IMG/VR virus record: IMGVR_UViG_3300026445_000027
Coordinates: 78,779-142,778 of that record
Strand: one strand, 5' to 3'
Length of the DNA stretch: 64,000 nucleotides
Source of the DNA: a virus
The notes beneath the pieces are model-generated. The model saw only the letters and a list, made by a program, of their open reading frames with translations. It had not been told where the DNA came from and did not search any database. Positions 1-64,000 of the stretch are shown piece by piece. How positions within the stretch are numbered: the first letter of the stretch is position 1; each line of letters opens with the position of its first letter. The position numbers were made by a program, and so were the translations under genes.

Positions 1-547
1 TGTGGATCTTTTTCAGAGCCACCTTAACAGCCGCTTTGACTTCCTGAGGTGTGCGCGCAGCACGGAGCTCATCTGCCAGGGCCTGGTCACCGTTTTCCGC
101 TGCGACGCTAGCCATGGCACTGGCTTGCTTCTTGGCGTCCTCGTCAGACTGGGTCCCGTTCTCGGCAGCAGTAGCGTCCTTGTTCTGCTCGTCGATCTCT
201 TTCTTGGTCTTATCCGCTTCCTCAGCGTTGTCACGACCAAAGAAGAAACCCCACACCGACTTGAACATGTCGCACAGCCATTTCCAGGCAGCAGCAAAGC
301 CGTTGCCAATGGCAGAGAACACACCACCTTCTTCGTTACCGGCCAGCTGGCTGTGACTGATCACACCGTTGGCGAACAGCACGCCAGCAAAGTAACGCTG
401 GTTAGCAGTAAGGCTGATGGACTCACCGCCAGCCACTGCATCCATTTGATCCACGGAGTCTTCCAGGGCATCCAACATTACGTTGACTTCTGGGAGGTCC
501 GGTACAGCTTGTACGTAGTCCGTACTGTACTCGTCGGTGTTATCCAT
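1..547 (-). CDS. Probable head (inner-body type) protein, 3' end beyond the window
   Basis: Not in the ORF track because it has no stop in the window. Manual translation from ATG 547 gives MDNTDEYSTDYVQAVPDLPEVNVMLDALEDSVDQMDAVAGGES...AGNEEGGVFSAIGNGFAAAWKWLCDMFKSVWGFFFG. An acidic propeptide, G-x-E sites and a following amphipathic W-rich helix are typical of phiKZ head proteins. Confidence 0.6.
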   Translation of the reverse strand, partial: MDNTDEYSTDYVQAVPDLPEVNVMLDALEDSVDQMDAVAGGESISLTANQRYFAGVLFANGVISHSQLAGNEEGGVFSAIGNGFAAAWKWLCDMFKSVWGFFFGRDNAEEADKTKKEIDEQNKDATAAENGTQSDEDAKKQASAMASVAAENGDQALADELRAARTPQEVKAAVKVALKKIH

Positions 548-555
548 GACGGTCC

Positions 556-1338
556 TTAGCGAGCCGCTACCAGTGTGTTGAAATACATGGTAACGTTTTG
601 TTTACCGACTTCACGGAGATCTGCGATCACGGTAGCGATATCAGTTTGCTGACGCAGCCGCGCGCGGTTGGTCCAGTTCACTGCGATCTTGGTGAGGAAG
701 GTCACGTAATCGGTGTAACGGTTGATGGACTGCTGGGAGTAGTGCCCCTGCAGGTTCTTGAGGAAGCGCAGCGCTTCGCCGGAACGGAACAGTTCCTTGT
801 TGTCCACAATCATGCGGATCAGGGCATCTGTAACGATCTTGAATTTCTCGAAGTCCAGGCTGGTGGACTCACCGACGGTTTCGATGAAGCTCACTTGTTC
901 CAGACGCTGTTCTTCGATACTGGCAAAGCCCACTTCACCTTTCAGGTGGCGCAGGTGCTTCTCGATGCGACGCAGCATGATGTTGGTAACAGCGCTGCCG
1001 CCATCTGCTACCATTTCAGGACCAGGCACGACGTTTGGTACTTCGTCCAGGCTAGCTTCGCCCTTTTCCACTTCCAGGCTTACGTCGGGACCTGGTGCTG
1101 GTTCGGTGGGTTCGGTTGGATCTGGAGTAACTGGTTGTTCGGTCACTGGGCCTACCTCGTCGATTACTGGGGGAGTCCAGTCCGGTTCTGGTTCTGGTTC
1201 GGGCTCAACTGCGTCGATCGGAGTGATCGGTTCGCCTTTGAGGATTACATCACCTTCTTTTGGAGCTGCGGTTGCTGCTGCCACAGCAGCGGCCACTGCG
1301 GTAGTAGTAGCGGTAGGAGTCTTATCTTCCTTTGCCAT
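556..1338 (-). CDS. Hypothetical, probably virion protein with an acidic Pro/Glu-rich N-terminus
   Basis: Start moved to ATG 1338 (GAGGT RBS upstream); PEPEPEP low-complexity N-terminal half with an S-L-E site; helical C-terminal domain. Confidence 0.6.
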   Translation of the reverse strand: MAKEDKTPTATTTAVAAAVAAATAAPKEGDVILKGEPITPIDAVEPEPEPEPDWTPPVIDEVGPVTEQPVTPDPTEPTEPAPGPDVSLEVEKGEASLDEVPNVVPGPEMVADGGSAVTNIMLRRIEKHLRHLKGEVGFASIEEQRLEQVSFIETVGESTSLDFEKFKIVTDALIRMIVDNKELFRSGEALRFLKNLQGHYSQQSINRYTDYVTFLTKIAVNWTNRARLRQQTDIATVIADLREVGKQNVTMYFNTLVAAR

Positions 1339-1388
1339 GTCACAAACCTCTATTTCGAAATAGAATAAGCTGTTGCTGATCAGCATAA

Positions 1389-1422
1389 AATACCCCCTAG
1401 CCCGTTAAGGCTAGGGGGTATT
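1389..1422. terminator. Intergenic hairpin, putative terminator
   Basis: AATACCCCCTAGCC-cgttaa-GGCTAGGGGGTATT inverted repeat. Confidence 0.7.
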
Positions 1423-1427
1423 AAACG

Positions 1428-1895
1428 CTAACGGGGTTTTACTAATCGTGGATCAAAGCCAGCTTTACGGAGATCTTCCTGTTGCTCTTTCGGTAACCCT
1501 TGTCGCTGTTCTTCTGCTTTACGACGGGCTTCTTCAGCCTTATCGCGTTTGTTGAGGCCTTTACTAACAGCCTCTAGAAACTCATCCACTACAGCAGACG
1601 GCATTTCCAGGTAGTCCTTAGGAGTCATTAACTCACCTAGCTTATGGTATCCGAAGTACTCACCTACCTGTTCCGTCGACCATGGGTGGAAGAAAGCGTT
1701 CTCAGCAGGGTTGTAGGCGATCGAGGAGTAAGGTGTACGTGTTTTAGGATCATAGCGCTCGAAGTTGATGTCTACCATCATTTTCTCATTGAGCAGCAAG
1801 GTCTCCGGTAGCATCTGTTTGACAGACTTGCCCAACAGGCTACGAGTGATACCTTCATGAACCGTATTAAACGTTACCTTACCCCCCGGTCCCAC
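1428..1895 (-). CDS. Probable tail assembly chaperone C-terminal (gpT-like) segment, likely reached by -1 frameshift
   Basis: Weak GTG start. The frame is open upstream to 2015 across a T7 run. Motif MTPKDYLEMPSAVVDEFL resembles gpT-type tails. Confidence 0.55.
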   Translation of the reverse strand: MGPGGKVTFNTVHEGITRSLLGKSVKQMLPETLLLNEKMMVDINFERYDPKTRTPYSSIAYNPAENAFFHPWSTEQVGEYFGYHKLGELMTPKDYLEMPSAVVDEFLEAVSKGLNKRDKAEEARRKAEEQRQGLPKEQQEDLRKAGFDPRLVKPR

Positions 1896-1900
1896 TTTAC

Positions 1901-3592
1901 CTATTCGGAGAGGGCTTCTGCCCGTACGTCGTGGTTTTCCGCGGCGCTCTGAATCATCAGCAACTGGATGTGGGTAAAAAAAGCCATGATCGGATCGATC
2001 GGGGTGTAGCCCAGCTTACGCAGCTTGATGTTGTCCGGATCTTCCAGATGACCTTGGTTGGTCTTGCACTTCGGACAGTCGAAGTTCTGCAGGCCGACGA
2101 AGGTCTTCGACAGGAACGGTACCTTGTTGATGATATCTCGGGTCAGCGCACGGTTGAGCCATGGGCTGTCCTTGATAACCTCCAATAGGCCGCCGTTGAA
2201 GTCGTTCATGTCTTTGGCATTCTGCCGATCCAGGATGTGGTCCTTGTCATCGGAGTCAGGTGCTGCCACAGCCACGAACTTCGAGATCCAGTGGATGTAT
2301 TCGGTGGCGCCCAGGTCAGTGTACAGCATATTGCGCTGGGTGTCGTACTCTTCCGGATCGATGATGCTGGTACGCAGTTCAGCCAGCTTAGGCGAGATCC
2401 GACCGGCGTAGTAGTCGAAGGTCATGAACGCATCGGCCAACGACGGCGAAGCCAGCTCCAGGTACAGCGACTGGTCTTCGTTGTACACCTTGTTGGTGTC
2501 CAAGCCGAAGTGTGCGGCATTGATCAGCGCCAGGGTTTCTTCGCTGGTGTAGGTGACCTTATGGTTGAAGAGGTTGGCGTAGATAGCAGCCTCTTCATCC
2601 GTGGTGTGGTAGTCACGGTGGTGTACCAGGAGTTCAGGGTCTACCAGCTGGAAGTCCTTCCAATCGCAACCAGGCTTGGAGCAGATCAGTTGCATGCCAA
2701 CACCTTTGCTGGTGTAAGCGCGCAGCAGAGCCATGGTCAGTGCATCGATATCCGACCAACGAATGATCGAGGCCAGCTGACGGTAGTCACCGATGTCGCT
2801 GATACTGGAATAGGTCAGACGCTCGGCAATGAAGTTCCAGATAACGCGAGCAGCAGCCACACGGGCCAGTACTACGCTATTGTTGTTCACTTGACGCACG
2901 TAGCCTTTGATCGACGCTTTGATGTCGTTGATCAGCTGACCCATGTCCATCTTGGACGGACGAGCCATTACCAGCTTGGTGAACGAGTTGCGCAGCTCGA
3001 TGTCGAACATCAAGCGGCCGTCTTCGGCCTTCAGGGAACGACGACGCATGATCTCAGAGTCTTTCAGACCCTTACCGCCGTTACCAGGCTTACGACCGGA
3101 GATATCTGGAGTTACCAGACCGCCACGGTCGGAGACGTTGGAGATTCCGAGTTCACGGATCGCATTGGACCGACTACGGACGTCGTCCAGGTATTCGGTG
3201 TAGAACGCCACCATGCGCTGTGCTTTGTCTTCGGCTTCTTCCAGAGTCAGGTCTGGATAGTTGTCTTCGACGAAGCGAGCCCAGTCTTGGTTCTGCTTTT
3301 CAGCAGCCAGGGCATAACGTTGTGGGTCTTCCTGCGCATAGCGCTCGACGGTAAGCTTCTGGATGTACGGAGACATCAGCTTAGCATCGTGGTCACGGCT
3401 TTCTTTACTGTTTCCAAGAAATACCGTGATGAAGCCCTGTGCCCGCTCGTCTTCAGTAAGCTGACGGATAAAGCTGTTCTTTGGCTCTACCCGGGTATTC
3501 ATGGTGGTGTTGCCAGCCTCGTGCACCTGGCTATAGCTAGCCTTCGGGCGCTCTGGTACTGGTTGTCCTTCGTTCAGTTCGTCATTAGACAT
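1901..3592 (-). CDS. Putative tail/baseplate assembly chaperone (gpG-like) with two Cys pairs
   Basis: 563 aa; CSKPGC and CPKC motifs; slippery T TTT TTT near the 3' end (MAFF). Confidence 0.55.
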   Translation of the reverse strand: MSNDELNEGQPVPERPKASYSQVHEAGNTTMNTRVEPKNSFIRQLTEDERAQGFITVFLGNSKESRDHDAKLMSPYIQKLTVERYAQEDPQRYALAAEKQNQDWARFVEDNYPDLTLEEAEDKAQRMVAFYTEYLDDVRSRSNAIRELGISNVSDRGGLVTPDISGRKPGNGGKGLKDSEIMRRRSLKAEDGRLMFDIELRNSFTKLVMARPSKMDMGQLINDIKASIKGYVRQVNNNSVVLARVAAARVIWNFIAERLTYSSISDIGDYRQLASIIRWSDIDALTMALLRAYTSKGVGMQLICSKPGCDWKDFQLVDPELLVHHRDYHTTDEEAAIYANLFNHKVTYTSEETLALINAAHFGLDTNKVYNEDQSLYLELASPSLADAFMTFDYYAGRISPKLAELRTSIIDPEEYDTQRNMLYTDLGATEYIHWISKFVAVAAPDSDDKDHILDRQNAKDMNDFNGGLLEVIKDSPWLNRALTRDIINKVPFLSKTFVGLQNFDCPKCKTNQGHLEDPDNIKLRKLGYTPIDPIMAFFTHIQLLMIQSAAENHDVRAEALSE

Positions 3593-3603
3593 AAAACAAA
3601 CCC

Positions 3604-4371
3604 TTAGTTGATATCTTTGATCACGCGAGGCTCGTCACCCATCGGGGTGAGTTCAGCCATGGAGATGTCACCAGCTTCGATGAACTCGGCGGGAAGGTCG
3701 TCTTCTTCATCGGCAGGCGACTCAGGTACTTCTACCTGGGCGATAGTACGATACAGGTGTTGAATACGGGCGATACGCTGGTCGTGCAACTCGAACGCGT
3801 AGTTCATGTCGGTAGTACCAGGTTCTTTGTGTTCTTTGGTGTACTCTTCGATCATTGCCTGGTTAGGCTTCAGCAGTTCTTCGAATACCGGACGGGCGTG
3901 GAAGTGCATGCACTCGGTCACGTTGTCGAACAGGTGGACGTAGATCTCGACGAAGTCGTCCATGGTCTGGCCTTCATCCATCAGGATGCGGATCGCAGTC
4001 ATGTCTTCGGCGATTTGCACGATCAGACGGTCGAAGTTGTCTACCAGTTCCTGAATAGCTGGCGTGAACTCGATCTTGCCCTCGTTCTTGAGGATCTCGG
4101 CAACTTCCACAGCGGAGTGGATAGGTGCGAACATTTCCACGATGCCCAGGATCTGTTTAGTGACCTCCAGGTTATCCGGCAGTTTCTTGCCTTGCTTCTT
4201 GTCGACCAGAAGATCCTTGTACTTTCCGACGGTAGCCATGATACCCTTGCTGGCCAGTTCGAACTGGAGCTTGGAATTGGAAACCCGACGGACTTCAGTC
4301 TTCTTGCCACCTTTACGCTTCTTAGCGCGTTGTTGACGTTTTGCTGCCATGGCTTGATTTTTAGTGCCCAT
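3604..4371 (-). CDS. Hypothetical protein with basic N-terminus
   Basis: 255 aa; AKRQQRAKKRK N-terminus, acidic tail; codon bias like neighbouring genes. Confidence 0.75.
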   Translation of the reverse strand: MGTKNQAMAAKRQQRAKKRKGGKKTEVRRVSNSKLQFELASKGIMATVGKYKDLLVDKKQGKKLPDNLEVTKQILGIVEMFAPIHSAVEVAEILKNEGKIEFTPAIQELVDNFDRLIVQIAEDMTAIRILMDEGQTMDDFVEIYVHLFDNVTECMHFHARPVFEELLKPNQAMIEEYTKEHKEPGTTDMNYAFELHDQRIARIQHLYRTIAQVEVPESPADEEDDLPAEFIEAGDISMAELTPMGDEPRVIKDIN

Positions 4372-4409
4372 GAATGCTATGTTCCCTTTGACCTGGTCGT
4401 GGAGTTTAT

Positions 4410-5366
4410 ATGTTAATCAATGCTGAAGAAGCCATTTTGCTAGCTGACGATGAAGACCTAGCGGCAAATGTCATCGGCGGCCCATGGTTGCTGTTTAAGC
4501 AAACCATCCCTGAGGCACAGGCTAAAATATTGGTCAATGCGTTTAATTTAATTCTGCTGACTGATGGCGCGACCAGTGAACCCGAAGAGATCGATGAAGA
4601 CTCGATCATGGGACGTACCGGATCACTCCTACCAGTCATGGTGCAGAACCTGTTAGTGGATGAGGCGGTGTCCACCCCTAACAAGAAAGCGCATATGTAC
4701 GAGTTCATGATTGACAATACAATGTCTTTATTACAAGGCATTGGTATCACCCTAGATGAGAAGTACACCACAGCAGAAATGCTGCCGTTCATCTGTAAGA
4801 TAGGGTACTTCTTCTATGAGATGCAGGGCTACCAAGACCTGATTGGTTTAGCTTCTTCGTTGGAGTCATATGACGTAGCCCCAGTAGATCGTTTCCTGCT
4901 GGTGATGCAACGTTATTTGGGTGAAGAAACCGACATGACCAACTACGAACTACTGGTGTCGGACGTCTCGGAAGTAACACTCAAAGCTATCAAAGACGGG
5001 TTGGAAGGTGACGACCCATCAGTAGGGCTCCCAGAGTCTCTGATCAAGCGTGTGAAGGCGAACATCCCTTCACTCGAAGGTACGATAGCCTACACGCACA
5101 TTCGCTCCAATGGGCAGCTTGGGGGCTCTGTAGAGAGCTTCTTGAACTTCTTCCAACAAGAGCTTCGTCCACTGGTAGATAACCTTACTGGTGACAACGT
5201 CTTGCCATACCTCAAAGAACTGATTGGTTTCTATCTGATCAGTGAGGTTAATGACCACGCCATCCGTAACCACCTGAACAAGGCAGTGTATGATCTGGTG
5301 GATGACATGGTTATTCTTAACAAGGCAGAAGCACTGATCAATAAGCTGGTACTCGCTAATGACTAA
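4410..5366 (+). CDS. Hypothetical (probably virion-associated) protein upstream of vRNAP subunit
   Basis: 318 aa; GGAG RBS; overlaps next gene by 8 nt. Confidence 0.7.
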   Translation: MLINAEEAILLADDEDLAANVIGGPWLLFKQTIPEAQAKILVNAFNLILLTDGATSEPEEIDEDSIMGRTGSLLPVMVQNLLVDEAVSTPNKKAHMYEFMIDNTMSLLQGIGITLDEKYTTAEMLPFICKIGYFFYEMQGYQDLIGLASSLESYDVAPVDRFLLVMQRYLGEETDMTNYELLVSDVSEVTLKAIKDGLEGDDPSVGLPESLIKRVKANIPSLEGTIAYTHIRSNGQLGGSVESFLNFFQQELRPLVDNLTGDNVLPYLKELIGFYLISEVNDHAIRNHLNKAVYDLVDDMVILNKAEALINKLVLAND

Positions 5367-6654
5367 ATTAGAATTCCTAAAGATCTGGTTAGCTAACCAG
5401 GGCTATGCTGAGAAGGCTGCTGTACAGTCAGTGATCTCGATTCAGTTCGAAGACGAGGACTCTGCTGGTGCTTTCCGTAAAGTCCCTTGGGCTGTCTGGG
5501 TTGAAGGCGGTGTGTATAAATGCCACATTGATGGTTCGGATGTAACCATTGATGGTAAGGTAGATCGTCCGTTGTTTGTTAACGACGATTACATCGATCT
5601 GCCTGGCGACTTCCATCCGGTACTACGTGGAGCTAAGACCGACACTACCTTCGGTCTGTTGCTGTTCAACATCATCCTGTTCTGGGAAGTGTTCGGTACC
5701 AAGGTGCCTTACGTTAACGAGGAGTTTACTCCTAAGCTTATCCAAGGGTTTTTGTCTGACCTGATGGTAGACAACCCCAAGGAAGGTGAGCAGGTGCCTG
5801 AGGGTAAAGCCTCGGTAGATGACTGCATGAAGTTTACCCGCCACTGTAACTTCCTGGAAGGTCTGGGTACCTACTTCGTGAGGCCTGGTGGGATTGAGAT
5901 GCTCACCATCAGTCCTGCTATCCTCAAGCGTAAAGACGAGCTGATGGCTAAGCTGAAAGCCGACGGCAAAATGAACGACCCAGTAGCTGTAACTAAGGCT
6001 ATTGATGAGCTCGTCAAAATGGACCGTGAGGAGATCATGAACGGTCCTGGGGCTACGTTTATCATTAACGATGGCTTCATCAGTAACGCCCGTAAACGTA
6101 TGTTCATCGCCTTTGGTATTGAACCTAAAGGTGACGGTTGGGTGTTCCTCAACATGTCCCTGGATGAGGGCATGGATCCAGATGAGATCGTGGCGTATAT
6201 CAACACAGCTATTGCTGGTTCGTATAGCCGTTCGAAATCTACTGGTGAAGGCGGTGCACAGGTTAAAGAGGTACTGAAACTCGTAGGTCGCCGTAAGGTA
6301 GATCTGGCTGACTGCGGCACTACTGTTGGTGAGCCAATCCAGATGCATGAACTTACTGCTCAGAAATGGGCTGGTAGCTTCTACATTGTTAATGGTAAGA
6401 CCGAACAGTTAACCAAAGAGGTGGCACTGGCTAGCTTCGGCAAACGTCTGGTTATTCGTACCCCTAATGGTTGCCGTAACCCTGAGGGTAACTACTGCGC
6501 TACTTGCTGTGGTACTGGCTTGGGTAAACTGGCCACTCGTCTGTCTGCTGAGGTCGTACGTATCCCTACCAACATGATGCTGGGGCGCATGAAAGCTGCT
6601 CACGTGGCTGGTGGTAAGACTACTCGGCTAAACCTGGCTACTGCGATCAAATAA
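5359..6654 (+). CDS. Virion RNA polymerase beta'-like subunit, middle fragment (phiKZ gp80-like)
   Basis: Bridge-helix-like SRSKSTGEGG...DCGT, Zn motif CRNPEGNYCATCCG, trigger-loop-like MKAAH. Confidence 0.85.
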   Translation: MTKLEFLKIWLANQGYAEKAAVQSVISIQFEDEDSAGAFRKVPWAVWVEGGVYKCHIDGSDVTIDGKVDRPLFVNDDYIDLPGDFHPVLRGAKTDTTFGLLLFNIILFWEVFGTKVPYVNEEFTPKLIQGFLSDLMVDNPKEGEQVPEGKASVDDCMKFTRHCNFLEGLGTYFVRPGGIEMLTISPAILKRKDELMAKLKADGKMNDPVAVTKAIDELVKMDREEIMNGPGATFIINDGFISNARKRMFIAFGIEPKGDGWVFLNMSLDEGMDPDEIVAYINTAIAGSYSRSKSTGEGGAQVKEVLKLVGRRKVDLADCGTTVGEPIQMHELTAQKWAGSFYIVNGKTEQLTKEVALASFGKRLVIRTPNGCRNPEGNYCATCCGTGLGKLATRLSAEVVRIPTNMMLGRMKAAHVAGGKTTRLNLATAIK

Positions 6655-6671
6655 CAAAAAATAAACCTTAC

Positions 6672-6703
6672 CTACTCCTAGTCCCTTGCGGGACTAGGAG
6701 TAG
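6672..6703. terminator. Hairpin between convergent genes
   Basis: CTACTCCTAGTCCC-ttgc-GGGACTAGGAGTAG (14-bp stem). Confidence 0.75.
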
Positions 6704-6711
6704 TGCAGGAA

Positions 6712-7314
6712 TTAACTACGCTGATTGAACAAAGCGTTCTGGAACGACAGCTTGCTCGGGTCAAACAATGCCTTGAGTTCTGCAACTCCAGGATCTTGGT
6801 CAAATATCAAATCAGCCAAACTGACTGGTCTGGTATCTGGGATGTCCTTAGGCATAACACAAAACGCGATACGGTCAGGCAAATGGAGTGCATTAAAACG
6901 GAACCCCTTTGCTATCTGTGGATCTTGGAATACTTCATCCAGCGAATGAATCTCACCAGGATCGTTAAACTCTTCAATGGAGATAATCGCGATACCTAGT
7001 TTGTCTGCGATCTGTTCGTGGGCGTCGGAGTTGAACCCGTACTCTTTCTCGTCGAGGAAGATCCCACATTCTTCATTGAGTTGCTTATTGATATCCAGCA
7101 GATAATCAATGGACAAATCATACTGACAGACGTCATCGGGTTGTTCGAGGTCACAATCATCCATGGTCTCGAACGTACCTATTTTGCCTACCCGCAAGAC
7201 TGACAGTATGGAATAGATCGCCTCCAACACCAGGAAGCCCATAAAGGACTCACTGGCATCGGAATAGAGCTCGTCCCTAGTCTCTGGATCCAGGCGTATT
7301 ATGAAGTTGTGCAT
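6712..7314 (-). CDS. Hypothetical acidic protein
   Basis: 200 aa; part of a tightly packed minus-strand run. Confidence 0.7.
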   Translation of the reverse strand: MHNFIIRLDPETRDELYSDASESFMGFLVLEAIYSILSVLRVGKIGTFETMDDCDLEQPDDVCQYDLSIDYLLDINKQLNEECGIFLDEKEYGFNSDAHEQIADKLGIAIISIEEFNDPGEIHSLDEVFQDPQIAKGFRFNALHLPDRIAFCVMPKDIPDTRPVSLADLIFDQDPGVAELKALFDPSKLSFQNALFNQRS

Positions 7315-7317
7315 TCA

Positions 7318-7722
7318 TCATGATCCTTCACTCAATGTGATGATCAGTTGCAGACCCATGTTGGTCAGACCATTGATCGTGAACGGTTTACCCTTGTACG
7401 GCACCAGGGTGTGCAAAGCTTCCTGGAACTTAGGGGTCTGTTCATACATGGCAAACGAGTTGTACAACTCTTGGGCTTCCAGCGAGTAGAAGTTGTTGAG
7501 CTGGTCAACAGTCTGCATGGTGATCGGTGGAGTGATATACTGCTCTACCAGGGTACGTGCGATGTTGTCAAACGGAATCCCGGTCATCATGGAGCGCACA
7601 CGGTGCTCCAAGAGTTTCTGGACGAGGAAATAGTTGCGGAGTTCCTCGATACCTGGAGTGGCAATGAACAGGGTACCGTATTCCGGAATAATGGAGCGGG
7701 CGATAGGGCTGGTGGTGGTCAT
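7318..7722 (-). CDS. Hypothetical protein
   Basis: 134 aa; ATGA overlap with the upstream gene. Confidence 0.7.
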   Translation of the reverse strand: MTTTSPIARSIIPEYGTLFIATPGIEELRNYFLVQKLLEHRVRSMMTGIPFDNIARTLVEQYITPPITMQTVDQLNNFYSLEAQELYNSFAMYEQTPKFQEALHTLVPYKGKPFTINGLTNMGLQLIITLSEGS

Positions 7723-8189
7723 GCTTGTAATCCTCGGATAGCCACGGCAATGTGGGTTGCGTGTATTTGAACAGTGACACTCTTTATGACAACTGCTTCA
7801 TATAGAGCGTCGATAGCCTCCCTGTTTAACGTCACTACTTCCTCAAAGAACGTCCCGATAGCCTCACAGAGTAAAGCTATCGTTCGATCAGGATCGTGTT
7901 GGTACCGTTCCAGATCTGCACGCCCGGCGCTGCCCATAATGAAGGGCATTTGTTCTAGCTCGTAGATGTAATCCTTGAGCTTGGTGTAATACCAGGTATC
8001 GTCATTGGCTTCATCCGGATCAGCGTAAGCTAATATGAACGACTCCAGACTGTCCGTGAGTGTTTGTAATACAAGGTCGCTATAACCGCTTAATCCTTCC
8101 GGCGTTGGCAGGATAAGGCTAAACGACCCTTCTGGATTTAGTAGACTAGGCATGATCAACCTATTCTTTTTCCATTGTTCGTCGCTCAT
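7719..8189 (-). CDS. Hypothetical protein
   Basis: 156 aa ORF in the operon. Confidence 0.7.
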   Translation of the reverse strand: MSDEQWKKNRLIMPSLLNPEGSFSLILPTPEGLSGYSDLVLQTLTDSLESFILAYADPDEANDDTWYYTKLKDYIYELEQMPFIMGSAGRADLERYQHDPDRTIALLCEAIGTFFEEVVTLNREAIDALYEAVVIKSVTVQIHATHIAVAIRGLQA

Positions 8190-8219
8190 GACAGAGCCTT
8201 AATAAGGTACAACGCGCTA

Positions 8220-9755
8220 CTATTGCAGCGCGAGACCCGATGTAATTGTTTTCCACGACTTCTGCTTGGGAGCAAAAGCCAGCTTACGTTTATGGTAGCA
8301 ATCGCCATGCTTAGCGATATCCACACATACGGGGAATATGAAACGTGGAGTGATCCGACCACCGAACTTACCTAACAGGTTACGCAGGCGGCCAATCATT
8401 TGTTTGTTACGTTGTATAGAGAACACAGTGTGGAAAGATATACAAGTAATAGCACCAGGGATATCTTTACCAGTACCGCAACTACCTGGAGTGGTTACCA
8501 GGTTCTCGTGCTCTAAATACTTCTTAGGTGTTTTCTTGTCCAGGGTACCCAAGAACGTATCAAAGTCTGCACCAGGATACTTTTCCCTGAACTTTTCCTT
8601 CATTACTAAGCACATCTCGATCAGAGTAAAGAAGAAGATACATTTAGTTCCCTCCTCCTTAGCGTCGAGGTAGTAGCGTTGATAAATGTCATCTGCCAAC
8701 TGGAAGTAGAAGTCTGTTGCCTCCTTACTTCGCAAGATGGACTTTTCCAATGCAATGTCGTTGTAAGTACCGCCCTGCATTGTCTGGATTTTGTACTTAC
8801 GTATATCCATTTGGTAGAGATACGCAAAGATGTCGATGTAGTTCTCAGGCTCTGCCTCTTTAAGCCTGGTCTCTTTAGGCGCCATCGCCTGATACATTTT
8901 GTTGAGGAACGGATCGTCCCCTTTCATAGTAGCAGACAGCATGAACGTCTTGGCCACGTTGCCGTAGAACATCGACAATGTAACTTCGTGGAACGACTCG
9001 TGTGCTTCGTCGATAATACGCAACCCAGGGTTGATATTAGCGATGATCTCGTCCAGGCAAGGTAAGTTACCATTCTTGCGACGGGAACGCATATACGTGC
9101 TTATACGAGTCGTAGGGAGGATAATGATCTTAGGATCGATCTTACCTTCCTTACAGAGCTCACCCAACCTAGGCAGGTCAGTGTACTCCCAAACCAATAC
9201 ATCTTTCGGCGAGATATTGAACATCTCTGCCAAGTCTTTCTGCCAGATGGGAATGTAACGTGGTTGGATAGTAATGATCGTCCGCTTCTGCATCAACATC
9301 ATGCAGTACAGAGCCATGTACGTCTTACCTAGACCCGTGGAGGCTTCGTTTACTTTGAGGGCCCCAGGACCCATTTTGTATTCGATCCACTCCTTCTGGT
9401 TTTCGCGTGGTGTGTTGTATTTCTCCTTAATACTAAATTCAGCATGCGCTCCTTCAATGACTGGTTCGTCTTTGACTTGGATACGAGCACGGTTGAAGCC
9501 CTGCGACGCAGCTAAGCGTAACAGGGGCTCCAATACCGACTTAGGCATGCGGTACTCAGAACGGTCATTGCTAGTGCGGGCAAACACATGTGTGGGCACC
9601 CAGCGTTTCTTGCGTGTACCAGGGATTGGTTCTTGACCGTACTTCGTTAACTCCATTTTGCAGTACTTACGCAGTACTAAGTTCTCGAAACCATCTCCGA
9701 AATCAAATATGCGTATGTAGTTATTAGCGACGCTTATCGTAGCAACGGAACGCAT
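8220..9755 (-). CDS. Superfamily 2 (DExH) helicase (phiKZ gp75-like)
   Basis: Walker A ASTGLGKT, DEAH, SAT, motif VI QMIGRLR; next to nvRNAP genes. Confidence 0.9.
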   Translation of the reverse strand: MRSVATISVANNYIRIFDFGDGFENLVLRKYCKMELTKYGQEPIPGTRKKRWVPTHVFARTSNDRSEYRMPKSVLEPLLRLAASQGFNRARIQVKDEPVIEGAHAEFSIKEKYNTPRENQKEWIEYKMGPGALKVNEASTGLGKTYMALYCMMLMQKRTIITIQPRYIPIWQKDLAEMFNISPKDVLVWEYTDLPRLGELCKEGKIDPKIIILPTTRISTYMRSRRKNGNLPCLDEIIANINPGLRIIDEAHESFHEVTLSMFYGNVAKTFMLSATMKGDDPFLNKMYQAMAPKETRLKEAEPENYIDIFAYLYQMDIRKYKIQTMQGGTYNDIALEKSILRSKEATDFYFQLADDIYQRYYLDAKEEGTKCIFFFTLIEMCLVMKEKFREKYPGADFDTFLGTLDKKTPKKYLEHENLVTTPGSCGTGKDIPGAITCISFHTVFSIQRNKQMIGRLRNLLGKFGGRITPRFIFPVCVDIAKHGDCYHKRKLAFAPKQKSWKTITSGLALQ

Positions 9756-9772
9756 CTAATACCTCTAATACG

Positions 9773-9798
9773 GTAGGGGAGGGGTGACCCTCCCTTAC
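9773..9798. terminator. Intergenic hairpin
   Basis: GTAGGGGAGGG-gtga-CCCTCCCTTAC. Confidence 0.55.
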
Positions 9799-9811
9799 GG
9801 GAGGTACCCTT

Positions 9812-11824
9812 TTACGACACCGCGTGTTGGAAGTAGGTCTCCAGCGGACTTGGTTGCCTGTCTTTAACCAGGAAGGTTTTGATGTTGGACAATACCCCTT
9901 GTTGGCCTTCCGCGATCATCAGACCGCCTGCGCCTCGGTTCTTGACACACACCATAAAGTTCTCAAAGTACTTAGGACCACTACCCAAGGCTAACTTATA
10001 CGACAAGTTAGCAGGGTCTTTACACAGCAACGATGCGAGCATAGACTCCGCATGTACGATGTTGATACCCTTGGTTTCTTGGTTGATCAGGGTCCAGAAT
10101 TCACCGAGTACCTCGCCAAAGATCTTCGGTGTAACTGGTTGTGACTTCCAGGCACTGTTACGTTTATTGAACGTCATGAAGTTCTCTACACGCCCACGGT
10201 GGGCATCCAGGGATTCACGAGTAAACGGCAGTACAAAGATTGCGTCTTCCCAGTTCCAGTCTTTGAGGTCCACTGCGATATGCTTCTTGTCCATGATCTC
10301 CCAGCCTTTCTCCAAGAGGTACTGGAGGAAGCCCAAAGAGAACCTGGATGTACGCGACGCTACCGAGGTTTGCGCCGAGTGCTGCTGAATGGTCTTACCA
10401 CCGACCATCACGTCTTCGATCTCATACTGGAAGGTTACGTCAGTCAAGTACGGAAGTTTATCCATACTGACCTCATCCAATACGTCCAGCGACCGTAGGT
10501 CAGACAGATCCCGTTGGATCGACGACTTCAGGATCAGACGAGTACCGTCAACACACATCTCTGGCTTCAAGAAGATCTCGTTGCCGTTCGAGGTAAAGAT
10601 CTGACGGTCACGTGCTGCCACATCAAAGCGACGGGTTACAGCGTTACGGATAAAGTGCTTGGTCGACAGCATTTTCTGACCAAGCGGGTTACAGATGGTA
10701 GTTGCAGCGAACATACCAATGTTGGCATCACGTCGCATCATTGCGTTGTAAGGGATCGAAGCTTTCATGGCTCCGTAGCACTTACCACACACCATACCGT
10801 CTTGACCGGCGTTACAGAATGCAATACTGCGGAATGCAACTGTCTCACCAGCCTTGATTTTCTTGACGGTCTTGTGGTCGATCAGCTCCAGTGTGCCGTC
10901 ATCCAACATCCGGTGCTTACCGAGCAACGCTACAGCCATCTCGGTTGTAGACACACGGATCTCTGCCAGGTCTTGCGACCCACAGTCATACGTGTGCAGG
11001 ATACCTTGCAGTACCGCTGTTGCCAGGTGAGTCTTACGGTGGAACCACTCGGAGTCTTTCAGGCCACGACCGTTAGAGATCAACGACATGCCCGAGGACT
11101 TACCGTCACCAAGCACGTCTACCTGGTTAGTGATGCCTTCCCCGTAGTTGGAGTAGATGACGTTAGGCAGGATGACGTTGGGTAGGTCAAATACCGCACC
11201 ACGTGCAATCGCCAGCTGATAAGCCTGGTTGATCGACACCCCACCGGTACGCGCCATCAGCGCCACGATATTTTCTTTCAGCGAGTCGTCGTTCCGTACG
11301 TAATGACTGAACAGTTCCTCGCCTTCGTCCACTGTTACTTCATTCGCGTGGACTTTCCGACGAATCTCACAAATACCTGGGTTAAGCATGAACTCATCAA
11401 CAGACTCTGCCGTCGCAGAGATAATCGACCGTTCCGACATCACGGTGATCATGTTGTTGAGCTTAGCTTGCCACGAGTGGATCAACCGCTTGATTGCATC
11501 CATCTCGAGTGGATCATCGATCAATGGACCGATAATACCCAGGATATGATCCAGAGGGATTTTCAACACCTTGTCATTATAGACAATGTTGCGGTGCTTC
11601 TCCTCACGAATCGACGGGATCAGTTCGTCGACTGTGTAAGGAATCTCTGGATACCGACGGTGGACGTTCATCCCTTGCCACGACAGCATCATTGCATATG
11701 CGTCGGACTTTACCGTTTTGCCATTGTCATCAGTTACATCGATAGCTTTACGGTGATTCCTGAAACGAAGTACATCCATCTCAGTAAGGTTGGCGAAATC
11801 CCGTAGATTAACATGCATTCCCAT
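9812..11824 (-). CDS. Non-virion RNA polymerase beta' C-terminal subunit (phiKZ gp74-like)
   Basis: DCGS, Zn motif CNAGQDGMVCGKCYG, trigger loop QKMLSTKH; synteny. Confidence 0.9.
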   Translation of the reverse strand: MGMHVNLRDFANLTEMDVLRFRNHRKAIDVTDDNGKTVKSDAYAMMLSWQGMNVHRRYPEIPYTVDELIPSIREEKHRNIVYNDKVLKIPLDHILGIIGPLIDDPLEMDAIKRLIHSWQAKLNNMITVMSERSIISATAESVDEFMLNPGICEIRRKVHANEVTVDEGEELFSHYVRNDDSLKENIVALMARTGGVSINQAYQLAIARGAVFDLPNVILPNVIYSNYGEGITNQVDVLGDGKSSGMSLISNGRGLKDSEWFHRKTHLATAVLQGILHTYDCGSQDLAEIRVSTTEMAVALLGKHRMLDDGTLELIDHKTVKKIKAGETVAFRSIAFCNAGQDGMVCGKCYGAMKASIPYNAMMRRDANIGMFAATTICNPLGQKMLSTKHFIRNAVTRRFDVAARDRQIFTSNGNEIFLKPEMCVDGTRLILKSSIQRDLSDLRSLDVLDEVSMDKLPYLTDVTFQYEIEDVMVGGKTIQQHSAQTSVASRTSRFSLGFLQYLLEKGWEIMDKKHIAVDLKDWNWEDAIFVLPFTRESLDAHRGRVENFMTFNKRNSAWKSQPVTPKIFGEVLGEFWTLINQETKGINIVHAESMLASLLCKDPANLSYKLALGSGPKYFENFMVCVKNRGAGGLMIAEGQQGVLSNIKTFLVKDRQPSPLETYFQHAVS

Positions 11825-11835
11825 ACGGGGGCTCC

Positions 11836-14043
11836 TTAAGTGTTAGGTTGTTCGTCGGCACGTTGGAGCATTTCTTCCAGTACCTGATCCTTGATCATGT
11901 TACTCGCATTAACGTCGAAGACATCCAGCGAACGGTCAGAAGCCAGTTCTTCACGCAGTGCATAACCAGAGTCAGACATCATACTCGCTGACATCTGTAC
12001 CGCCACGTTCATATCGTACTCATCCGGCTTGACGATGTAATCAATGTCAAACGGATCATCTGCCCGCAAGATACGACGGGTAGCACGAGTACGCAACTCC
12101 GGAGAGTTTGCCAACGCCAGGTTCTTGTTGATCTCTTGCGGACCAGACTGGCTGTTGGTCAGACGCGCTTCGGTTTCACCTTTGTTACGGTTCGGCTTGT
12201 TCTGCAGGATATCCGAATACTTGTGCATGTCATTCGGCTTAGTCGGCATACCGTAGATGTTCGACAACGGTAGAGACTGTGCAGACATATCAGTACCAAA
12301 CTTATCCAGCAACATGAAGTGCTGGTTGGTAATGAGTACCGGTTGGTCAGACATCACTTCCTCATTGAGTGAGTCTGTAAAGATAATGCGTTCTGGTTTG
12401 TAGCTATATACCTCGCGCAATGCGCGGATGATCGCTACGCCATACAGTTTAGTGTCGGATACTACTTCAACACTGATCTGTGTCTTGCAGACGTGGTCAA
12501 CGAACTCTTCGATGACCGCCGGGTCAATGATTGCATCCCGTACCAGGTCCCCGAACTCTGGGAAACCTGTGTCGAAGAACTCTTGCAGCTTGAGGAATGC
12601 TTCGCCGTAGTTACCAACTTTACGCAGCTTGATGACATCTTGCTGCAGGCGCATGCTGATAAAGTTGACCGACTGCTCCAGCAACATCGAGAAAATCTGA
12701 CGACGGAATGCTGGGATGTTGTTTACCACGATGTCGGCAATGGTCCCGTCTGCATAACGAGGCGCCATATGACGTGGGATGATCCGAACGATTACCCCTT
12801 TGTCACCGTTCATACCGGTCATCTTGAACTTGACACGACCTGGAACCATTTCACGCAAGGTGATGTTGATATTCCAGTCTTTCAGTTTAACGCGCTTGTA
12901 CCCACGGAACAGTGGGTTGATTTTACCCATGACACTACGGGTATAGTTGGCAAATGCAAAGCGCACGAAAGTGTCAAGTGTGTTGGACACCGGAATGTCT
13001 ACACCGGCGTTAGTCGACAGCTTATTATGGTACCAACGGATTACCGCGTTCCACATGTCGTTCTGACGGCGCTCATACCGATCCAACTGTTTGGTATGAG
13101 TCTGCTCGATGTAATCAGTAGACCGATTGTTACTACGGTCTTTCATACGCTCACTGATTACTTCTACCGCCATTACTTCCGAGTTAATCGGTGCGCGGAA
13201 CAGAACGTCGTGGTTAAGGTCTGGCGTACGCAGTGCCTTCTTGGTCAACGTGGTAAGTGCGGTCTTGCTATTGCGCTTACGGAAGCCCATCACGATGCCG
13301 TCAGGACGGATACGCTCACCAGACTCTGGCAGCACCTTCGGGTTCTCGTCAGTACCGTTCAACAGCAGCGGTACGTACTCGTCCTCATTATAACTGAAGC
13401 CACGAGTGTGCTTGAACATGCACTTGAGCTTTTCAGTTGCAGCCCAGTCGGTGATCGCAATACCGTCCTCCTCGTTGTAGTGGAAGCTACCAGCACAAAC
13501 CTTGAGGTTCATACCGAACATCCACTCACCGGTCTTACTGACCCGAGGTGACTGACCGAAAATAGTACCCTTGGCAAATCGTGCACCTTTCTCGATCCGT
13601 GCCATTACCGCTGGATCGTAAACGTACTCGAAGCCGATATAAGTGTTCTGTGTGTTGTACTTAGGCAACTCCAGAATGTCATAAGCGTTAAGCTCATCGT
13701 TCTTAAACAGCAACCACATCGAACTCCACTTGTCAGTGATCTCCCCACCTGGGTTAGGACTATGTACGTAGAAAACTTCTTCTACGATCATGTTAGATGG
13801 CGCTTCAATGCGACGAGCGCCTTCCGAGTAATTGTACTCAGCCCCCGAAATCAGTGCGCGCTCACTACGACCGTTGGTATCCACCGACTTCGGAATCATG
13901 TTACCGACCATGTACATACGAGTCGGAGAAGATACCCACGGGAACACTACCAGGTTAATACCAACCCCTTGTAACTCGGGGATCATTTCGTTTTCACGCC
14001 AAAGGTATTGATACTTAGCCTGGCTTAGATCTATCTTACCCAT
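11836..14043 (-). CDS. Non-virion RNA polymerase beta C-terminal subunit (phiKZ gp71-73-like), uninterrupted
   Basis: YNEEDG, KMTGMNGDKGVI, DIVVN and GETE beta motifs. Confidence 0.92.
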   Translation of the reverse strand: MGKIDLSQAKYQYLWRENEMIPELQGVGINLVVFPWVSSPTRMYMVGNMIPKSVDTNGRSERALISGAEYNYSEGARRIEAPSNMIVEEVFYVHSPNPGGEITDKWSSMWLLFKNDELNAYDILELPKYNTQNTYIGFEYVYDPAVMARIEKGARFAKGTIFGQSPRVSKTGEWMFGMNLKVCAGSFHYNEEDGIAITDWAATEKLKCMFKHTRGFSYNEDEYVPLLLNGTDENPKVLPESGERIRPDGIVMGFRKRNSKTALTTLTKKALRTPDLNHDVLFRAPINSEVMAVEVISERMKDRSNNRSTDYIEQTHTKQLDRYERRQNDMWNAVIRWYHNKLSTNAGVDIPVSNTLDTFVRFAFANYTRSVMGKINPLFRGYKRVKLKDWNINITLREMVPGRVKFKMTGMNGDKGVIVRIIPRHMAPRYADGTIADIVVNNIPAFRRQIFSMLLEQSVNFISMRLQQDVIKLRKVGNYGEAFLKLQEFFDTGFPEFGDLVRDAIIDPAVIEEFVDHVCKTQISVEVVSDTKLYGVAIIRALREVYSYKPERIIFTDSLNEEVMSDQPVLITNQHFMLLDKFGTDMSAQSLPLSNIYGMPTKPNDMHKYSDILQNKPNRNKGETEARLTNSQSGPQEINKNLALANSPELRTRATRRILRADDPFDIDYIVKPDEYDMNVAVQMSASMMSDSGYALREELASDRSLDVFDVNASNMIKDQVLEEMLQRADEQPNT

Positions 14044-14080
14044 CAGTTTACTCCAATTACTATTACCATCTACATTCAGA

Positions 14081-14098
14081 TGATATAGGTTCGAGATT
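14081..14098 (-). promoter_or_regulatory. Phage early-type promoter
   Basis: Minus strand ATCTCGAACCTATATCA matches the repeated TTTcaa-CCTATATTAC motif (phiKZ early consensus core TATATTAC). Confidence 0.6.
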
Positions 14099-14131
14099 AT
14101 TTATCACCCCTTCGCACAAGAGGTATGTTCC

Positions 14132-14461
14132 ATGCCCATTGGTGGTCTTAACGTTAACGCAACCAAGGATATCTTTTACACCGACAGATACAAAATCATG
14201 GTGCGTTCCTTGAAAGAAGTCTTGCTAAAACAAGCACAGGCTTTACCAATCCCCAACCCGAATGATCGTTATGCATATCGGTATGACTTTTATCGACTGC
14301 TACGTGAACTCGGGGTTGAATCCCATCTGCATTGGACCGTCGCGTTCCTAAACGACGTGACCGACCCATTTGCTGATAATAGTAAAAAGATAGAAATACT
14401 GAACATCAATGAATCAGTAATTCTCTCCGCAATATCCCGAAGTAATACGCGTCGAGGTTAA
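14132..14461 (+). CDS. Small protein, possibly T4 gp53-like baseplate wedge protein
   Basis: 109 aa; GAGGT RBS; LHWTVAFLND motif resembles gp53/LysM-like wedge proteins. Confidence 0.5.
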   Translation: MPIGGLNVNATKDIFYTDRYKIMVRSLKEVLLKQAQALPIPNPNDRYAYRYDFYRLLRELGVESHLHWTVAFLNDVTDPFADNSKKIEILNINESVILSAISRSNTRRG

Positions 14462-14475
14462 AAAATAACTGTAAG

Positions 14476-14507
14476 CTAGTACCTCCGGCGTTAGCCGGAG
14501 GTACTAG
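14476..14507. terminator. Hairpin between convergent genes
   Basis: CTAGTACCTCCGGC-gtta-GCCGGAGGTACTAG. Confidence 0.75.
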
Positions 14508-14520
14508 TATTACGGGGCTT

Positions 14521-16008
14521 TTACCAGGTGAAGTTAGCGTTGTTGTTATCTACGACAACGCTCGACTGACCGGCAGTTGTTGCTACAGTTGGAACCTGGA
14601 TACCAGACATTGCTGCCAGCGCCGGGTTCATCTGCATCATGGCCAGCATAGCTGGGTTCATCATTGCAGACATCGGGTTACCCAGTGCTGCCAACGCGCC
14701 CATGCCTGGAGTAGGCATGCCCGGAATACCGCCCGGGAAGGCACCTTGGTTTTCCACACGCTGCAAGAACGTACCAGACTTGGTGCAGTAGTAGATCACT
14801 GCTGCGTTGGTCAGGGTGTTGATTGCATGGTGGATCACTTGGTTGGAACCGAAGTCGATCTCGTATTTCAGCCAACGGTCACCACTCGCCATTGGTGGCG
14901 GAGTTACGTTGAATCCAGCGAGCACAGTACCAGCCATTGGCTGAGCGATCTGCGATTGCTGGATCAGCTGCGCTTGTTGGTTTTGTGGCAGTACCGCTAC
15001 CTGTTGACCAGCACCAGAAGAGTTCACCGACAGAATACCACCGAGAGCACCCAGGTTCGAGTTAGCAGCAGACTCGTCTTGGGTGTTGTTGGTGTTGTAA
15101 TCCATCGCCGGTACTTGTCGATAGATGTCAGGCAGCTCTTCCAGTTGTTCGGTCCAGCTGAGATCGATCGCGTAGATGCCGAGCTTGTTGAAGTCCGCGC
15201 GGAACAAGTTCTGGATGCGGTTCATCTGTTCGGCTACTTGCTCGTAGCAACCACAGAAGGCAATCAGACGCGAAGCTACCGAAGTAGTGGACTCGCTGCT
15301 GATGCTATCAGGATCTACCACACCAGGGATGATCGAACGGAACAGATGCGCCATCAGCTTGAGCGCTGCACGCGAGATCGAACGACCATTGAGCTCTACA
15401 GACTGGTTATCGGATTCACCTTCCGACTGTGCCAGACGCTTGACGATCTCGTTGTAGATCGGGAACGACGGTTTGGCCTTGTAGTACACGCGCTCGCCGC
15501 TACCGCTGGACGACCGACCCTGAGCACGCGACACCTTGATGTGGATGAAACGGTTGTCGTGGCCCTTGTCATCAACTTCCACCTGGAAGCGTTCCATCAG
15601 ATCCTTGATCTCTTGGATCACGGTCTTCTTGACACCGCGCAGTGGCTCGATGATATCCAGGGTGTTCTGTTTCCAGCTGGATTTCTCTTTACCAGTACCA
15701 GCGACACCCAACAGTACGATCGGGTATTTCTTGAACAGTTCCAGCAGGTGGATCACTGCCATACGACGAATGATCTTGAAGACTTCAGTCTCCTTGCTGA
15801 CGATGTTCTCACACGCTGGGTGGAAGAACACTTTGTCCATGGTGTCCTTGGAGTCCAGGACTTCCGACACCGGCAGGTAAACGGACATGTCATCGATCTT
15901 AACGTCGATTTCCTTATCACCCAGCTTAAGCACAATACGACTGTCAGGCTTGATGACACAGCCCCACGAGCACAGCATTGCTTTATACAGTTTGTTCAGA
16001 TCGTTCAT
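14521..16008 (-). CDS. Conserved core protein (phiKZ gp70-like) with low-complexity C-terminus
   Basis: 495 aa; FFHPACEN motif; lies between the PicA-like gene and nvRNAP beta. Confidence 0.65.
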   Translation of the reverse strand: MNDLNKLYKAMLCSWGCVIKPDSRIVLKLGDKEIDVKIDDMSVYLPVSEVLDSKDTMDKVFFHPACENIVSKETEVFKIIRRMAVIHLLELFKKYPIVLLGVAGTGKEKSSWKQNTLDIIEPLRGVKKTVIQEIKDLMERFQVEVDDKGHDNRFIHIKVSRAQGRSSSGSGERVYYKAKPSFPIYNEIVKRLAQSEGESDNQSVELNGRSISRAALKLMAHLFRSIIPGVVDPDSISSESTTSVASRLIAFCGCYEQVAEQMNRIQNLFRADFNKLGIYAIDLSWTEQLEELPDIYRQVPAMDYNTNNTQDESAANSNLGALGGILSVNSSGAGQQVAVLPQNQQAQLIQQSQIAQPMAGTVLAGFNVTPPPMASGDRWLKYEIDFGSNQVIHHAINTLTNAAVIYYCTKSGTFLQRVENQGAFPGGIPGMPTPGMGALAALGNPMSAMMNPAMLAMMQMNPALAAMSGIQVPTVATTAGQSSVVVDNNNANFTW

Positions 16009-16021
16009 ATTGGTCTCTCGC

Positions 16022-17467
16022 TTACTTCTGCTCGATGAAGTATTCGCGCAGGTTATTCAGGAAATTGACGGACTCGGTTACACCGTTTTCGTTACTGGCG
16101 ATGTTGGTGCTGGTACGAGCCAAGTAATACGTAGCATTCACGTAGCGCTCTTTAGCTTCGGTTTCACCATTGAAGTACACTTCGACGGAGGTTTCACCGA
16201 ACAGCGAGCAGTTAACTACGATGTTAACCACGGTGCACAGGTGTGCGTAGGCGTTGTTGTACTTGGTGTAGAACTTGTCTTTGAACAGCTGCTTGAAGCG
16301 TTCCAGACGGTTGATAGAGTTCTGATCTTGGTCGGTGATAGACATCCACTCACCAACTACCATTTCCACACCACCGTTGTCACTGAGCCCGCCGAACTCG
16401 TGTACGTTGTTGGATGCTGCAAACACGATGTGAGTCAGACCAGTACGGATCAACAGGTCGGTAGTCAGCATAGCGATCTCTTGTGCCGTGGTTTCGACCA
16501 TATTGGACGCACCATAAGCACTGGAGTTAGCTATCTCATCACGCATCGGGAACCGCGCTTCGTCCAGCATGCTCAAGTCGAGCACGTCCGGCAGGGCAGG
16601 GAACACGTCACAGATCTCACCCAAGGTATAACCCTGGAAACCATTCCAGCTGTAATGGCCAGCACCAATTGCCATTGCCTTGAAGAACGGGTTCTGCGAG
16701 ATAATCGTTTCCTTCATGCTGCTGCTGTACAGGCTACCAGCAACCGAGTCCTGCAACGACATGTTGAAGTCTTGGTCATGCAGCACGTTACCAGCAATTT
16801 TCAGCAACTGCTTGGCATGGAACGTGGAGTCCAGGTTCTGCGTCTTGGATACCAGGGTATGCTTGCCGAGGCTAGCGCCAACGTTACCGTGGTAGTGATC
16901 CTGACGGTTCTCCTGCTCAGTGGACATGTAACCCAATACTTCGTTGGCCATGTCCTCAGGACGTACGGCGCGGAGCTGACGCTGTTGAGTAGGGTCACCC
17001 AACAGGAACTGGTCAGAAGCACTTACTGCTTGCTTGACCATCGGCATGCCGTCGTACAGATTGGTGATCGACTCTTTGGCTACAGTGTAGCTACGGATTG
17101 GTACCAGCATAGTAGCTGGGTCAATACCACCATCTTCCATCAGACCGCCGCCTGCGCAGTAGAAGAGTACGGTCAGTTCCTCCTCTTTCAGCGCGTCCAT
17201 CATTACCGAGAACTTGAGCATCGCCAGACCACAACGTTGGTTGTAAGTCTCTTCGATGTTTACCTGACCGCGTGGGTTGACAGTGAGACCACCAGACTGA
17301 CCGGCGATGTTGTTGAGCATGGACTCGACGATACCGCCTTGTGCTGTGGCCATCAGCATTTGGTCGATGTTTTGCGATTCCAGGTTAAGCTTATTGTGGC
17401 GGTGTACGTGCGGATGCACCGGGTTGCCCATGCCGATACGCGCCATGGTCATCATAATGTCTGCCAT
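16022..17467 (-). CDS. picA: Probable phage-nucleus protein import factor PicA/Imp1 (phiKZ gp69-like)
   Basis: 481 aa; directly downstream of the gp68-like gene in the conserved block. Assignment by synteny and size. Confidence 0.6.
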   Translation of the reverse strand: MADIMMTMARIGMGNPVHPHVHRHNKLNLESQNIDQMLMATAQGGIVESMLNNIAGQSGGLTVNPRGQVNIEETYNQRCGLAMLKFSVMMDALKEEELTVLFYCAGGGLMEDGGIDPATMLVPIRSYTVAKESITNLYDGMPMVKQAVSASDQFLLGDPTQQRQLRAVRPEDMANEVLGYMSTEQENRQDHYHGNVGASLGKHTLVSKTQNLDSTFHAKQLLKIAGNVLHDQDFNMSLQDSVAGSLYSSSMKETIISQNPFFKAMAIGAGHYSWNGFQGYTLGEICDVFPALPDVLDLSMLDEARFPMRDEIANSSAYGASNMVETTAQEIAMLTTDLLIRTGLTHIVFAASNNVHEFGGLSDNGGVEMVVGEWMSITDQDQNSINRLERFKQLFKDKFYTKYNNAYAHLCTVVNIVVNCSLFGETSVEVYFNGETEAKERYVNATYYLARTSTNIASNENGVTESVNFLNNLREYFIEQK

Positions 17468-17489
17468 TTCTAACCCCTTACTACTTTAA

Positions 17490-19046
17490 TTAACTATTTA
17501 CTTGTTTGACCAGAGCCATGAATTCATTCCGGATATCGTTCTCGATATCGATTGGGAACAAATCACCAGCGGAGACTCGATCGTAGATTACCAGGTCATC
17601 CAGTACCCCGTACTCGAGGTTGGACTGCCAGGTGCCATTACCAAACTGAGTAAGGAAGTCATCTGCGGCTAACAGTGCTTCATTATAACCTCGGTTCTCA
17701 CTATTGCGTGACTGTACGTCACAAATCGATGCCAAATAGTTCTTGTCATCGTCGCTCAGCTTAAGCCCCTCGGCCAAACTGCGCACGCCATTCGGATCGT
17801 GGATTGCACCCAAGACCGATGGTAGGTACTTATATCCTTGTTCGCTCAGTTTAACTTGAGCGAGGGCGATAGCGGCCATCAACTGTGTATAGTTACAAGC
17901 TTCCCAGATGAACGAACTAACTACGTTCATATAAACCAGTTCCAGCAGTCGCAGGATATGGTTGTGGGTATCGAAGTCCCAGTTGATCGGCAGGTTGTCA
18001 TAAACCTTCTCGACTAACTGTTCGTTCTTGATCTCCAATGCAATGCACTGGTATTTGAACCGATCTTTGTAACGTGGTGCATCGGTTTCGTCGAACAAGC
18101 CAAAGCTAAAGAACTCTGCTTCGGATTCCTGGTCGGACTCTTTGACGTCTTCGGTGATACCGTATTTGTCAAAGTTAGAACGCTTGTCTTCCTCGTCTAC
18201 TCCTGGACGGTCTTCCTTGGGTTTGAATGTGGCGCTGGTCTCATGCTGCTTAACCGCACCGTTGATACTGTTGGCGATGTTCTTGTCGTATTCGGTTTCA
18301 GGGATTACCGCACAGCACAGTCGATTGAAGATTGCGCTATACAGTACCTTGTCGATGAAAGTGTCGCCACTACCACCGCCGTCGATCTGCGTAGGTACGT
18401 CACGCTTGTTGAACGAGAACTGGAAGTAACTGTTGAGTTTCTCCCAACCAGGCATTTGTGTGATCTGCAAGTTGTCCTTGAGCAACTCGCCTGCTACGAT
18501 CTCACTGAACCCTGCGCCCATCCGGCCTTCGAAGCGTTGCAGCACACCAAAGATGATCGGATATACACAACGTACTACGAACAGGAATTTCACCATGTTG
18601 ACGTAGTCGATGTCAGTGATCGTCGTCTGAGCTGGGTAATCACCCTTGCTAGCTGCCTCACTCAGGTTCTTTGGAATCTTGAGGTACTTGGAGTTCTCGA
18701 TGAACGCGCAGTACTTCTTGATATTGATCAGATCCCACACACCGTCACAGATTGGCTTGAGCCTGGCGATCTCGGTATTGTAGTCGAGGAACTTGCCGTG
18801 CTCTACGATTGAGTGCGCCCGATCGAAAAGTTTGAACAATTCGATTTTCTGTTCAGTGGTCAGTACCGCATCAACGTACTCGTTCATGCAACTGAACAAA
18901 TTGTTCTCGACGTCAGACTTGTCCTTGAGTACTTTCTCCAACTGTACCTTAGCACGTCCATGGAACTTTAACGTTTGTTCATTAAGAGATACTTCGATCG
19001 CCTTAATGCCCTTTTTACCCGTACGCTTGATGTCAATAGAGAACAT
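17490..19046 (-). CDS. nvRNAP promoter-specificity subunit (phiKZ gp68-like)
   Basis: About 518 aa (ATG 19046); synteny and size; early promoter motif directly upstream. Confidence 0.7.
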   Translation of the reverse strand: MFSIDIKRTGKKGIKAIEVSLNEQTLKFHGRAKVQLEKVLKDKSDVENNLFSCMNEYVDAVLTTEQKIELFKLFDRAHSIVEHGKFLDYNTEIARLKPICDGVWDLINIKKYCAFIENSKYLKIPKNLSEAASKGDYPAQTTITDIDYVNMVKFLFVVRCVYPIIFGVLQRFEGRMGAGFSEIVAGELLKDNLQITQMPGWEKLNSYFQFSFNKRDVPTQIDGGGSGDTFIDKVLYSAIFNRLCCAVIPETEYDKNIANSINGAVKQHETSATFKPKEDRPGVDEEDKRSNFDKYGITEDVKESDQESEAEFFSFGLFDETDAPRYKDRFKYQCIALEIKNEQLVEKVYDNLPINWDFDTHNHILRLLELVYMNVVSSFIWEACNYTQLMAAIALAQVKLSEQGYKYLPSVLGAIHDPNGVRSLAEGLKLSDDDKNYLASICDVQSRNSENRGYNEALLAADDFLTQFGNGTWQSNLEYGVLDDLVIYDRVSAGDLFPIDIENDIRNEFMALVKQVNS

Positions 19047-19076
19047 ATTTTTAATACCTTGGCTACTCACTACCCT

Positions 19077-19095
19077 GATAATTTAGGTCTGAAAT
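19077..19095 (-). promoter_or_regulatory. Phage early-type promoter
   Basis: Minus strand ATTTCAGACCTAAATTATC. Confidence 0.55.
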
Positions 19096-19116
19096 TATCT
19101 TAGACAGCTATAATTT

Positions 19117-19147
19117 AAACCTAGGAGGGGATCACCCTCCTAGGTTT
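19117..19147. terminator. Intergenic hairpin
   Basis: AAACCTAGGAGGG-gatca-CCCTCCTAGGTTT. Confidence 0.7.
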
Positions 19148-19173
19148 TGTAGTCCATTACAGTTAATCAGTCC

Positions 19174-19935
19174 TTAGAACGGAATGTCATCTTCGAAGTC
19201 GTCGAAGTTGCTGTTCGACTGGTTCGGGTTACCGCCGCCATTGCCACCCTGTTGAGTGCCCTGACGGTAGCCACCACCACCACCGCTACCGCCGCCGTTG
19301 AAGTCACCCTTCGGCTTCGGTGGCTCCCAACCATCACGTTCCATGCGGTCCAGGACTTCCTTGTGGAAGTTGACCCACGAACGGGTGTACATGCGCGACA
19401 TGAAGCCGCTATCTTCCACGATCTCGCCGGCGTCGTTGCGTACCATGACCACCGAGGAGTTCGGGCCTTTGAAGCGGGTCTTGACTTTGTAGTCGCCTTT
19501 GGTGTAGACCAGGTTGATCACACCTTTCTCGTCACGCGAGATCGAGAACATGACCTTGGTGATCGGTTGTTCCGACAGACGCGACTGACCGCCGACACGA
19601 ACGAAGTCGTGCTTCTTAACGTAGAACTGACGAGCCGGGAACTCGATCGACATGTTCGAAGCTTCCAGCAGAGCTTCGAAGAGAATGTTGCGGTCGTAGC
19701 CGGACATCTCCACTTCTTTGTGCGGAGATTTCGCACCTTCTTTGAAAATGCCGTCGGAGATCTTCAGAACGATCTTGCCGGCGTTGGTAACTTCCCACAT
19801 GAACTGTGCAGGGTACTTGCCACCTTCCAGCGGTGCATCCGTTGCAGGGTGAGGCTGACGCCAGTCGTTCAGGAAGCTCTTCTTGCGAGGAGTGCCTTGT
19901 GGACGACCGCCATTGTTGTTTTGCTGGTAGCTCAT
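19174..19935 (-). CDS. chmC: Nucleus-associated ss-nucleic-acid binding protein (ChmC / phiKZ gp67-like)
   Basis: 253 aa; disordered N/Q/G-rich termini; SSB-like acidic tail DDFEDDIPF; directly upstream of the gp68-like gene. Confidence 0.6.
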   Translation of the reverse strand: MSYQQNNNGGRPQGTPRKKSFLNDWRQPHPATDAPLEGGKYPAQFMWEVTNAGKIVLKISDGIFKEGAKSPHKEVEMSGYDRNILFEALLEASNMSIEFPARQFYVKKHDFVRVGGQSRLSEQPITKVMFSISRDEKGVINLVYTKGDYKVKTRFKGPNSSVVMVRNDAGEIVEDSGFMSRMYTRSWVNFHKEVLDRMERDGWEPPKPKGDFNGGGSGGGGGYRQGTQQGGNGGGNPNQSNSNFDDFEDDIPF

Positions 19936-19998
19936 TATTAAATCCTTGAAAAAATGGATACGCCTGGTATAGATTGGATCTACGGTGAGATTACATTG

Positions 19999-20283
19999 CT
20001 ACTTAGCTTTGTACTCAGGCATGGGTTTACCGGTGAAGTGGTTCTCAATGGCTTCTTCCAACCACTGTCTATGTCCAGACTCACCGTGTGCGATTTTGCT
20101 AAACAATTCGGGGATCAGTTTGATCACCTCTGCGGCCAGCCGGAAATCCCCAGTGGGGATGTCATGACCTTCAGCCGTATTGGTCATATCTTCCAAACCC
20201 ACACCTAACGCGTGTAGCTTCTCTTTAAGAGTTGCGTTATCTGCCGGTGGGTACAGGCACTTGCCTTGGAAGTCAAGAGTCAT
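19999..20283 (-). CDS. Hypothetical protein
   Basis: 94 aa; AGGAG RBS. Confidence 0.65.
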   Translation of the reverse strand: MTLDFQGKCLYPPADNATLKEKLHALGVGLEDMTNTAEGHDIPTGDFRLAAEVIKLIPELFSKIAHGESGHRQWLEEAIENHFTGKPMPEYKAK

Positions 20284-20292
20284 AAAGGCTCC

Positions 20293-21090
20293 TTAAAGCA
20301 TGGAGATCAATCCAGCCCGCTCTACCCCTTGGGGTAGGTTCATGATTGTAGACCGAACCCGAGCGGTACTAGTAGCTGTTGTCCAGTTGGATTCATCGGC
20401 GATGCGTTTTACTACCTCGCGGATCCCAGCGATACTAGCTTGGAAGTCCGTAGACTTATCACCAAATACCTGAATAGTAAGCCTGTTCAACGGAATGTTG
20501 TACAGTTTACTACCGCCTGTCAGTTTTGTGTTCCAATCAGGATAAGCCTTCAACACCCCCGTATAAGACTCTAATAGTTTTAGCCGCGTAGTGCCATTGG
20601 TTTCGCACAGATCCACTGGGTGGTGTGTCAATACAATACCGTTACCACTAAACACTGGCATACCTACGTCGGTTTCTACTATAAGCTTTTGGTATTTCTC
20701 AAAGACCCGATCACACGTGGCTTTGATTGTCTTTGCAATGGCCTGCTGTTTAGCAGTCCCCTTAGTATGATCTTTGATATCAGCCTTAGGGTACTTACTA
20801 GACAGGCTCTTGTAAGACGGGTAATAGATGACAAACTTCACGGGTTTGCCATTACGATGAGTTTCAACGTATTTGGCTAAGTAGGCAATATCTTCTGCTA
20901 CTTCCTTAGCCAACACGCTTGGATCATGATACTCGGAGTCTTCCTTTGTGTAGGACTCTTGAGCATTGCGCACCAAAGTACGCAGATTGAACAGGATAGA
21001 GTCGGTGTTTTTAAGCACCGACAAAGCCCCTTGTTCCAATGCCAAGGATGTCCCTACCGAGATTCCTAATGTACCGACGGTACGGCTCAT
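20293..21090 (-). CDS. Conserved hypothetical protein coupled to the SbcD-like nuclease (phiKZ gp66-like)
   Basis: 265 aa; ATGA overlap with the nuclease gene. Confidence 0.7.
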   Translation of the reverse strand: MSRTVGTLGISVGTSLALEQGALSVLKNTDSILFNLRTLVRNAQESYTKEDSEYHDPSVLAKEVAEDIAYLAKYVETHRNGKPVKFVIYYPSYKSLSSKYPKADIKDHTKGTAKQQAIAKTIKATCDRVFEKYQKLIVETDVGMPVFSGNGIVLTHHPVDLCETNGTTRLKLLESYTGVLKAYPDWNTKLTGGSKLYNIPLNRLTIQVFGDKSTDFQASIAGIREVVKRIADESNWTTATSTARVRSTIMNLPQGVERAGLISML

Positions 21091-22214
21091 GAGAATTCCT
21101 CCAGTACGGCCATTGCTTCGGCGTTTGATATGTTGTGTTTGGCCAAGTTGTCTTTGAACGACTGATCAGCTGCCAGTGACTTAGGCAGCGACTCTTTGGT
21201 CAACGATGTACCAGTGTAAACCTTGGTGGTAAACAGGTCCTCGTCAATCAACTCATCGTCATTCTTTTCGTTCTTAGCCTTGATGTGGAAGTACGGGTAC
21301 TCTTTACTGAGCATGCTGATTACAGGGTTGACCACCATTGCGCTACCACCCATAACCCGGATCTGGGAGTGGTGTGGTAACTTGCGCTTCTGGATGAAAT
21401 CGTGCAGGTCTGTAATCAGGTCGCCAGCGGTGATATCAGGTGACACTTCCATGGTGAGGTAGGGTAAGGCACCTTTATTCTCCCAGAAATTGATATCACA
21501 CTTACCGGCTTTCAAATCGAAGTCCACAACCAATCCACCCTTAGGGTGTTCTTCGCCATGCCCACCACGGTCGAAGGAGCCAGACGTCGCTAGCTTACCT
21601 CTACGGACGGGGGTGTGGATATGGCCAGCCAGGATGCAGTACCGAGTAATGGACTCCCAGCGTTCTAGGTTGTGGCACTTGTGTCGCATTTTGGCAACTA
21701 ACTGGAACTCAAATGCACCGTGGAAGTGGATTTGGTCCACCATATCTAGACCGGCGTCTTGCAGTACCTTTAAAGCAAGGTCCCAGACCTCATCAGGAGT
21801 TAAGGCTCCCATGTTGTCTGGAACGTACATCACTGTCAGACCATCGAGGTGTTCGTAGGTAACGATACTCAGAGTATCGATATAACGCACATCTAGGCCC
21901 GGTGGAGCGAGATTAAGGAAATGTCGTGGCTGACACCAGTCGTGCGACGAAGTCCCTTCTAACCACACCACAGTGGCTTTAGGATTAACCTTATAAAGAT
22001 GATGCAGGAAATCCTTAGCCCAATCGAATACCACATGGGTATCTTGGTGCGGTAACTCTACCATGCGTTCAAAGAAATCACCACCGAAGGTGATCATGTC
22101 CACTTTAGCAAGGTCATGATCTTTACGCAGAAACGTAGTGAGGTTATTCAGTACGTGTGTGGTCGGCGTATTTTGGTGGAAGGTGTGGTGATCACTGCTC
22201 CATAACAAACGCAT
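21087..22214 (-). CDS. Mre11/SbcD-like metallophosphoesterase nuclease
   Basis: Motifs SDHH, GGDFF, GTSSHD, FHG, GHIH. Confidence 0.88.
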   Translation of the reverse strand: MRLLWSSDHHTFHQNTPTTHVLNNLTTFLRKDHDLAKVDMITFGGDFFERMVELPHQDTHVVFDWAKDFLHHLYKVNPKATVVWLEGTSSHDWCQPRHFLNLAPPGLDVRYIDTLSIVTYEHLDGLTVMYVPDNMGALTPDEVWDLALKVLQDAGLDMVDQIHFHGAFEFQLVAKMRHKCHNLERWESITRYCILAGHIHTPVRRGKLATSGSFDRGGHGEEHPKGGLVVDFDLKAGKCDINFWENKGALPYLTMEVSPDITAGDLITDLHDFIQKRKLPHHSQIRVMGGSAMVVNPVISMLSKEYPYFHIKAKNEKNDDELIDEDLFTTKVYTGTSLTKESLPKSLAADQSFKDNLAKHNISNAEAMAVLEEFS

Positions 22215-22231
22215 TGTAGTTCCTTATTTAC

Positions 22232-23014
22232 TTAGCACTCCAGCGGGTCGTAATCTTGTTGCGCACCGGGAGTATCATTTACTTTGGTTTCGGATTTAGC
22301 CGCACCAGTGCCGAAGTCGATATTCCACTGCTCTTTAACCAGCTTGTTGATGAACTCTTTGTCCTCGTTGGACACGTGCTCATTACGGAAAGCAGCATAA
22401 AGAATAGGACGAGCACGGGTCAGCAGCGACTCATCGATCTGTTCGTTGTGAATGTTGTCACGGATGAACCAGATCTGACCTTCTACGTCCGGGATGATGT
22501 TGTTTTTGGCGTAGTACCAGTCAGACACCATGTCGGTGATAGTCCGTGGCTTAACGTTAGCCAGGGAGTTCTCGGAGAGTTCTGCCAACTGCGCCGAAGC
22601 CATCGGGTCAGCCGAACGTTGCGAGTCAGCCGAGATCTGTTTGATCGCCTGCTCGATGTGACGGAACATGCGGTACTGCTCAGGGCCCAAGTTGTTGGAA
22701 ACCAGCGGGGGAATGATCAGCATTGGTTTGTTGTCTTTGTCGATGATCATCACCGATTGCAGACCGTCAGCCGACAGGTCCAGCCACTCTTGGGTGTTGA
22801 AGTAGTTGCGACCGTTACGACGACCCAGAGCAAACTGGATCAGCCACTTGGCCTTGAACTCGTCTTCGTCCATGACCGTGGAGACGTTGAAGGGCACGGT
22901 CTCACCTTTGGCGGTCATCATGCGCTTGCCGTCTACTTCGGATACGGTGTAATCTTTCAGCCACCCGAAGGACTCTTCGATGATGCGCTGTTTGGTGGTC
23001 ATTGGTTGAGTCAT
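22232..23014 (-). CDS. Conserved hypothetical protein
   Basis: 260 aa in the chimallin core block. Confidence 0.75.
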   Translation of the reverse strand: MTQPMTTKQRIIEESFGWLKDYTVSEVDGKRMMTAKGETVPFNVSTVMDEDEFKAKWLIQFALGRRNGRNYFNTQEWLDLSADGLQSVMIIDKDNKPMLIIPPLVSNNLGPEQYRMFRHIEQAIKQISADSQRSADPMASAQLAELSENSLANVKPRTITDMVSDWYYAKNNIIPDVEGQIWFIRDNIHNEQIDESLLTRARPILYAAFRNEHVSNEDKEFINKLVKEQWNIDFGTGAAKSETKVNDTPGAQQDYDPLEC

Positions 23015-23418
23015 CGTGCTAATCTCTCTTCGTCAAGGATGCGGTATTGTTCACCGGTTTTCTCAATGGTGCGCCCTAAATCATAGACCTTGCCGTCAAC
23101 AAATACTCTTATGTCCAACTGGACAGTGTACAGTGACCTGGACTCTCTGATGTACTTGTAGGTCACAGTTACCTCAGACCCTGGGAACATCTCGTCCATG
23201 TAGCTCTTGAGCTCCTGGTTGGCTTTCTCAACCAGTTTCTCTGGGGTGTTACCGTATTTCATGAACAGGTAAAAGAAACTTGGCACCTGTCCGATTACTT
23301 TACCCTGGTTACGGCGACTCTCTAACCAGTAGGTAAAATGTTTGGCTAACGCAGTCTCTACCGACTGGGTTTCCCAACCAACACTGGAATCCATCGAACC
23401 TAAACAAAAAGTAGACAT
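23011..23418 (-). CDS. Conserved hypothetical protein
   Basis: Start moved to ATG 23418 (MSTFCLG); the longer ORF start runs through a hairpin and A-tract. Confidence 0.65.
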   Translation of the reverse strand: MSTFCLGSMDSSVGWETQSVETALAKHFTYWLESRRNQGKVIGQVPSFFYLFMKYGNTPEKLVEKANQELKSYMDEMFPGSEVTVTYKYIRESRSLYTVQLDIRVFVDGKVYDLGRTIEKTGEQYRILDEERLAR

Positions 23419-23471
23419 TACGCTATACCCGCTAGTGGTTATCGTAAAATCGAAAAAAAAATAAACAGTTG

Positions 23472-23499
23472 GGCTAAGGGGTGTTGCCACCCCCTAGCT
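23472..23499 (-). terminator. Hairpin plus U-tract terminator
   Basis: GGCTAAGGGGTG-ttgc-CACCCCCTAGCT followed on the minus strand by CTGTTTATTTTTTTT. Confidence 0.65.
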
Positions 23500-23506
23500 T
23501 TACAAC

Positions 23507-24124
23507 TTACTGCTCGCTAACTACGTCGTCGTCTTCCGACTTAACATTGAACAACCCTTGCGCACGATGGTAGTCAGTTGCCTTCCAGGTGCGGTGGATC
23601 GAGTCGAGGTCACTGAACGACACCTGAGTACCACCAGTGTCGAAGAAGTGACTGTGCGACAACGTGTGTTTGCCGTCTACTGTTTGCAAGTCCAGGATCC
23701 CGTGCATCGCTTTACGATAGAACGGGTTGGCAATACCCACACCTTTACAAGTGGCATGAGTGTCTGTCAGACCTTCGATCAACCCATCCAGCTTAGCCTG
23801 CATGTGAAGCGGGTTAGCCATGATGTAGTTGGCCATCAGTCCCTGAGCTGACATGATGTCGTTTGCGTAACCAATGAAACCGATGTCGAAACGACCAATG
23901 TGGGCACGCCCACCCTGCGATAGCAAGCGACGACCGAATTCCCAGGCACGCGAGTTCAGGAAGTTATTGAAACCATCCAGAATCTTCGTAGCCTGTCCGG
24001 CCAGCCAGCCACCAGCAGCTTGTACAGCGGCGACATTTTGGTTGACGTAAGCAGCATTCTGCGCAATCTGCTGATCGGTAAAGCTACCCGACATCGCATA
24101 TGCAAATGCATGAGCGCTGTTCAT
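23507..24124 (-). CDS. Conserved hypothetical protein downstream of nvRNAP beta'-N (possibly phiKZ gp59-like)
   Basis: 205 aa; GGGAGG RBS; synteny only. Confidence 0.65.
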   Translation of the reverse strand: MNSAHAFAYAMSGSFTDQQIAQNAAYVNQNVAAVQAAGGWLAGQATKILDGFNNFLNSRAWEFGRRLLSQGGRAHIGRFDIGFIGYANDIMSAQGLMANYIMANPLHMQAKLDGLIEGLTDTHATCKGVGIANPFYRKAMHGILDLQTVDGKHTLSHSHFFDTGGTQVSFSDLDSIHRTWKATDYHRAQGLFNVKSEDDDVVSEQ

Positions 24125-24147
24125 TGCCTAAGCCTCCCTAGTACGGA

Positions 24148-25770
24148 TTAATCAATAATGGCATGCGTATGCATCAGTGTGTTCAAGTTCATCAGGTTGG
24201 TAGCCGTTTGCGAGGCATAGTCACCTACCTTGAACGGATTGTTCCGATCCAACGTCTGGTGATGACCCCAACCACCATACGCTTTTGCTTTGGATTCGTT
24301 ATCCACCAATACAACCGCATAGATTTGGTCACCATCGAAGTCGGCGTTCTGGATCTTAACACCCAAGATTGGGAGTTTGAACGATTCGTCTTCGAGGTCC
24401 CGGTTTACCCCAAACTTAAAGGTACGGCAACTCAGGTATTCGATCGATGGATTTCGACCTGCCTGAATCAAGCACTTGTTGTTCTCTTCCATGTCGCGGA
24501 AGAACTCATCAATCAACGGATCGATATGATAAGCCGCCTGCTTAATGCGGGCCAGTGCTTGATACGGGGTGTGACCACGACGGTACAGATAGTTCTTGAT
24601 GTGGATTTCCAACATCGAGATTGCCATTTTCCACGGCACTATCAGCAAGTCAGGATCAATTACACCAGTTTGCGACGTAATAATAGACCGGCCAGTGAAA
24701 GGAACCGATCCAGACGCGCAGTGTTTCCGGTTTAAGCCATGTTTCTCAAACAGCCCTTTCGGGTTGTTCGTCGACCGGTACTGCTCGGACAACATTACCA
24801 GAGTCTTGCCTACCGTCTCGGCGTTCTTCTGGAGTTCCGCTTCGGTCAGCTGATGGCAGATGTTGGACTTGAGAGAGTCCACCAACGTGACATACATAGC
24901 CGCCGTGATTGGCTGATACGAATACGAGAACGTATCTTTACCAGATTTCTCCAGGATGGTGCTGTAGCGGTTTGGCACTTTCATGTAATACGGGAAGGCA
25001 ATGTCTTTATTGCGCTCCCACACTTCCATGTAAGCAGGACCCTCTTTGGTATCCTTGAAATACTTACGACCCGGGCCTATCAGGATGTACTCCATCAAGG
25101 CATCAGCATTACGGTAGAACGTGTTGATGTTGAACTCGGAAATACCCAAGGTTTCGAACATGTTGCGCAGAACGATACCGGTCGTGTTGCGGTTCTTGTC
25201 GACTTCTCGACGGTAATCCTTATCTAGGAAATACCACGGCACACAGACTTTAGGGCTACCTATTGCGATGTTGCTGAAAAACGTTGCCAGAAACCCGAGG
25301 TTGACGAAACGGTCTACCCCTTCTGGTGCTTTCAGCCAGAGTTTGGTTTTATCTCCTTTATTAAGGAATTTCTCTGGTGGATCACCACATCGATCACAGA
25401 TCTGCGGGCGGTCTTCGCGCAAGCGGAAGTTACCACGCAAATGTCCACACGAACACTTGGCAATAGTTTCGAAGCTATTACCACTGAACTCCATGCGGGT
25501 TAAACGTCCCAGGGTTTCCCGGTGTTCTTCCAGCTTGAGGTCCAGGTCATTCAGGTAGATCGGCCGCAGCTTGCTGGTGTCGTGCAGGTAGTCGTAGTTC
25601 TCGAAGTCCGGATAAAGGGGCTTGGAGTACCGCGGGTCATCCGTTACGATCCCACCGAAGGGAGCAGCAAACTTATTAAAGAAAGGCATCGGATCGATGC
25701 GTTCTTCACTGTAACTTGTCAGTAACGCAATGGCTTTGGCGTTTGACTCATTAATAGCAGGTAGTTCCAT
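24148..25770 (-). CDS. Non-virion RNA polymerase beta' N-terminal catalytic subunit (phiKZ gp55-56.1-like), uninterrupted
   Basis: Zn ribbon CSCG...CDRC, GRSII, GRNPS, catalytic NADFDGD. Confidence 0.95.
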   Translation of the reverse strand: MELPAINESNAKAIALLTSYSEERIDPMPFFNKFAAPFGGIVTDDPRYSKPLYPDFENYDYLHDTSKLRPIYLNDLDLKLEEHRETLGRLTRMEFSGNSFETIAKCSCGHLRGNFRLREDRPQICDRCGDPPEKFLNKGDKTKLWLKAPEGVDRFVNLGFLATFFSNIAIGSPKVCVPWYFLDKDYRREVDKNRNTTGIVLRNMFETLGISEFNINTFYRNADALMEYILIGPGRKYFKDTKEGPAYMEVWERNKDIAFPYYMKVPNRYSTILEKSGKDTFSYSYQPITAAMYVTLVDSLKSNICHQLTEAELQKNAETVGKTLVMLSEQYRSTNNPKGLFEKHGLNRKHCASGSVPFTGRSIITSQTGVIDPDLLIVPWKMAISMLEIHIKNYLYRRGHTPYQALARIKQAAYHIDPLIDEFFRDMEENNKCLIQAGRNPSIEYLSCRTFKFGVNRDLEDESFKLPILGVKIQNADFDGDQIYAVVLVDNESKAKAYGGWGHHQTLDRNNPFKVGDYASQTATNLMNLNTLMHTHAIID

Positions 25771-25802
25771 GGCGAACCCCTAAAAACTAAAAAGCAGAAT
25801 AG

Positions 25803-25832
25803 AGGCTAGGGAGGCGCGAACCCCCCTAGCCT
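25803..25832 (-). terminator. Hairpin downstream of chimallin
   Basis: AGGCTAGGGAGG-cgcgaa-CCCCCCTAGCCT. Confidence 0.65.
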
Positions 25833-25858
25833 TTATTCAGTTAAAGGCCAAAACCTTA

Positions 25859-27919
25859 TTAGTACAGCGGGGTGAAGAAGTTCACCGACTGACCGGCTTG
25901 GACGATCGGGCTGTTGCTACCAGCAGCCACAGTAGTAGCCAGGCCGATACCAGGCGCGAACGCCAGGCGGTTGGTCTGGAAGCTACCCAGGTTGTTGGCG
26001 GCGTTCAGGTTGCCGATACCGTTCATCGCTTCGGCCATGGCAGCCATGAAGTCCGGAGCGAAGATCGCCGAGTTGCCGAAGGCGTTGATGTGGTTGTGAC
26101 CGTCGAACAGCGAGGACGATTGCTCGATCCGCAGTTTCTGCGAACGTTGCTTGAAGTCTTCCTGCTGTGCGTTGCCGTAGACCAGACCCAGGTAGTTCTC
26201 GATCGACGCTTTCGCGGCAGCCGAGTTGCCAGGCTTGGCGTTGCAGATGAACATTTCGTCCACTTCTTGGGTGTTGATGTGACGCTCGCGGTCGTCCTTG
26301 CCACCAGGGGTAACGGCCAGACCGTTGACAACGATGGAGTTGGACTGGATCAGGATCGGCTTGGTTTGAGCCGGGAACCAGCCGCGATCGGCTGCACGGT
26401 TCTTCGCGATGACTTCCGAGAAGCGCTTGTTGGTCATCGAGTCGATCAGTGCCACAACAACCTTGACAGCCTTGGCGTTGTCCGAACCCACCAGCTTGCG
26501 CATGAAGTTGATGATCGGAGCATCCGGACCGTTCGAGATCAGGTTGATCTTGAACACCGCGTGGGCCGCCACGTTCTGACGGATCCAGTTGGTGACGAAG
26601 TCGGTGTCGTTGATGTTCTTCTCGTTCAGCGGCGGACGGATCTGAGGGTTCAGGATCTGCGCTGCGCCAGGCATGTTCTGCACCATCATCTGGATCCGGG
26701 TCTCCAGACCGGCCAGCGAACCACGACCACCTACGTGTTGCTTACGCAGTGCGTCGGCGAAGACGTACTGGTTGTTGGTGGTCATCAGCGCGAACAGGCC
26801 GAAGAAGAACGGATACAGACCGCCGTTACCACGCATCATTTCACCGGCAGTGACGGTGTCGATGGTGATTTCCGGCTGCAGCGGACGGTAGGCACCTGGC
26901 CAGATGTTCTGACCCAGAGCGAACACGCTGGAACCCATGAAGCTTTGCAGGGCCTGCATGTAGTCGTTGCTTTGAGCGCGGGCCATCATGCGAGCAGCGT
27001 ATTCTTCGTACGCGGTACCGATCAGCGACACGGTTGCGGTAACACGAGCGATCTCGCGGGTGTTGACCGGGTTGTACTGCTGGGTGTTGTTGCCGTTGGC
27101 GTTCATGGTAGTCACGATGACTTCCATGTTGGCTGGCGACAGGGTCTTGCCGTCGGTCAGACGTTCCTGGATGGCTTGTACGCGAGCTTCCGCAGTACGG
27201 TCTTTGCCGTAAGGGGAATCAGGTTCCAGCCATGGGGACGGAATGTCCATGCCCATTTCGACGATTTTCTCAGCACCGTATACCAGCAGGGCCTTCTCCC
27301 ACTGACGGGCCAGGTACATGGCCAGGTAGTGCGGTTGGTCCTTGGTTTCGCCGGCTTGTGGATGCTTGAGCATTTCCATGTCGACAACCACCAGGTTGAC
27401 GATTTCAACGGCGTTGGCGCCCTTGGTCTTGGCGGCCGAGTCGTAGTGCTCTTTCAGGCGATCAACGAACTGCTTGTTGATCTGTGCCGAAGGAGTGATC
27501 GGAATCGAAACGCGTTGCTGCTGGCCGGCGGCGACGTTGATGGTGATGTGCTCGGTACCGATCGAGTTGTCACGGTCCGAGAACAGCGCCGCCATGATGT
27601 ACATCACACCTTCGATGACGGTGTAGAAGCCCAGGCCTGGCAGTTGTGCCGAGATGTTGGTGGTCAGGTGTTCGATGGTTGGTACGATCTGACGTTGCTT
27701 GGCGTCAGTGGTGGAAGTGTTAATGTTCTTGTAGATGTGGTCGGTCAGGACCTCATATACTTCGGTAACGATCTTGAGGTTCCGGGTGTCCGAAACCAGG
27801 GAGTTCATACCGAAGAGTTGAGCCAGAAGACCGCTCGCATTGTTGGACGGGCCCGATGGCTTGCTACCACCGTTGTTGTCGGCCCAGCCACCGTATTCGT
27901 TTTCTTTATCAAGAGCCAT
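25859..27919 (-). CDS. chmA: Chimallin, phage nuclear shell protein
   Basis: 686 aa with strong high-expression codon bias; directly upstream of nvRNAP beta'-N (the conserved ChmA position); early promoter upstream. Confidence 0.85.
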   Translation of the reverse strand: MALDKENEYGGWADNNGGSKPSGPSNNASGLLAQLFGMNSLVSDTRNLKIVTEVYEVLTDHIYKNINTSTTDAKQRQIVPTIEHLTTNISAQLPGLGFYTVIEGVMYIMAALFSDRDNSIGTEHITINVAAGQQQRVSIPITPSAQINKQFVDRLKEHYDSAAKTKGANAVEIVNLVVVDMEMLKHPQAGETKDQPHYLAMYLARQWEKALLVYGAEKIVEMGMDIPSPWLEPDSPYGKDRTAEARVQAIQERLTDGKTLSPANMEVIVTTMNANGNNTQQYNPVNTREIARVTATVSLIGTAYEEYAARMMARAQSNDYMQALQSFMGSSVFALGQNIWPGAYRPLQPEITIDTVTAGEMMRGNGGLYPFFFGLFALMTTNNQYVFADALRKQHVGGRGSLAGLETRIQMMVQNMPGAAQILNPQIRPPLNEKNINDTDFVTNWIRQNVAAHAVFKINLISNGPDAPIINFMRKLVGSDNAKAVKVVVALIDSMTNKRFSEVIAKNRAADRGWFPAQTKPILIQSNSIVVNGLAVTPGGKDDRERHINTQEVDEMFICNAKPGNSAAAKASIENYLGLVYGNAQQEDFKQRSQKLRIEQSSSLFDGHNHINAFGNSAIFAPDFMAAMAEAMNGIGNLNAANNLGSFQTNRLAFAPGIGLATTVAAGSNSPIVQAGQSVNFFTPLY

Positions 27920-28000
27920 GGAAGTTTTTCCTTTTACTATCTTCGAAGATTTGCTAGCGGTTATATCACATAAAGATAATCTTTACTGTGATTCATTGTA

Positions 28001-28020
28001 GTAATACAGGTTTGAAATAT
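28001..28020 (-). promoter_or_regulatory. Phage early promoter of chimallin
   Basis: Minus strand ATATTTCAAACCTGTATTAC. Confidence 0.7.
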
Positions 28021-28156
28021 TCTTGGCCTAAGCAAATGCTATAGGTTTAGACACCAAACTATATCACCAAATTTCCAAACTGCGTGGGGGTCCCTCCTGG
28101 AGTTTCCTCCAGGAGTACTTTCCTATATAATGGAAACACACTGAGATTATACCTAC

Positions 28157-29251
28157 ATGCAAACTCTAACGTTTCCGACTGCAGGTAGTTACATTTACCC
28201 AATGAAGCATTACCCTGGGATGAACAACCTGCGCAGGGTTACTACTTTCAATGAGCGTGCGTTCCGTGGTTACGTTGATCAGAACCCGTTCAACCTGGAG
28301 AACCAACACTTGTTGGTGGGGATCCTCCAGCAGCTGGCAATCGATCCTGAGTGGGATCTAGACTACGTTGTCAGCTATACGCGGTTCCGTTCTAATAGCT
28401 TAGCAACCGTGTTTAAAATTAATTCCATCAGTGGTGTAGGCGAACCTATAAAGGACGGCCTGTACCGTGAGGGTACCACTGAGCTGTGGGGTTTACTGGA
28501 ACACGATAAGGTTTATCCGCAGACTATCCGTTTGGAAGACCTGCGACCTGTCGTTCCAGTTTACACCAATATACTGAAACGTGGGTATAAACTTACTGTT
28601 GAGCGATCACTCAATCCCACCCATCGTGGTTTTGATATGGCCGTCATTGGGTTGAACCTGGTAGAGCTAGCCATTGGCTGGTGGCTGTACATGCGGGAAG
28701 ACCGTGATCGTGACACGGGGATCCATGCGTACCTGTGTAAGTATCCTCTTTATTACGCGCAACTGATGCACAACCAGGGGTTAACGGTAAACTATCTGTA
28801 CGAGTTCTTTGTCCGTGGGGTTCCTTTAAAGGACTTGTGGGAGATGGAGCAAGTCAAGTTTACTACGCTGGGTGAGGAGAAGCTATATAAAGAGTATTTC
28901 AGTTTCCGAGTGGATTTCCTGACTAGCCGTAAGCTGGTGGATATCGGTCATCTGGTAGCCAGTGTGGATAACATATACCATCCGAATTACTTCAACTATG
29001 AGGACGGTGGACGCAATAAGTTGTTATCCCAAACCCGCTGGTTATGGGAACCTAACTCGATCAGGTGGTACAGTATTTACTTTGCCATCTGTAACGCTCT
29101 AGGGCATCCTGTGGGCGATGTTAAGGCTCGATTGAAGCGTACCCTACCGATTGTGCACGAAGGCTTCAATAAGTGCCCTTCCACCTTATGTAGGGAAAGT
29201 TTCAAAAGGGAATCCTTGGAACTGCACCGCTTAATACTAAAAAACAAATAA
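28157..29251 (+). CDS. Conserved hypothetical protein divergent from chimallin (phiKZ gp52-like)
   Basis: 364 aa; conserved position between DNA polymerase and chmA. Confidence 0.7.
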   Translation: MQTLTFPTAGSYIYPMKHYPGMNNLRRVTTFNERAFRGYVDQNPFNLENQHLLVGILQQLAIDPEWDLDYVVSYTRFRSNSLATVFKINSISGVGEPIKDGLYREGTTELWGLLEHDKVYPQTIRLEDLRPVVPVYTNILKRGYKLTVERSLNPTHRGFDMAVIGLNLVELAIGWWLYMREDRDRDTGIHAYLCKYPLYYAQLMHNQGLTVNYLYEFFVRGVPLKDLWEMEQVKFTTLGEEKLYKEYFSFRVDFLTSRKLVDIGHLVASVDNIYHPNYFNYEDGGRNKLLSQTRWLWEPNSIRWYSIYFAICNALGHPVGDVKARLKRTLPIVHEGFNKCPSTLCRESFKRESLELHRLILKNK

Positions 29252-29263
29252 AAAGTTGTTTAA

Positions 29264-29305
29264 TATAACCTACCCTAGCCCCGTCAAGGGCTAGGGTAGG
29301 TTATA
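29264..29305. terminator. Hairpin between convergent genes
   Basis: TATAACCTACCCTAGCCC-cgtcaa-GGGCTAGGGTAGGTTATA (18-bp stem). Confidence 0.8.
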
Positions 29306-29313
29306 CCAATTAT

Positions 29314-29517
29314 TCATGCTGCTACCTTCACAACAGTGCTCAGAGCATTGATCTTTGCAGTCAACTTGTTCATCTCTTTGCACAGCAACCGGTACTCTTT
29401 ATCCAAGCATACACCTGGACCTTCTTCCCGGAACCAAGCACTACGTTTAGCATTCAGTGCTTCGCGTTCTTTGATCAGGTTAGCAACAGTGTTTACTTCA
29501 AAGTCGAAAATGGACAT
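29314..29517 (-). CDS. Small early hypothetical protein
   Basis: 67 aa; AGGAG RBS; own promoter-like motif and terminator. Confidence 0.65.
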   Translation of the reverse strand: MSIFDFEVNTVANLIKEREALNAKRSAWFREEGPGVCLDKEYRLLCKEMNKLTAKINALSTVVKVAA

Positions 29518-29577
29518 GGTGAACTCCTAGGGTGTTAGTGTAGTGAACCAAATGGTTTACTGACCTTATACACCCTA

Positions 29578-29592
29578 GTTATATAGACCCAA
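29578..29592 (-). promoter_or_regulatory. Phage early-type promoter (variant)
   Basis: Minus strand TTGGGTCTATATAAC. Confidence 0.4.
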
Positions 29593-29612
29593 GACTCCCT
29601 AGAAGTTAAACC

Positions 29613-29951
29613 CTAGTAAGTTCCATCCGACCGGGCCGAACGCTTGTCCTCGAGCATACTCCAATAACGTTCTGGAGTTACCACAATAACTGCACCTAAT
29701 TTACCGTTTATGAGTTTGAGGAATTCCTCGATGTCCTCTTCTCTCTTAAAGTAAAGTTGGTGATCTTGATCACATTCGTAGTACTCCAAGTAAGTTTCCT
29801 TGGTTACCTCAAAACCGTATTCAAGCTTCTCTGCGGAGGGATCAAGAAAATATTCGTTGAGGGCGTCTTCATAATTGAAAGCGCCTTCAGCAGCGAACTC
29901 TAGTCCAGACCCCTTATGTTTGTAGTACGCCAGCGATGGATCAATGTTCAT
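29613..29951 (-). CDS. Hypothetical protein
   Basis: Start moved to ATG 29951 (MNIDPS), overlapping the polymerase stop. Confidence 0.6.
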   Translation of the reverse strand: MNIDPSLAYYKHKGSGLEFAAEGAFNYEDALNEYFLDPSAEKLEYGFEVTKETYLEYYECDQDHQLYFKREEDIEEFLKLINGKLGAVIVVTPERYWSMLEDKRSARSDGTY

Positions 29952-32046
29952 CGGACACCAGTCGTGTAGCTTTGCTGTTAAGGAAGTACAATCCGAGCGA
30001 CTCAAGGATTGCGTAAATGGATTTAAAGTTCTGCTGGATCAACAGACGCGAGTCCACGATAGGTAGTAGCTCTTTCGGTATGCCGCCCATCTCATCGATC
30101 ATGTCTACTGGGATATAAACCGATGTCAACTTAGGACGGGTTTCGATGTAAGCATGGAAGTTCTCTCCCCACACTTTGTCTTCTACCGAATCGAAATACT
30201 GTCGCATCTTAGACTTGTTGTGCAACGCCAAGTTGACCTTGTAAGCCCGGTATGGCAGTTCTGGTGCTTTGCCGTACTTAGGCGCAAACACACTCTCCCA
30301 CAACTCGTGGTAGTAGTAGATGCTCGACTCTGGGTTAGAGTAAGCATTCTCAGCTTTGATACCGTTCTTAGTCAGCCAGGTGTAACCACCCTCGTCAATA
30401 TCTTGGAACAGGGCACGTTCAATGTCAGCGATCTCAGCCAACAGTTCAGCAGCATCCAACTGCTTCTTGTTGTAGATAGCATCGAGCACTTTACGCATAA
30501 GCGTGTTGGTGAACTCACGTACCTTAAGTGCGATCTTAACCCCACGCAAGTGCACGCCTTTGAGCTCTAACTTAGGTTTGGGGTGCAAGATACCTTCCAG
30601 CATCAACTGCATTGCATAGTAGTGCTTGGACATGGAGGTCGTCACGTACGAACTGAACAAGTACTCGTTTTTCATGTTCAATCGGTACATGTACCGATTA
30701 GACACGTTCATGTTCTTACTGAGACGTGCGTGCTGGTCTACTGCGATGCAACGGATGAAATACGTCAGTGCGGCGTTGAAGCAGATACCACCCTGCTCGT
30801 CTTCTACGTAGTCGTCGATAATCATGTCTACCGAGTAGATCATCGAGTCAGTGTCAGACGTCAGTACGTTCTCACGCACCAGCTCTTTCGCACTGAACAC
30901 ACCACTTGGTGGAATGTCTGCACGGAAGAATGCGTTAATGAATGTACTCCACTTCTCTTCCAACGACAAGTGGTGGGTGTTGAGGAACGTCATCTGCTTG
31001 CTGTCGGGTTTCTTACCCAACTTGGTAATACAGAGGATCTCGTAGTCCGAGTTAGCCGGCTTGACACCAGTAGACGGATCGTAGTCCTCTGGCATCTCTG
31101 GCAGAGCACACCAATCGTTGAAGAACCGTTGCATCAGTTCCCGGTTGGTAGTGTACAGACCACGCAAGTCCATGGTGCACAGCAGGATGGTCAGCTCCAG
31201 TGGGCTCAGACCTTCCAAGAACAACTGGATAGCACCCAAACGAGTCGGGTTCTTCCAGTAGTAACGAGCGCAACGACGAACCATGTCCATGACTTGGTCG
31301 ACTGTCGCATAATTCATTGAGTACTCGTTGATCACACGATGGATCAACTTACGGTCAGCAAACGCCAAAGTACTGAGGAACAGTTCCATTGTTGCGTCGA
31401 AGCTAACCAACAAACGGTTACCGGTAATCAGACGCTCGTTCAGCAAGTTAGCGGTCGAGGTTACAGTCCGGCAAGTACTGGTCAGAGTAGTGTGACCAGA
31501 TTTGTTGTACAGCGGAGTACCAGACGAAGACATACCACCCGACTGGGCGTTGTTGAAAATCTTCAGTGCGTTCTGGATCTCGTCGAATGCTTTTGCTGCT
31601 TCTTGGTCGTTAACGCCAAGTGCTTCTTTTTTCTTACCCTTGTACAGACGACGGAATTCAATAAAGGTGTCTGTACCAATGGCGTTTACCGATTGTTCAT
31701 CATCGGTGTGCTTGTACGCTACAAAGGACGGGCTGAGGATCCAGTTATTATGTTCTACTGTCTGGAAGAACTCACTTGCTGGCATGACCGTCGGAACACG
31801 ATCACCATACTTATTCTTTTTGAATACACCGAACTTGACTTCCTTGAAGCCGTTCTCGTTCGGGATAAAGACTTTCTCACATAACTCGAGTACTACGTTG
31901 TAATCGTACCCGTAAAGCACGCTAAGGTACATCGCAGCCTGAATGTGATACGACTTGATGATATCACGATTAGGCTTGTACTGCTCAGCCATGAAGGGGT
32001 TCTTCACTTCCTTGGCTGGTTTTAGGTTAGTTACTTGAGCAGTCAT
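29941..32046 (-). CDS. Family B DNA polymerase, polymerase subunit (phiKZ gp50-like)
   Basis: Motif B KIFNNAQSG, motif C SDTDS, KHY and LKGV; no exonuclease motifs recognised (split polymerase). Confidence 0.88.
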   Translation of the reverse strand: MTAQVTNLKPAKEVKNPFMAEQYKPNRDIIKSYHIQAAMYLSVLYGYDYNVVLELCEKVFIPNENGFKEVKFGVFKKNKYGDRVPTVMPASEFFQTVEHNNWILSPSFVAYKHTDDEQSVNAIGTDTFIEFRRLYKGKKKEALGVNDQEAAKAFDEIQNALKIFNNAQSGGMSSSGTPLYNKSGHTTLTSTCRTVTSTANLLNERLITGNRLLVSFDATMELFLSTLAFADRKLIHRVINEYSMNYATVDQVMDMVRRCARYYWKNPTRLGAIQLFLEGLSPLELTILLCTMDLRGLYTTNRELMQRFFNDWCALPEMPEDYDPSTGVKPANSDYEILCITKLGKKPDSKQMTFLNTHHLSLEEKWSTFINAFFRADIPPSGVFSAKELVRENVLTSDTDSMIYSVDMIIDDYVEDEQGGICFNAALTYFIRCIAVDQHARLSKNMNVSNRYMYRLNMKNEYLFSSYVTTSMSKHYYAMQLMLEGILHPKPKLELKGVHLRGVKIALKVREFTNTLMRKVLDAIYNKKQLDAAELLAEIADIERALFQDIDEGGYTWLTKNGIKAENAYSNPESSIYYYHELWESVFAPKYGKAPELPYRAYKVNLALHNKSKMRQYFDSVEDKVWGENFHAYIETRPKLTSVYIPVDMIDEMGGIPKELLPIVDSRLLIQQNFKSIYAILESLGLYFLNSKATRLVSDEH

Positions 32047-32100
32047 AAGCGACCTGTTTATGCAATCTAAAAATTAAAGACACAAAAAATAAAAAGGTGG

Positions 32101-32134
32101 CACCAAGTCCCCTAACTTAATAGGAGACTTGGTG
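32101..32134 (-). terminator. Hairpin plus U-tract
   Basis: CACCAAGTCCCCTA-acttaa-TAGGAGACTTGGTG followed on the minus strand by CCACCTTTTTATTTTTT. Confidence 0.65.
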
Positions 32135-32143
32135 TTAACTTAA

Positions 32144-32557
32144 CTACTCGTTGGTAAACTTGTTGCTGGTGTAGTTGGCCCCCAGGCTGGTCATGAAGGT
32201 CTTCAATGGGGCTTCCCAGGACTCTTGCCAGTTGGTGATGTTCACCACGTTGCGCATGGACTGCACGAACTGGAAGGTGGCATCCTTGATCCAAGGAATA
32301 CCAATCACCTCAGGACGACCATCGGCATTGGCCACTACGATGTAACCGTAAGCGGTTGGGTCGTCGATGTTGTTGACTTTGTTCTGGAAATAAGGGTAAA
32401 GCATGCGATGCTTCACATTCAATTCCGGATCCAGTGAGCGAGCGACGTTGTAGGTTAACTCACCGTCTACCCGCACACCTTGTTTGCCATCACCGATTAA
32501 ACCGTTGCGCTCGAACTGGAAACTTACTACGTCTCCCTTTTTGGGATTGATTGCCAT
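32144..32557 (-). CDS. Conserved hypothetical protein (phiKZ gp49-like)
   Basis: 137 aa; GGAGG RBS; DDP..Y.YI..GIPWI pattern; upstream of DNA polymerase. Confidence 0.7.
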   Translation of the reverse strand: MAINPKKGDVVSFQFERNGLIGDGKQGVRVDGELTYNVARSLDPELNVKHRMLYPYFQNKVNNIDDPTAYGYIVVANADGRPEVIGIPWIKDATFQFVQSMRNVVNITNWQESWEAPLKTFMTSLGANYTSNKFTNE

Positions 32558-32877
32558 GGTGTCCTCCGTTGGACCACAATTAACACTAGTGGTATCATCA
32601 AAGGATGGCCATCGAAGGTTACAACCCGTCCGGGGGTAGACGTGACTACGTAATCAACTACGCTTTCGTCTTCCAGGTCCTCAATCATAATGTCAATCAA
32701 ACACTGGTCTGCCGCAGTGTCTGGGTCGTCGCAGGTCATCATTAATTCGACTTCCCGCGCCAGGTAGCTTTGCAGATTATCAAACTCAAAGAACGTTTGA
32801 TCGTCCGCTACTTCTGGTAATGACGCCAGGTAATTGAGCAGCGCATCGTAATCAATGTCTAGGATACGCTTGTACAT
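32527..32877 (-). CDS. Hypothetical acidic protein
   Basis: 116 aa in a packed operon. Confidence 0.65.
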   Translation of the reverse strand: MYKRILDIDYDALLNYLASLPEVADDQTFFEFDNLQSYLAREVELMMTCDDPDTAADQCLIDIMIEDLEDESVVDYVVTSTPGRVVTFDGHPLMIPLVLIVVQRRTPWQSIPKRET

Positions 32878-32882
32878 GAGAA

Positions 32883-33206
32883 CTATTCCAAGTAGTAGAA
32901 AGTAAACACCACCGTCTTGCCATTAACGGTGAAGTTCTCCAAGTATACGCTGGTATGATCCGTTACTGCTGCCTGGATAGACTCCATGGTGCGGAAGAAG
33001 TCTGTTTGCAGGATTTGTTGGCACTCAGGGATCGGGTGGCTAAAGCCCTGGGTATTAGTCGGGATCATGTTCATCAGGGTAATGTCTACACCCTGGATCG
33101 AGAACAGGTTCTTGTACGCACCGAGCATTTCGTGGACGTCGGTGTTAGGTGGCAGTTGCACCACGTAGGTAAAGACCTGCTTTTGTTTTGCTTGCTCAGT
33201 CATCAA
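32883..33206 (-). CDS. Hypothetical protein
   Basis: 107 aa; GGAG RBS. Confidence 0.7.
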   Translation of the reverse strand: MMTEQAKQKQVFTYVVQLPPNTDVHEMLGAYKNLFSIQGVDITLMNMIPTNTQGFSHPIPECQQILQTDFFRTMESIQAAVTDHTSVYLENFTVNGKTVVFTFYYLE

Positions 33207-33528
33207 AAAGCTCCAGATAAATTACGTGATCTTTAATGCTGAAAGACGAAAGGGTTGCGTCTTTGATAGCACTATGTACCAGAATACCAATTTGTACCAA
33301 GTGCGGGATTACTTCCAGCAGTAGGAGCTGGAACACCGCTGGATCTAGTTTCAGCAACTCGATGGTATCTTTGGTCAGGTCTTCTTGTATGTCTGGCTCG
33401 TTTGCCAACCAGATCTGCACCAGGAAGTTTAACAGGGTGTCGATCTCGGCGACACCCAAACCATGGTTGGTGAAAATGTCTTTTACCATCCCCAGAGGAA
33501 CGGTTACTACTTTAGTCTTGGGTTCCAA
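33196..33528 (-). CDS. Hypothetical protein
   Basis: 110 aa; TTG start with GGAGG RBS. Confidence 0.65.
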   Translation of the reverse strand: MEPKTKVVTVPLGMVKDIFTNHGLGVAEIDTLLNFLVQIWLANEPDIQEDLTKDTIELLKLDPAVFQLLLLEVIPHLVQIGILVHSAIKDATLSSFSIKDHVIYLELFDD

Positions 33529-33979
33529 AGCAAAACTCCTCCAATGGTGATAGCTCGGATGGTATTAAAAAATCTCGTTCATCTATTGCTACCAAGATGT
33601 TCATATTGGGCATTAGCTTATAGCCGCACTTATAATCCAGCACAGACTTAGGTGTTAGATCAATTACCTGTCGATAGATGTGTGCGGCACCATCCTGGAT
33701 GATATCTTTAATGTCATCCTCTAACAGGTTCTTGCGACAGATAATCTGGTCGTAGTGCTGTTCGTCAAACCGCACCCCACCAGGGTAACCTTCAAATGCA
33801 GCTTCGATGCTTGCTTCCCACAAACCTTTGGCTAGATCAGGCCAGCGTTTAGGTGGTAGGTTACCCACGATAATTCTGGATGTTTCTTCGCTGATCTTTT
33901 CGTACAAACTCTGCGCGTCGATTTGATGAAAGCGGAGGGATTGACTGAGCCCTAGCACCATCAGATTTATTGAACTCAT
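33512..33979 (-). CDS. Hypothetical protein
   Basis: 155 aa in a packed operon. Confidence 0.65.
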   Translation of the reverse strand: MSSINLMVLGLSQSLRFHQIDAQSLYEKISEETSRIIVGNLPPKRWPDLAKGLWEASIEAAFEGYPGGVRFDEQHYDQIICRKNLLEDDIKDIIQDGAAHIYRQVIDLTPKSVLDYKCGYKLMPNMNILVAIDERDFLIPSELSPLEEFCFGTQD

Positions 33980-34418
33980 TGATATCGTCCATACTTGGTG
34001 TGTCAGTTACCACATCCATGATATCTTCTTCTTCCCGCACTGGAGGAGTGATGTTCCACCCTAGTCGCTCTGCGGTAGCTTCCAGATCCATCACGATAAC
34101 GGCTGTAGTATATACCACGCCGATTACCGAGTAATCCACTTTAACCACCAATCGTGGATCCCAGCCATTACCACGAATCATGCGCTGGATCATTGCTACA
34201 TACGACGAGAACACTTTATCTGGTACGGACATACCATAAGTGTCAGCAAAGTCTTCGATATCTTCGGCGATTTTGTTTTTACGCTTACCGCTAGATTCGT
34301 TAATGTATTCCACTGCAGCCGTTACTAACGCTCTGGCAATCTCCAGTCTGACCATCAAGGTAGTGTCGGCTTCCAAGATGAAGTCATTGGCTAATGCCAT
34401 TATGTCGATCTTAACCAC
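33861..34418 (-). CDS. Hypothetical protein
   Basis: 185 aa; GAGG RBS; 119-nt overlap with the next gene. Confidence 0.65.
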   Translation of the reverse strand: MVKIDIMALANDFILEADTTLMVRLEIARALVTAAVEYINESSGKRKNKIAEDIEDFADTYGMSVPDKVFSSYVAMIQRMIRGNGWDPRLVVKVDYSVIGVVYTTAVIVMDLEATAERLGWNITPPVREEEDIMDVVTDTPSMDDINEFNKSDGARAQSIPPLSSNRRAEFVRKDQRRNIQNYRG

Positions 34419-34430
34419 AGGGTACCTCGG

Positions 34431-34727
34431 TTAATATTCCAGTGTTATTAATAGAAAAGCGTTGGCTTTACCATAGGCGCTAATATTGACGTAAGCATCA
34501 CGAGGTACACCCGCTATCTTTTCCAATATCCCTTCCCGTAGCCCCTCGAAGTCATGCCCATGCATGCGATGGTAAATACGTTGCTCGTTAAATTCAGTAA
34601 ACCCTTCATCCATCAAAACGGAAATAACGTCTGTAACGTCTATTTTGCGTTCTAAGAGCTTTTTGCCGTCGCCGATAGGACGGCCAAGGGTAAACCGTTC
34701 AAGGTTAATAGAGAAGCTTCTAGACAC
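34431..34727 (-). CDS. Hypothetical protein
   Basis: 98 aa; GAGG RBS. Confidence 0.65.
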   Translation of the reverse strand: MSRSFSINLERFTLGRPIGDGKKLLERKIDVTDVISVLMDEGFTEFNEQRIYHRMHGHDFEGLREGILEKIAGVPRDAYVNISAYGKANAFLLITLEY

Positions 34728-34795
34728 CTTTACGACCCCTCTCGTTAAACATAGTATCGCATATATATGGTCAACCAGTTAAAAACAACTATAAC

Positions 34796-34829
34796 CCTAA
34801 GGGTAGGAGCATTAGCTCCTACCCTTAGG
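34796..34829 (-). terminator. Hairpin downstream of phuZ
   Basis: CCTAAGGGTAGGAGC-atta-GCTCCTACCCTTAGG. Confidence 0.75.
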
Positions 34830-34841
34830 TTACATCATAGC

Positions 34842-35837
34842 TTACAGCAAGACGCCGTTGGAATCAGCACCGACGGACATGTCTTTCTGTTGTACGTAGA
34901 CGCCCTGGTTGGTGGACTTGACCTTGGTCAGTTTTTCCAGTTGTTGCTCCAGGTCGGCTACGGATTCACCGTGGTCCAGCAGCATGTGCAGCTGGGTGGT
35001 GTCGGCTGGGGTTTGGATGCCCTTGCCGAAGATGCCGGTGGAACGGATCACAGTGCCGGAGAAAGCAGCAGTGATGTTCTCGGACTTGTCGAACAGGCTG
35101 ACGGTAGCTACCGGGATTGGGCCCTTGTAGTTTTCCGGGTTGTCGTAGAAGCTGATGCGCGACAGTGCTGGTGGAACGCCGTAGTGCTTGGAGTAGTCCA
35201 GCACGTTGAGCAGGTCTTGGAAGTCTTGCTCTTCGTTGTCACCGTTGGCGAACAGCGAGAACAGCGAGATCTTCTGAACGACGTCGCGGTCGACTTGGCC
35301 GCGGGTCTTACCTGGCTCGTTGCGGAACTCCATGTAGTTGATCGGAGCGTTGAGCTGGTTCGGTTGGGTTTGAATCGCCATCGACTGCAGAGTCTTGATG
35401 GAGTTTTCCATTTCGACCTGGGAGGTGTGGTCGGTGATGATCGCCAGTACTGCCGAGTGGCCGTTCTGTTTCAGCCAGCGGATCACCAGGGTAGCCAGCA
35501 GGGCACCAGAACCACCAGCGCCGGAGCAGGCAACGATGTTGAACACGCCTGGGGTGTACTTGTTCATGGTGCGGTCAACGAACGGTACAGCCTCGGCGTA
35601 GTTGGTAGCTTTGACCTTACCGGAACCGTTGGCGAGCTTCTTCGGATCACCGCTCAGTGGGACGCGTTCCAGCGGGATGCCCAGTTCTTCTGGCAGGCGG
35701 TTGTTACCGGAGGCGTCGAGTGCCAGGTAAGTTGCCTTGGCCACCTTGTCCGAGTAGGTGCTGGCTTTCAACAGCTTAGCGATGTTGATACCGGCGCCGC
35801 CGCAGACGATGATGTTCAGCTCTGGTTTAGTCGACAT
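34842..35837 (-). CDS. phuZ: Phage tubulin PhuZ
   Basis: CGGAGINI, GSGK, tubulin signature SGAGGSG, QDFQDL; 331 aa. Confidence 0.93.
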   Translation of the reverse strand: MSTKPELNIIVCGGAGINIAKLLKASTYSDKVAKATYLALDASGNNRLPEELGIPLERVPLSGDPKKLANGSGKVKATNYAEAVPFVDRTMNKYTPGVFNIVACSGAGGSGALLATLVIRWLKQNGHSAVLAIITDHTSQVEMENSIKTLQSMAIQTQPNQLNAPINYMEFRNEPGKTRGQVDRDVVQKISLFSLFANGDNEEQDFQDLLNVLDYSKHYGVPPALSRISFYDNPENYKGPIPVATVSLFDKSENITAAFSGTVIRSTGIFGKGIQTPADTTQLHMLLDHGESVADLEQQLEKLTKVKSTNQGVYVQQKDMSVGADSNGVLL

Positions 35838-35912
35838 AAATTACTCTCTTTACCAAGTGGAAGTGTATTGCGAAATCATTTATGTAAAAGATCTGTAGAT
35901 CCATACACGTAG

Positions 35913-35930
35913 GTAATATAGGCTTGTAAA
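35913..35930 (-). promoter_or_regulatory. Phage early promoter of phuZ
   Basis: Minus strand TTTACAAGCCTATATTAC with an exact TATATTAC core. Confidence 0.75.
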
Positions 35931-36135
35931 TTTATTACCCTACATAAAAAGGTTATCCAGTATAAATGCAAAAAAGAAAAGCATTACCTACCAGTACCTA
36001 AACCACATGGGCAAGGACTGGTAGGCTAAGCTTAACTACACTGGGATGCTATCAACTAACTAGGTCGAACCCTACAACGACCAGGTATGTGATTGAGCAA
36101 TACAATATAAAGTGCAGTTACAAAAAATAAAGTAT

Positions 36136-36447
36136 AACCCCACCCAATACCCCTAGACCAGGCGACAGTGTCGGCTAGGATCAGGGCATTGAGCAGGGGG
36201 AGGTTTTCTTTGGTTGCCTCAACAGCACAACCCAACCAGCGAATAACTAGGCAGACGATTACTGGTTGTTGCCTTAGGACCTCCTAACCTTTGGCAGGGG
36301 CAGGGGCTACAGCATGGGTCGAAGATACAAAGGAAGAGTGACGTACCAATTGAGAGGCACACCGGCCAGCAAACCTGACAACGGGTACATCACTCTGACT
36401 AGGCAAGCGAGGGCAAGCTTAGTCTACACGGCCGCTAGGTCCATGTT
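36136..36447 (-). ncRNA. Putative structured RNA(s) at the 3' end of the tRNA operon
   Basis: No credible ORF; 12-bp helix 36335-36346/36385-36396, crossing helices, long G-U-containing hairpin 36136-36205 followed by a U-tract. Confidence 0.45.
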
Positions 36448-36524
36448 TGGAAGAGGTAGATGGATTCGAACCATCGCATGACAGGATCAAAACCTGTTGC
36501 CTTACCGGGCTTGGCTATACCTCT
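36448..36524 (-). tRNA. tRNA-Gln (anticodon TTG)
   Basis: AGAGGTA/TACCTCT acceptor, ACAGG-TTTTGAT-CCTGT anticodon arm, GTTCGAATC, encoded CCA. Confidence 0.93.
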
Positions 36525-36529
36525 GTAAC

Positions 36530-36624
36530 TGGGGTGGTCTACGGGCTTTTACCGTACGTCGTGAGTAACAGGCCGGCCTCCAGACCTGTAACGGCTTTCT
36601 CAAAGTGGACCTTGGGAGAACACC
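36530..36624 (-). ncRNA. tRNA-like RNA A (95 nt)
   Basis: GGTGTTC/GACCACC acceptor-like stem, TACGG-TAAAAGC-CCGTA T-arm, CCA end; no canonical D or anticodon loop. Confidence 0.6.
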
Positions 36625-36631
36625 TTTGATT

Positions 36632-36707
36632 TGGCTCCACGTCCTGGATTCGAACCAGGGACCAACAGATTAACAGTCTGCTGCTCTACCGACTGAGCTA
36701 ACGTGGA
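36632..36707 (-). tRNA. tRNA-Asn (anticodon GTT)
   Basis: TCCACGT/ACGTGGA acceptor, GCAGA-CTGTTAA-TCTGT anticodon arm, GTTCGAATC, GCCA end. Confidence 0.95.
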
Positions 36708-36715
36708 AGAAATAT

Positions 36716-36831
36716 TGACGGTCCATTCGGGCTTTTACCGCACTTACTCATGAGCTTGCGGCTCAAGGGGGCCCGACCGTCCGGGCGCCGAGTGCTTTCT
36801 TTACCTACCAGGGTTCCTTGATCAATGGTCC
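36716..36831 (-). ncRNA. tRNA-like RNA B (116 nt), paralog of RNA A
   Basis: GGACCA/TGGACC acceptor-like stem, CGG-TAAAAGC-CCG T-arm, CAAGG and AGAAAGC motifs shared with RNA A, GTCA end. Confidence 0.55.
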
Positions 36832-36847
36832 TTTGTAGGTTAATATG

Positions 36848-36981
36848 TTGTTCGACCTGGTAAGGGGGAAGGGAGGCTCGTTTTATCCCCCGACTTGGAC
36901 CCATGCACCGTATGGACTACTGGGCGGCTCCTTTTAGTGTAGCCCGGCTGTACCCTACCGTCTTTCCACCAGATCAAACAA
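36848..36981 (-). ncRNA. Putative ~134-nt ncRNA closed by a 14-bp stem
   Basis: TTGTTTGATCTGGT/ACCAGGTCGAACAA, with two G-U pairs that form only on the minus strand. Confidence 0.55.
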
Positions 36982-36994
36982 ACTCTTGAATAAA

Positions 36995-37285
36995 GTATCC
37001 GTTCGCCACACCCGCGCTATTCGCATTCCGCAAGCGCGTCATGTACTTACATTCCCGTTGCCACGGATCACAGCAAAGCGCTCAGCGCGCTAGCACGGGA
37101 AAGAGTCCCCCTAGGACTTCTTGTGTGGGCTGCTTGCGCAATGCAAAGCCGCCCTGCGAGCCAACCTGACCGTCGGCTAAATGCCAGCAACAAGGTACCG
37201 TGACGAACCTTGTTGCCGGACTAGGTGTGTGTTCCTCAGCGCCCTTCGCCGCCCACAGCGCACCACCTTTGCTGAGGGACACACA
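36995..37285 (-). ncRNA. Putative ~290-nt highly structured ncRNA
   Basis: 15-bp and 13-bp hairpins, several short helices, possible pseudoknots; no credible ORF. Confidence 0.5.
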
Positions 37286-37287
37286 TT

Positions 37288-37427
37288 TGGTAGAGAGTAC
37301 ACGATTCGAACGTGTGGGCCCATAAGTGTCGTTGGCCGACACCCTGAGCACATCCGGTTTCATGTAAGGCCGCCCTAGGGTACGCCCACAATCCTCCAGA
37401 CTCCTTAAACCACTCGGACAACTCTCT
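37288..37427 (-). ncRNA. Expanded tRNA-Ser-derived RNA (140 nt)
   Basis: Perfect acceptor, Ser-type D arm TGTCCGAGTGGTTTAAGGA, T arm ACACG-TTCGAAT-CGTGT, ACCA end; 38-nt anticodon loop and 37-nt variable arm. Confidence 0.8.
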
Positions 37428-37444
37428 GTTAACTTTGTATAACA

Positions 37445-37603
37445 TAGGAAATCGGGACGGATCCCAGGGTAGAGCCCTGGTCTTACGCCGTAAGTATACG
37501 ACGCATTCTGGATCGCCCTCCGTCTTGAGGCTTTTCTTCCCTAAGTCTAGCCAACCCTGACGGCCGTTAGGCTAGAGAGTTAACCGCGACCCGGGTTTAT
37601 CCA
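37445..37603 (-). ncRNA. Putative structured spacer RNA
   Basis: Hairpins TCTAGCC/GGCTAGA, CCAGGG/CCCTGG, GACGGA/TCCGTC; non-coding. Confidence 0.35.
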
Positions 37604-37607
37604 AATA

Positions 37608-37693
37608 TGGTGCGAGAGACGGGCATCGAACCCGTATGGCCAGAAGCCGACAGATTTTAAGTCTGTTGTGTATACCAATTCCACCACACTCGC
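37608..37693 (-). tRNA. tRNA-Leu (anticodon TAA)
   Basis: GCGAGTG acceptor, GGAATTGGTATAC D loop, ACAGA-CTTAAAA-TCTGT anticodon arm, long variable arm, ACCA. Confidence 0.92.
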
Positions 37694-37801
37694 AGAACAC
37701 ACCGTTACATATCATAACCATGTGTAGTAAAAAGATAAGAGGAACTGCTCCAGATTGCGACATCCTTCACAATCCCTCTGTCACCTAGACCTCGGTAATA
37801 G

Positions 37802-38066
37802 TGTTAACCCTTTTACCGCCGTAAAGGCCCGCCTCATCAAACTCTCTGCTCACAACCATGCTGCCGGCCAGATCGAAATCCCAGGGCGGTCAGCACAGAA
37901 GAAGCCCAGTAGGAAAGTTTGGGTGACTTAGTGGGTTTGACGTTCCACTCATAGGTTCTGCTCAGAAAAGCTTGTCATCGCGATTCGTTGCATCATACAA
38001 CCACCGGCTCCACCTTAAGGTTCCGGCTGATCTCCTCAATGGGAGAATTCGGTTTAGGCGTTAACA
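37802..38066 (-). ncRNA. Possible ~265-nt ncRNA or leader at the start of the RNA island
   Basis: Non-coding, several hairpins, TGTTAAC/GTTAACA ends (palindromic, so weak evidence). Confidence 0.3.
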
Positions 38067-38106
38067 ATCACACCTGTTGTATATAATGGATTATTGCAGT
38101 AACAAA

Positions 38107-39297
38107 TTAACCAATCGGACTACCAGTGGCAGACTGCATGCCGTTTACTGGGGCCTCACCAGCTCTTATGATCAAATCACCTTTGGACTCAACGATGTAT
38201 TTATTGGCTTCTTTGAAAGTGTTGCCCAGGTAGTAGAGACCGGTGCCGTTATAGCCGATGCCGTAGTACTGCATTTCACACTGATCGCTAGACTCAGCAG
38301 AGATCATTGCTGTAAGGTGTTCTTGTGTGATAGCTGAACTAACGTTTTCAACATAGACGGGGTTGGCGTGCTCACTGAACTCAGCAATGAAATTATCATC
38401 TACCAAAACAACCAACGTCGACAGGCCGTTGATAAGCCACTTGCGATGCGACAGGATGATTACTTTACCTGGGTAGCGATTACCAGTTTTGGTGATCTCT
38501 TCACGAATAAGGTTTTTGGTAGTTTTGCTGAAATTGCCGAAAACTGTGTTATAGTACTTGAGCTGATCCGGGTCATCCAGTACAAAAGGGCGTTTGACGC
38601 TAGGGATATCTTCTTCTGGTCCTGGGTCCCTTGCAGGCTTAGCATTAGCCTTAACATAGTTAGCTTCCAACATCGCCAGTTTGCTTTCTGGTATCAGCCC
38701 ACCTTCGCGAAGCTCTTTGATCATTTCCTTTGTGGCGTAAACGTTGTATTGCTGAATACGTTTGGCGGTTAACGAGTAAGCGTCGAAGAAGCTACCGTCC
38801 AGGTACGCACCAACGTTACCATGGAAATTAGCCAGGATGGTACCGGAGTCGTACTCTTCTTCTGACTCAGCCACGCCACCTGGGGCCAGGCCTGCTTTAG
38901 CCAATGCTTCGCGCAGGTTAGGGTTAGCACTGAACATAATCTCACGTGCCATTGCCGCGATGCGAACTGGATCAGCGCCGTTCAGCAATGCGGGCAGATC
39001 AAAATCTACCGCACCTGGGTCGTCAGTGAGGGACTCTTTGTAGAGACCACCCATACCAGGGTACTCGAGGTCTTTCTCCGTGATCTTGGAGATAGTGTCC
39101 CCGGATGCGTTCATGATGTAAACGTTGCCAGTGATCGGATAAGACCGATTCTTACCTGGCAGTGCATGTTGGATTACCAGCCCGTGGTTTCCATTTGGTG
39201 GGGTACCTAAGTTGACTTTGATGTCAACCGGTTCTTCTACAACCAGCATGCGGAAACTCTTGTTGTCGCGGTCCATCATTTTGATAATGAGGTTCAT
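38107..39297 (-). CDS. Hypothetical protein, paralog family member 4
   Basis: 396 aa; N-terminal domain ends in ITGNVYIMNASGDTISKI. Confidence 0.75.
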   Translation of the reverse strand: MNLIIKMMDRDNKSFRMLVVEEPVDIKVNLGTPPNGNHGLVIQHALPGKNRSYPITGNVYIMNASGDTISKITEKDLEYPGMGGLYKESLTDDPGAVDFDLPALLNGADPVRIAAMAREIMFSANPNLREALAKAGLAPGGVAESEEEYDSGTILANFHGNVGAYLDGSFFDAYSLTAKRIQQYNVYATKEMIKELREGGLIPESKLAMLEANYVKANAKPARDPGPEEDIPSVKRPFVLDDPDQLKYYNTVFGNFSKTTKNLIREEITKTGNRYPGKVIILSHRKWLINGLSTLVVLVDDNFIAEFSEHANPVYVENVSSAITQEHLTAMISAESSDQCEMQYYGIGYNGTGLYYLGNTFKEANKYIVESKGDLIIRAGEAPVNGMQSATGSPIG

Positions 39298-39357
39298 GTA
39301 AACTACTCGTATTAGTTAGTGGTTTGTCTTACTGGTATTGCGTACGTGCTATGTTGC

Positions 39358-39385
39358 CTAAGGTCAGAGCCGCCCCTGACCTTAG
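39358..39385. terminator. Intergenic hairpin
   Basis: CTAAGGTCAG-agccgccc-CTGACCTTAG. Confidence 0.55.
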
Positions 39386-39406
39386 TATTGTTTTGCTCGG
39401 TGTAAA

Positions 39407-40249
39407 TTAACTAAAGGTAACCGGTCGGATATCAAAAACTTCATTATCCAAATTGACGGTAAAGGCTTGTTTGTTAAGAAGGCTGTCGACTCTCCAGCCT
39501 TTGTCTGGAATATACTCAAGCCCATGGGACTCTTTTTCTTTGGCCGAAAGTGTATCGACTGTACGGCACCCTAGTTCAGTAACTACGATATGCGGCTGAG
39601 ATGCACACTCCATGATACCTAACGTTTTGTCAAAATGAGGATTTACATACAAAATCCATGGTCCATTAGGTGGCAAATCTATCATCCACTGGAACATTTG
39701 GGTAAATGGATCAACATGATCTGCGCTAATCAATTCGTTCAACTGATCAAGGCTGTTGCTAGGGAGGAATTGCAATTTACCAAGACCCAAGTAAAGAGTC
39801 GGTGAAGCTGCACGTAAATCTTTAGCACTATTCCAAACGGTAGCTGGATCACTCCCCTGGACACTCCCACCTGGATTCAATGGAGGGAACTGCTTAGGTA
39901 TCTCACTACGCTTATTCAACTCTTCCCAGTCAATGGGGCGGTCGCCACTCATTGCTTCCCGGATAGGTTGTAATACTGCTTCGGTCTGTTCTTCAATACG
40001 CACCGGAGCCATAAGCTTTTCATAGCTTACTTCACTTAACACCAACCCGTCAGGATTCATGATGGTGACGTCACCAGTTACCGGAATGACTTCAGAACGG
40101 AAGTCACCAAAACCCTCGACTACCACCAATGGGGTATTAGACTTGGTCGCAGCAAATACAGTCACACGACCAGCATGTAGCACAGGGATCAAATGGAACC
40201 CGACTTTATCCGAGTGCATTACCTTGATAATAGTTACTGGTTTAATCAT
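39407..40249 (-). CDS. Hypothetical protein, paralog family member 3
   Basis: 280 aa; VTGDVTIMNPDGLVLSEV. Confidence 0.75.
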   Translation of the reverse strand: MIKPVTIIKVMHSDKVGFHLIPVLHAGRVTVFAATKSNTPLVVVEGFGDFRSEVIPVTGDVTIMNPDGLVLSEVSYEKLMAPVRIEEQTEAVLQPIREAMSGDRPIDWEELNKRSEIPKQFPPLNPGGSVQGSDPATVWNSAKDLRAASPTLYLGLGKLQFLPSNSLDQLNELISADHVDPFTQMFQWMIDLPPNGPWILYVNPHFDKTLGIMECASQPHIVVTELGCRTVDTLSAKEKESHGLEYIPDKGWRVDSLLNKQAFTVNLDNEVFDIRPVTFS

Positions 40250-40863
40250 TACGCGGGCTCCCCTATCAATTTCTTAGCTTCTTCTTCAGACAAGTTAAAT
40301 GTAAAACCGAAATTAGTTGCTACTGGTTCGCGAGTCTTTCTGTTCACCCCGATAAATGAGTAAGCTAACTCCGGAGTGGATGGGTCGATAAAGATTTCGT
40401 GGTCATGGCACGATGCGTAGAAAGCCTGATCGGATCCTAGGAGCACTATTGGACTTTCTTCACCCATGTGCGGCTTGGGGATAAATACCGAAATAGGGTT
40501 TCCGCAGTAGAGGGTGGCGCGGGTTCTTACTTTCCAGATGCCATTTGTAGAGACAGTCAGTCGTTTTTCCAACAGCTCCATCCAGAACTCTTTGCTTCCT
40601 GGTGCGGTGGGAGTGGGAGGGTACACCAGATCGGAAAGTTTCACTAACTGGATCAAGGCACCTGTGTGAGACTTGATCTCTACGTCACCACGCAGTTGGT
40701 AAACGGCGGTATTTTCCTCCAACACCCCGTCTATTTCAACAACCCCTTTCTGGATAGTCAAGGTAGCATGACCTCGGCCAAACTTCATGACCTCTTGACT
40801 ACCCACTTGGAGGACAGTACCTACTGAACCATAGCTAGTAAACAACGTTACGATAAGACTCAT
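40249..40863 (-). CDS. Hypothetical protein, paralog family member 2
   Basis: 204 aa; LRGDVEIKSHTGALIQLV. Confidence 0.75.
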   Translation of the reverse strand: MSLIVTLFTSYGSVGTVLQVGSQEVMKFGRGHATLTIQKGVVEIDGVLEENTAVYQLRGDVEIKSHTGALIQLVKLSDLVYPPTPTAPGSKEFWMELLEKRLTVSTNGIWKVRTRATLYCGNPISVFIPKPHMGEESPIVLLGSDQAFYASCHDHEIFIDPSTPELAYSFIGVNRKTREPVATNFGFTFNLSEEEAKKLIGEPA

Positions 40864-41114
40864 GACGCGCCCTCTACACTATAGGCCGTGACAGTTTGGA
40901 TTACTTCACCGTTTGCATTACAGATCTCCACTTCCCCATCAAAGCCGTAGGCGGTAATGCTGTTACTAGATCCATTAACTGAAGGGATACGTACATGTGG
41001 ATCGGAATTGGTGTACCGACCGAATTCAATACGCTCGCCAACTTTAACCGTCAGTACGTTTTTCACAACGCCTTTGCTGTTCTTAACGATTACCAACATT
41101 GCCAACTGACTCAT
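40860..41114 (-). CDS. Hypothetical protein, paralog family member 1 (stand-alone domain)
   Basis: Start moved to ATG 41114 (GGAG RBS); FDGEVEICNANGEVIQTV. Confidence 0.7.
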   Translation of the reverse strand: MSQLAMLVIVKNSKGVVKNVLTVKVGERIEFGRYTNSDPHVRIPSVNGSSNSITAYGFDGEVEICNANGEVIQTVTAYSVEGAS

Positions 41115-41146
41115 ACTTACTCCAATTATTAAAATGCGTGTATAAA

Positions 41147-41173
41147 CCCTACCTAGCTTATAGCTAGGTAGGG
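41147..41173. terminator. Intergenic hairpin
   Basis: CCCTACCTAGCT-tat-AGCTAGGTAGGG. Confidence 0.65.
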
Positions 41174-41179
41174 GTACCA

Positions 41180-41830
41180 TTAAACGGCTTCTACTACGAT
41201 CGGGTCTTCGACTTCTGGCTTCGGATGGGTGGAAGCTTCACCAGGAGTAGTCTCCGGCTTAACCGCTTCATCCTTGGCGTCCTTCGGATCTTTGATCACC
41301 AGGTGGGCAGGCCGTACCGATTTCACTTCTGGTACTGGCGGGAACACGAATACGTCCACGTCACCACCGGACATCACATCCAGCTTACAGGCAGTTTTAA
41401 CCGCCTTAGCCGCATTCTGCCCCACGCACATAGCAGCCAGTGCAAAACGGCTACCGCTACCGCTGGAGTATGGAACGTTTACCGGCAGCAGGAACTGCTC
41501 TTCACCACGCTTCTCTTTGTTGGCGTAGATGCTCCAGGCCAGTACCTCGTGGCGCTCAGTAATGAGGATCGCCTCGAAGTCCAGTTCCTCGTCGTGCGTT
41601 ACCCGTGTACGGTAGTCGATACCCTTACGCAGGTACTCCTTGATGTACTCGATGGCATGTGCCTGGCCACACACGCCGAATGCGATGATGCGTACGCCAG
41701 CTGCTTCCCAGTACTCGGTAGCTGCGTCTGGCTTGTGGATCTTCTTGAAGTTACCTGGCATGGCCATCCAGCCTTTAGTAGCCTGACCATCACTTGCCAT
41801 CATTCCGTCGCTAACTGCGATAGTAGTCAT
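41180..41830 (-). CDS. Proteasome-beta/HslV-like Ntn threonine peptidase
   Basis: N-terminal (M)TTIA, ASDGQAT, FKKI, SGSG and DVMSGG motifs. Confidence 0.8.
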   Translation of the reverse strand: MTTIAVSDGMMASDGQATKGWMAMPGNFKKIHKPDAATEYWEAAGVRIIAFGVCGQAHAIEYIKEYLRKGIDYRTRVTHDEELDFEAILITERHEVLAWSIYANKEKRGEEQFLLPVNVPYSSGSGSRFALAAMCVGQNAAKAVKTACKLDVMSGGDVDVFVFPPVPEVKSVRPAHLVIKDPKDAKDEAVKPETTPGEASTHPKPEVEDPIVVEAV

Positions 41831-41938
41831 TTACTATAAACCCCTTAGGTACCAAATAATGATCGTCTGCCTAACTAACCAGTAGTAAGCAATAACATAA
41901 CACTCTAGCAAATAAATAATCCGGTGTTACTCATACTG

Positions 41939-41956
41939 GTAATGTAGGTTTAAGTA
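41939..41956 (-). promoter_or_regulatory. Phage early-type promoter
   Basis: Minus strand TACTTAAACCTACATTAC. Confidence 0.65.
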
Positions 41957-42009
41957 TTTCTTAGGTAATGCAAATATAACCCTTACCCTACCCTCCCTAA
42001 GGAAGATAG

Positions 42010-42250
42010 AAGTATAATAATTAATATATATTTTTCTAATTTTTGACACATTCTATGTCTATTTAAATTTAGTAATATAGTAAAGGGGGCTGCGCCCCCT
42101 TTACTAGTCATCTATGCTAAAGCATAAAGGCTATGAGTCTCGTCATCTACTAACGTAGATTCCTCGGCCTAAGCATCCTCCCCGGTAAGGCTATTCACTC
42201 CGTTCCGTTCGCCGAAGGCTCACTTCACTACGTTCATAACCTTACCACCC
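42010..42250. other. AT-rich tract plus structured DNA element, origin-like
   Basis: AT-rich 42010-42080, palindrome TAGTAAAGGGGGC-t-GCGCCCCCTTTACTA, and a stem with tandem CTCCGTT/CTACGTT repeats. Confidence 0.4.
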
Positions 42251-42349
42251 CTCCTTCAAAAATCTGAAATGAGAAAGTGGCAATTAACATAACATACAAA
42301 CCAGATAAAAATTAAGAGATGCTATAGACCTACTTAGAGGTAAACAGAC

Positions 42350-43198
42350 ATGAACGCGGTTCAATATGCAATCAATCGATTACACGGAAGTGACATCGAT
42401 GAGTATTTGCTCAAGCTAGCCTTTGAGCAAAATCCAAATACCAACTGGTCAGGTAACTGGTACAACACTGTTAATGCCACTACGATAGACCAAGGGGTAC
42501 TGGAGAAAGTAATCCACCGTACGGTATTGCCAGCCTGTAATGCACGGGGTGGTAAGACTGAGTACATCGATATCTCTAGCAGCCGTATCCGTGATTTAGG
42601 TAATGGTTGTATTGAGGTCAACGTGCCAGACATTATCACCGGTGGTCGGAAGATCATTAGTGTGGCTGAAGTCTACTTGGGTTCCATGACCTCTGCTTCT
42701 GGTATGCTGGGTATCGGTATCAACGATAACGCACTGTGTGGCCAGGGTGCTATCAGTGACATGACGCAGTCGCTGTTGGACTCGATTACCCCTAGTCGTA
42801 TGTTCCCGGTTACCTTTACCAACATCCACATGACTGGTAACAACAGTTTCGTGATCTTTGGTATGAACTCCGGTACGTTCTCCATGTCAGCCAAAATGAC
42901 CTTGGAGTACGATGAAGGGTTGTCCAGTATCAGCTCACGGCACCACGAGCTGTTTGCAGACCTCGTAGAGCTCGCTGTGAAGGCTTATATTTACCGTACC
43001 TGCCGTAGACCTACCAGTGACGCTGTAAAGCGCGCAGGGGTCGCCCTGGACGATATCAAAGACGATATCGCTAACTATCGCTCGGCATGGGATGACTATA
43101 AGGAAATGGTCAAGACCACTTGGACCAATGCCATGGCTTGGAGTGATCGTCTGACTGTACACGAGACTATCAAGTCGGCGATCCCTAGACGAATGTAA
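42350..43198 (+). CDS. Conserved probable virion structural protein
   Basis: 282 aa; GAGGT RBS; near the terminase and tail block. Confidence 0.65.
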   Translation: MNAVQYAINRLHGSDIDEYLLKLAFEQNPNTNWSGNWYNTVNATTIDQGVLEKVIHRTVLPACNARGGKTEYIDISSSRIRDLGNGCIEVNVPDIITGGRKIISVAEVYLGSMTSASGMLGIGINDNALCGQGAISDMTQSLLDSITPSRMFPVTFTNIHMTGNNSFVIFGMNSGTFSMSAKMTLEYDEGLSSISSRHHELFADLVELAVKAYIYRTCRRPTSDAVKRAGVALDDIKDDIANYRSAWDDYKEMVKTTWTNAMAWSDRLTVHETIKSAIPRRM

Positions 43199-43207
43199 GG
43201 TAACCCT

Positions 43208-44533
43208 ATGACAGCTTTTGTCCCCTTCAGTTGGTTCGAGCCGCTATCGGAACACGGTATCGGTTGTATTGCTGGGATGGAGGAACTCTTTAGTGATATT
43301 AACTACAAGAGTGACCAAGCCATCCTGGCCGTGTGTAACAAGTTTGGTGAGTACCTAGACATCACCCCACAATGGGCTATGTCACTGCGACGCTATGTTT
43401 ATGGTTTCACCACCCGTACAGTGGGCATGGTCAACTATCTGGACTTCTTCGGTAGCCCTTACCTGGGACTCCAGAAAATTACCTTTACCACTGGGGACCG
43501 TAACTTATGGTTCAGCGAGATCTTCGACGTCGACGAAGAAGAACTCAAAGAGAACCTGCACGAAGTCAAGTCCATTCAGAAAGAGTGGAACGTAGTAGGG
43601 GATGTGTTCAACATGACCATCCCTTATCTGCTGTACCGCACGTACCACTCCAAGCTAGACCCCAAGACGAAACACCAAGCAATGGTGGATATCGTCTGCA
43701 TGTATCACTACAAGTGCTTCACCAGCATCATTCACAACGACTACCCTTACCAAGCACGTAAGGAAGTGGTCCTGGAAACCTACAATCGCTTGTCGAAGAA
43801 ATACGACATCAAGCAGTACGGTAGCTGGCGTGCACTGATTGAAGCCCGAGCGAACTTCATCCTGGATCCCAAGACTGGCATCCACTTCGATGCGTTCACC
43901 AAAATGGACGACGATAAAAAGATCGTCTACATGGTCGGGGATATCCAAAACCGGTTCCGCCGGGTAATCAACGATATCAACAAGGTATTCCACGAAGTAA
44001 AGAACAAGACCAACATCGTCTCCATTGAAGGAGCAAAGGTAAACCTCCAGGACGAGATTACCATCAAGTCGGTGTCCAAGGAAGTTACCCAGAACAACTT
44101 GTATATTGACCGGATCCTCACAGAGGAAACGTCGTTTTACAAGCCCGAGCTGGTTAACTATGCCTCCTCCGTTTTGGAGCACCCCAATACCGAGAAACTC
44201 GCTTACTTGGTACAGCAGTTACCTGGGGCCTACAAGAACCCCAAAGACAAACATGCTAAGGTGTTTGTCGATGCCGTAATCGAACACATGTGGGAATACC
44301 TGCACTCGAACGGCATCAAGAAGACCAACGTGTCGGAAGTCCTTGTTAGACTGCGTGGTGCATATGGGGCACCCAAGTCCAACAACAACACCGTTAAGGT
44401 GGTACGCCAGGAAGGGGAAGAAGTCGTCCGTAAACTGACGGGTATCAAAACCCCGATGGCGGTACAATCCTTGCGTGCTGGACTCAGTCTGTACATCGTT
44501 ATCCGAATCCTTTCCAAAGACCTCTACGACTAA
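43208..44533 (+). CDS. Conserved probable virion structural protein
   Basis: 441 aa; AAGGT RBS; next to terminase. Confidence 0.65.
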   Translation: MTAFVPFSWFEPLSEHGIGCIAGMEELFSDINYKSDQAILAVCNKFGEYLDITPQWAMSLRRYVYGFTTRTVGMVNYLDFFGSPYLGLQKITFTTGDRNLWFSEIFDVDEEELKENLHEVKSIQKEWNVVGDVFNMTIPYLLYRTYHSKLDPKTKHQAMVDIVCMYHYKCFTSIIHNDYPYQARKEVVLETYNRLSKKYDIKQYGSWRALIEARANFILDPKTGIHFDAFTKMDDDKKIVYMVGDIQNRFRRVINDINKVFHEVKNKTNIVSIEGAKVNLQDEITIKSVSKEVTQNNLYIDRILTEETSFYKPELVNYASSVLEHPNTEKLAYLVQQLPGAYKNPKDKHAKVFVDAVIEHMWEYLHSNGIKKTNVSEVLVRLRGAYGAPKSNNNTVKVVRQEGEEVVRKLTGIKTPMAVQSLRAGLSLYIVIRILSKDLYD

Positions 44534-44542
44534 GGTAAGACC

Positions 44543-44836
44543 ATGACCATCGCCAACGCTAAAATCGAACGCTACAACGAAACCCACATCCTGGGTGTAG
44601 CGGAGTTGACCCACTCGAAAGGCACCGAAGAAGTGCGCTTTGTAGCACCGAAGCCAGTGGAAGGTTTCGACCCGCACGGCAGCCCAGAGCTCGATGCCAG
44701 TGCGCGTTATTTCTCCAGCCCAATGATCGCGCATACCAACTTCGACGACTTGTCGAATAACGTAGTGCTCACCCCAGCGTTCATCGGTCGCGACCTGGGT
44801 GCCATGCAAGCCCATCTGGTCAAGAACTTTAAGTAA
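44543..44836 (+). CDS. Hypothetical protein
   Basis: 97 aa; AAGGT RBS; high-expression codon bias. Confidence 0.7.
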   Translation: MTIANAKIERYNETHILGVAELTHSKGTEEVRFVAPKPVEGFDPHGSPELDASARYFSSPMIAHTNFDDLSNNVVLTPAFIGRDLGAMQAHLVKNFK

Positions 44837-44843
44837 GCGATCA

Positions 44844-44878
44844 TATACCCTCCTGGCCGTCAAGGCCAGGAGGGTATA
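44844..44878. terminator. Hairpin between convergent genes
   Basis: TATACCCTCCTGGCC-gtcaa-GGCCAGGAGGGTATA. Confidence 0.8.
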
Positions 44879-44882
44879 GCCC

Positions 44883-47800
44883 TTATGCTGCAAGTTTACG
44901 TTCAAGCATCCGTTTAGCGCGTTCGATCTTGGCCCCTTCAAGCAGGCTGTCGACAGTAAGCAGCTTCGCGGTTTCTGCTGGGAGCAACTTAGTTAACTTA
45001 CGGATCTCAGCTTCCAGACGCAATGCCAGGATGTTGTCATTGGTTTTCAGCAGTTCTTCAGTAAGCCCGTTGATTTTCAACCTAATGTTGTCAAAGAACG
45101 CCACAATACTCGGGTCCATCTTGGTCTCTTCTTTCTGCTTACCTACGTCCAGTAGGTTTTGCGTGTCAGTAAGAGCCAGTGCAGGCATGATCCCGTAGTA
45201 CGGTTTGTTACCACCCAACTTGATGAACCAGTACGTCAGCAACCAAGCAATTACCAAGTCATCGTGTTGCTTAGAGTCGTGGTCAATGCGATCGCCCTTA
45301 GTCCGCAGGTTGATCAACTCATCAGCCAGTTTGTCGTAAGCAATGCCATACCCCGTTACAGCAACTGCTTCCTGAATCAAACCATACAGCACCTTACGCG
45401 ACGACGCCGAAGTGTTGAAGCCGAACAAGTGTTTGTATTTCAGGTAGAAGTTTTTGTCCCGGTACGAGAACTTGGTGTTCTGCACTGCTTCCAGTTCCTT
45501 GGAGTGCAATGCGGGTTCGTGGTAGACCTGGTTGAATATCCGCTGGAATGGGTCCATCCCTTTGGACGGCAGCAGGATAAGTAAGCTGTCGATCATGTGG
45601 TGAGCATAGTTACGCTCGATTACCAGCACACTGTTCTGCAACACTTGCAGCATGTCCACGATAATCGCTGTAACGTCGTCCAGCATAGCCAGTGGGTAAC
45701 GACCTACCCCAACGACCTTGCCGGTCTTCATCGAGCGGATAATCAGTGTACAGGCGTCCTTGTTGATGGCCGACGACGTATCCACCCCAATGATGAAGTG
45801 GTCGTTGTGTTCCTTCTTGGACATTTCCATCAACTGCTCTTGCGTAACAAAGAAGTCTACGAACAGACCACTGTCACGGTATTCCTTACTCCAGAGTTTC
45901 TCCCGCTTAACGTTGTTGATGGCTTCACGAGTCAAGTCATCGAACAGCCGGTTCTCACCGTCCTCCACCCACATTAACAACAAGTCGATCTTGGCCTTAG
46001 CAAGACTGAGGTTGAGCTCGTCGATTGTCCGTTTGACCCAGTCTTTGTTTTTACCCAACTGCATGTAGTTGTAAACCATGGACACCGACGGTGCGGTAGT
46101 CTTAGTTGGGCTAGCACGAATCAAGCGGTCTTTGAGGTGGGACTCACTGTACGAGTCAAAGAACTTCTCACGCCACTCGGTAGCAGACATTAACTTCTCG
46201 AACATGAATGCACCACTTGGATGCAGGGTCGTGTTCGGAGTAGTGATATATCCAATACCGTATGGCTGGCCGTTCTCCCGACACAGTTCCATCTCAGTAA
46301 GTGCAGATGGCATCGCGCCGTTGATGATCGCCTCAATCCAGGAGATATACCCTGGTTCATCGAGGAACGTGGTGCCTACCGTTAAACCACGACCAACGTC
46401 ACCCGCGGCATCCTGGCCGATCTGTGGAACGTTAATCGTTAGTACGTTTACCTTGTCCTCACCAAACGCCCGGTAAGTTAAGTAGGTACCTGCGTCTTTG
46501 TCCTTGTACGTCGAGTTAACCAGGTAGTTCGGAATACAACTCCGCATCCGTTTAACTGCGTCAATGAACTGCGCACGGTTATCCGACTTCAGCGTAATCA
46601 CATGGGTCTTGTAGCCACGACCGTTGATATACGTTAACCAGAAGTTAATGACCTGGACCGACACCGTGTTGTGGGTGACGATAAAGTCATCGGTGATATA
46701 CAGGTGCTGTTCGTTATCCACCTCAATGCAGGTACACTCTTGATCACCACTAAATTCAATCTTGGTGATGAAAAGCTGGTTGGGTACGTTAGGTTCTTCA
46801 GCCTCGTTGAACTTGTAGTACTTGCAACCTTCTGGCAGAGTGATTACCACACCTTCATCAGTGGCGGTAGCAGTACCACCGAGTCCCCGTGCCAGATATT
46901 GGAGTTGATTTACGATTACCCGGTTAGAGGTCTTATACAGCAAACCCTTTGGGGTAGGGTGGGCTAGATCCAGAAACGCGTGTAACACGTCACTGCGGTC
47001 CTCTATACAGCCTTCCAGGTAGTCCTGTGGCAGACCCTGTGCGTGAGTGATGCTCAGGTCGTTATCATTGGACATGCGCAGGTAGGCACTGTCACCTTGG
47101 ATCACCAGTTTCAGGTGTTTAGGCAACTTGTTGCTCAGGTACCAAGTAGCTTTCTGACTGATCTTACCCAGATGGATTAACTTACCATCGTTAGGCGCAG
47201 CAAACAGCAGACCCATCACATAAGGACGGATCATACGTTTCTTTTTGGGTGGTCCTTCTTCAGGCTCGATCAGCGGTAGTTCAATCTTGATACCTTTATT
47301 GATACGTCGTTTAATCTGGGACGTGGTGTACTCATCCCAGATAGGGTCTACGTTGACCTTACGGTTATGGTCGCCAACCGACCACAGGTGTTCTGCCCCA
47401 GCTTCCGTGGTACGTCCATCCGAGCAGGTAACCAAGTAGGTACGTTTCTTACCTTGTGGGTGTACACCAATGACCGTGGTCTCGTTACCATAGCGGTCAA
47501 TGATCTCATCACCAACCCGCAGGTCACCGATATTAACCCAATGGTCTTGCGGACGACCGTAAGCATTTTCTTTACGCTTCTTACGGACTTTCTTGGTATT
47601 CGGTTGGTACTTGCCCTGCTGACGGGGCATGATCATGTAACTAGTAATGTGGTTCAGGTAGTTCCAGATAAAACTGATGTTACCCCGGTTAGCCTGGAAA
47701 TAACGATCCGCCCGTACCTTACAGACTTCACGTAGGAAATACCAGAAGTTAGCCCGGCACTCCTCCATGATCCACTGACGTTGTTCGTTAGTGAGATCCT

Positions 47801-48152
47801 CGGCATAAGGGTCCACACCACGCAACATTGGGTTGTTCAATTGCAGACAGAAGAAATAGTTCTTGATACCTTGCCGTTTGAAAATCTCGGCAGTACGCAG
47901 GAAACTATGGTTCTTAGTCTTGTTGTCAGGGATTGCACCGTAACGAGGAAAGTCCTTGAGGAACCTCACCGTCTTAATACTGTGCAGACTGTCCTCGTTG
48001 AAATGAGCCATTAAGGTCTCATCATCAGTACGTGAGTGGCTGTCGATCCGTTTGGCCTGATCGTCGATCAGTTCCTTAGGTAATGTGTGAGCACCCAGGT
48101 ATTCCTGCAGCTTCTTAGCTGACTCGAGGAGCTTGGAATAATCAGAAGACAC
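44883..48152 (-). CDS. terL: Terminase large subunit containing an intein
   Basis: Walker A PRQQGK|T split by the intein, Walker B FLDE, coupling motif ITTP, nuclease IGVDTS and HDDLVIA. Confidence 0.92.
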   Translation of the reverse strand: MSSDYSKLLESAKKLQEYLGAHTLPKELIDDQAKRIDSHSRTDDETLMAHFNEDSLHSIKTVRFLKDFPRYGAIPDNKTKNHSFLRTAEIFKRQGIKNYFFCLQLNNPMLRGVDPYAEDLTNEQRQWIMEECRANFWYFLREVCKVRADRYFQANRGNISFIWNYLNHITSYMIMPRQQGKYQPNTKKVRKKRKENAYGRPQDHWVNIGDLRVGDEIIDRYGNETTVIGVHPQGKKRTYLVTCSDGRTTEAGAEHLWSVGDHNRKVNVDPIWDEYTTSQIKRRINKGIKIELPLIEPEEGPPKKKRMIRPYVMGLLFAAPNDGKLIHLGKISQKATWYLSNKLPKHLKLVIQGDSAYLRMSNDNDLSITHAQGLPQDYLEGCIEDRSDVLHAFLDLAHPTPKGLLYKTSNRVIVNQLQYLARGLGGTATATDEGVVITLPEGCKYYKFNEAEEPNVPNQLFITKIEFSGDQECTCIEVDNEQHLYITDDFIVTHNTVSVQVINFWLTYINGRGYKTHVITLKSDNRAQFIDAVKRMRSCIPNYLVNSTYKDKDAGTYLTYRAFGEDKVNVLTINVPQIGQDAAGDVGRGLTVGTTFLDEPGYISWIEAIINGAMPSALTEMELCRENGQPYGIGYITTPNTTLHPSGAFMFEKLMSATEWREKFFDSYSESHLKDRLIRASPTKTTAPSVSMVYNYMQLGKNKDWVKRTIDELNLSLAKAKIDLLLMWVEDGENRLFDDLTREAINNVKREKLWSKEYRDSGLFVDFFVTQEQLMEMSKKEHNDHFIIGVDTSSAINKDACTLIIRSMKTGKVVGVGRYPLAMLDDVTAIIVDMLQVLQNSVLVIERNYAHHMIDSLLILLPSKGMDPFQRIFNQVYHEPALHSKELEAVQNTKFSYRDKNFYLKYKHLFGFNTSASSRKVLYGLIQEAVAVTGYGIAYDKLADELINLRTKGDRIDHDSKQHDDLVIAWLLTYWFIKLGGNKPYYGIMPALALTDTQNLLDVGKQKEETKMDPSIVAFFDNIRLKINGLTEELLKTNDNILALRLEAEIRKLTKLLPAETAKLLTVDSLLEGAKIERAKRMLERKLAA
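46668..47609 (-). mobile_element. Class 3 intein (314 aa) with degenerate LAGLIDADG domain
   Basis: Starts YQPNTKKV, block B EAGAEHLW, block F CTCIEV, block G IVTHN followed by Thr(+1). Confidence 0.88.
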
Positions 48153-48180
48153 TATAAATCCCCCAAGCGGTTTAAAGGAG

Positions 48181-48210
48181 CTAACCTACCGGCTTACGCC
48201 GGTAGGTTAG
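48181..48210. terminator. Intergenic hairpin
   Basis: CTAACCTACCGGC-ttac-GCCGGTAGGTTAG. Confidence 0.7.
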
Positions 48211-48224
48211 TAATCACGTAGTAT

Positions 48225-49952
48225 TTACGCAGTGACGCTGACACCAGTGTTAGCCAATTGGATTTCGTTACCAGCTGAATCCCGTTTGACCCACACCACG
48301 AACCAGGTCTTGCCAGTCTGTACCGAGATCGGTAGTGCCAAGTCCTTGTTCCAGTCAGACAGTGGGTACATCCACTTACGCCCGTCTTCGTGCATCAAGT
48401 AGAAGTGGGTAGGTGTAGGTGCCTTGTCTTCGTTGAACGAGTCGAAGCTTGGGTAGATACCCCAGTACAGCAGGTTCAGCCAAGCAGACTGCGAAGCCAT
48501 GGCGTTGGTCAAGCTAACTTTGGTGTTGGCACCATCGTTGACTTTGATTTTCAGTTCAGCACCCTGGTAGGTCGGTTTGTCGAAGACGAAGCTAACCTCG
48601 AACTTACGACCAGCCGTATTGAGATCGCGCAACAAGGTGATCTCGGTATACTGAATGAACGTTACGGATTCGTAATCAATCGACACATCACGCAGGTTGA
48701 TGTTGAAAATCATCGACTGTGCTACGCCGTAAGTAGACGGACGCCATGCCGGGGACTGACTGTTGATCTTGACTTTTGCCGACACGTCAACAAAGGTCTT
48801 ACGGTCGAGGTCATACAGGAAGTGCTGCAGACGGTAACCGTTGATCGTCGAATCCCACTGTGGGTAGGTGAACAGACGTGGGCTGTACGCACCTTCCTTG
48901 GCCGCTGCTTCGAACGTGTAGATAGCCCGCTCGAATTCAGGGTTACCGGGACGGGCAACGTAGAACTGCTCGTTAGCCGCCAGCTTGTACACCAGTACCA
49001 CTTGCGAAGTCTGACCTGGGTAGCTAGGGCGGTGTTCCTGCAAGCCCTCGATAGAGAACTTGGTACCGTTGACTGCCAACGGACCAGAGCTGCTACCGTC
49101 GCTGTACAGTACTTCCGCACGCAACTCCAAGGATAGCAAGTTGACGTTGATCGGCACCATAACCTTATCAGGGTTGTTGGCGTTGCTGAACCATGGTGTA
49201 AGCAGACGAATCGAGTCGATGTACTTGATACCAACCCGGTGATCTTTCATGTACGCGGAGTGTTGTACCCGCACCAACTGCCCAGGCGGGATGAAGTTAC
49301 CGTCGACGTCGTAGAACGCCAGGAAGCATTGCTTGCCGTTAGGCAGTGCTTCTTCGTTCTCCGTTACACTGAATGGACCAGTGGTTTTGATCTCCAGGTT
49401 AGTACGATCCACGATCTCTGCCAGTGGGGTAGGGATCTTGTTGGTCTGCATTACCAGACCCTGGTCGTACACAGCCGAGATAATCTTGCCCTCGTTAGGA
49501 GCATTACCCAAGTACAGCAAAGCGTAGTTCGCACCAGGACGCATGATGGTCGCATCTACGCGCGCTACGTTAGGCCGTACACTGAAGTCTACAGCCAACA
49601 GAGCTTCACCAATCATCGGTCCACCACGGATACCGAAGATCCAGTCTTGTTCGACCGTAGCTTCCTCATCCGAGTTGATGGCGAACCAGGCTTCGAGTTC
49701 AGCTTTCAACGTACCTTCGTAGTCGACACGCTTTACCCGATACCAGGCTTTGTTGGGAACGTCCACTACCAACTGGTTTTCCCGAGGTACTACATAACGC
49801 TCGAGTTCAGACAGTGGGTGGATGTCTGGATCGAACATGTCCTCGATATACAACACGAACATCAACGCGTTGCTGTTACGCGGATCGGCACTGGTGCCTG
49901 CAATCGCACCACTGACTACCGCATTGGGGGTGCTATCAAATAACCCTGCCAT
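48225..49952 (-). CDS. Virion structural protein (phiKZ gp26-like)
   Basis: 575 aa, beta-rich; conserved terminase-gp26-gp27-gp28 // sheath-tube synteny. Confidence 0.7.
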   Translation of the reverse strand: MAGLFDSTPNAVVSGAIAGTSADPRNSNALMFVLYIEDMFDPDIHPLSELERYVVPRENQLVVDVPNKAWYRVKRVDYEGTLKAELEAWFAINSDEEATVEQDWIFGIRGGPMIGEALLAVDFSVRPNVARVDATIMRPGANYALLYLGNAPNEGKIISAVYDQGLVMQTNKIPTPLAEIVDRTNLEIKTTGPFSVTENEEALPNGKQCFLAFYDVDGNFIPPGQLVRVQHSAYMKDHRVGIKYIDSIRLLTPWFSNANNPDKVMVPINVNLLSLELRAEVLYSDGSSSGPLAVNGTKFSIEGLQEHRPSYPGQTSQVVLVYKLAANEQFYVARPGNPEFERAIYTFEAAAKEGAYSPRLFTYPQWDSTINGYRLQHFLYDLDRKTFVDVSAKVKINSQSPAWRPSTYGVAQSMIFNINLRDVSIDYESVTFIQYTEITLLRDLNTAGRKFEVSFVFDKPTYQGAELKIKVNDGANTKVSLTNAMASQSAWLNLLYWGIYPSFDSFNEDKAPTPTHFYLMHEDGRKWMYPLSDWNKDLALPISVQTGKTWFVVWVKRDSAGNEIQLANTGVSVTA

Positions 49953-49966
49953 TTTTCACCTATGTC

Positions 49967-52642
49967 CTAGGGGCGCACACTGGAGTTAACCGTGTAGCTC
50001 CCTTCAATTTTGCACACGGAGTTTAAGAACAGTTCGTTTACCTTACGAATGAACACGAACTCTGTTGGGTTAACCAGAGGAACCGTTGTATTCGCATACG
50101 GTTGGATCTCAAAATACCGACGATCGTAATCCAAGATAATTGGGTCGTAAGTCAACCACCACAAGTATGGTTGTACCAGATCCCGCACTTCCTGGTCACT
50201 GAACGTAGTCATCCCGTTAGTGAACTTAGGCACTGTCAGCAACCGGTTAAGGATAGCGTTGGTAACCACGTTCATGAACGGACTGTACAAGCGGTATTTA
50301 TCCTGGAGGTTAGGTACTACTGGAGCACCTACAGTACCCCCCGCCGGAGTGTCACCTTTCTCGTAGTGGATTTCTTCCGCCGCCGTCTTAGGCTTCGGCA
50401 ACCACTTGGTCAGGTAATCACTTACCCGCTGGTCTACTTCACGACTAAGCTTACGCCGGGGATAAGACTTGTAGTCCTCCACCTTGCCGATTGGGCAATA
50501 GATGTGCTTGACACAGTAGGGGCGACCGTTAAGGATGGACCACTGGTCGTCAGGTACCAACCGCTCAGCGCGAGGGACCAAATCACTAAGGTATAACGCG
50601 CCATTAATAACCGTACGAGTAACTCGATCCCCACGCAGGTTGTAACGACTAAAGCGGCCAATAACCCCGCCGTCCACGAACCCAAGCTCGGTGTCAGCGT
50701 TAGGTCTAACCAGATTATCGTGGAAACCATGCGCTCGTACAGTGATCGTTTGCGGGCCATCAACAATGAACTCCTTGTTGTTGATGTAGCAGTACTGGTT
50801 GTTTCCCCACACCCAATCGACGTTCTCGATCAAAGGATGACCGTTTAACCAAAGATCCACTTCGGCAAAACTGTACGGGAAAATCTGACCACCACCAGTG
50901 TAGATCTCAGTAAGGGCGAATGCCAAGCTGTGATCGATGTGTTCCAGTTGGAATGTGTAAGCCAGGCACTTCTTGTTAGTGACCAGCACACCACGTTGGT
51001 TAACCCGGTCCAAGCCTACCCAGGAAACCATACCATTCTGGATTTTGTAAATCTTGGTATCGTCGGTAACATCTTTCCAATCACCAGAAGGCTTACCGGT
51101 GATAATGTTCCAATTAACCACGTAGACCCGGAGATCATAGTTAGCGTCAACCGCAGTGTCTACGTTAACGATTTGTACGTCTACCGTACGCCCGGCTTCA
51201 CCCAGGGTGAACTCTACCATTTTGCATGCGGCGTTTTTAGGGCTGTAGAACTGGAGGTTCTGCTGATTGTAGAAAGCAATCAGTTTACCGTTTACGTCGT
51301 GTTCCCATGCAGTGAACCGTGCACGATAAGTGAAGGGTACTTCTACCCCGCGCTCACCTGGAGCATACGTAGCGGCCAACGGAGTCTCACTGAGTACCCT
51401 GGTAGCAGCGTTGTAACCAATACCGGCAATGGCACTAGCTTTGCTAATGTTCCGCCACTGGCTACGGGTAAAGGACATGGTAGCCCCTTTCTCCAAACCA
51501 TTGGCGGTCCACTCAGGTACGGTAGCCCGTGCACCAGTCATGGCACGCAAGATGTTAGCGTCACTGAACCGGTAAAGGTAACGGATGCGATGATGTTCGT
51601 GAGGCCATTGGTAGATCCAGTCGGACTTCCGTACCAGTACGGTGATCTGGATGTTGCCTACTGTTGCCAGATCCGGATGATACCCAGCAGCATTGTCAAT
51701 GAACTCACCTGCAATAGCCACGTCACAGTGAGTCAACTGGCGTACCGCACTGACGTCGTTACGGGGCAGTAACAGACCGCGGTTGTTCTTACCAGTCAGG
51801 TAGTAGTCGTTATCGTCGAAATAACGAATAGTGAAATCACCCTTAACCTTTGGTGGGTGGATGATCACCTTGCGCTTCTGGTCCAAATCGGAATAGAAGT
51901 TCTGCAAGCTACTGTACGAGTAGGTCTCTACCCGCAGTACGGTCGGGTCGTGCCAGAACTCGACAATGTCCCCGATCTGCAATCCAGGGATAGCCGACAA
52001 GTTACCCTTGTAGAAAGCCCCGTTGTGGAACACCCCGGTATAACCAGGTTTGGCTTTCCACTTGTTGTACATGCTGACGAACGTAGCCAGTTCTTGCTGG
52101 CTGGCGTATGTCATCGACTCGTAAACAAATGGGTTGTGCGTGTCGTCCGAGTTCTCCCATTTCTCCACAGGGGAGCTAGGGGTGTAGCAACGGAACCACA
52201 TGTCTGCTGCGTAAGGCATTGGGTATTGTTTGAATTTCTCAAACGCAAACAACACCAGCCCGTCGTAGGTGTGCATGATCCAAGCGTGGCTACGGCTGTA
52301 CTGGAAACCCTTGGCGTTGTACAGGTCGATCTGTACCCCACGCTTACGACACAGCCGCCCGATGTTGATCCAGCGATCCAACGGGTTACGGTTCAGCAGG
52401 TTGTTACGGAAGTTCCAATAACCAGGTACCAAACCAGCAGCACTGAAAATGTGGAACGTATGGTTTTGACGAGGCAGTGTACGCCACCGGCCCATCAAGT
52501 TAAAGTTGTGGACCACACCGTCATTAGGAGTAGCCCGCACCAATTTGCATTGGTACTGGTTGTTCTCTTCCGGGTTACCCCAGATTTGTTGCTGGGCATG
52601 CAACACTAATGGAGTGTCGTCTGCGGGAGATCTATCGGCCAT
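49967..52642 (-). CDS. Virion structural protein (phiKZ gp27-like)
   Basis: 891 aa; synteny and size. Confidence 0.7.
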   Translation of the reverse strand: MADRSPADDTPLVLHAQQQIWGNPEENNQYQCKLVRATPNDGVVHNFNLMGRWRTLPRQNHTFHIFSAAGLVPGYWNFRNNLLNRNPLDRWINIGRLCRKRGVQIDLYNAKGFQYSRSHAWIMHTYDGLVLFAFEKFKQYPMPYAADMWFRCYTPSSPVEKWENSDDTHNPFVYESMTYASQQELATFVSMYNKWKAKPGYTGVFHNGAFYKGNLSAIPGLQIGDIVEFWHDPTVLRVETYSYSSLQNFYSDLDQKRKVIIHPPKVKGDFTIRYFDDNDYYLTGKNNRGLLLPRNDVSAVRQLTHCDVAIAGEFIDNAAGYHPDLATVGNIQITVLVRKSDWIYQWPHEHHRIRYLYRFSDANILRAMTGARATVPEWTANGLEKGATMSFTRSQWRNISKASAIAGIGYNAATRVLSETPLAATYAPGERGVEVPFTYRARFTAWEHDVNGKLIAFYNQQNLQFYSPKNAACKMVEFTLGEAGRTVDVQIVNVDTAVDANYDLRVYVVNWNIITGKPSGDWKDVTDDTKIYKIQNGMVSWVGLDRVNQRGVLVTNKKCLAYTFQLEHIDHSLAFALTEIYTGGGQIFPYSFAEVDLWLNGHPLIENVDWVWGNNQYCYINNKEFIVDGPQTITVRAHGFHDNLVRPNADTELGFVDGGVIGRFSRYNLRGDRVTRTVINGALYLSDLVPRAERLVPDDQWSILNGRPYCVKHIYCPIGKVEDYKSYPRRKLSREVDQRVSDYLTKWLPKPKTAAEEIHYEKGDTPAGGTVGAPVVPNLQDKYRLYSPFMNVVTNAILNRLLTVPKFTNGMTTFSDQEVRDLVQPYLWWLTYDPIILDYDRRYFEIQPYANTTVPLVNPTEFVFIRKVNELFLNSVCKIEGSYTVNSSVRP

Positions 52643-52645
52643 ATA

Positions 52646-53560
52646 TCACCCATGTAAGTCGTAAGCGTAATCCAGATTGAGTTTAAACGTAGCGAGCGTG
52701 TCTTTGTTGTACTTTGGATCCAGGTCCAGGCCCAACGGGGTTTTGTCGTATGCTTTAAAAGCAACGGCCCCATAAACGAATGCAGTGAACAGGCAAGGTG
52801 CTTCAGTAGCAGCTCCTACTACGTGTTTACCCAACGCTGCAAACGTGTAAGTGGATACCAAGTGCAGGAAGTCACGGAACGTTACAGTTTTCAGTTTGTA
52901 CAGTACCGGGTTTTCAATGATCGCCTCATGGAGCTCTACCAGGGTAGGTAAACGACCGACGTTCTCGATAACACCCAGTACAAAACCTTTGTCAGCCCCG
53001 AAGATAGACCGGGTAACGTTGATAGTCACCAATTCCAGATCGGAGTTAACAGGTTCTTCCAGACCGATGAAGTAATGCGCCAGCAGGATTTTCAGAGTCA
53101 TGGCCTCGTTACTACCCATTGGGTTACGGCCAATCGAACTGGTTACCCCCAAGTTGCCCCGGTTGATAATCAGGTTACCCAATGCCCCAGCAAAAGCTTT
53201 AGTAGCCACGTTACGGGCTTGCTTCAGCGGAGTAAGGTTGTTCATTACCACGTCTTGCTGTAAGAAGGCAGCCAAACGCATGATCGTCAACTCATTTGGG
53301 TTGGTGATCACATCAGACTTTTCATGACGGTACGGACGCTCGTCATAAATGGTAATCATCTTGCGGTTGTAAGCTTGCAAGGTGATAGGGAAAGCGAAAA
53401 TCTCGATTGGTAACTTTTTCTCGTGGGTGATTACAAACACCCCTTCCTTCTTGGTAGGCGTGAGACTTTGATTGATATGCAAAGCCTGTATGGTGGCCTC
53501 CACCTTGTTCAGAACACGGAATGGTTTTCCGATAGTTGTGTTATACGCGTCGATTTGCAT
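52646..53560 (-). CDS. Virion-associated protein (phiKZ gp28-like)
   Basis: 304 aa; divergent from sheath; synteny. Confidence 0.65.
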   Translation of the reverse strand: MQIDAYNTTIGKPFRVLNKVEATIQALHINQSLTPTKKEGVFVITHEKKLPIEIFAFPITLQAYNRKMITIYDERPYRHEKSDVITNPNELTIMRLAAFLQQDVVMNNLTPLKQARNVATKAFAGALGNLIINRGNLGVTSSIGRNPMGSNEAMTLKILLAHYFIGLEEPVNSDLELVTINVTRSIFGADKGFVLGVIENVGRLPTLVELHEAIIENPVLYKLKTVTFRDFLHLVSTYTFAALGKHVVGAATEAPCLFTAFVYGAVAFKAYDKTPLGLDLDPKYNKDTLATFKLNLDYAYDLHG

Positions 53561-53675
53561 CGGTAAACCTCATCAAAATAATATGTTATGTGCAGTGTGG
53601 AAAGACACCACATAGTCCCATAAAGGCTTGCATACGATTGTTTTAGGACCCCCTTCTGAACGTTAAGAGGTTCAT

Positions 53676-55850
53676 ATGACTGCTTTGACTAGCATCATCC
53701 CGGGGAAGGTGATCAATAACGGGATCAATGACGTATCGATCCCGGAGTACACGCCTGCCCAATCCACTCGCCCGTTGCACCTGCCAGTCATCCATGGAGT
53801 TTTCCCGAAGGGGCAAATGGCTGACGTAAATGGTGTGGTCTGGGTGAACACCAGCCAAGTAGGCGCGGTATTCGGTCAAGAAATCTTTGATCCTACTTCG
53901 CCGTACTACAACCCGAACTCCCTGCTGCTGCAAGCACTCGCTGCTGGTGGCCAGGCTTCGGTCGGTATCCGCCGTCTGTCGGCCAACAACGTGGTAGCAC
54001 GTACTGCTCTGTCGGCTTTCGTTAGCCGTAAGACCATCCCGGACTACCAGCGTGACATCAACGGCCGCTTCAAGCGCGATGCCAACGGCGACTTGATCCC
54101 CAACGGTTCGAAGACCTTCAACGGTCTGGTAATCGAGATCAAGCCCGACCCGGATGCTGCTACCAAGGGTGTTGGTGCACTGACCCGTCGTACTATTCCA
54201 GCAGTACCTGCTGCCGGTGGTAACCCAGCGGTTCCTGCTCAGGAAGTGTTCCCACTGTTCGACGGTATCGGTGGCATCGGTGACGAGTACAACAAAGGTG
54301 GTATGAACTTTGGTGTTCGTCCTGATGGCTTCGCTTACGGTGACATCGCCAACTTCGTAAAAGAGACCGGCGTGTTCCCGTACACCCTGCGTCAGTTCAC
54401 CGACACCACGGCTGGTAAGCGTGTAAACGCTAAGACCTCCAAAGGTCGTGAGAACGTCGAAGCAACCCTGTTCGAGTGCGTGTACCAAAAGACTCGTTAC
54501 AGCCTGCGTCGTGCCTTCGGCGAGTTCACCGGTACCGACGTCAACCGTAAAGTGGTTCCTGCTCCTGCCCCGTACTCCGGTGTGCACGTGTACCAGGATT
54601 CCATCACCGCGCTGTGCCAAGCGATGTACGCCATCGAACAGCCGAACAACACCGGCCTGGTTGAAGTCAAGAACCAGCCGTACCGCCAGATGAACCCGTT
54701 CACCTGTGTGGACCACAATGGTGCTCCTTACTACGCGATCGCTACCGTTGACACCGTCAGCTGGGACATGACCGCGGCAGTCAAGATCACCGGTGGTGTT
54801 TCGCCGTTCCTGGACAACGCAGGTAAACTGCCGTCCTACATCACTCCGGCTCCGCTGGACGATCCGTTCAACGTATTGGCGAACACCAAGTCGCCGATCA
54901 ACCGTAACGATGCGTGGTCGATCAACAACCACCTGATCGCAACGGACATGGAGCAGTATGTAGACTCGATCGAACAGTCGAACTACACGCGTAACCGTCA
55001 GTCCTTCTTCTACGACGTCGGCTACAAGCAAGACGTCAAAGACCAGGCCATCCGCCTGCTGGGCAGCCGTAAGGACATCATGGTAATCCCGTGCGCTACC
55101 GTATGGGCTCCAGGTAAGGCCACCGACATGGGTCAGCTGTACGCCCGTGCTGGTCAGCTGAACTCGGCTGTGCGCATGTTCCCTGAGTCCGAGTACTGGG
55201 GCACTCCGACCACCCGGTCGTCGATCAACCTGATCGAAGCGTTTATCATCGACGAAGTCACCGCAGACCTGTTCTCCGGTAACATCGACCTGGCATTCGC
55301 CTACGCCCAGTTCGCTGGTAACGCTCAGGGGATCATTTTCCCTGCGTTCTCGCCATCGCACGCGGACAACCGTATTCTGCGCACCATGCACACCCCGAAC
55401 ATCGAGTTCGAAGGTGACGTACAGTCGGCAGAGAACTTCAACCGTGGCTGCATCACCCTGCGTCCGTACGACGCCGGTGACCGTCTGTTCCGCCCGGCTC
55501 TGGTAACCGTCAACCCCAACGTTGACTCGGTCCTCAAAGACCAGGTTACTGCGTTCCTCTGCGTGTGCATCGAGAAAATCTGTCAGGACATGTGGAACGT
55601 CGTCTGCGGCGACACCAACCTGACTGCGGCAAACTACGTGGCTGTGTTCAAGGACAAAGCCGAACGTAAGTGCCGCGACTCGCTGGGTTCGCTGGCGCGT
55701 AACATCACTGTTACCCCTTCCTACTCGGAAGGCACCGTCGGTAGCCGTGCTGTAATGAACACCCGTGTTGATGCTTACTTCAACAAGGGCAAATATCAAA
55801 TGACCATGGATCTCTTCGCCCACAACGAAGAAGATCTGGCCAACGCCTAA
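53676..55850 (+). CDS. Contractile tail sheath protein (phiKZ gp29-like)
   Basis: 724 aa; RPLHLP, FYDVGY, PESEYWGT motifs; strong codon bias; followed by the tube gene. Confidence 0.88.
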   Translation: MTALTSIIPGKVINNGINDVSIPEYTPAQSTRPLHLPVIHGVFPKGQMADVNGVVWVNTSQVGAVFGQEIFDPTSPYYNPNSLLLQALAAGGQASVGIRRLSANNVVARTALSAFVSRKTIPDYQRDINGRFKRDANGDLIPNGSKTFNGLVIEIKPDPDAATKGVGALTRRTIPAVPAAGGNPAVPAQEVFPLFDGIGGIGDEYNKGGMNFGVRPDGFAYGDIANFVKETGVFPYTLRQFTDTTAGKRVNAKTSKGRENVEATLFECVYQKTRYSLRRAFGEFTGTDVNRKVVPAPAPYSGVHVYQDSITALCQAMYAIEQPNNTGLVEVKNQPYRQMNPFTCVDHNGAPYYAIATVDTVSWDMTAAVKITGGVSPFLDNAGKLPSYITPAPLDDPFNVLANTKSPINRNDAWSINNHLIATDMEQYVDSIEQSNYTRNRQSFFYDVGYKQDVKDQAIRLLGSRKDIMVIPCATVWAPGKATDMGQLYARAGQLNSAVRMFPESEYWGTPTTRSSINLIEAFIIDEVTADLFSGNIDLAFAYAQFAGNAQGIIFPAFSPSHADNRILRTMHTPNIEFEGDVQSAENFNRGCITLRPYDAGDRLFRPALVTVNPNVDSVLKDQVTAFLCVCIEKICQDMWNVVCGDTNLTAANYVAVFKDKAERKCRDSLGSLARNITVTPSYSEGTVGSRAVMNTRVDAYFNKGKYQMTMDLFAHNEEDLANA

Positions 55851-55865
55851 AGGAGGGTGTAGACC

Positions 55866-56765
55866 ATGGCATCGGATACTAACCTGCCGCACCGGACGCC
55901 CGAGACGCTGCTTAACGTCAGCGACCCGTTTGTCCAGGCACTCGATATCGGTAACCGTCCGGTCATCAACCCAGCGCAAGGTGGGCAGTATGGCTGGGCT
56001 GGTAACATCTTCGAGTACGTTTCCACTCAACCACACGTTTCGCAACAGGCGTTCTGCATCGTGTTGTCGACTCCAGCCGGGTTCTCCCGGCTGCCAGCCG
56101 GTGACCAACTGCACTCCCTGTGCAAATCGTTCTTCGAGAACCGTACGCGGATCTTCGACGGCCTGTCCGACCAGACGCAAATTCAGTTCGCTGATATGCG
56201 CTGGACCGGTCACCGTATGGCGATCGCCGTTGGTGCTCAGCGTACCCTGGGTGCTGTGACCCACACCGGTTACGACGTCGAAGGTGAACCATTCACCAAG
56301 ATGTTCAAGGTATGGCAACAGTGGCTGGTAATGGACGCTGAAGTCCTCAACGCCAAGATGGTCATCCTGGACGATCCGGGTGACATGCTGCTGGACGAAA
56401 CCGGTTACTCGGCTATCTACTTCGAGCCGACTCGTAACTTCCGGGACATCGCCCACGCCGCGCTCCTGGTGGGTGGCCAGCCTACCCAAAACGTGCAGAT
56501 CACTCTCCGTCGCAACAAGGACGAAGAGAACCAGATCCGCGATATCGCAATGGAGATGACTGGCGTCATCGAATTCGACACCTACGCGGTGAAAGAGATC
56601 GCTCGCCAGATGCTCCAGCTGATGCCTCTGTACAACCCGGATGCTGTTACTGCTCCGGTCGGCTTCAGCCAGCGTACCGCGATCCTGGAGAACCTGCCGT
56701 CTGGTACCATCGAGCGCATGGTTGAGCAATCGACCCGCATCGATCAGCCGGCCTACCTGGGTTAA
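55866..56765 (+). CDS. Tail tube protein (phiKZ gp30-like)
   Basis: 299 aa directly after sheath; AGGAGG RBS. Confidence 0.82.
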   Translation: MASDTNLPHRTPETLLNVSDPFVQALDIGNRPVINPAQGGQYGWAGNIFEYVSTQPHVSQQAFCIVLSTPAGFSRLPAGDQLHSLCKSFFENRTRIFDGLSDQTQIQFADMRWTGHRMAIAVGAQRTLGAVTHTGYDVEGEPFTKMFKVWQQWLVMDAEVLNAKMVILDDPGDMLLDETGYSAIYFEPTRNFRDIAHAALLVGGQPTQNVQITLRRNKDEENQIRDIAMEMTGVIEFDTYAVKEIARQMLQLMPLYNPDAVTAPVGFSQRTAILENLPSGTIERMVEQSTRIDQPAYLG

Positions 56766-56784
56766 GCGGTAAAGTTGTGGTTAT

Positions 56785-56820
56785 ACCCCTACCCTAGCCT
56801 GTAAGGGCTAGGGTAGGGGT
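56785..56820. terminator. Hairpin between convergent genes
   Basis: ACCCCTACCCTAGCC-tgtaag-GGCTAGGGTAGGGGT. Confidence 0.8.
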
Positions 56821-56830
56821 TATGACTGCG

Positions 56831-57259
56831 TTATAGGAAAGGCTTGTGTTGGCTGTTGTCATAGGTATAAATGTTCCCATTCATACTGATTAGTGCATCA
56901 TTCTTCAGATTGATGACCTCGTTAAAGATCAACAAGTCTTTAGAGTGCGATCCTTTCCTGCTCAAGCTTACCGCTGCAGAACTGATGAAACCACACATCT
57001 CCTTTAACGTTAATGACACCGGGAACCTACACTCCCATCCCCTTACGCCTTGGGACAGTTGTGGGATCTCAGCTGTGTCATCGCGTATTAAGTCGATACG
57101 TCCACCGTAAATACCTAACTTGTACTCAAACGCCAACCCCGTGGGGGTTTTTACTACTGAGTATTTGAATCCTTTCAGCTCCAGGTAACGACTCCATACG
57201 CAGAACAAAGCCAGTAACGTTACAACGCACGCAATGAAATTCAGAGCTACGTCTAACAT
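56831..57259 (-). CDS. Hypothetical protein with N-terminal transmembrane helix
   Basis: 142 aa; hydrophobic residues 3-22. Confidence 0.65.
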   Translation of the reverse strand: MLDVALNFIACVVTLLALFCVWSRYLELKGFKYSVVKTPTGLAFEYKLGIYGGRIDLIRDDTAEIPQLSQGVRGWECRFPVSLTLKEMCGFISSAAVSLSRKGSHSKDLLIFNEVINLKNDALISMNGNIYTYDNSQHKPFL

Positions 57260-57263
57260 AAGG

Positions 57264-58010
57264 TCACCTGCTAAATATTCTGTGTTGATTTTGACTAATA
57301 ACCGATTTGATAATCGTTTTATTAGACGCCTGTTGTTTGAACAATAAGATGTAATCTTGGAAATAGGCTCTAGAGGCGTTGGTTAACTGAGTCCAGATAG
57401 AACCATTGTGTCCGTACAGTTCATTGAACCCTGCTGCTAACGACTCGTGCCAAGAGTCTATTTGACAAATCCCATCGTCGTCATTGTCCCCACATTTGTT
57501 TTCCCTGACGTACGAGATCACCGCGGCATCGATGTCATTGAACCGCACATTGGTGAGGATACTGACTTCCGACACCATGATTACAAAAGCACCGTCTATA
57601 CTGCGTCTGAACCGTTGTCGGTTGTAACGCAGGCAGTTACAGATACTTTTGATCTCGTTGTCGTCAAAGTACGTGCTAGCTACTTTGTTAATGAAAGCAA
57701 TAGCAAATGCCACAGCTCCTTCTTGGGGATCGGTTCCTACGAAGCCACGACCGGTTTCCATGAGCATAACACTGGCCAACAGAATGCCCTGACTATCGAC
57801 ATTCAATTGTTGTGCCTCTGCAACCTCCTTAGCCGTCACTAGAGCATGTTGTAGCCATGCAGTGTCATAACCCCTAGGGTTACCTTTAATGTGCTTGTAA
57901 ACGCCGATAACGAAGTCCAGTGGCAATACGTCAGCTACCGAATCCAAGATACTCCTAAAAGTAGCTAAGTCCTTGCGGTCTTGGATGGTAAACCGTGTCG
58001 TCATAAACAA
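57264..58010 (-). CDS. HD-domain-like protein, probably degenerate
   Basis: Pattern YDTAWLQHAL...ASVMLMETGR resembles H...A.LHD.G without the His/Asp metal ligands. Confidence 0.5.
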   Translation of the reverse strand: MFMTTRFTIQDRKDLATFRSILDSVADVLPLDFVIGVYKHIKGNPRGYDTAWLQHALVTAKEVAEAQQLNVDSQGILLASVMLMETGRGFVGTDPQEGAVAFAIAFINKVASTYFDDNEIKSICNCLRYNRQRFRRSIDGAFVIMVSEVSILTNVRFNDIDAAVISYVRENKCGDNDDDGICQIDSWHESLAAGFNELYGHNGSIWTQLTNASRAYFQDYILLFKQQASNKTIIKSVISQNQHRIFSR

Positions 58011-58061
58011 TACCTCTTAAATTAGTGTAACTCCCCAAAAAATTGAAAAGATGGGGTTGGG

Positions 58062-58089
58062 TACCACTACCCCCGAAGGAGTAGTGGTA
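58062..58089. terminator. Intergenic hairpin
   Basis: TACCACTAC-ccccgaagga-GTAGTGGTA. Confidence 0.6.
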
Positions 58090-58094
58090 TTTGG

Positions 58095-59447
58095 TTAGAG
58101 ATAGAAGTTGTTTTCGACTACTTCTTGCGGAGTAACTTGTCTGCCGCTTTTAGAAACAGCGACAGCCAGATCGGTCAACTCCACACAGGAGAAGTTCAGG
58201 CAACCACCCATGATTGCACAGCCATCCCAGTCGAGTACTACAACTGGAGCGCCTTCAGTTTTCACCAACCAACGCACACGTTCGGACAGCACGGTACGGA
58301 AAGCATTACGCTTGTAGAGGTCTTGGACTTCGTTTGGAATACCAGCGTTGTTGTAAGCCCAGGATACCCATTCCGGGTTTACGGTGAACAGGCCGCGATC
58401 AACCCAGGTTTGATCCTTGGCAAAGATGGAAGGTTCTTCACTCGGTGCCTTGGCATCACCCGGTGTAGGAGTCGTTTGATCACCACAATGATCGCCTACT
58501 ACGGCCAAATCTTCTATGCCGTTATATTGTGACAGAACGTCTTTATAACCAGCCCCAGATTTAGGTTTTGGGAACAGTTCCACGGTACCTACACTGAAGA
58601 TTGGCGAAACAAGGCTCTCGGCGAAGAACGTGTCCCAGGCCACCATGATGGTGATTTCTTTACGCTCCTCGGTTTGGAAGTTCCTGGTGTACAGAGCACA
58701 TACCGATGCCAGCAGAACGCGTTCGTATTTACGACGATGTTCTATCGTGTCCAGACGCAGCTCCAGATCGACCACGACTTTGGTGTGCCAGTCTGGGTTA
58801 ACCTGGTAGAACCCATCGTCACCGGCGATCGTAACTTGCGGCAGGAACTTTTCAGCCACACGGTAAAGCTCGTCAGGCTTCATGATGTGAGCTTTGAACA
58901 ACCGCTCCAGACATTCGCAGTAGTTGATCTGGAGCGAATCGAGCCGGGACTGGGTTTCTTTGTGCTTTGCAATCTCGTGGTCGAGTTCCTCGGCCAGCTC
59001 CATTCCGGTGTTCTGAGCTTTCTTGATGTGCTCTTCAGCCAACAGGAGTTTGCTTTGAAGGTCAGACACCGTATTTGCATTATCACGCATCGCGCGATCT
59101 TGCGCATTACAGTTCTCGGCTACTTCATTGCGGAAGGTGTTGTACTGACCCTCACGTTCTTCGATCAACCGTCGCAACTCAGCGATCTCGCGTGGGTGAT
59201 CTTCTTTCAGCTTGAGGATGATACCGTCCAGGACCTTATGGTCGTCAAAGATATCGTCCAACAGCTTGCAGGCATCAGCGAGCAACTTGTTGGCGCGACC
59301 AACTGCTCGCGCCCCCACGGGTTTAGCGGACTCTTTGGAAGTACGCATGGCGTTAACTGCTTCTTGCAGCGAACGCTTGACGCGGAAAATACGATCTTCC
59401 ACCGGAATCACTTTAGTGTTAGCCGGCTTCACATTGGTATCGGTCAT
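58095..59447 (-). CDS. Coiled-coil hypothetical protein with a duplicated C-terminal motif
   Basis: 450 aa; heptad-rich N-terminal half; GFYQVNPDW and GLFTVNPEW repeats. Confidence 0.7.
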   Translation of the reverse strand: MTDTNVKPANTKVIPVEDRIFRVKRSLQEAVNAMRTSKESAKPVGARAVGRANKLLADACKLLDDIFDDHKVLDGIILKLKEDHPREIAELRRLIEEREGQYNTFRNEVAENCNAQDRAMRDNANTVSDLQSKLLLAEEHIKKAQNTGMELAEELDHEIAKHKETQSRLDSLQINYCECLERLFKAHIMKPDELYRVAEKFLPQVTIAGDDGFYQVNPDWHTKVVVDLELRLDTIEHRRKYERVLLASVCALYTRNFQTEERKEITIMVAWDTFFAESLVSPIFSVGTVELFPKPKSGAGYKDVLSQYNGIEDLAVVGDHCGDQTTPTPGDAKAPSEEPSIFAKDQTWVDRGLFTVNPEWVSWAYNNAGIPNEVQDLYKRNAFRTVLSERVRWLVKTEGAPVVVLDWDGCAIMGGCLNFSCVELTDLAVAVSKSGRQVTPQEVVENNFYL

Positions 59448-59492
59448 TACAAAACTCCAGATTAATAAAAGGTATTACAGCGGTGGTATGAA

Positions 59493-59933
59493 TCAGTTGT
59501 CGTCGACCCAGGCCATGTTGGCGGTCAGCTGATCACTGAAATTGAATTGCTTGATGTCGCGGCAAGCGTCTTCCAGGATAACCTGGTTGTCCCGGTCAAC
59601 ACTCAGAGTAACCAGGGTGTGGTCGCCGTAATCGGTGACAGTGAACTTGCCCTGCTCGTCGCCCTGGATGAAATACATGATGGTGTCTTTGACTTTCTGC
59701 GGAGAGTTGTACTCCGAGTTCCAGAACATGTCATTGGTCTTTTTGACCACCGAGTATTTCGGGGTGTCCAGATCCGTTCCGTAATTAACGACCAGACCAT
59801 CGTCAGACTTGTTGAAGATTACCTCGAGCTGTTTACCCTGCTGGGTGTCGCAGCTCACAATGACTTCAGGAGAGGCAACCGCGTTAACAGCTACCAGACC
59901 GAACAGTACACCAGCGATGATAGATTTACGCAT
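59493..59933 (-). CDS. Secreted/periplasmic protein with signal peptide
   Basis: MRKSIIAGVLFGLVAVNAVA signal (AVA cleavage site), two Cys; AGGAG RBS. Confidence 0.75.
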   Translation of the reverse strand: MRKSIIAGVLFGLVAVNAVASPEVIVSCDTQQGKQLEVIFNKSDDGLVVNYGTDLDTPKYSVVKKTNDMFWNSEYNSPQKVKDTIMYFIQGDEQGKFTVTDYGDHTLVTLSVDRDNQVILEDACRDIKQFNFSDQLTANMAWVDDN

Positions 59934-59978
59934 GATAAAACTCCTAGAACAATTGATTGATTGACCTTCATCATGGTA

Positions 59979-59993
59979 GTAATATAGATGTAA
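59979..59993 (-). promoter_or_regulatory. Phage early promoter
   Basis: Minus strand TTACATCTATATTAC with an exact core. Confidence 0.65.
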
Positions 59994-60014
59994 CCGCTGC
60001 TAGGAATTAATTGC

Positions 60015-60054
60015 TACTATACCAGGTAGGGCTTGCGCCCTACCTGGTATAGTA
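60015..60054. terminator. Intergenic hairpin
   Basis: TACTATACCAGGTAGGGC-ttgc-GCCCTACCTGGTATAGTA (18-bp stem). Confidence 0.8.
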
Positions 60055-60060
60055 AACAGA

Positions 60061-60318
60061 TTACAACTTCCAGCCAGCTGGTTCTGGTTCGTCCGGGAGA
60101 TCTGGAGCAGGAGGTACTGGATTACGGATATCCTCCTCAATCAGCTCCAGTAGATCGGACAAATTGGAGCGGACGTAACCTTCGCCCCAGTTAGTAGACC
60201 ACTCAGCCCGTCCGGCAATGTAACAGATGTCGAAATCGACTTTCCGTTCATTGGCAGCTTTAACAGCGGCAGCCACTCGCTCTTCTAACGATTTAGGCTG
60301 GTTAGTTGTAACACCCAT
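60061..60318 (-). CDS. Hypothetical protein
   Basis: 85 aa; GAGGT RBS. Confidence 0.65.
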   Translation of the reverse strand: MGVTTNQPKSLEERVAAAVKAANERKVDFDICYIAGRAEWSTNWGEGYVRSNLSDLLELIEEDIRNPVPPAPDLPDEPEPAGWKL

Positions 60319-60326
60319 TTAGCACC

Positions 60327-61076
60327 TCATTTATCGAAAATCCCGTTATTAGGTACTTTCCCAGGAACAATCTTGGACAATACACTATCCCCACGCAAGC
60401 TTGGTGGAATCTTAATGCTTGGAGCATGGGCTTTCTGCTTATTACGATCCCCTTTGATTTTCATCAGCAGAGACTCTACCTGCCAGAACACGTTGTCAGC
60501 ACTTTGCTCGGCATCTACCAGATGGTAAATACCTGGATCTTGTTTTGCTACGGATTCAAAGTAGTTCTGGATACGGTTATTCCGCTCCATGGTCCAGTTA
60601 TCAAACTGGTCACTACCTTTCTCGGTAACAGAGATCCGTGCAGCAAAGGTCTCGGGATCACCGCCCATGATGATGGTCATGTCAGGGACCAGACCAATTG
60701 CATCACGGTGGAGTTTGTCTAGTGTGTGTAACGACAGCCCACGACCAATACCTTGGAAAGCAAAGGTACTGAGCATATAACGGTCGCACAGTACTACGTC
60801 ACCACGTTCCAGTGCTGGTTTGATAACGGTCTCCACATGCTGAGCACGAGCTGCTTTAAATAGCAGGGCCTCAGCCATAGGGGTTAGTGGCTCTGCATCA
60901 GGGATGCCCTCACGGCACAGCTTACGCAAGAAGTTAGCCGCTGGAGTACCACCTGGCTCGAAGGTACGCACACAAGGAATACGCTCCTCAGTGAACCATG
61001 CCTGGATGCGATCGCATAAGGTGGTTTTACCGCTCCCACCCAACCCTTCCGTTACCAATAAAAATCCTTTAGACAT
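60327..61076 (-). CDS. tmk: Thymidylate kinase
   Basis: EGLGGSGKTT P-loop, EPGG, LLFKAARAQH, LCDRY, PDMTI. Confidence 0.92.
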   Translation of the reverse strand: MSKGFLLVTEGLGGSGKTTLCDRIQAWFTEERIPCVRTFEPGGTPAANFLRKLCREGIPDAEPLTPMAEALLFKAARAQHVETVIKPALERGDVVLCDRYMLSTFAFQGIGRGLSLHTLDKLHRDAIGLVPDMTIIMGGDPETFAARISVTEKGSDQFDNWTMERNNRIQNYFESVAKQDPGIYHLVDAEQSADNVFWQVESLLMKIKGDRNKQKAHAPSIKIPPSLRGDSVLSKIVPGKVPNNGIFDK

Positions 61077-61129
61077 CGTAAACCCACCTTACACCTGTTT
61101 ATGGTGTAAGATGGGTTGGTCAGTTTTAA

Positions 61130-62050
61130 TTACGATTGCTTATAGACCACCCCACGGAGGTAACGTTCCAGTTCGTCGTGGTCATCAGTAACCAGAGCAG
61201 CAGACCACGGTTCCAGAGGGATGTTGATCAAGTGACCTACTCGCTTTTGCAGTGGCTCCAGAGCAAAACCATATTCAATACTGCCGAGCTTAGGATCTTC
61301 TTCTAATACTTCAGCGCGAGCGCGTTGGAGGTAGCCGAGATTCTGCAAGTCACTCAGAGAAACCCAACCCATCATGGAGTACTTGTCATCAAGGAATTCC
61401 ATGACAGTTGTCACGGGTACAGGTACCGCGTAAATAGCAGCTACATGCGGCGCGCCGTTGTAGCCTGGCTTGCGTTTACCATCCCGCAGGAAATGTATCG
61501 GCGGAGTAAAGTTCTTATGGAATGCCTCGTTGTCGTAATCAATGGCCATGAGTGTAGTTTCGACCTTGGCTTGGTACTGACGCTTAGCTGCATGCATCAG
61601 GGTTTCAGTACCCCAGATCTGACCAGACTGTTTACGATAGTACTCATCCACTTGCACAGGATAACCGCAGATGTCGTTTTGCAGTACGTCACCACTGATT
61701 CCAATGGACAGTACCTCGTAGGTTTTGCCTTCGTTGTCAGTCTTGGTTTGTTTGTATACCGCTACTGAAGGCACGTAATCACGCTCGTCTGCATCCAGTT
61801 GGTAACGCCCTTGCCTGTCCAAAGGAGGCATTTGTTTAACGGTAATACCGTAAGTTACCAGCGGTGCGATAGTGGTGAACTTATCCAGGTAGCCACGTGC
61901 AACACCGCACATACCGACGTCAAGCAGTTGATGATGTAGACCACCACCATAGCGCATACCAAAGGTAGGAGCACCGAACATATCAACGACACACTCTTCG
62001 AACAGGCCGAATACCAGCTCGCTATCTCTATCATTGAAAACAGGTTTCAT
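61130..62050 (-). CDS. Nudix-like (phosphoesterase-type) protein with degenerate Nudix box
   Basis: SIGISGDV, HVAAIY and LEPWS resemble the SIGIGGH, VHLG and LE.WS motifs; next to tmk. Confidence 0.45.
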   Translation of the reverse strand: MKPVFNDRDSELVFGLFEECVVDMFGAPTFGMRYGGGLHHQLLDVGMCGVARGYLDKFTTIAPLVTYGITVKQMPPLDRQGRYQLDADERDYVPSVAVYKQTKTDNEGKTYEVLSIGISGDVLQNDICGYPVQVDEYYRKQSGQIWGTETLMHAAKRQYQAKVETTLMAIDYDNEAFHKNFTPPIHFLRDGKRKPGYNGAPHVAAIYAVPVPVTTVMEFLDDKYSMMGWVSLSDLQNLGYLQRARAEVLEEDPKLGSIEYGFALEPLQKRVGHLINIPLEPWSAALVTDDHDELERYLRGVVYKQS

Positions 62051-62052
62051 AA

Positions 62053-62253
62053 CTAATGCTCCAAAAGTTTATAAATAGAAGTTACAAAGAAGAAGGAATT
62101 AATAGCAAAATGCATATAAGCAGTCATGGCGAACTGACAAAGCCAATCATGATAAGGGAGTTTAGCATAACTCCAAGTCAGCATACGGTGTCTGTACAAG
62201 CAGTTTAACGTAAGCATAACTGTTGCTACAGTAAGAACTATTTCCCAGAACAT
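62053..62253 (-). CDS. Small membrane protein
   Basis: Start moved to ATG 62253 (MFWEIV); two hydrophobic segments. Confidence 0.55.
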   Translation of the reverse strand: MFWEIVLTVATVMLTLNCLYRHRMLTWSYAKLPYHDWLCQFAMTAYMHFAINSFFFVTSIYKLLEH

Positions 62254-62630
62254 TCTGACACCTTGTCGCTGACAATCAACGACCACGGAGACATAGGACG
62301 CAAGCTGTAGAACCCAGCTACATTTACCGTCTTGTCCAAGTGGTATTTGGTGGTATGCGAGTAGATCATCAGATCCACTTGCTTGGTTTCATCTTCGAGC
62401 AGCTCTTGCACACCATTATGCTCAAAGTAAATACGCATTACAGTGACGAACGTCTCTACGTCATCACCAGGGATATAGAAGTTGTTATCAGCACGCGCTA
62501 CGTCTACTACACCACGCAAGTGGTACCAGAAGGTGCTGGTGGTATAGCCCTTAACGATTTCACGGAAAGCTTCAGACAGTGGAACTTTGATCCCACCAGG
62601 AACTTTCTCAAACTTAATGTTGTTAGCCAT
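62238..62630 (-). CDS. Hypothetical protein
   Basis: 130 aa. Confidence 0.65.
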   Translation of the reverse strand: MANNIKFEKVPGGIKVPLSEAFREIVKGYTTSTFWYHLRGVVDVARADNNFYIPGDDVETFVTVMRIYFEHNGVQELLEDETKQVDLMIYSHTTKYHLDKTVNVAGFYSLRPMSPWSLIVSDKVSECSGK

Positions 62631-62664
62631 TGCCGTACCCTAAAAATGAAAATGCGGAATAGAC

Positions 62665-62694
62665 CCTGCTCCTAGGTGTTACCCCAGGAGCAGG
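62665..62694. terminator. Intergenic hairpin
   Basis: CCTGCTCCTAGG-tgttac-CCCAGGAGCAGG. Confidence 0.6.
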
Positions 62695-62707
62695 ACTCAA
62701 CTACTGC

Positions 62708-63151
62708 TTAGCTGAACAGCTTGGTTGCCATGTCAACGTTGACCTGGTCTTGCTCAGCCATCCAGGCGGCGTGGTCGCCGGAGTGCTGATAGGTGGTCTG
62801 GGTGGTGCTGTGGCCGTAGATGTACACATCGTCGGCGATCTGGTTGCGCAGGTGGTGCTGGGAGTTGATGATCACACCGCCCAGTTCCAGAGTACCGTCG
62901 ACAGTGGAGATCTTGTTGTTTTCTTCGTACTGCTTACGAGCGATCTGAGCTACCGCTTCGCGGACCTGGCCGGAAGTGTCATTGAGGAAGTTAACGTGAG
63001 TCTGCAGCGACTCGACAGTAACGTTCTCCGGGAACTCGACCTTGGATGCATCAAACGTTACGTGGTTGGAGCCTTTGTTGTAATCATGGTGCTCCACCAG
63101 CGAGGCCACACCGTTACCCATCAGTTTGGCGTATTCGTTATTCAGCGACAT
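62708..63151 (-). CDS. Early hypothetical protein
   Basis: 147 aa; strong codon bias; own early promoter and terminator. Confidence 0.75.
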   Translation of the reverse strand: MSLNNEYAKLMGNGVASLVEHHDYNKGSNHVTFDASKVEFPENVTVESLQTHVNFLNDTSGQVREAVAQIARKQYEENNKISTVDGTLELGGVIINSQHHLRNQIADDVYIYGHSTTQTTYQHSGDHAAWMAEQDQVNVDMATKLFS

Positions 63152-63247
63152 AAGAGACTCACTTATACAAAATAGGGTTTAGTAAACTACCAAAGGAAGA
63201 GGAGTGCGTACACGTCCCCTCAGGCATTTGCCTGTTTGGTCATCCTA

Positions 63248-63266
63248 GTGATATAGGCTTGAAATA
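63248..63266 (-). promoter_or_regulatory. Phage early promoter
   Basis: Minus strand TATTTCAAGCCTATATCAC. Confidence 0.7.
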
Positions 63267-63275
63267 TTCTTACTG

Positions 63276-63965
63276 TTAGATGTAGTAAGTCAGCAAGCGC
63301 AGCGGATCGAAGATGTGGATGTGGTCATCGTCGGCCGGGGTGTCGAAGTGTTGCTGTGCTTCTACCAGGCGTTGTTCGAAGAACGCTGGGGTGAAACCTT
63401 GTACATCCAGCAATGCATGGAAGCAACCGACTTGTTGCGCATAGCGCTCGACCAGTTCTTCCGCGGACTCGCCTAGGTCGAAACGGCTACCCAGGTAAAT
63501 CACCAACATTTCGGCAATCTTCTCGTTGTCGGTGGACACCGCCATGTCAACCAGGGCGTCGTCGAAACCGATCAGACGAGTAGCGATCACCTTGAACAGT
63601 GCTTCATGGGTCTCGAAGGTATGAGCAGCAGTGATGTTGCTGATAGCCTTGTTGGTGAAGTTTTCACCGCTAATGGTGTTCTTGGTCCAGGCAGTAGTAC
63701 GCACACCACGCGACTGCATGTAGGTTTTGATGATGTAAGCGATGTAGGTATAGACCGCATCGGTCTTGACCGTACTTACCGCCACGCCCTTGATCAGGTG
63801 CTCACCGGTTTCAACGTTAGTGAAGCGCGCCCAGCGTTCCTTCGAGGTCTGCAACAGTGTGCGCAGAACCTGGATACCACCAATGACATCCCGCAATGCC
63901 AAGGCTACGGAAACTTGGTCCAGCTTGGCATTCAGCAGGTTGTCTTTAGCGAATTGTTCGTCCAT
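63276..63965 (-). CDS. Hypothetical protein
   Basis: 229 aa; GGAG RBS. Confidence 0.75.
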   Translation of the reverse strand: MDEQFAKDNLLNAKLDQVSVALALRDVIGGIQVLRTLLQTSKERWARFTNVETGEHLIKGVAVSTVKTDAVYTYIAYIIKTYMQSRGVRTTAWTKNTISGENFTNKAISNITAAHTFETHEALFKVIATRLIGFDDALVDMAVSTDNEKIAEMLVIYLGSRFDLGESAEELVERYAQQVGCFHALLDVQGFTPAFFEQRLVEAQQHFDTPADDDHIHIFDPLRLLTYYI

Positions 63966-64000
63966 CTGTACTACTCCAATTTCGTTGAGTATTGTTGGGC

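Follow-up and report, generated by a model that had tools for sequence, protein, structure and literature searches.

The stretch immediately upstream of phuZ in the window analysed here (the whole 64,000-nt stretch of viral DNA under study) is probably an RNA-gene island of a chimallivirus, made up of at least three minus-strand transcription units whose folded, trans-acting RNAs would be freed by tRNA maturation and would engage host factors. The phage, whose source is metagenomes only, is a nucleus-forming jumbo phage (a chimallin search with the PHROG profile was successful), and the gene-free island occupies positions 38106-35838 of the minus strand, 2269 nt between a 396-aa open reading frame and phuZ (Table 1). 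A first-pass annotation had described a noncoding RNA island at this place, and the island is real, with no conserved open reading frame and three canonical tRNAs. ARAGORN and Rfam agree on three tRNAs and no more; all lie on the minus strand and they add up to 239 nt, close to the 240 nt or so that had been estimated, and the GC-rich character ascribed to the island is borne out (0.52-0.60 inside vs 0.42-0.47 in most of the flanking DNA). Modules and tRNAs are separated by linkers of 2-14 nt.

When positions 35700-38300 were compared with 4227 Rfam families at E<=10, nothing matched besides the three tRNAs, and the covariance models of ribozymes, riboswitches, 6S RNA, tmRNA, Y RNA, GOLLD and ROOL gave no match in the window at the same threshold. 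Six related loci yielded no non-tRNA match of note at E<=0.5. The Rfam and ARAGORN searches that the first-pass annotation had proposed therefore recognise the three tRNAs only, with the modules matching no family.

Table 1. Features in and around the island, with positions as numbered in the window.
Feature	Position	Strand	Description
396-aa ORF	38107-39297	minus	upstream flank of island
Promoter-like box TTATATACAAC	38076..38086	minus	head of module A
Module A	37729..38075	minus	~350-nt structured RNA with own terminator
Terminator of A	hairpin 37779-37738, U-run 37737-37729	minus	hairpin plus U-run
Promoter-like box TTATGATATGTAAC	37704..37717	minus	ahead of tRNA/ncRNA unit
tRNA-Leu(UAA)	37608..37693	minus	CCA encoded; ARAGORN; Rfam 54.2 bits
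Module B	37430..37602	minus	structured RNA with hairpin CTAGCC..GTCAGGGTTGGCTAG
Module C	37288..37427	minus	140 nt, tRNA-Ser-derived mimic
Module D	36989..37285	minus	multi-hairpin RNA
Module E	36849..36985	minus	three-helix RNA: outer stem P1 and two hairpins
Module F	36711..36839	minus	ultra-conserved noncoding element upstream of tRNA-Asn
tRNA-Asn(GUU)	36632..36707	minus	CCA encoded; ARAGORN; Rfam 72.2 bits
Module G	36526..36630	minus	motifs CAAGG, AGAAAGC and CGGTAAAAGCCCG in common with F (repeat D3)
tRNA-Gln(UUG)	36448..36524	minus	CCA encoded; ARAGORN; Rfam 63.6 bits
Module H	36119..36447	minus	330-nt structured RNA, closes tRNA unit
Terminator of H	hairpin 36198-36138, U-run 36131-36122	minus	long hairpin plus U-run; terminator fold z -4.5
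Module I	35964..36118	minus	short unit with conserved T-arm-like piece GTCGTTGTAGGGTTCGACCTAG
Terminator of I	hairpin 36026-35986, U-run 35980-35970	minus	hairpin plus U-run; terminator fold z -4.6
Promoter-like box TATATTAC	35913..35920	minus	ahead of phuZ; conserved in all relatives
phuZ	34842-35837	minus	phrog_4733, E 2.5e-69

It is hardly credible that the island codes for overlooked small proteins. The longest open reading frames inside it reach at most 93 aa, and translated matches to two diverged relatives are short, shift frame and fall on both strands, with open frames not preserved. Stop-free frames do extend to 152 aa, one frame through module F is open in all three lineages, and two GenBank records carry a hypothetical protein over module E, an annotation that the present analysis corrects. 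These frames are not conserved as units, however; they cross tRNAs and terminators, and the indels in them are not multiples of three in length. A reading of F as a small gene was rejected, as its changes comprise one synonymous against five nonsynonymous substitutions and a 1-nt insertion near its 3' end shifts the frame in the related island L003.

Structure above chance is seen by comparative tests only, since the fold z-scores of single sequences are unremarkable (C, E, F and G at -0.2 to -1.5, with no separation from shuffles). The comparison set consisted of islands from two diverged lineages (PhuZ 82% and 73% identical) together with near-identical strains, and alignment folds were scored against column shuffles. 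Modules A (z -7.6), B (-3.9), C (-4.6), D (-4.8) and H (-7.6) can be set beside controls of -7.7 for tRNAs and +0.9 to -2.7 for phuZ coding sequence. All five scored better on the minus strand than on the plus strand (A, -7.6 vs -4.2; H, -7.6 vs -2.6), in keeping with the preference for the tRNA strand that had been noticed beforehand. Helices of A, B, C, D, E and H are kept through compensatory changes, so that the earlier count of at least six structured RNAs holds, with changes on both sides of pairs in all six. Both sides changed in 22 of the 75 pairs of the module A fold, 7 of 41 in B, 15 of 69 in D and 15 of 91 in H, with the covariation of A, B, C, D and H coming from three diverged lineages only and its statistics being thin. 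At the level of sequence comparison, the helices of A, B, C, D and H are shown to be under purifying selection. Within D, the conserved hairpin AGCCGAC-GGTCAG-GTTGGCT at 37177-37158 stays paired in L035 despite G-C/U-A swaps in its stem; L035 is a related island that also carries a 70%-identical copy of B upstream of tRNA-Leu; B is missing from L003. The middle of module A in the related island L034 resembles that of L035 and not that of the window.

The suggestion that all modules are structured went too far. F and G are without covariation, some of their substitutions break predicted helices, and their alignment-fold z-scores are -0.9 and -1.4; I has a conserved block present in all lineages and a z-score of just -1.9, with no supported fold besides its terminator. 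Module F is 91-95% identical across lineages whose phuZ DNA is 75-83% and whose tRNA-Asn is ~80% identical, and G is 80% identical to its copy in L035. A tRNA-like architecture was considered for both and rejected, as acceptor-like stems are lost in L035 and substitutions in L003 break the predicted inner helices. A pattern scan of IMG/VR for F and G gave 20 loci, all of which look like chance matches in coding DNA except the known copies and possibly one further locus (L033).

The modules act like cassettes, and relatives differ in which of them they have acquired, lost or exchanged for ordinary tRNAs. L034, whose phuZ DNA is 98.6% identical, is without E and F and without G and tRNA-Gln; it retains tRNA-Asn despite the loss of E and F. 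L002 is without G and tRNA-Gln, and G is absent from L002, L034 and L003. The slot of E is occupied by tRNA-Ser in L035 and by tRNA-Trp in L003, the tRNA-Leu slot (slot 1) by tRNA-Asp in L003, and the tRNA-Gln slot by noncanonical tRNA-like genes in L035 and L003, while tRNA-Asn is found in all relatives. Swapping of modules and tRNAs within slots could also mean that the tRNA cluster turns over quickly and that the modules are functionless remnants, tRNA genes in decay and spacer left behind. The tRNA-Ser origin of C, the lone T-arm-like piece in I, the many T-arm fragments and odd tRNAs in related clusters and the absence of a supported fold in F and G are consistent with such decay. We consider it quite unlikely, given that changes on both sides keep the helices in A, B, C, D, E and H, that the conservation of F exceeds that of phuZ and tRNA-Asn, that E is ~80% identical in phages sharing merely tRNA-level similarity with the island elsewhere, and that C has the same tRNA-like ends in every lineage and varies in its insert alone. 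Together, the comparisons show the modules to be independent RNA genes, predicted to act in trans, and not spacers.

Among isolate phages, BLAST found relatives for module E only; A, B-D, F and H-I had no match in 50,697 phage records. The E family, defined here by covariance model R1 with 13 members and matching no Rfam family, has three helices: an outer stem P1 of 12-14 bp and hairpins P2 and P3, with near-invariant hairpin loops (AAAGGAGCCGCCC and AAAACGAGCC) and near-invariant junctions (GGTAGGGTACAG and GGTGCATGGGTACAAGT). The window copy matches the full length of the model at 122.8 bits (E 5e-40). The helices stay paired through lineage-specific sequences, with 15-17 pairs changed on both sides compared to 3-7 in slid controls, and 0 of 500 shuffles reached the observed covariation values. 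Cultured phages with a member are Psa21, D6, HPP-Temi and pEa_SNUABM_9. In chimallivirus tRNA clusters, E follows directly on a tRNA: in D6, Psa21, pEa_SNUABM_9 and IMG/VR jumbo contigs, it starts 0-3 nt past the CCA of tRNA-Asp, -Pro or -Ser (eight jumbo-phage loci) and lies upstream of tRNA-Asn, and the gene order Asp-E-Asn is kept across jumbo phages. At L009, L011 and L040, by comparison, E stands alone and distant from tRNAs. L040, a provirus in a Xylophilus metagenome-assembled genome (MAG), has a strong terminator ~30 nt downstream of E and was the one true match in a scan of a genome collection, the other match (L039, in a Prevotellaceae MAG) being due to chance. E is thus shown to be a free-standing gene with its own predicted terminator in small proviruses. 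E may be among the 10,006 candidate viral RNAs of a published catalogue (PMC10690425).

These stand-alone copies bear on whether the modules are cis scaffolds for the processing or stability of tRNA precursors, serving as entry sites for RNase III or RNase E or as exonuclease blocks and then being discarded. The modules tightly abut tRNAs, all tRNA-flanking positions are filled, and long closing stems such as P1 of E would fit RNase III. Yet E occurs away from tRNAs at three loci, its near-invariant loops and junctions exceed the needs of a cleavage stem, A and I are tRNA-free and have their own terminators, and tRNAs persist where modules are missing (tRNA-Asn in L034 without E and F, and the tRNAs of L003 without B and G). 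A scaffolding role is therefore unlikely.

The wide distribution of E, in distant jumbo phages as well as small proviruses, could also be read as the spread of selfish mobile RNA cassettes (small ribozymes or intron-like elements) between phage tRNA clusters. Even strains at 95-99% identity differ in which modules they have, L034 sides with L035 in the middle of module A, and the tRNA clusters of Psa21 and T4 contain or adjoin genes for HNH and GIY-YIG homing endonucleases. The island itself has no endonuclease gene and no match to a ribozyme or intron family in Rfam, and the conserved Asp-E-Asn order in jumbo phages suggests descent rather than hopping. The deletions begin and end in tRNA 3' ends that resemble each other, so ordinary recombination is enough to account for them. 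We regard selfish spread as very unlikely.

Module C meets the tRNA-mimic suggestion of the first-pass annotation, and it is the one module to do so. It has a 7-bp acceptor stem (AGAGAGT/ACTCTCT), a class-II D arm (3-bp stem, 11-nt loop), a long variable arm, a canonical T arm (ACACG-TTCGAAT-CGTGT, loop type GTTCGAATC) and discriminator A73 followed by CCA, the CCA not being encoded in L003. The next-best matches to its covariance model R2 are tRNA-Ser genes, and C was also aligned with phage tRNA-Ser; a pattern scan returned known relatives only. The cloverleaf-like consensus shows compensatory changes in its T stem, in its variable arm and in the extension, a hairpin of 31-38 nt (across lineages) that stands in place of the anticodon loop. 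In the window, 38 nt lie within the stem TCTGG/CCGGA and form another hairpin, and no canonical anticodon arm (5-bp stem, 7-nt loop, U33 and anticodon) is found. ARAGORN detects no tRNA in C with introns of 0-200 nt allowed, and the tRNA model RF00005 gives no match here at E<=10 and none in the related record G001.

An intron-bearing tRNA-Ser was considered as an explanation for this extension and rejected. At 31-38 nt, the insert is far smaller than a group I intron, and it has no Intron_gpI match; a bulge-helix-bulge intron does not agree with the fold in L003, which contains an internal loop and not two bulges 4 bp apart. No choice of junction yields U33 in the window or in L035, and on a reading of the sequence none restores a canonical loop in the window. 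C is thus shown, as judged from its sequence, to be a tRNA-Ser body no longer able to decode. Because no anticodon loop is present, C cannot be a substrate mimic for a nuclease that cuts anticodon loops, and it could mimic no more than the tRNA body. Searches for phage-encoded partners in the related records G001 and G002 found no TROVE protein, RtcB or CCA-adding enzyme.

Hairpin-plus-U-run terminators on the minus strand close A, H and I, as the hairpin and U-tract signals of the first-pass annotation had indicated. The single polycistronic unit proposed there does not hold: A has its own box and terminator, further terminators end H and I, and three terminators split the island into at least three transcription units. 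At the head of A, ATTATATACAACAGGTGTG is identical in 4/4 aligned islands and has a single match in the window, and TAT(G/C)ATATGTAAC is kept before the first RNA of the tRNA/ncRNA unit in the window, L034, L035 and L003, with one exact occurrence of ATATGTAAC in the window. We infer that these two boxes act as promoters, an assignment based on conservation and on motifs of the phiKZ type, with counts of the motifs in the window falling short of significance. The third box, TATATTAC, has three copies in the window, all minus, of which those at 35913-35920 and 59979-59986 lie just upstream of minus-strand ORFs; it is weak evidence, since at least three copies arise by chance in 14/100 shuffles.

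We propose that the first unit comprises module A alone, as a folded RNA with its own promoter-like box and intrinsic terminator. The second would run from the TATG-type box through tRNA-Leu, B, C, D, E, F, tRNA-Asn, G, tRNA-Gln and H to the H terminator, and the third would consist of the short module I and its terminator. In the precursor of the second unit, host RNase P would cut at the 5' ends of the tRNAs, and presumably also at the tRNA-shaped module C, with trimming at the encoded CCAs. Because the modules abut tRNAs (here within the short linkers, and for E within 0-3 nt elsewhere), processing of tRNA ends would release them, and the folded modules would then persist as separate stable RNAs like RNAC and RNAD of phage T4.

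What the released RNAs might do is the least certain part of this proposal. Most likely, we infer, they engage host factors that recognise tRNA-like or folded RNAs, to the benefit of the phage; candidates are processing and charging enzymes or tRNA-directed defence nucleases. The first-pass annotation had pictured them as possible decoys against anticodon nucleases and other RNA-sensing defences. A more specific and tentative possibility is that the island contains several undescribed RNA classes, with E and C forming a phage toolkit, linked to tRNAs, by which tRNA enzymes of the host or its tRNA-directed immunity are manipulated. E might then consist of two similar units, each with a GGGUAC box followed by a hairpin with a GAGCC-N-CC loop and each perhaps folding as a pseudoknot, and its binding partner could be a protein dimer or a small ligand; C would be a processed, perhaps charged, non-decoding tRNA-Ser body. 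If so, these RNAs would act in the cytoplasm, beyond the protection of the phage nucleus. With its anticodon loop walled off, this tRNA-Ser body is well suited to testing tRNA mimicry in the conflict between phage and host. More generally, the island supplies module boundaries, six covariation-backed folds and natural presence/absence variants among near-identical strains, and it bears on why phages carry tRNA genes.

Known systems resemble the island in part. GOLLD and ROOL, reportedly described by Weinberg in 2009 and 2017, are said to be large, ornate, phage-borne RNAs that often lie beside tRNA genes. Neither Rfam model matches the island at E<=10, and the island modules are smaller (100-350 nt) and separate. 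YrlA, reportedly described by Chen et al. in 2014, is said to be a Y RNA-like tRNA mimic bound by Rsr/Ro60, with D- and T-arm features and a long helix replacing the anticodon arm. Module C is like YrlA in keeping D and T arms and in having a long helix in place of the anticodon arm. The two differ in that the termini of YrlA sit inside the long helix, with the acceptor end closed, whereas C has open acceptor ends with CCA; in addition, the related records contain no TROVE/Ro protein, and no Rfam Y RNA model matches the island. Phage tRNAs with altered anticodon loops escape host tRNA nucleases and still decode (van den Berg et al. 2023, PMC10264068). Genes of the island and its relatives are likewise altered precisely at the anticodon loop, the gene in the tRNA-Gln slot of L003 having a loop of ~12 nt, but module C, unlike the escape tRNAs, has its 31-38-nt insert and no anticodon loop with which to decode. 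In the transcriptome papers on phiKZ and 201phi2-1, some transcription starts are linked to tRNAs and a single sRNA lies upstream of one; none of the island modules is mentioned.

The closest precedent is the pair RNAC and RNAD of phage T4 (species 1 and 2 RNAs). Both are small and stable, 119-139 nt long and encoded on the tRNA strand, and what they do has yet to be established (PMC3014915). In T4, rnaD begins 1 nt past tRNA-Arg and is followed by rnaC, with no ORF after, and rnaC ends in a T-arm-like hairpin. The island modules share this layout, being non-tRNA genes on the tRNA strand that directly abut tRNAs in a cluster. Homology to rnaC or rnaD was not found: model R1 reaches <=6.5 bits on the T4 locus, which is noise, and BLAST matches are of T-arm length only. 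Unlike RNAC and RNAD, two of the island modules have their own terminators. Stable RNAs in the tRNA cluster of T4 have been known for decades, and the island presents the same theme, far denser, in a jumbo phage that forms a nucleus: beside its eight tRNAs T4 has two such RNAs, and the island has six to nine modules beside three tRNAs.

Judged by its genes for chimallin and PhuZ, the virus is nucleus-forming. Its 142,778-bp IMG/VR contig, which includes the window, has a single tRNA locus, an island of 2269 nt that separates the stop codon of a 396-aa ORF (no match in Pfam or PHROG) from phuZ. In the first-pass annotation this stretch was a non-coding island with structured RNAs beyond the tRNAs, and that description stands: it holds real RNA genes (modules A to I, named in minus-strand order), with covarying folds in six of them and no conserved ORF. 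GC content climbs to 0.52-0.60 in the island, the ORFs within it are short, and its stop-free frames are not preserved as units in relatives. The proposed Rfam and ARAGORN check agreed on three minus-strand tRNAs, Leu-UAA, Asn-GUU and Gln-UUG, each with an encoded CCA, and a permissive Rfam scan (E<=10) gave nothing else of note in the island. The phuZ region reaches a GC content of 0.54-0.60, compared to 0.42-0.47 in neighboring genes, and because phuZ is so much richer in GC, a long spurious ORF opens on its opposite strand; we rejected this ORF as a gene and read it as an antisense shadow. Elsewhere in the window, a 1089-aa ORF matches terminase large-subunit profiles in separate pieces limited to its first ~330 residues and may encode a fused or interrupted terminase.

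Features of the island and of related loci, with alignment-fold z-scores (background: column shuffles keeping gap and conservation classes). L-numbers are loci fetched from relatives; coordinates without a prefix are those of the window.
Feature	Coordinates	Strand	z minus	z plus	Remarks
Chimallin	25859-27919	minus			phrog_4795, E 2.8e-106
PhuZ	34842-35837	minus			PHROG profile match
GC-rich phuZ region	34800-35800
Antisense ORF	34767-35912	plus			rejected as gene
396-aa ORF	38107-39297	minus			upstream island border
1089-aa ORF	44883-48152	minus
Module A			-7.6	-4.2
Module A middle, near-identical strain	L034:1130-1230
Module B			-3.9	-1.9
Module C			-4.6	-1.7
Module D			-4.8	-1.8
Module E	36849-36985
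Module F			-0.9	-1.3
Module G			-1.4	-1.1
Module H			-7.6	-2.6
Module I			-1.9	-3.8
tRNA slot 1 (control)			-7.8	-9.1
tRNA-Asn (control)			-7.7	-7.0
phuZ coding blocks (control)					three blocks, both strands: z +0.9 to -2.7
Gln-slot gene	L003:5280-5363
Gln-slot RNA	L035:2997-3080
Hypothetical protein over E, pEa_SNUABM_9	L007:2558-2812
Hypothetical protein over E, HPP-Temi	PP968062.1:16483-16581
T-arm-like hairpins, pEa_SNUABM_9	L007:2600-2990
Second non-tRNA module	L006:2790-2880; L014 (reverse complement) 10370-10460; L005:2995-3090
23S-like stretch	L041:5817-5871	minus

Searches with PhuZ in IMG/VR and in JGI metagenomes gathered the islands of relatives: the near-identical strains L002 and L034 (L034 phuZ DNA 98.6% identical), L035 (identical to L036; PhuZ 82%) and L003 (identical to L037 and L038; PhuZ 73%). 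In a four-way alignment the islands line up as collinear slots, whose content turns over like cassettes. The first slot is occupied by tRNA-Asp in L003 and by tRNA-Leu otherwise; module B is missing in L003 and present twice in L035, the extra copy lying upstream of tRNA-Leu; and the E slot contains tRNA-Ser(GCU) in L035, where ARAGORN alone called it, and tRNA-Trp in L003. Both E+F and G+tRNA-Gln are missing from L034, and the latter pair also from L002. The Gln slot contains non-canonical tRNA-like genes in L003 (84 nt, with an anticodon loop of ~12 nt; Rfam tRNA, 55 bits) and in L035 (an RNA with a T arm and CCA, uncalled by ARAGORN). Because the center of module A in L034 follows L035 and not the window, the alignment suggests that recombination took place within an RNA gene.

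Folded as single sequences, C, E, F and G have unremarkable energies. RNAalifold tables contain both-sided changes with pairing kept at 22 pairs in A, 15 each in H and D, 9 in C and 7 in B; since only three diverged lineages contribute, covariation in these modules is suggestive, not final. The covariation check in relatives put forward at first pass favors A, B, C, D, E and H; substitutions in F and G give no support.

By BLAST, positions 36965-36865 within module E are ~80% identical to unannotated DNA from the tRNA clusters of three phages, D6 and Psa21 of Pseudomonas and pEa_SNUABM_9 of Erwinia. A provirus in a Xylophilus MAG (L040) and the loci L008-L014, L041 and L042 were added by two IMG/VR motif scans and one genome-collection scan. 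A search of 50,697 phage records found E in D6, Psa21, pEa_SNUABM_9 and HPP-Temi and in no other. Chimallin is encoded by D6, L041 and L042. Its fold combines an outer stem, P1, of 12-14 bp with two hairpins, P2 and P3. The hairpin stems vary in sequence between nearly all lineages, with pairing always kept; junctions and loops are almost invariant. In a plain MAFFT alignment, 17 of 24 pairs are changed on both sides and 82% of cells pair, values matched by 0 of 500 shuffles, and slid controls yield 3-6 both-sided pairs; a model-fitted alignment of 13 members agrees. Internally, E appears to be built of two similar units, in each of which a GGGUAC box is followed by a hairpin that has GAGCC-N-CC in its loop; a GGGU-to-loop pseudoknot is possible in each, at bases that never vary. 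In jumbo phages, a tRNA-Asp, -Pro or -Ser precedes E, which starts 0-3 nt past the CCA and lies upstream of tRNA-Asn; in L040, amid nucleotide-metabolism genes, E is followed after roughly 30 nt by a strong terminator. E therefore behaves as its own gene. The hypothetical proteins annotated over it in GenBank (pEa_SNUABM_9 and Pseudomonas phage HPP-Temi) are probably mis-annotations.

Other elements occur in these tRNA clusters. A second non-tRNA module (AGAAGGCACTT-GGTGCAGAA-TAAAACGAGGCG...), common to Psa21, D6 and a related contig, contains a AAAACGAG motif, the same as the P3 loop of E. The pEa_SNUABM_9 cluster has several lone T-arm-like hairpins (GGTTCGAnTCC) uncalled by any tRNA finder. 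In the tRNA region of L041, a complete 317-kb chimallivirus contig, 55 nt match positions 330-384 of the bacterial 23S rRNA model (37.7 bits, E 6e-8) and may be an rRNA-fragment mimic.

Module F is 91-95% identical among lineages, where phuZ DNA is 75-83% and tRNA-Asn ~80% identical. Alignment of relatives and frame reading led us to reject F as coding sequence, and its few substitutions support neither an acceptor-like stem nor the inner helices of its minimum-energy fold. Short motifs are common to G and F, and G-like 3' ends are present in the E-bearing loci L010 and L012. On conservation, we consider F and G genuine elements.

The suggestion that some modules are tRNA-like holds for C, among others: the next-best matches of its model are class-II tRNA-Ser genes. 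Its 7-bp acceptor stem is perfect and nearly base-for-base equal to that of tRNA-Ser(UGA) of pEa_SNUABM_9; the D arm is of class II, the T arm is canonical, and A73-CCA is present. The long variable arm covaries (GCUCA/UGGGC versus ACCCA/UGGGU), and no lineage differs in the 34 nt at the 5' end or in the block GAAACCGGATGT. Module C escaped both RF00005 and an ARAGORN run that allowed introns. In the window, a stem TCTGG/CCGGA closes around 38 nt, an insert whose sequence varies by lineage with a further hairpin always predicted. The last seven bases ahead of the 3' stem strand (CAUGAAA in the window and L035, GUAGAAA in L003) hold a Ser-type NGA triplet, with no U33 in the window and, in L003, an A34 that to our knowledge bacteria do not use for Ser. 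A tRNA with a normal loop after splicing was rejected, as no junction restores one. From its sequence, we take C to be the body of a tRNA-Ser no longer able to decode. Because SerRS does not read the anticodon, charging of C by SerRS is conceivable.

The first-pass interpretation is partly supported: its single polycistronic operon was not borne out, with separate terminators ending A, H and I, and its decoy role is a hypothesis. At the head of module A lies ATTATATACAACAGGTGTG, identical in all relatives, whose core TTATATACAAC has no other copy in the window; the module ends in a covarying hairpin and a U-run. Another conserved box, TAT(G/C)ATATGTAAC, stands ahead of the central unit's first RNA. 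At the end of H is a hairpin of ~60 nt and >20 pairs followed by UUUAUUUUUU, I closes with the third terminator, and TATATTAC lies ahead of phuZ. The three boxes are putative promoters. Beyond the layout, conservation, covariation, cassette turnover and terminators observed in the island, we propose that RNase P and 3' trimming, as in established tRNA maturation, would act at the three tRNAs and C and cut the central precursor into discrete RNAs. Slot-for-slot tRNA exchange and the tRNA-derived C point to host factors handling tRNAs as possible targets of the modules. These may include the defences directed at tRNAs that van den Berg et al. discuss (PMC10264068).

Precedent comes from phage T4, whose tRNA cluster includes the passenger RNAs RNAC and RNAD: rnaD starts 1 nt past tRNA-Arg, and rnaC is next. 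Their roles are still unknown (PMC3014915), and model and BLAST comparison found no homology between them and the island. Passenger RNAs in a phage tRNA cluster are a known kind of thing. Within the bounds of Rfam 15 and the literature searched, what is new is families A, B, C, D, E and H, how densely they are packed and the tRNA-Ser mimic that lacks an anticodon.

What the first reader, a model, noticed from the sequence alone, without database searches (positions are those of the whole stretch)
36530..36831. Two paralogous tRNA-like RNAs with a novel shared architecture, flanking tRNA-Asn
Seen: RNA A (36624-36530) and RNA B (36831-36716) share the same layout. Each starts after AAA with GG, forms an acceptor-like stem with one mismatch, carries CAAGG and then AGAAAGC, has a variable stem domain (one hairpin in A, a three-way junction in B), then A(C/A)G, an identical T-arm core CGG-TAAAAGC-CCG, and a CCA or TCA end. 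Stems differ in sequence but keep pairing, which amounts to internal covariation. The loop keeps U54-A58 T-loop geometry but lacks TTC, so tRNA finders would probably miss it. No canonical anticodon loop is present. Inference: a new family of tRNA-shaped non-decoding RNAs.
Basis: partly seen in the sequence, partly recalled or inferred. Interest (0 to 1): 0.8.

Follow-up and report, generated by a model that had tools for sequence, protein, structure and literature searches.

The report
New small RNA family in phage tRNA arrays

Summary
RNA A (36624-36530) and RNA B (36831-36716) are real paralogues. They share CAAGG, AGAAAGC and an exact 13-mer, which is part of the only close direct repeat in the 64-kb window.

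With patterns and two covariance models I found 18 copies in about 14 lineages. All lie inside phage tRNA arrays on the tRNA strand. The hosts include complete 107-kb and 517-kb phage genomes that lack PhuZ. Nothing matches in Rfam 15, GenBank phages, 185,579 prokaryote genomes (strict B-type pattern only) or the searched papers.

The conserved core has these parts:
- an optional 5' hairpin (H1)
- AG-N-AA
- a variable hairpin or three-way junction (H2)
- a purine-rich linker
- a T-arm-like hairpin (H3): a 3-bp stem that covaries and a 7-nt loop, UAAAAG(C/U)

The B core is 93-99% identical between phages whose tRNA-Asn is only 79-83% identical.

The acceptor stem fails. It is no better than shuffles, shows no family-wide signal (mean z +0.06) and is broken in orthologues (A drops from 7/8 to 3/8 pairs).

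My best reading is an array-embedded RNA, probably released by tRNA processing, whose two motifs form a T-loop-based module like RNase P J11/12-P12-J12/13. That module matches 5 of the 6 core residues. Function is inferred only.

The scan noted a similar operon on another genome (e1-5380636).

The parts
36708..36840 (-). RNA B, full conserved block (H1 to tail), directly upstream of tRNA-Asn
   Evidence: The block is conserved in L003, L015 and L056. The GG..TCA element (36831-36716) is 89-96% identical, against 79-83% for tRNA-Asn. CM R1 scores it 75.9 bits.
36803..36840 (-). B hairpin H1: stem 36840-36835 / 36808-36803, loop contains CAAGG
   Evidence: RNAalifold on three orthologues. A C-G pair becomes U-G in L015 and L056, and all keep 6/6 pairs. 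An analogous 6-bp H1 with different sequence occurs in A and in L170 copy 2.
36794..36800 (-). B motif 1, AGAAAGC (AG-N-AA pentad plus 2 nt)
   Evidence: The first five letters read AGAAA in 16 of 18 aligned copies. L153 has AGUAA, and L154 is aligned as AUAAA with AGAGA/AGAUA just upstream. Copies found without requiring this motif still carry a version of it.
36741..36793 (-). B variable domain H2 (predicted three-way junction) plus purine linker
   Evidence: Folds. Across 12 lineages the H2 MFE z-score averages -1.49 (p 0.0016). For B itself the z is only -0.2 to -1.0.
36728..36740 (-). B hairpin H3: T-arm-like, 3-bp stem and 7-nt loop UAAAAGC
   Evidence: Exact 13-mer shared with A. The stem covaries in other copies: CGG/CCG, GGG/CCU, CAG/CUG.
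36708..36727 (-).
   Evidence: It can also pair 7/7 with the apical loop of H2, and that pairing is kept through a G-U change in L056. Tail versus H2 z is -2.1 to -3.9.
36525..36629 (-). RNA A, full block between tRNA-Asn and tRNA-Gln
   Evidence: CM R1 scores it 43 bits. The orthologue L056:2899-2995 is 85% identical. A is absent, together with tRNA-Gln, from the near-identical contig L003.
36600..36629 (-). A hairpin H1: stem 36629-36624 / 36605-36600, loop contains CAAGG
   Evidence: A compensatory G-C to A-U change is seen between the window and L056.
36594..36600 (-). A motif 1, AGAAAGC
   Evidence: The L056 orthologue has AGAAACA, so only the pentad is kept.
36555..36593 (-). A variable hairpin H2 plus linker
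   Evidence: The 12-position stem has 10/12 pairs in the window and 11/12 in L056, with three pair-preserving or pair-restoring changes. z is -1.1 and -3.1.
36542..36554 (-). A hairpin H3, identical 13-mer to B
36525..36541 (-). A 3' tail with ACCACCCCA, 5 nt before tRNA-Gln
36632..36707 (-). tRNA-Asn(GUU), canonical
   Evidence: ARAGORN and Rfam, 72.2 bits.
36448..36524 (-). tRNA-Gln(UUG), canonical; forms one indel cassette with RNA A
   Evidence: L003 lacks A plus tRNA-Gln, and the junction is at CCAAA repeats.

Best explanation
A and B are two paralogous copies of a previously undescribed family of roughly 70-130-nt structured RNAs that live inside the tRNA gene arrays of large phages, on the tRNA strand.

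Shown:
- The conserved unit is an optional 5' hairpin (H1), a single-stranded AG-N-AA pentad, a variable hairpin or three-way junction (H2), a purine-rich linker, and a T-arm-like hairpin (H3).
- H3 has a G-C closing pair, a 3-bp covarying stem and the 7-nt loop UAAAAG(C/U).
- The 5' and 3' flanks are lineage-specific. An acceptor-type closure is not a family trait.

Inferred:
- The RNA is made as part of the array transcript. It is set free by the cuts that mature the flanking tRNAs: RNase P at the downstream tRNA and 3' trimming of the upstream one.
- The two conserved pentads bracket H2 in the same order as RNase P J11/12-P12-J12/13. They pack into a T-loop-based tertiary module, either interdigitated T-loops or a T-loop filled by a purine from the AGNAA strand.
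- Through that module the RNA engages elbow-type recognition in tRNA biology. It either docks on tRNA elbows or offers an elbow-like surface to proteins that handle or attack tRNAs.

It does not decode.
For: Family and context:
- 18 copies in about 14 lineages, all in tRNA arrays on the tRNA strand.
- Eight copies were detected by model R1, which was built without them, at 15-34 bits.
- Carriers include complete 517-kb and 107-kb phage genomes with no PhuZ.

Selection:
- The B core is 93-99% identical, against tRNA-Asn at 79-83% and flanking DNA at 69-78%.

Structure:
- The H3 stem covaries: C-G to G-U, and G-C to A-U.
- H2 is structured across lineages: mean z -1.49, t-test p 0.0016, and more stable than the reverse complement in 9 of 12 lineages.
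- H1 is supported by a compensatory change in A and a wobble change in B.
- G-U pairs favour the tRNA strand.

T-loop reading:
- H3 has the G53-C61, U54, R57 and A58 equivalents in a 7-nt loop.
- Motif 1 varies as A-G-(A/U)-A-A. This fits AGNNA of the published AGNNA...UGNNA core (PMC3664808).
- The Rfam RNase P class A consensus reads ACAGAAA - P12 - GUGAAA in the same order.

Release:
- Spacers to flanking tRNAs are short: 5-8 nt downstream in the window and 5-27 nt in most copies.
Against: - No direct evidence of a discrete RNA. The metatranscriptome runs that hold the region also assemble the whole phage genome.
- The second pentad is UAAAA, not UGNNA, so one of the six defining residues of the double T-loop is not met.
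- The invariance of A2, A3 and G6 in the H3 loop is not explained by a plain T-loop.
- For B, RNAalifold prefers a fold in which the H3 stem strands pair elsewhere.
- H2 z-scores for B are weak.
- Most family members were found with patterns that required the H3 sequence, so its invariance is partly ascertainment. Only three copies (A in L056, L170 copies 2 and 3) were found free of any exact-pattern requirement.
- The L011/L090 copies sit at the end of an array before a protein gene, so downstream RNase P release is not universal.
Confidence: 0.55

Rival explanations
1. These are complete tRNA mimics, with an acceptor stem, a D-like arm, an expanded middle arm, a T-arm and an NCA end. They are recognised as tRNAs by RNase P and the CCA-adding enzyme and perhaps aminoacylated.
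For: - In this window both A and B can close with 7/8-pair stems that abut the T-arm-like hairpin.
- L016, L044 and L100 can also form 8-11-bp closures.
- A ends in CCA, and ACCACCCCA is conserved in its orthologue.
Against: - Closure energies are no better than shuffles.
- Family-wide tail versus 5' region z averages +0.06, p 0.78.
- The A orthologue keeps 3/8 pairs. B orthologues gain a bulge or two mismatches, while the core stays 93-99% identical.
- L162 has only 13 nt between the upstream tRNA and motif 1.
- The tRNA clan models give nothing at E<=10.
Confidence: 0.12
2. A trans-acting tRNA binder with a codon-like loop. The first six nucleotides of the H3 loop, UAAAAG, pair with the anticodon loop of tRNA-Lys(UUU) at positions 32-37. 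The pairing may be helped by elbow docking, in the manner of a T-box Stem I, and would mask, sense or recruit that tRNA.
For: - All five phage tRNA-Lys(UUU) genes in the held loci have the loop CUUUUAA, whose positions 32-37 are the exact complement of UAAAAG.
- The pattern of invariance (positions 1-6 fixed, position 7 C or U) fits six base pairs.
- The one variant loop, UACAAG in L170 copy 3, is the exact complement of the tRNA-Thr(UGU) loop CUUGUA seen in these arrays.
- tRNA-Lys is a frequent target of anti-phage nucleases (PMC10264068, PMC11464382).
Against: - Any loop of the form U-NNN-A-G complements some anticodon loop, so the match is weak evidence.
- Six mostly A-U pairs are weak.
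- The window's phage shows no tRNA-Lys gene in the 64 kb read.
- No covariation between loop and a partner tRNA could be tested.
Confidence: 0.1
3. A cis-acting leader for the downstream tRNA. The element guides folding, processing or stability of the tRNA that follows it and has no life of its own.
For: - Most copies end 5-27 nt before a tRNA or tRNA-like gene.
- A and tRNA-Gln are gained or lost together relative to L003.
- B-type copies always precede tRNA-Asn.
Against: - The downstream tRNA differs between lineages: Asn, Gln, Arg, Cys, Leu, Tyr, His.
- L011/L090 copies are followed by a T-run and a protein gene, and L159 by about 230 nt of other sequence.
- tRNA arrays are dense, so proximity is expected anyway.
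Confidence: 0.1
4. Decayed tRNA pseudogenes, or a small protein-coding or DNA-level element.
For: - They lie in tRNA arrays and keep a T-arm-like hairpin.
- In B, three of the four single-base changes in the core fall on silent third positions of a 68-codon frame (36904-36698). This is my reading.
Against: - The same non-tRNA motifs recur in unrelated phages, and B is more conserved than real tRNAs. That is the opposite of decay.
- The frame has no start codon in L015 or L056, runs into tRNAs on both sides, and is shifted by the 1-nt insertion in L015.
- Wobble pairs and the fold asymmetry favour an RNA on the tRNA strand.
Confidence: 0.04

Closest known systems
Bacteriophage T4 stable RNAs rnaC and rnaD (species 1 and 2 RNA) in the T4 tRNA region
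   Same: They are small non-decoding RNAs of unknown function encoded on the tRNA strand directly after a phage tRNA. From my own knowledge, they are made from the tRNA precursor transcripts.
   Different: There is no sequence or motif similarity. Models R1 and R2 find nothing in the T4 locus. T4 rnaC carries a canonical GGTTCGAATCC T-arm, whereas this family has UAAAAG(C/U) and the AGNAA motif.
[quoted passage not shown]
   Same: Two T-loop-type pentads. The first is AGNNA, and they are separated by a variable hairpin exactly as in RNase P class A (ACAGAAA - P12 - GUGAAA).
   Different: The second pentad is UAAAA instead of UGNNA. It sits in a closed hairpin loop. The RNA is a free-standing molecule of about 100 nt with no catalytic domain, specifier or terminator. 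No 3D evidence exists.
tRNA T-arm (RF00005)
   Same: A 7-nt loop closed by G-C, U at loop position 1, A at 5, a purine at 4, and a stem of 3 Watson-Crick pairs plus two further pairs that are G-A/A-A or Watson-Crick.
   Different: The loop has A-A where tRNA has psi55-C56. There is no D-arm GG, no anticodon arm and no conserved acceptor stem. The tRNA models do not match at E<=10.
GOLLD and ROOL large ornate RNAs
   Same: From my own knowledge, these are phage-borne structured RNAs of unknown function that are often found next to tRNA genes.
   Different: They are 500-800 nt with different motifs. Rfam models for them do not match here.

Membership tests
tRNA (Rfam RF00005 / ARAGORN) | Cloverleaf scoring above threshold with tRNA covariance or heuristic models | tested here: not met
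   ARAGORN finds only Gln, Asn and Leu. cmscan gives no tRNA-clan hit on A or B, even at E<=10.
tRNA (Rfam RF00005 / ARAGORN) | 7-nt anticodon loop with U33 and purine 37 | tested here: not met
   The apical loops of H2 are 3-11 nt and lack that pattern.
   The helix is not above shuffles. Family mean z is +0.06. It is broken in orthologues and there is no room for it in L162.
   Present in all 18 copies, and the stem covaries.
[quoted passage not shown] | First pentad AGNNA (A1, G2, A5 invariant) | tested here: met
   AGAAA or AGUAA in 17 of 18 copies. L154 is ambiguous (AGAGA/AGAUA upstream of the aligned site).
[quoted passage not shown] | Second pentad UGNNA (U1, G2, A5 invariant) | tested here: not met
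   UAAAA in 17 copies and UACAA in 1. U1 and A5 are kept, but position 2 is A. No UGAAA variant turned up in the viral scan.
[quoted passage not shown] | Reciprocal intercalation and stacked base triples in 3D; platform that stacks on G19:C56 | not testable with these tools
   No RNA 3D prediction or probing data is available.
Bacterial RNase P RNA | Catalytic domain (P4, CR-I/CR-V) and a match to RF00010/RF00011 | tested here: not met
   No Rfam hit in 36200-38000 at E<=10. The element is only about 100 nt.
T4 rnaC/rnaD | Sequence or profile similarity to the T4 RNAs | tested here: not met
   R1 and R2 give no hit in L014. Inspection agrees.
YrlA / Y RNA, tmRNA, other tRNA-like Rfam families | Match to the Rfam models | tested here: not met
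   ARAGORN finds no tmRNA.

The most novel reading that the evidence does not exclude
A free-standing, phage-encoded tRNA-binding RNA. It would be the fourth natural use of the double T-loop elbow dock, after RNase P, T-box leaders and the L1 stalk. The H3 loop may double as an anti-anticodon for tRNA-Lys(UUU). Such an RNA could grasp tRNAs in trans to protect, sort or titrate them during infection, for example against host tRNA-cleaving defences.
Probability: 0.15. Interest if true: 0.9.

Novelty: new variant of a known kind. Interest (0 to 1): 0.62.

Why it matters
Phage tRNA arrays are now seen as counter-measures to host tRNA-cleaving defences (PMC10264068, PMC11464382, PMC11555353). The non-tRNA RNAs inside them have been ignored since T4 species 1 and 2 RNA.

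This work defines a compact, widely distributed family with a sharply conserved core that selection holds more tightly than the neighbouring tRNAs. That gives a concrete RNA of about 100 nt to express, probe and pull down.

If the core is a T-loop module that binds or imitates the tRNA elbow, it would extend a motif known from only three cellular RNAs to a mobile viral RNA. It would also add a new layer to the phage-host conflict over tRNAs.

Tried and rejected
Searches that found nothing:
- blastn of A and B against 50,697 GenBank phages: no match.
- megablast of 14 kb around the island: only a tRNA-Asn hit.
- Rfam at gathering threshold and at E<=10: nothing for A or B.
- Scan of 185,579 prokaryote genomes with a strict core pattern: two hits, both in coding DNA without tRNAs.
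- Viral scan allowing G at loop position 2: no new member.
- Literature search for the loop sequence: only unrelated primers.
- R1/R2 in Pseudomonas phages D6 and Psa21, the T4 tRNA region and (R1 only) E. coli rnpB: nothing significant.

Chance hits:
- About 110 of the 119 hits from the first metagenome pattern were chance matches in coding DNA. L004-L010 and L013 were the same.

Folds that did not help:
- Whole-molecule MFE of A and B: z about 0.
- MAFFT misaligns A with B and the 5' part of the A orthologues, so I compared helices by hand.
- Tail pairing with H2 loops as a family-wide pseudoknot: strong only in B (mean z -0.55, p 0.08).

Transcription not shown:
- 16 soil metatranscriptome runs hold the island. 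Their contigs span the whole 190-240-kb genome, so transcription is not shown.
- The higher depth of the island contig in run X10 is only a hint.

Small ORF over B: rejected. It has no start codon in orthologues and a frameshift in L015.

Full report
**What is in the window.** On the minus strand, 36448-37693 holds three canonical tRNAs: Leu-UAA, Asn-GUU and Gln-UUG. The stretch has no credible ORF. RNA B (36831-36716) lies just upstream of tRNA-Asn. RNA A (36624-36530) lies between tRNA-Asn and tRNA-Gln. Both carry CAAGG, AGAAAGC and the exact 13-mer CGGTAAAAGCCCG in the same order. A search of all 64 kb for direct repeats with a 12-nt seed within 300 nt returns only this pair. Neither ARAGORN nor any Rfam 15 model, including the tRNA clan, matches A or B even at E<=10.

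**Genome.** The window is part of a 143-kb IMG/VR contig. PhuZ tubulin lies next to the island. Soil and compost runs assemble it into contigs of up to 243 kb. No close relative is in GenBank.

**Relatives of the phage.**
- A near-identical contig (L003) has B and tRNA-Asn but lacks A plus tRNA-Gln. The junction falls at CCAAA repeats.
- A phage with 73% identical PhuZ (L015) has B upstream of tRNA-Asn, followed by tRNA-Ile.

**Wider searches.**
- Pattern scans of the metagenome and viral collections gave mostly chance hits in coding DNA. Every hit inside a tRNA array, on the tRNA strand, had the same layout: L011, L016, L048, L056, L090, L100, L153, L154, L159, L162 and L170, plus L044 on a short contig.
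- Model R1, built from ten copies, then detected eight further copies that were not in its training set, at 15-34 bits. These include an A orthologue in L056 and two extra copies in L170.
- In all there are 18 copies in about 14 lineages.
- Carriers include complete genomes of 517 kb and 107 kb. None of the five non-clade contigs searched (G001, G003-G006) has PhuZ.
- A strict scan of 185,579 prokaryote genomes gave only two chance hits. GenBank phages gave none.

**Architecture.** The alignment shows two invariant blocks.
- The first is AG-N-AA, usually AGAAAGC but also AGAAAAC, AGAAACA and AGUAAGC.
- The second is a hairpin (H3) with a 3-bp stem and the loop UAAAAG(C/U), usually preceded by G and followed by AA.
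- The H3 stem covaries: CGG/CCG becomes GGG/CCU in one copy and CAG/CUG in another. The latter copy also has the only loop variant, UACAAGU.
- Between the blocks lies a segment of 35-59 nt with no sequence conservation that folds into a hairpin or three-way junction (H2). Across 12 lineages its MFE z-score averages -1.49 (t-test p 0.0016). The tRNA strand folds better than the reverse complement in 9 of 12.
- The two A orthologues differ at three H2 positions that keep or restore pairing, and the L090 insertion lengthens the stem.
- Upstream of the first block most copies have a local hairpin (H1). In A it is supported by a G-C to A-U compensatory change, and in B by a C-G to U-G change. Paralogues have different 6-bp stems. 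CAAGG lies in the H1 loop in A, B, L011 and L170 copy 2.

**Selection.** The B core is 93-99% identical among three phages in which tRNA-Asn is 79-83% and adjacent non-coding DNA 69-78% identical.

- Their energies are not better than shuffled controls.
- Over 14 lineages, pairing between the 3' tail and the 5' region has mean z +0.06, p 0.78.
- Orthologues do not keep them. A in L056 has 3/8 pairs after uncompensated changes. B in L015 has an inserted base, and B in L056 has two mismatches.
- In L162 the first block starts 13 nt after the preceding tRNA.

Only the T-arm-like hairpin is tRNA-like. For B, the tail can instead pair 7/7 with the apical loop of H2, a pairing kept through a G-U change. 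This is not general.

**What the core resembles.**
- H3 has the hallmarks of a T-loop hairpin: a 7-nt loop, G-C closure, U at position 1, A at 5 and a purine at 4.
- The Rfam consensus of RNase P class A reads ACAGAAA, then the P12 hairpin, then GUGAAA.
- The family has AG(A/U)AA, then a variable hairpin, then UAAAA. That is the same order and 5 of the 6 core residues, but with A instead of G at position 2 of the second pentad.
- Membership is therefore not claimed. A T-loop-based tertiary module is my preferred inference.

**An alternative reading of H3.** UAAAAG is the exact complement of positions 32-37 of the tRNA-Lys(UUU) loops encoded in these arrays. The single variant loop complements tRNA-Thr(UGU). 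The evidence is weak, because any U-NNN-A-G loop complements some anticodon loop.

**Expression.** Sixteen soil metatranscriptome runs contain the island. Their contigs cover the whole genome, so this does not show a discrete RNA. Release by the processing of flanking tRNAs is an inference from the 5-27-nt spacers.

**Comparison and novelty.**
- The nearest precedent in context is T4 rnaC/rnaD, with no similarity.
- I found no Rfam family and no paper describing these motifs.
It also found the odd RNAs better conserved than the tRNAs, and my results agree.
- I rate this a new variant of a known kind: structured RNAs resident in phage tRNA clusters. The family definition is secure. The function is open.

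Noticed in passing
window 36849-36985 (minus strand): A further structured RNA ('X') closed by a 14-bp helix. It is about 80% identical to unannotated DNA inside the tRNA clusters of Pseudomonas phages D6 (L001:1480-1620) and Psa21 (L002:1480-1620) and to Erwinia phage pEa_SNUABM_9. An inner stem covaries (GGGGG/CCCCC here, GGAGA/TCTCC in Psa21), and the closing helices differ in sequence. There is no Rfam match.
   Followed up: partly
window 37288-37427 (minus strand); L015:8560-8700; L056:2150-2290; L170:9200-9350: A roughly 140-nt tRNA-like gene with a perfect acceptor stem, a Ser/Leu-type D-arm and a canonical T-arm, but with about 85 nt in place of the anticodon and variable arms. It is conserved in all four related phages. 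ARAGORN misses it or miscalls part of it as tRNA-Gly in L015.
   Followed up: no
window 36448-36631 versus L003:4680-4690, L015:9274-9370, L056:2892-3085, L170:8480-8690: The slot between tRNA-Asn and the conserved CATGG..CTAGCGGCC block is a variable cassette site. It holds A plus tRNA-Gln here, nothing in L003, tRNA-Ile in L015, and a family copy plus an odd tRNA-like gene in L056 and L170. Each cassette ends in CCAAA.
   Followed up: partly
L056:2996-3080; L162:1820-1905; L170:8480-8560: tRNA-like genes with good acceptor and T-arms that ARAGORN does not call (irregular middle parts or insertions). Each lies directly downstream of a family copy.
   Followed up: no
window 36120-36445 (minus strand): The non-coding stretch after tRNA-Gln is conserved at 69-78% in L015 and L056 and is recognisable in L003 and L170. 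The island of conserved non-coding RNA therefore extends beyond the tRNAs.
   Followed up: no
window 36698-36904 (minus strand frame): Three of four single-base differences in the B core among relatives fall on silent third positions of a 68-codon frame. The frame lacks a start codon in relatives and is shifted in L015, so I read this as coincidence.
   Followed up: partly
window 37700-37740 and L015:8425-8470: A shared motif (CTTTTTACT ... TATGTAAC) about 20-60 nt upstream of the first tRNA of the island in both phages. It may be the phage promoter for the RNA operon.
   Followed up: no
L011, L090, L048, L056/L106: In four lineages the family copy follows a tRNA-Ser(GCU) gene. In L011 and L090 a conserved 5-bp/7-nt-loop hairpin lies between the two.
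   Followed up: no

What the first reader, a model, noticed from the sequence alone, without database searches (positions are those of the whole stretch)
37288..37427. 140-nt giant tRNA-Ser derivative with a 38-nt anticodon loop and 37-nt variable arm
Seen: AGAGAGT-TG-TCC-GAGTGGTTTAA-GGA-G-TCTGG-[38 nt ending ACATGAAA]-CCGGA-[37 nt, about 13-bp stem]-ACACG-TTCGAAT-CGTGT-ACTCTCT-A-CCA. Acceptor, D and T arms are intact, so it does not look like random decay. Both expansions are themselves paired. A TGA-AA remnant suggests a tRNA-Ser(UGA) origin, but no single clean excision restores U33 before TGA, and the discriminator is A, not the Ser-typical G. Known: SerRS recognises the long variable arm and not the anticodon. 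Inference: a non-decoding, possibly chargeable tRNA mimic (nuclease decoy, synthetase or EF-Tu sponge, or aminoacyl donor), or the substrate of an unknown processing step.
Basis: partly seen in the sequence, partly recalled or inferred. Interest (0 to 1): 0.8.

Follow-up and report, generated by a model that had tools for sequence, protein, structure and literature searches.

The report
Anticodon-less serine-tRNA mimic of jumbo phages
A small group of giant soil bacteriophages carries a conserved gene for a 120-150-base RNA that keeps the body of a serine tRNA but has a long hairpin where the codon-reading loop should be, so it very probably cannot read codons and acts as a tRNA-shaped decoy or scaffold whose job is unknown.

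Summary
Window 37427-37288 (minus strand) encodes a 140-nt RNA with intact Ser-type acceptor, D and T arms, 38 nt between the anticodon-stem strands and a 37-nt variable region. Standard detectors miss it.

It is not a one-off or an assembly artefact. I found eight distinct versions in independent soil and virus assemblies of PhuZ-encoding (chimallivirus-like) jumbo phages, one copy per genome, always in the tRNA island upstream of phuZ. The tRNA core is 82-100% identical. The two expansions are unalignable between lineages but always fold as hairpins, with compensatory changes.

The "38-nt loop" is a hairpin stacked on the anticodon stem through a conserved purine internal loop (N32-G-G / G-A-A-N38). 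No excision register restores U33 plus R37 in all members. No RNA ligase, RtcB or splicing endonuclease was found in four genomes, two of them complete.

Best reading: a non-decoding tRNA-Ser derivative, processed like a tRNA and acting by being bound (decoy or scaffold). Function and expression are unproven. An unusual hairpin intron is not excluded.

The closest known analogue by architecture is T4 species 1 RNA (rnaC), itself of unknown function. This scan has flagged other expanded tRNA look-alikes in other jumbo phages.

The parts
37288..37427 (-). Whole gene of the expanded tRNA-Ser-like RNA (140 nt including the encoded CCA)
   Evidence: Sequence read. CM R1 scores 133.7 bits here. Homologues.
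37421..37427 (-). Acceptor stem, 5' strand (RNA positions 1-7)
   Evidence: Pairs perfectly with 37292-37298. 7 of 7 pairs are kept in all 8 members. Pair 1-72 is A-U or G.U.
37402..37418 (-). D arm: 3-bp stem and 11-nt Ser-type D loop with G18 G19 (positions 10-26)
   Evidence: Invariant in 8 of 8 members except one loop base. Identical to ordinary phage tRNA-Ser genes.
37396..37400 (-). Anticodon stem, 5' strand (positions 28-32)
   Evidence: 5 bp with 37353-37357. One pair covaries U-A to G-C, and the U.G wobble is invariant.
37393..37395 (-). 5' side of the conserved internal loop: N32-G-G (AGG here, UGG in 5 members)
   Evidence: GG is invariant in 8 of 8.
37362..37392 (-). 31-nt hairpin replacing the anticodon loop (31-36 nt in the family)
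   Evidence: Folds as a hairpin in all 8 members. The helix is kept within lineages through G-C/G.U and double changes. Not repeated elsewhere in the genome.
37358..37361 (-). 3' side of the conserved internal loop: G-A-A-N38 (GAAA here, GAAG in 2 members)
   Evidence: GAA is invariant in 8 of 8.
37353..37357 (-). Anticodon stem, 3' strand (positions 71-75)
37316..37352 (-). Variable region: UGU, then a 32-nt hairpin (12 bp), then CC
   Evidence: Hairpin z-score -3.3 against shuffles. 4 of the 5 basal pairs show changes on both sides across the family. The hairpin is 10-40 nt long in the family.
37299..37315 (-). T arm: 5-bp stem and UUCGAAU loop (positions 113-129)
   Evidence: The loop is invariant. 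4 of the 5 stem pairs covary.
37288..37298 (-). Acceptor 3' strand (37292-37298), discriminator A73 (37291), encoded CCA (37288-37290)
   Evidence: U72 in 8 of 8 members. Discriminator A in 5 and G in 3. CCA is encoded only in W, L073 and L020.
37437..37450 (-). Conserved leader motif 10 nt upstream of the gene (role unknown)
   Evidence: Same motif upstream of tRNA-Tyr at the syntenic slot of relative L005. It is not a recurrent motif in the window, so it is not shown to be a promoter.

Best explanation
This is a functional, conserved gene for a non-decoding derivative of a class II serine tRNA.

Shown:
- The acceptor, D and T arms and the nucleotides for the tRNA tertiary pairs (U8, A14, G15-C48, G18 G19 with the T loop, G26.U44) are kept almost invariant.
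- The 7-nt anticodon loop is replaced by a 31-36-nt hairpin joined to the anticodon stem through a conserved purine internal loop (N32-G-G opposite G-A-A-N38). The whole arm is a 14-20-bp rod with no anticodon.
- The variable arm is usually doubled in length (11-14 bp).
- Pair 1-72 has changed from the G-C of ordinary phage tRNA-Ser genes to A-U or G.U in every member.

Inferred:
- The RNA is transcribed with the neighbouring tRNAs of the island upstream of phuZ and cut out by host RNase P and 3' trimming. CCA is added where it is not encoded.
- It accumulates as a stable L-shaped RNA that proteins reading tRNA shape, the acceptor end or the Ser-type variable arm can still bind, but that the ribosome cannot use.
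- My preferred mechanism is that it works by being bound. It would be a harmless stand-in for host tRNA-Ser, or for uncharged tRNA in general, soaking up a host tRNA-directed factor such as an acceptor-end-modifying or anticodon-cutting defence toxin. The missing anticodon loop would make it immune to anticodon nucleases and invisible to translation.

I put about 0.8 on 'real, selected, non-decoding tRNA-like RNA' and about 0.3 on the decoy role specifically.
For: - Sequence and parse.
- Eight distinct homologues in independent assemblies, all upstream of phuZ in tRNA islands.
- PhuZ identity to the window spans 58-100%. A 63% relative (L005/G001) lacks the gene, so the gene is old in the clade.
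- One copy per genome.
- Core 82-100% identical. The expansions differ in length by non-multiples of 3 and in sequence, but are always hairpins.
- 25 of 25 pairs are 100% paired, 9 with double changes, 0 of 500 shuffles reach this.
- Anticodon-rod helices are kept within lineages.
- G33 in 8 of 8 members. No excision register gives U33 plus R37 in more than 3 of 8.
- No RtcB, Rnl2-type or Rnl1-type ligase, splicing endonuclease or class II aaRS core in four genomes, two of them 100% complete. The Rnl1 search had no positive control.
- Ordinary phage tRNA-Ser genes with the same 5' 19-mer have 7-nt CU-NGA-AA loops, G1-C72 and 16-22-nt variable regions. All mimics have U72.
- The insert is not a repeated element.
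- The trimmed core passes ARAGORN.
- Precedent for a non-decoding stable RNA in a phage tRNA cluster: T4 rnaC folds as a rod, a hairpin and a T arm, and its function is still unknown (PMC9697503).
- Precedent for a toxin that reads the tRNA-Ser variable arm: MenT3, of the DUF1814 family to which AbiEii belongs (PMC11541572; family membership from the abstracts).
Against: - There is no expression, end-mapping or charging evidence.
- Removing the hairpin exactly leaves a 7-nt loop (WGGGAAR) whose positions 34-36 read GGA, a serine anticodon. Three lineages end the insert with U-NGA-AA. A spliced tRNA-Ser therefore cannot be excluded.
- L085 has only a 10-nt variable hairpin, so a decoy that works through a long variable arm cannot be the general rule.
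- In the window's own lineage the anticodon rod is thermodynamically unremarkable (z -0.5 to -1.2). The whole molecule has z -1.1.
- The conserved GG/GAA loop matches no motif I could name.
- The decoy role rests on analogy alone.
Confidence: 0.55

Rival explanations
1. It is an intron-bearing pre-tRNA-Ser. The hairpin would be a short, structured intron cut out at the conserved internal loop by an unknown (host or unrecognised phage) endonuclease, and the halves religated. That would give a decoding tRNA-Ser with loop WGGGAAR (anticodon GGA) or, in some lineages, U-NGA-AA.
For: Exact hairpin removal leaves 7 nt with a serine anticodon and A37 in 8 of 8 members. L085, L158 and L003 keep U33-NGA-A-A at the 3' end of the insert. 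Fast-evolving inserts with conserved junction nucleotides are intron-like. The window record holds no other tRNA-Ser (the record is about 60% complete).
Against: - The only register that is consistent across members gives G33 instead of the near-universal U33. The other registers give A33 or C33 in 5 of 8 members.
- The junction is a symmetric internal loop, not a bulge-helix-bulge.
- The insert is far too short for a group I intron and has no Rfam hit.
- No RtcB, RNA ligase or EndA in four genomes.
- It does not explain the lengthened variable arm or the systematic change of pair 1-72.
Confidence: 0.15
2. It is a tRNA chassis carrying a payload. The tRNA body would only provide processing and stability, as in engineered 'tRNA scaffolds'. 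The working parts would be the two rods or their apical loops, which would bind a phage protein (an RNP component) or pair with another RNA, rather than titrate a host tRNA-binding factor.
For: The anticodon-arm insertion site is the one used in synthetic tRNA scaffolds (my own knowledge). The gene sits among other conserved structured RNAs released between tRNAs. The apical sequences differ between lineages as if tracking a partner. The window lineage has palindromic apical sequences containing CUAG.
Against: The payload sequences are not conserved between lineages and are mostly double-stranded, with 3-8-nt loops. What is conserved is the tRNA core and the junction loop, not the payload. No gene is consistently adjacent.
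Confidence: 0.2
3. It is a decaying tRNA-Ser pseudogene disrupted by insertions, with no function.
For: It cannot decode as written. Detectors reject it.
Against: The core is 82-100% identical across phages whose PhuZ proteins are only 58-82% identical. All stems are 100% paired with compensatory changes. Both SNPs between W and L073 fall in the expansions and keep pairing. It is retained as a single copy at the same island in every lineage except L005's.
Confidence: 0.04

Closest known systems
Phage T4 species 1 RNA (rnaC), a stable RNA of the T4 tRNA cluster
   Same: It is encoded inside a phage tRNA cluster on the tRNA strand and is about 140 nt long (139 vs 140). It has a canonical T arm (GGUUCGAAUCC type) closed by an acceptor-like helix, one very long rod where the anticodon arm would be, and a second roughly 10-bp hairpin at the variable-arm position. 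It has no anticodon. Its function is still unknown (PMC9697503).
   Different: There is no detectable sequence or CM homology: R1 hits T4 tRNA-Ser but not rnaC. rnaC has lost the D arm and has a distorted acceptor. The present RNA keeps a complete Ser-type core and a conserved GG/GAA junction loop.
Ordinary phage-encoded tRNA-Ser (class II tRNA, Rfam RF00005)
   Same: Identical 5' 19-mer, D arm, T loop and acceptor pairs 2-7. The variable arm sits at the same position. R1 also scores T4 tRNA-Ser at 45 bits.
   Different: There is no 7-nt anticodon loop. Position 33 is G. Pair 1-72 is A-U or G.U instead of G-C. The discriminator is often A. The variable region is up to 45 nt instead of 16-22. 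It scores below the Rfam and ARAGORN thresholds.
Phage tRNAs that evade or neutralise tRNA-targeting host defences, and tRNA-Ser-specific toxins such as MenT3 (DUF1814 family, which includes AbiEii)
   Same: It is a phage-borne tRNA-shaped RNA with an altered anticodon region. MenT3 selects tRNA-Ser by the length and orientation of its variable arm (PMC11541572), which shows that this arm can be a toxin handle.
   Different: Known evasive phage tRNAs still decode (my own knowledge). This RNA has no anticodon at all. No toxin partner is known. One family member has a short variable arm.
Engineered 'tRNA scaffold' RNAs (a foreign hairpin inserted in place of the anticodon loop to obtain stable, correctly processed RNA) - from my own knowledge, not checked in a paper here
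   Same: Same design: an intact acceptor, D and T core with a foreign helix grafted onto the anticodon stem.
   Different: This one is natural, conserved and evolving, and it has a second expansion in the variable arm.
Bacterial Y RNA YrlA (tRNA-like module plus Ro-binding stem)
   Same: It is a non-decoding RNA with a tRNA-like domain and is also found in phages (my own knowledge).
   Different: In YrlA the RNA ends form the Ro-binding helix and the tRNA-like part is internal (my own knowledge). Here the ends form a normal acceptor stem with CCA. No Rfam match.

Membership tests
Canonical elongator tRNA-Ser (class II, RF00005) | 7-bp acceptor stem, 3-bp D stem with Ser-type D loop, 5-bp T stem with T-psi-C loop, tertiary-pair nucleotides | tested here: met
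   All stems are 100% paired in 8 members. The trimmed core is called by ARAGORN.
Canonical elongator tRNA-Ser (class II, RF00005) | 7-nt anticodon loop with U33, anticodon and purine 37 | tested here: not met
   38-43 nt lie between the stem strands. G33 in 8 of 8 members. No excision register restores U33 plus R37 in more than 3 of 8.
Canonical elongator tRNA-Ser (class II, RF00005) | Reaches the Rfam gathering score or the ARAGORN default threshold | tested here: not met
   There is no hit even at E<=10.
Canonical elongator tRNA-Ser (class II, RF00005) | Long variable arm in Ser position | tested here: met
   UGU-hairpin-CC with a hairpin of 27-40 nt (10 nt in L085). Orientation cannot be judged from sequence.
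Canonical elongator tRNA-Ser (class II, RF00005) | Acceptor end as in related phage tRNA-Ser genes (G1-C72; G73 in most of them, U73 in a few) | tested here: not met
   U72 in 8 of 8 members. The discriminator is A in 5 of 8, including the window.
Canonical elongator tRNA-Ser (class II, RF00005) | Serylation by SerRS and use on the ribosome | not testable with these tools
   Needs biochemistry.
Group I intron in a bacterial or phage tRNA anticodon loop | Intron of about 200 nt or more with a group I core (RF00028) | tested here: not met
   The insert is 31-36 nt. No Rfam hit at E<=10.
Archaeal/eukaryal-type protein-spliced tRNA intron | Bulge-helix-bulge at the exon-intron junctions | tested here: not met
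   The folds show a symmetric internal loop (2-5 nt on each side) directly between two helices, not two 3-nt bulges offset by 4 bp. Judged by inspection.
Archaeal/eukaryal-type protein-spliced tRNA intron | Splicing endonuclease and RtcB or other RNA ligase available | tested here: not met
   PF01974, PF01139, PF09414 and PF09511 are absent from G000-G003. The PF09511 search had no positive control. Host enzymes are unknown.
T4 rnaC-type stable RNAs of phage tRNA clusters | Encoded in a tRNA cluster; about 140 nt; T arm plus acceptor-like helix; long hairpins instead of a decoding arm | tested here: met
   Searches compared. This is architectural likeness only.
T4 rnaC-type stable RNAs of phage tRNA clusters | Sequence or covariance-model homology to rnaC | tested here: not met
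   R1 finds T4 tRNA-Ser but not rnaC at E<=10.
tmRNA | tRNA-Ala-like domain plus tag reading frame | tested here: not met
   ARAGORN -m finds none. There is no G3.U70 (pair 3-70 is A-U).
YrlA / bacterial Y RNA | Ro-binding terminal stem with an internal tRNA-like module; Rfam model hit | tested here: not met
   No Rfam hit. The termini form a normal acceptor stem with CCA.

The most novel reading that the evidence does not exclude
The hairpin is a new, third kind of tRNA intron: a 31-36-nt structured insert in a phage tRNA-Ser gene that is cut out at a conserved GG/GAA internal loop and religated by machinery unrelated to group I self-splicing or to the archaeal/eukaryal endonuclease-ligase pathway. 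The product would be a working tRNA-Ser with an unorthodox G33 loop.
Probability: 0.12. Interest if true: 0.9.

Novelty: new variant of a known kind. Interest (0 to 1): 0.6.

Why it matters
It shows that nucleus-forming jumbo phages keep, under selection, tRNA genes rebuilt so that they can no longer decode. Standard tRNA finders and Rfam miss these genes entirely.

If it is a decoy, it would be a new RNA-based counter-defence against tRNA-directed bacterial immunity. It would also be a natural version of the engineered tRNA scaffold.

It gives a tractable relative, with a clean tRNA-Ser pedigree, for the old puzzle of T4 species 1 RNA, whose function is still unknown.

If the minority intron reading is right, it would reveal an unknown RNA splicing route in bacteria or phages.

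Together with the other expanded tRNA look-alikes this scan has flagged in other jumbo phages, it points to a broader, undescribed class of phage RNAs.

Tried and rejected
1. Expression or splicing evidence. 16 runs labelled metatranscriptomic hold the island. When four were laid, each gave one 72-243-kb contig covering the whole stretch at uniform depth, which looks like DNA carry-over. There were no joints. This says nothing about transcription or splicing.
2. ARAGORN alternative parses (His-GUG with a 43-nt intron in the window; Gly-CCC nested in L003). They disagree between homologues and need mismatched stems. Rejected.
3. Mobile palindromic element. Neither expansion recurs in the 143-kb record. 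Rejected.
4. The upstream motif as a recurrent promoter. It occurs once, and chance expectation is higher. Not supported.
5. Phage-encoded splicing or repair or SerRS genes. None found. The Rnl1 search lacked a positive control.
6. Group I intron, tmRNA, Y RNA, known ribozymes. No Rfam hit at E<=10 and ARAGORN -m finds none.
7. Kink-turn, loop E or bulged-G for the GG/GAA loop. By inspection none fits. No tool test was available.
8. The apical loop of the rod as a displaced anticodon loop. The loops are 3-8 nt and not conserved. Rejected.
9. A protein-coding reading of the overlapping small ORFs. Insert lengths differ by non-multiples of 3 between homologues. Rejected.
10. GenBank phages. Only the 5' tRNA-Ser half matches. 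The cultured PhuZ relatives RisingSun and FishSpeaker have no annotated tRNA genes upstream of phuZ.
11. Further pattern scans for members with other 5' halves found nothing new.
12. Literature searches found no description of this RNA.

Full report
**What is there**

- a perfect 7-bp acceptor stem, then U8 G9;
- a 3-bp D stem with the 11-nt D loop typical of bacterial tRNA-Ser, then G26;
- a 5-bp anticodon stem whose two strands are separated by 38 nt;
- a 37-nt variable region;
- a 5-bp T stem with a UUCGAAU loop;
- A73 and an encoded CCA.

It lies in a minus-strand tRNA cluster between tRNA-Leu(UAA) and tRNA-Asn/tRNA-Gln. ARAGORN and Rfam do not report it, even at E<=10. The window is part of a 142.8-kb IMG/VR virus record. 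That record encodes a PhuZ tubulin and the divergent family B polymerase of phiKZ-like phages. The phage is therefore a chimallivirus-like jumbo phage. Contigs from sequencing runs put the full genome at about 243 kb.

**It is a family, not an accident**

Pattern scans of virus and metagenome collections and a PhuZ-anchored locus search found eight distinct versions:
- the window (also L002);
- L073 (2 SNPs from the window);
- L020/L047;
- L003/L004/L046;
- L044;
- L070;
- L085/L095/L134;
- L158.

All lie in the tRNA island, which sits just upstream of phuZ wherever phuZ is on the fetched DNA. There is one copy per genome. PhuZ identity to the window is 100, 82, 73 and 58% for L073, L020, L003 and L085/L158. 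A complete 236-kb relative at 63% (L005/G001) lacks the gene and has tRNA-Tyr at the same slot. The gene is therefore old in this clade and has been lost or replaced once.

The 74 core positions are 82-100% identical to the window. The two expansions vary in length (31-36 nt and 10-40 nt, differing by non-multiples of three) and cannot be aligned between lineages.

On alignment A2, all 25 pairs of the acceptor, D, anticodon and T stems and the base of the variable arm are paired in every sequence. Nine pairs have changes on both sides (4 of 5 in the variable-arm base, 4 of 5 in the T stem). No shuffle out of 500 reaches the observed values, and slid controls collapse to 31-52% paired. The invariant U.G in the anticodon stem and the G.U pairs fix the strand as minus. 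Both SNPs between the window and L073 fall in the expansions and keep pairing. This rules out chance, assembly error, a hidden ORF and simple decay.

**Anatomy of the expansions**

In every member the nucleotides between the anticodon-stem strands are N32-G-G, a hairpin of 31-36 nt, then G-A-A-N38. The hairpin closes at or near its ends, so the arm is a single 14-20-bp rod with a small purine internal loop next to the canonical stem. In three of the four lineages N32 and N38 can pair (U-A or U.G). Within lineages the rod helices are kept through G-C/G.U switches and a few double changes. In the window's own lineage the rod is thermodynamically unremarkable (z -0.5 to -1.2).

The variable region is UGU, a hairpin, then CC. 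The hairpin has 10-14 bp in seven members and only 3 bp in L085. The anticodon-arm rod is therefore the universal feature and the long variable arm is optional. Neither insert recurs elsewhere in the genome.

**Pedigree**

The 5' 19-mer is identical to that of more than 60 ordinary phage tRNA-Ser genes. Those genes have CU-NGA-AA loops, G1-C72 and variable regions of 16-22 nt. GenBank hits to the 5' half are also annotated tRNA-Ser. The covariance model R1 built from the family scores T4 tRNA-Ser at 45 bits. With both expansions trimmed in silico, ARAGORN at default settings calls all eight as tRNA.

Compared with the ordinary genes, every member has U72 (A1-U72 or G1.U72) and five of eight have A73. 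CCA is encoded only in the window lineage.

**Can it be spliced into a working tRNA?**

I listed every way of keeping 7 nt from the two ends of the insert.
- No register gives U33 plus a purine at position 37 in more than 3 of 8 members. The window lineage gives A33 and L044/L070 give C33.
- The one register that is the same in all members, removal of the whole hairpin, leaves WGGGAAR. That reads as anticodon GGA (serine) but has G33.
- The junction is a symmetric internal loop, not a bulge-helix-bulge.
- The insert is far too small for a group I intron, and Rfam finds nothing.
- RtcB, Rnl2-type and Rnl1-type ligases, the splicing endonuclease and class II synthetase cores are absent from four genomes of the clade, two of them complete. 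The Rnl1 search lacked a positive control.

The 7-nt remainder with a serine anticodon keeps the intron reading alive, at about 0.15. It does not explain G33, the long variable arm or the change of pair 1-72.

**Expression**

Sixteen runs labelled metatranscriptomic contain the island. When four were laid on the window, each contributed one 72-243-kb contig covering the whole stretch at uniform depth, with no joints. These libraries evidently contain phage DNA, so they say nothing about transcription, RNA ends or splicing. Expression is therefore inferred only from conservation.

**How it most likely works**

Shown: a selected RNA gene with a complete tRNA-Ser core, no anticodon loop and helical expansions.

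Inferred:
- It is released from the island transcript by RNase P and 3' trimming, and it gets CCA.
- It then exists as a stable L-shaped RNA that can be bound by factors reading tRNA shape, the acceptor end or the Ser-type arm, but it cannot enter decoding.

I favour a 'works by being bound' role. It would be a stand-in for host tRNA-Ser or uncharged tRNA that absorbs a host tRNA-directed factor. Supporting points:
- The lost anticodon loop would make it immune to anticodon nucleases.
- The altered 1-72/73 end could keep it uncharged and available to toxins that attack the acceptor end.
- A precedent exists. MenT3, of the DUF1814 family to which AbiEii belongs, selects tRNA-Ser through the length and orientation of its variable arm (PMC11541572; family membership from the abstracts).

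This step is analogy only (about 0.3), and L085's short arm argues against a purely variable-arm-based mechanism. A chassis-plus-payload role, binding a phage protein or another RNA, is the main rival (about 0.2).

**Comparison with what is known**

The nearest described thing by architecture is T4 species 1 RNA (rnaC). It is 139 nt, lies in the T4 tRNA cluster, and folds as a weak acceptor-like helix, a rod of about 27 bp, a 10-bp hairpin and a canonical T arm. It is still of unknown function (PMC9697503). There is no sequence or model homology, so this is a likeness and not membership.

The RNA fails the defining loop feature of canonical tRNA. It also fails the tests for group I and BHB introns, tmRNA and Y RNA (see membership tests). 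Literature searches found no description.

Earlier notes of this scan list other expanded, non-decoding tRNA look-alikes in other jumbo phages, mostly with D-loop insertions. This one differs in being a Ser-type body with anticodon-arm and variable-arm rods. I therefore rate it a new variant of a known kind: non-decoding stable RNAs of phage tRNA clusters.

**Verdict**

It is a real, conserved RNA family, very probably non-decoding, with function unknown. Interest 0.6.

Noticed in passing
window 36865-36966 (minus strand); L184 381-521, L185 381-511, L006 3148-3289: A conserved RNA motif of about 105 nt in the spacer downstream of the mimic. It is shared with the cultured jumbo phages Psa21, D6 and Erwinia pEa_SNUABM_9, always inside their tRNA clusters on the tRNA strand and unannotated there (in pEa_SNUABM_9 it partly overlaps an annotated hypothetical ORF). 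Alignment A3 gives 7 covarying pairs. No Rfam hit.
   Followed up: partly
L177 1501-1589 and 1599-1683 (minus); L005 5398-5482 and 5493-5567: Two further odd tRNAs per genome next to phuZ. They score only 40-49 bits with RF00005. ARAGORN misses them in the L085/L095 copies of G003 and calls them Ile(aau) and Gly(acc) in L005. They have irregular anticodon regions, one of them sharing CGAAUGG between the two genomes.
   Followed up: partly
window about 37000-37110 (minus) vs L177 about 2680-2800: A conserved pseudoknot-like module (crossing UUCCCGU/ACGGGAA and AUCCGU/ACGGAU helices). It lies downstream of the mimic in the window but upstream of it in the complete genome G003. L073 lacks about 280 nt of the window's spacer. 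The island is built of shuffled RNA modules.
   Followed up: no
L072 5855-5968, 6080-6192, 6782-6894; also L008, L013/L038, L017, L039, L066: Unrelated class II tRNA-like genes with large insertions turned up in the metagenome scan. Examples: three tandem Leu(UAG)-like genes with an insert of about 50 nt after position 37, a Ser-like gene with a 10-bp anticodon stem, and a Ser-like body with a CGC anticodon and a 47-nt variable arm.
   Followed up: no
window 34000-40000 in runs X9, X11, X15, X16: Soil libraries labelled metatranscriptomic assemble this phage as 72-243-kb contigs at 80-200x. Either DNA is abundant in these RNA libraries or the labels are wrong. The phage is very abundant in that sample series.
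   Followed up: partly
L020 2590-2677: The L020 phage carries a canonical tRNA-Ser(GCU) 300 nt downstream of its mimic, so a normal Ser tRNA and the mimic coexist in one island.
   Followed up: no
window 38107-41830 (minus): The genes upstream of the island have no Pfam hits. Earlier scan notes describe them as four paralogues sharing an N-terminal domain next to an HslV-like protease. In the cultured relative FishSpeaker an HslV-family peptidase sits directly upstream of phuZ with no tRNA island between them.
   Followed up: no
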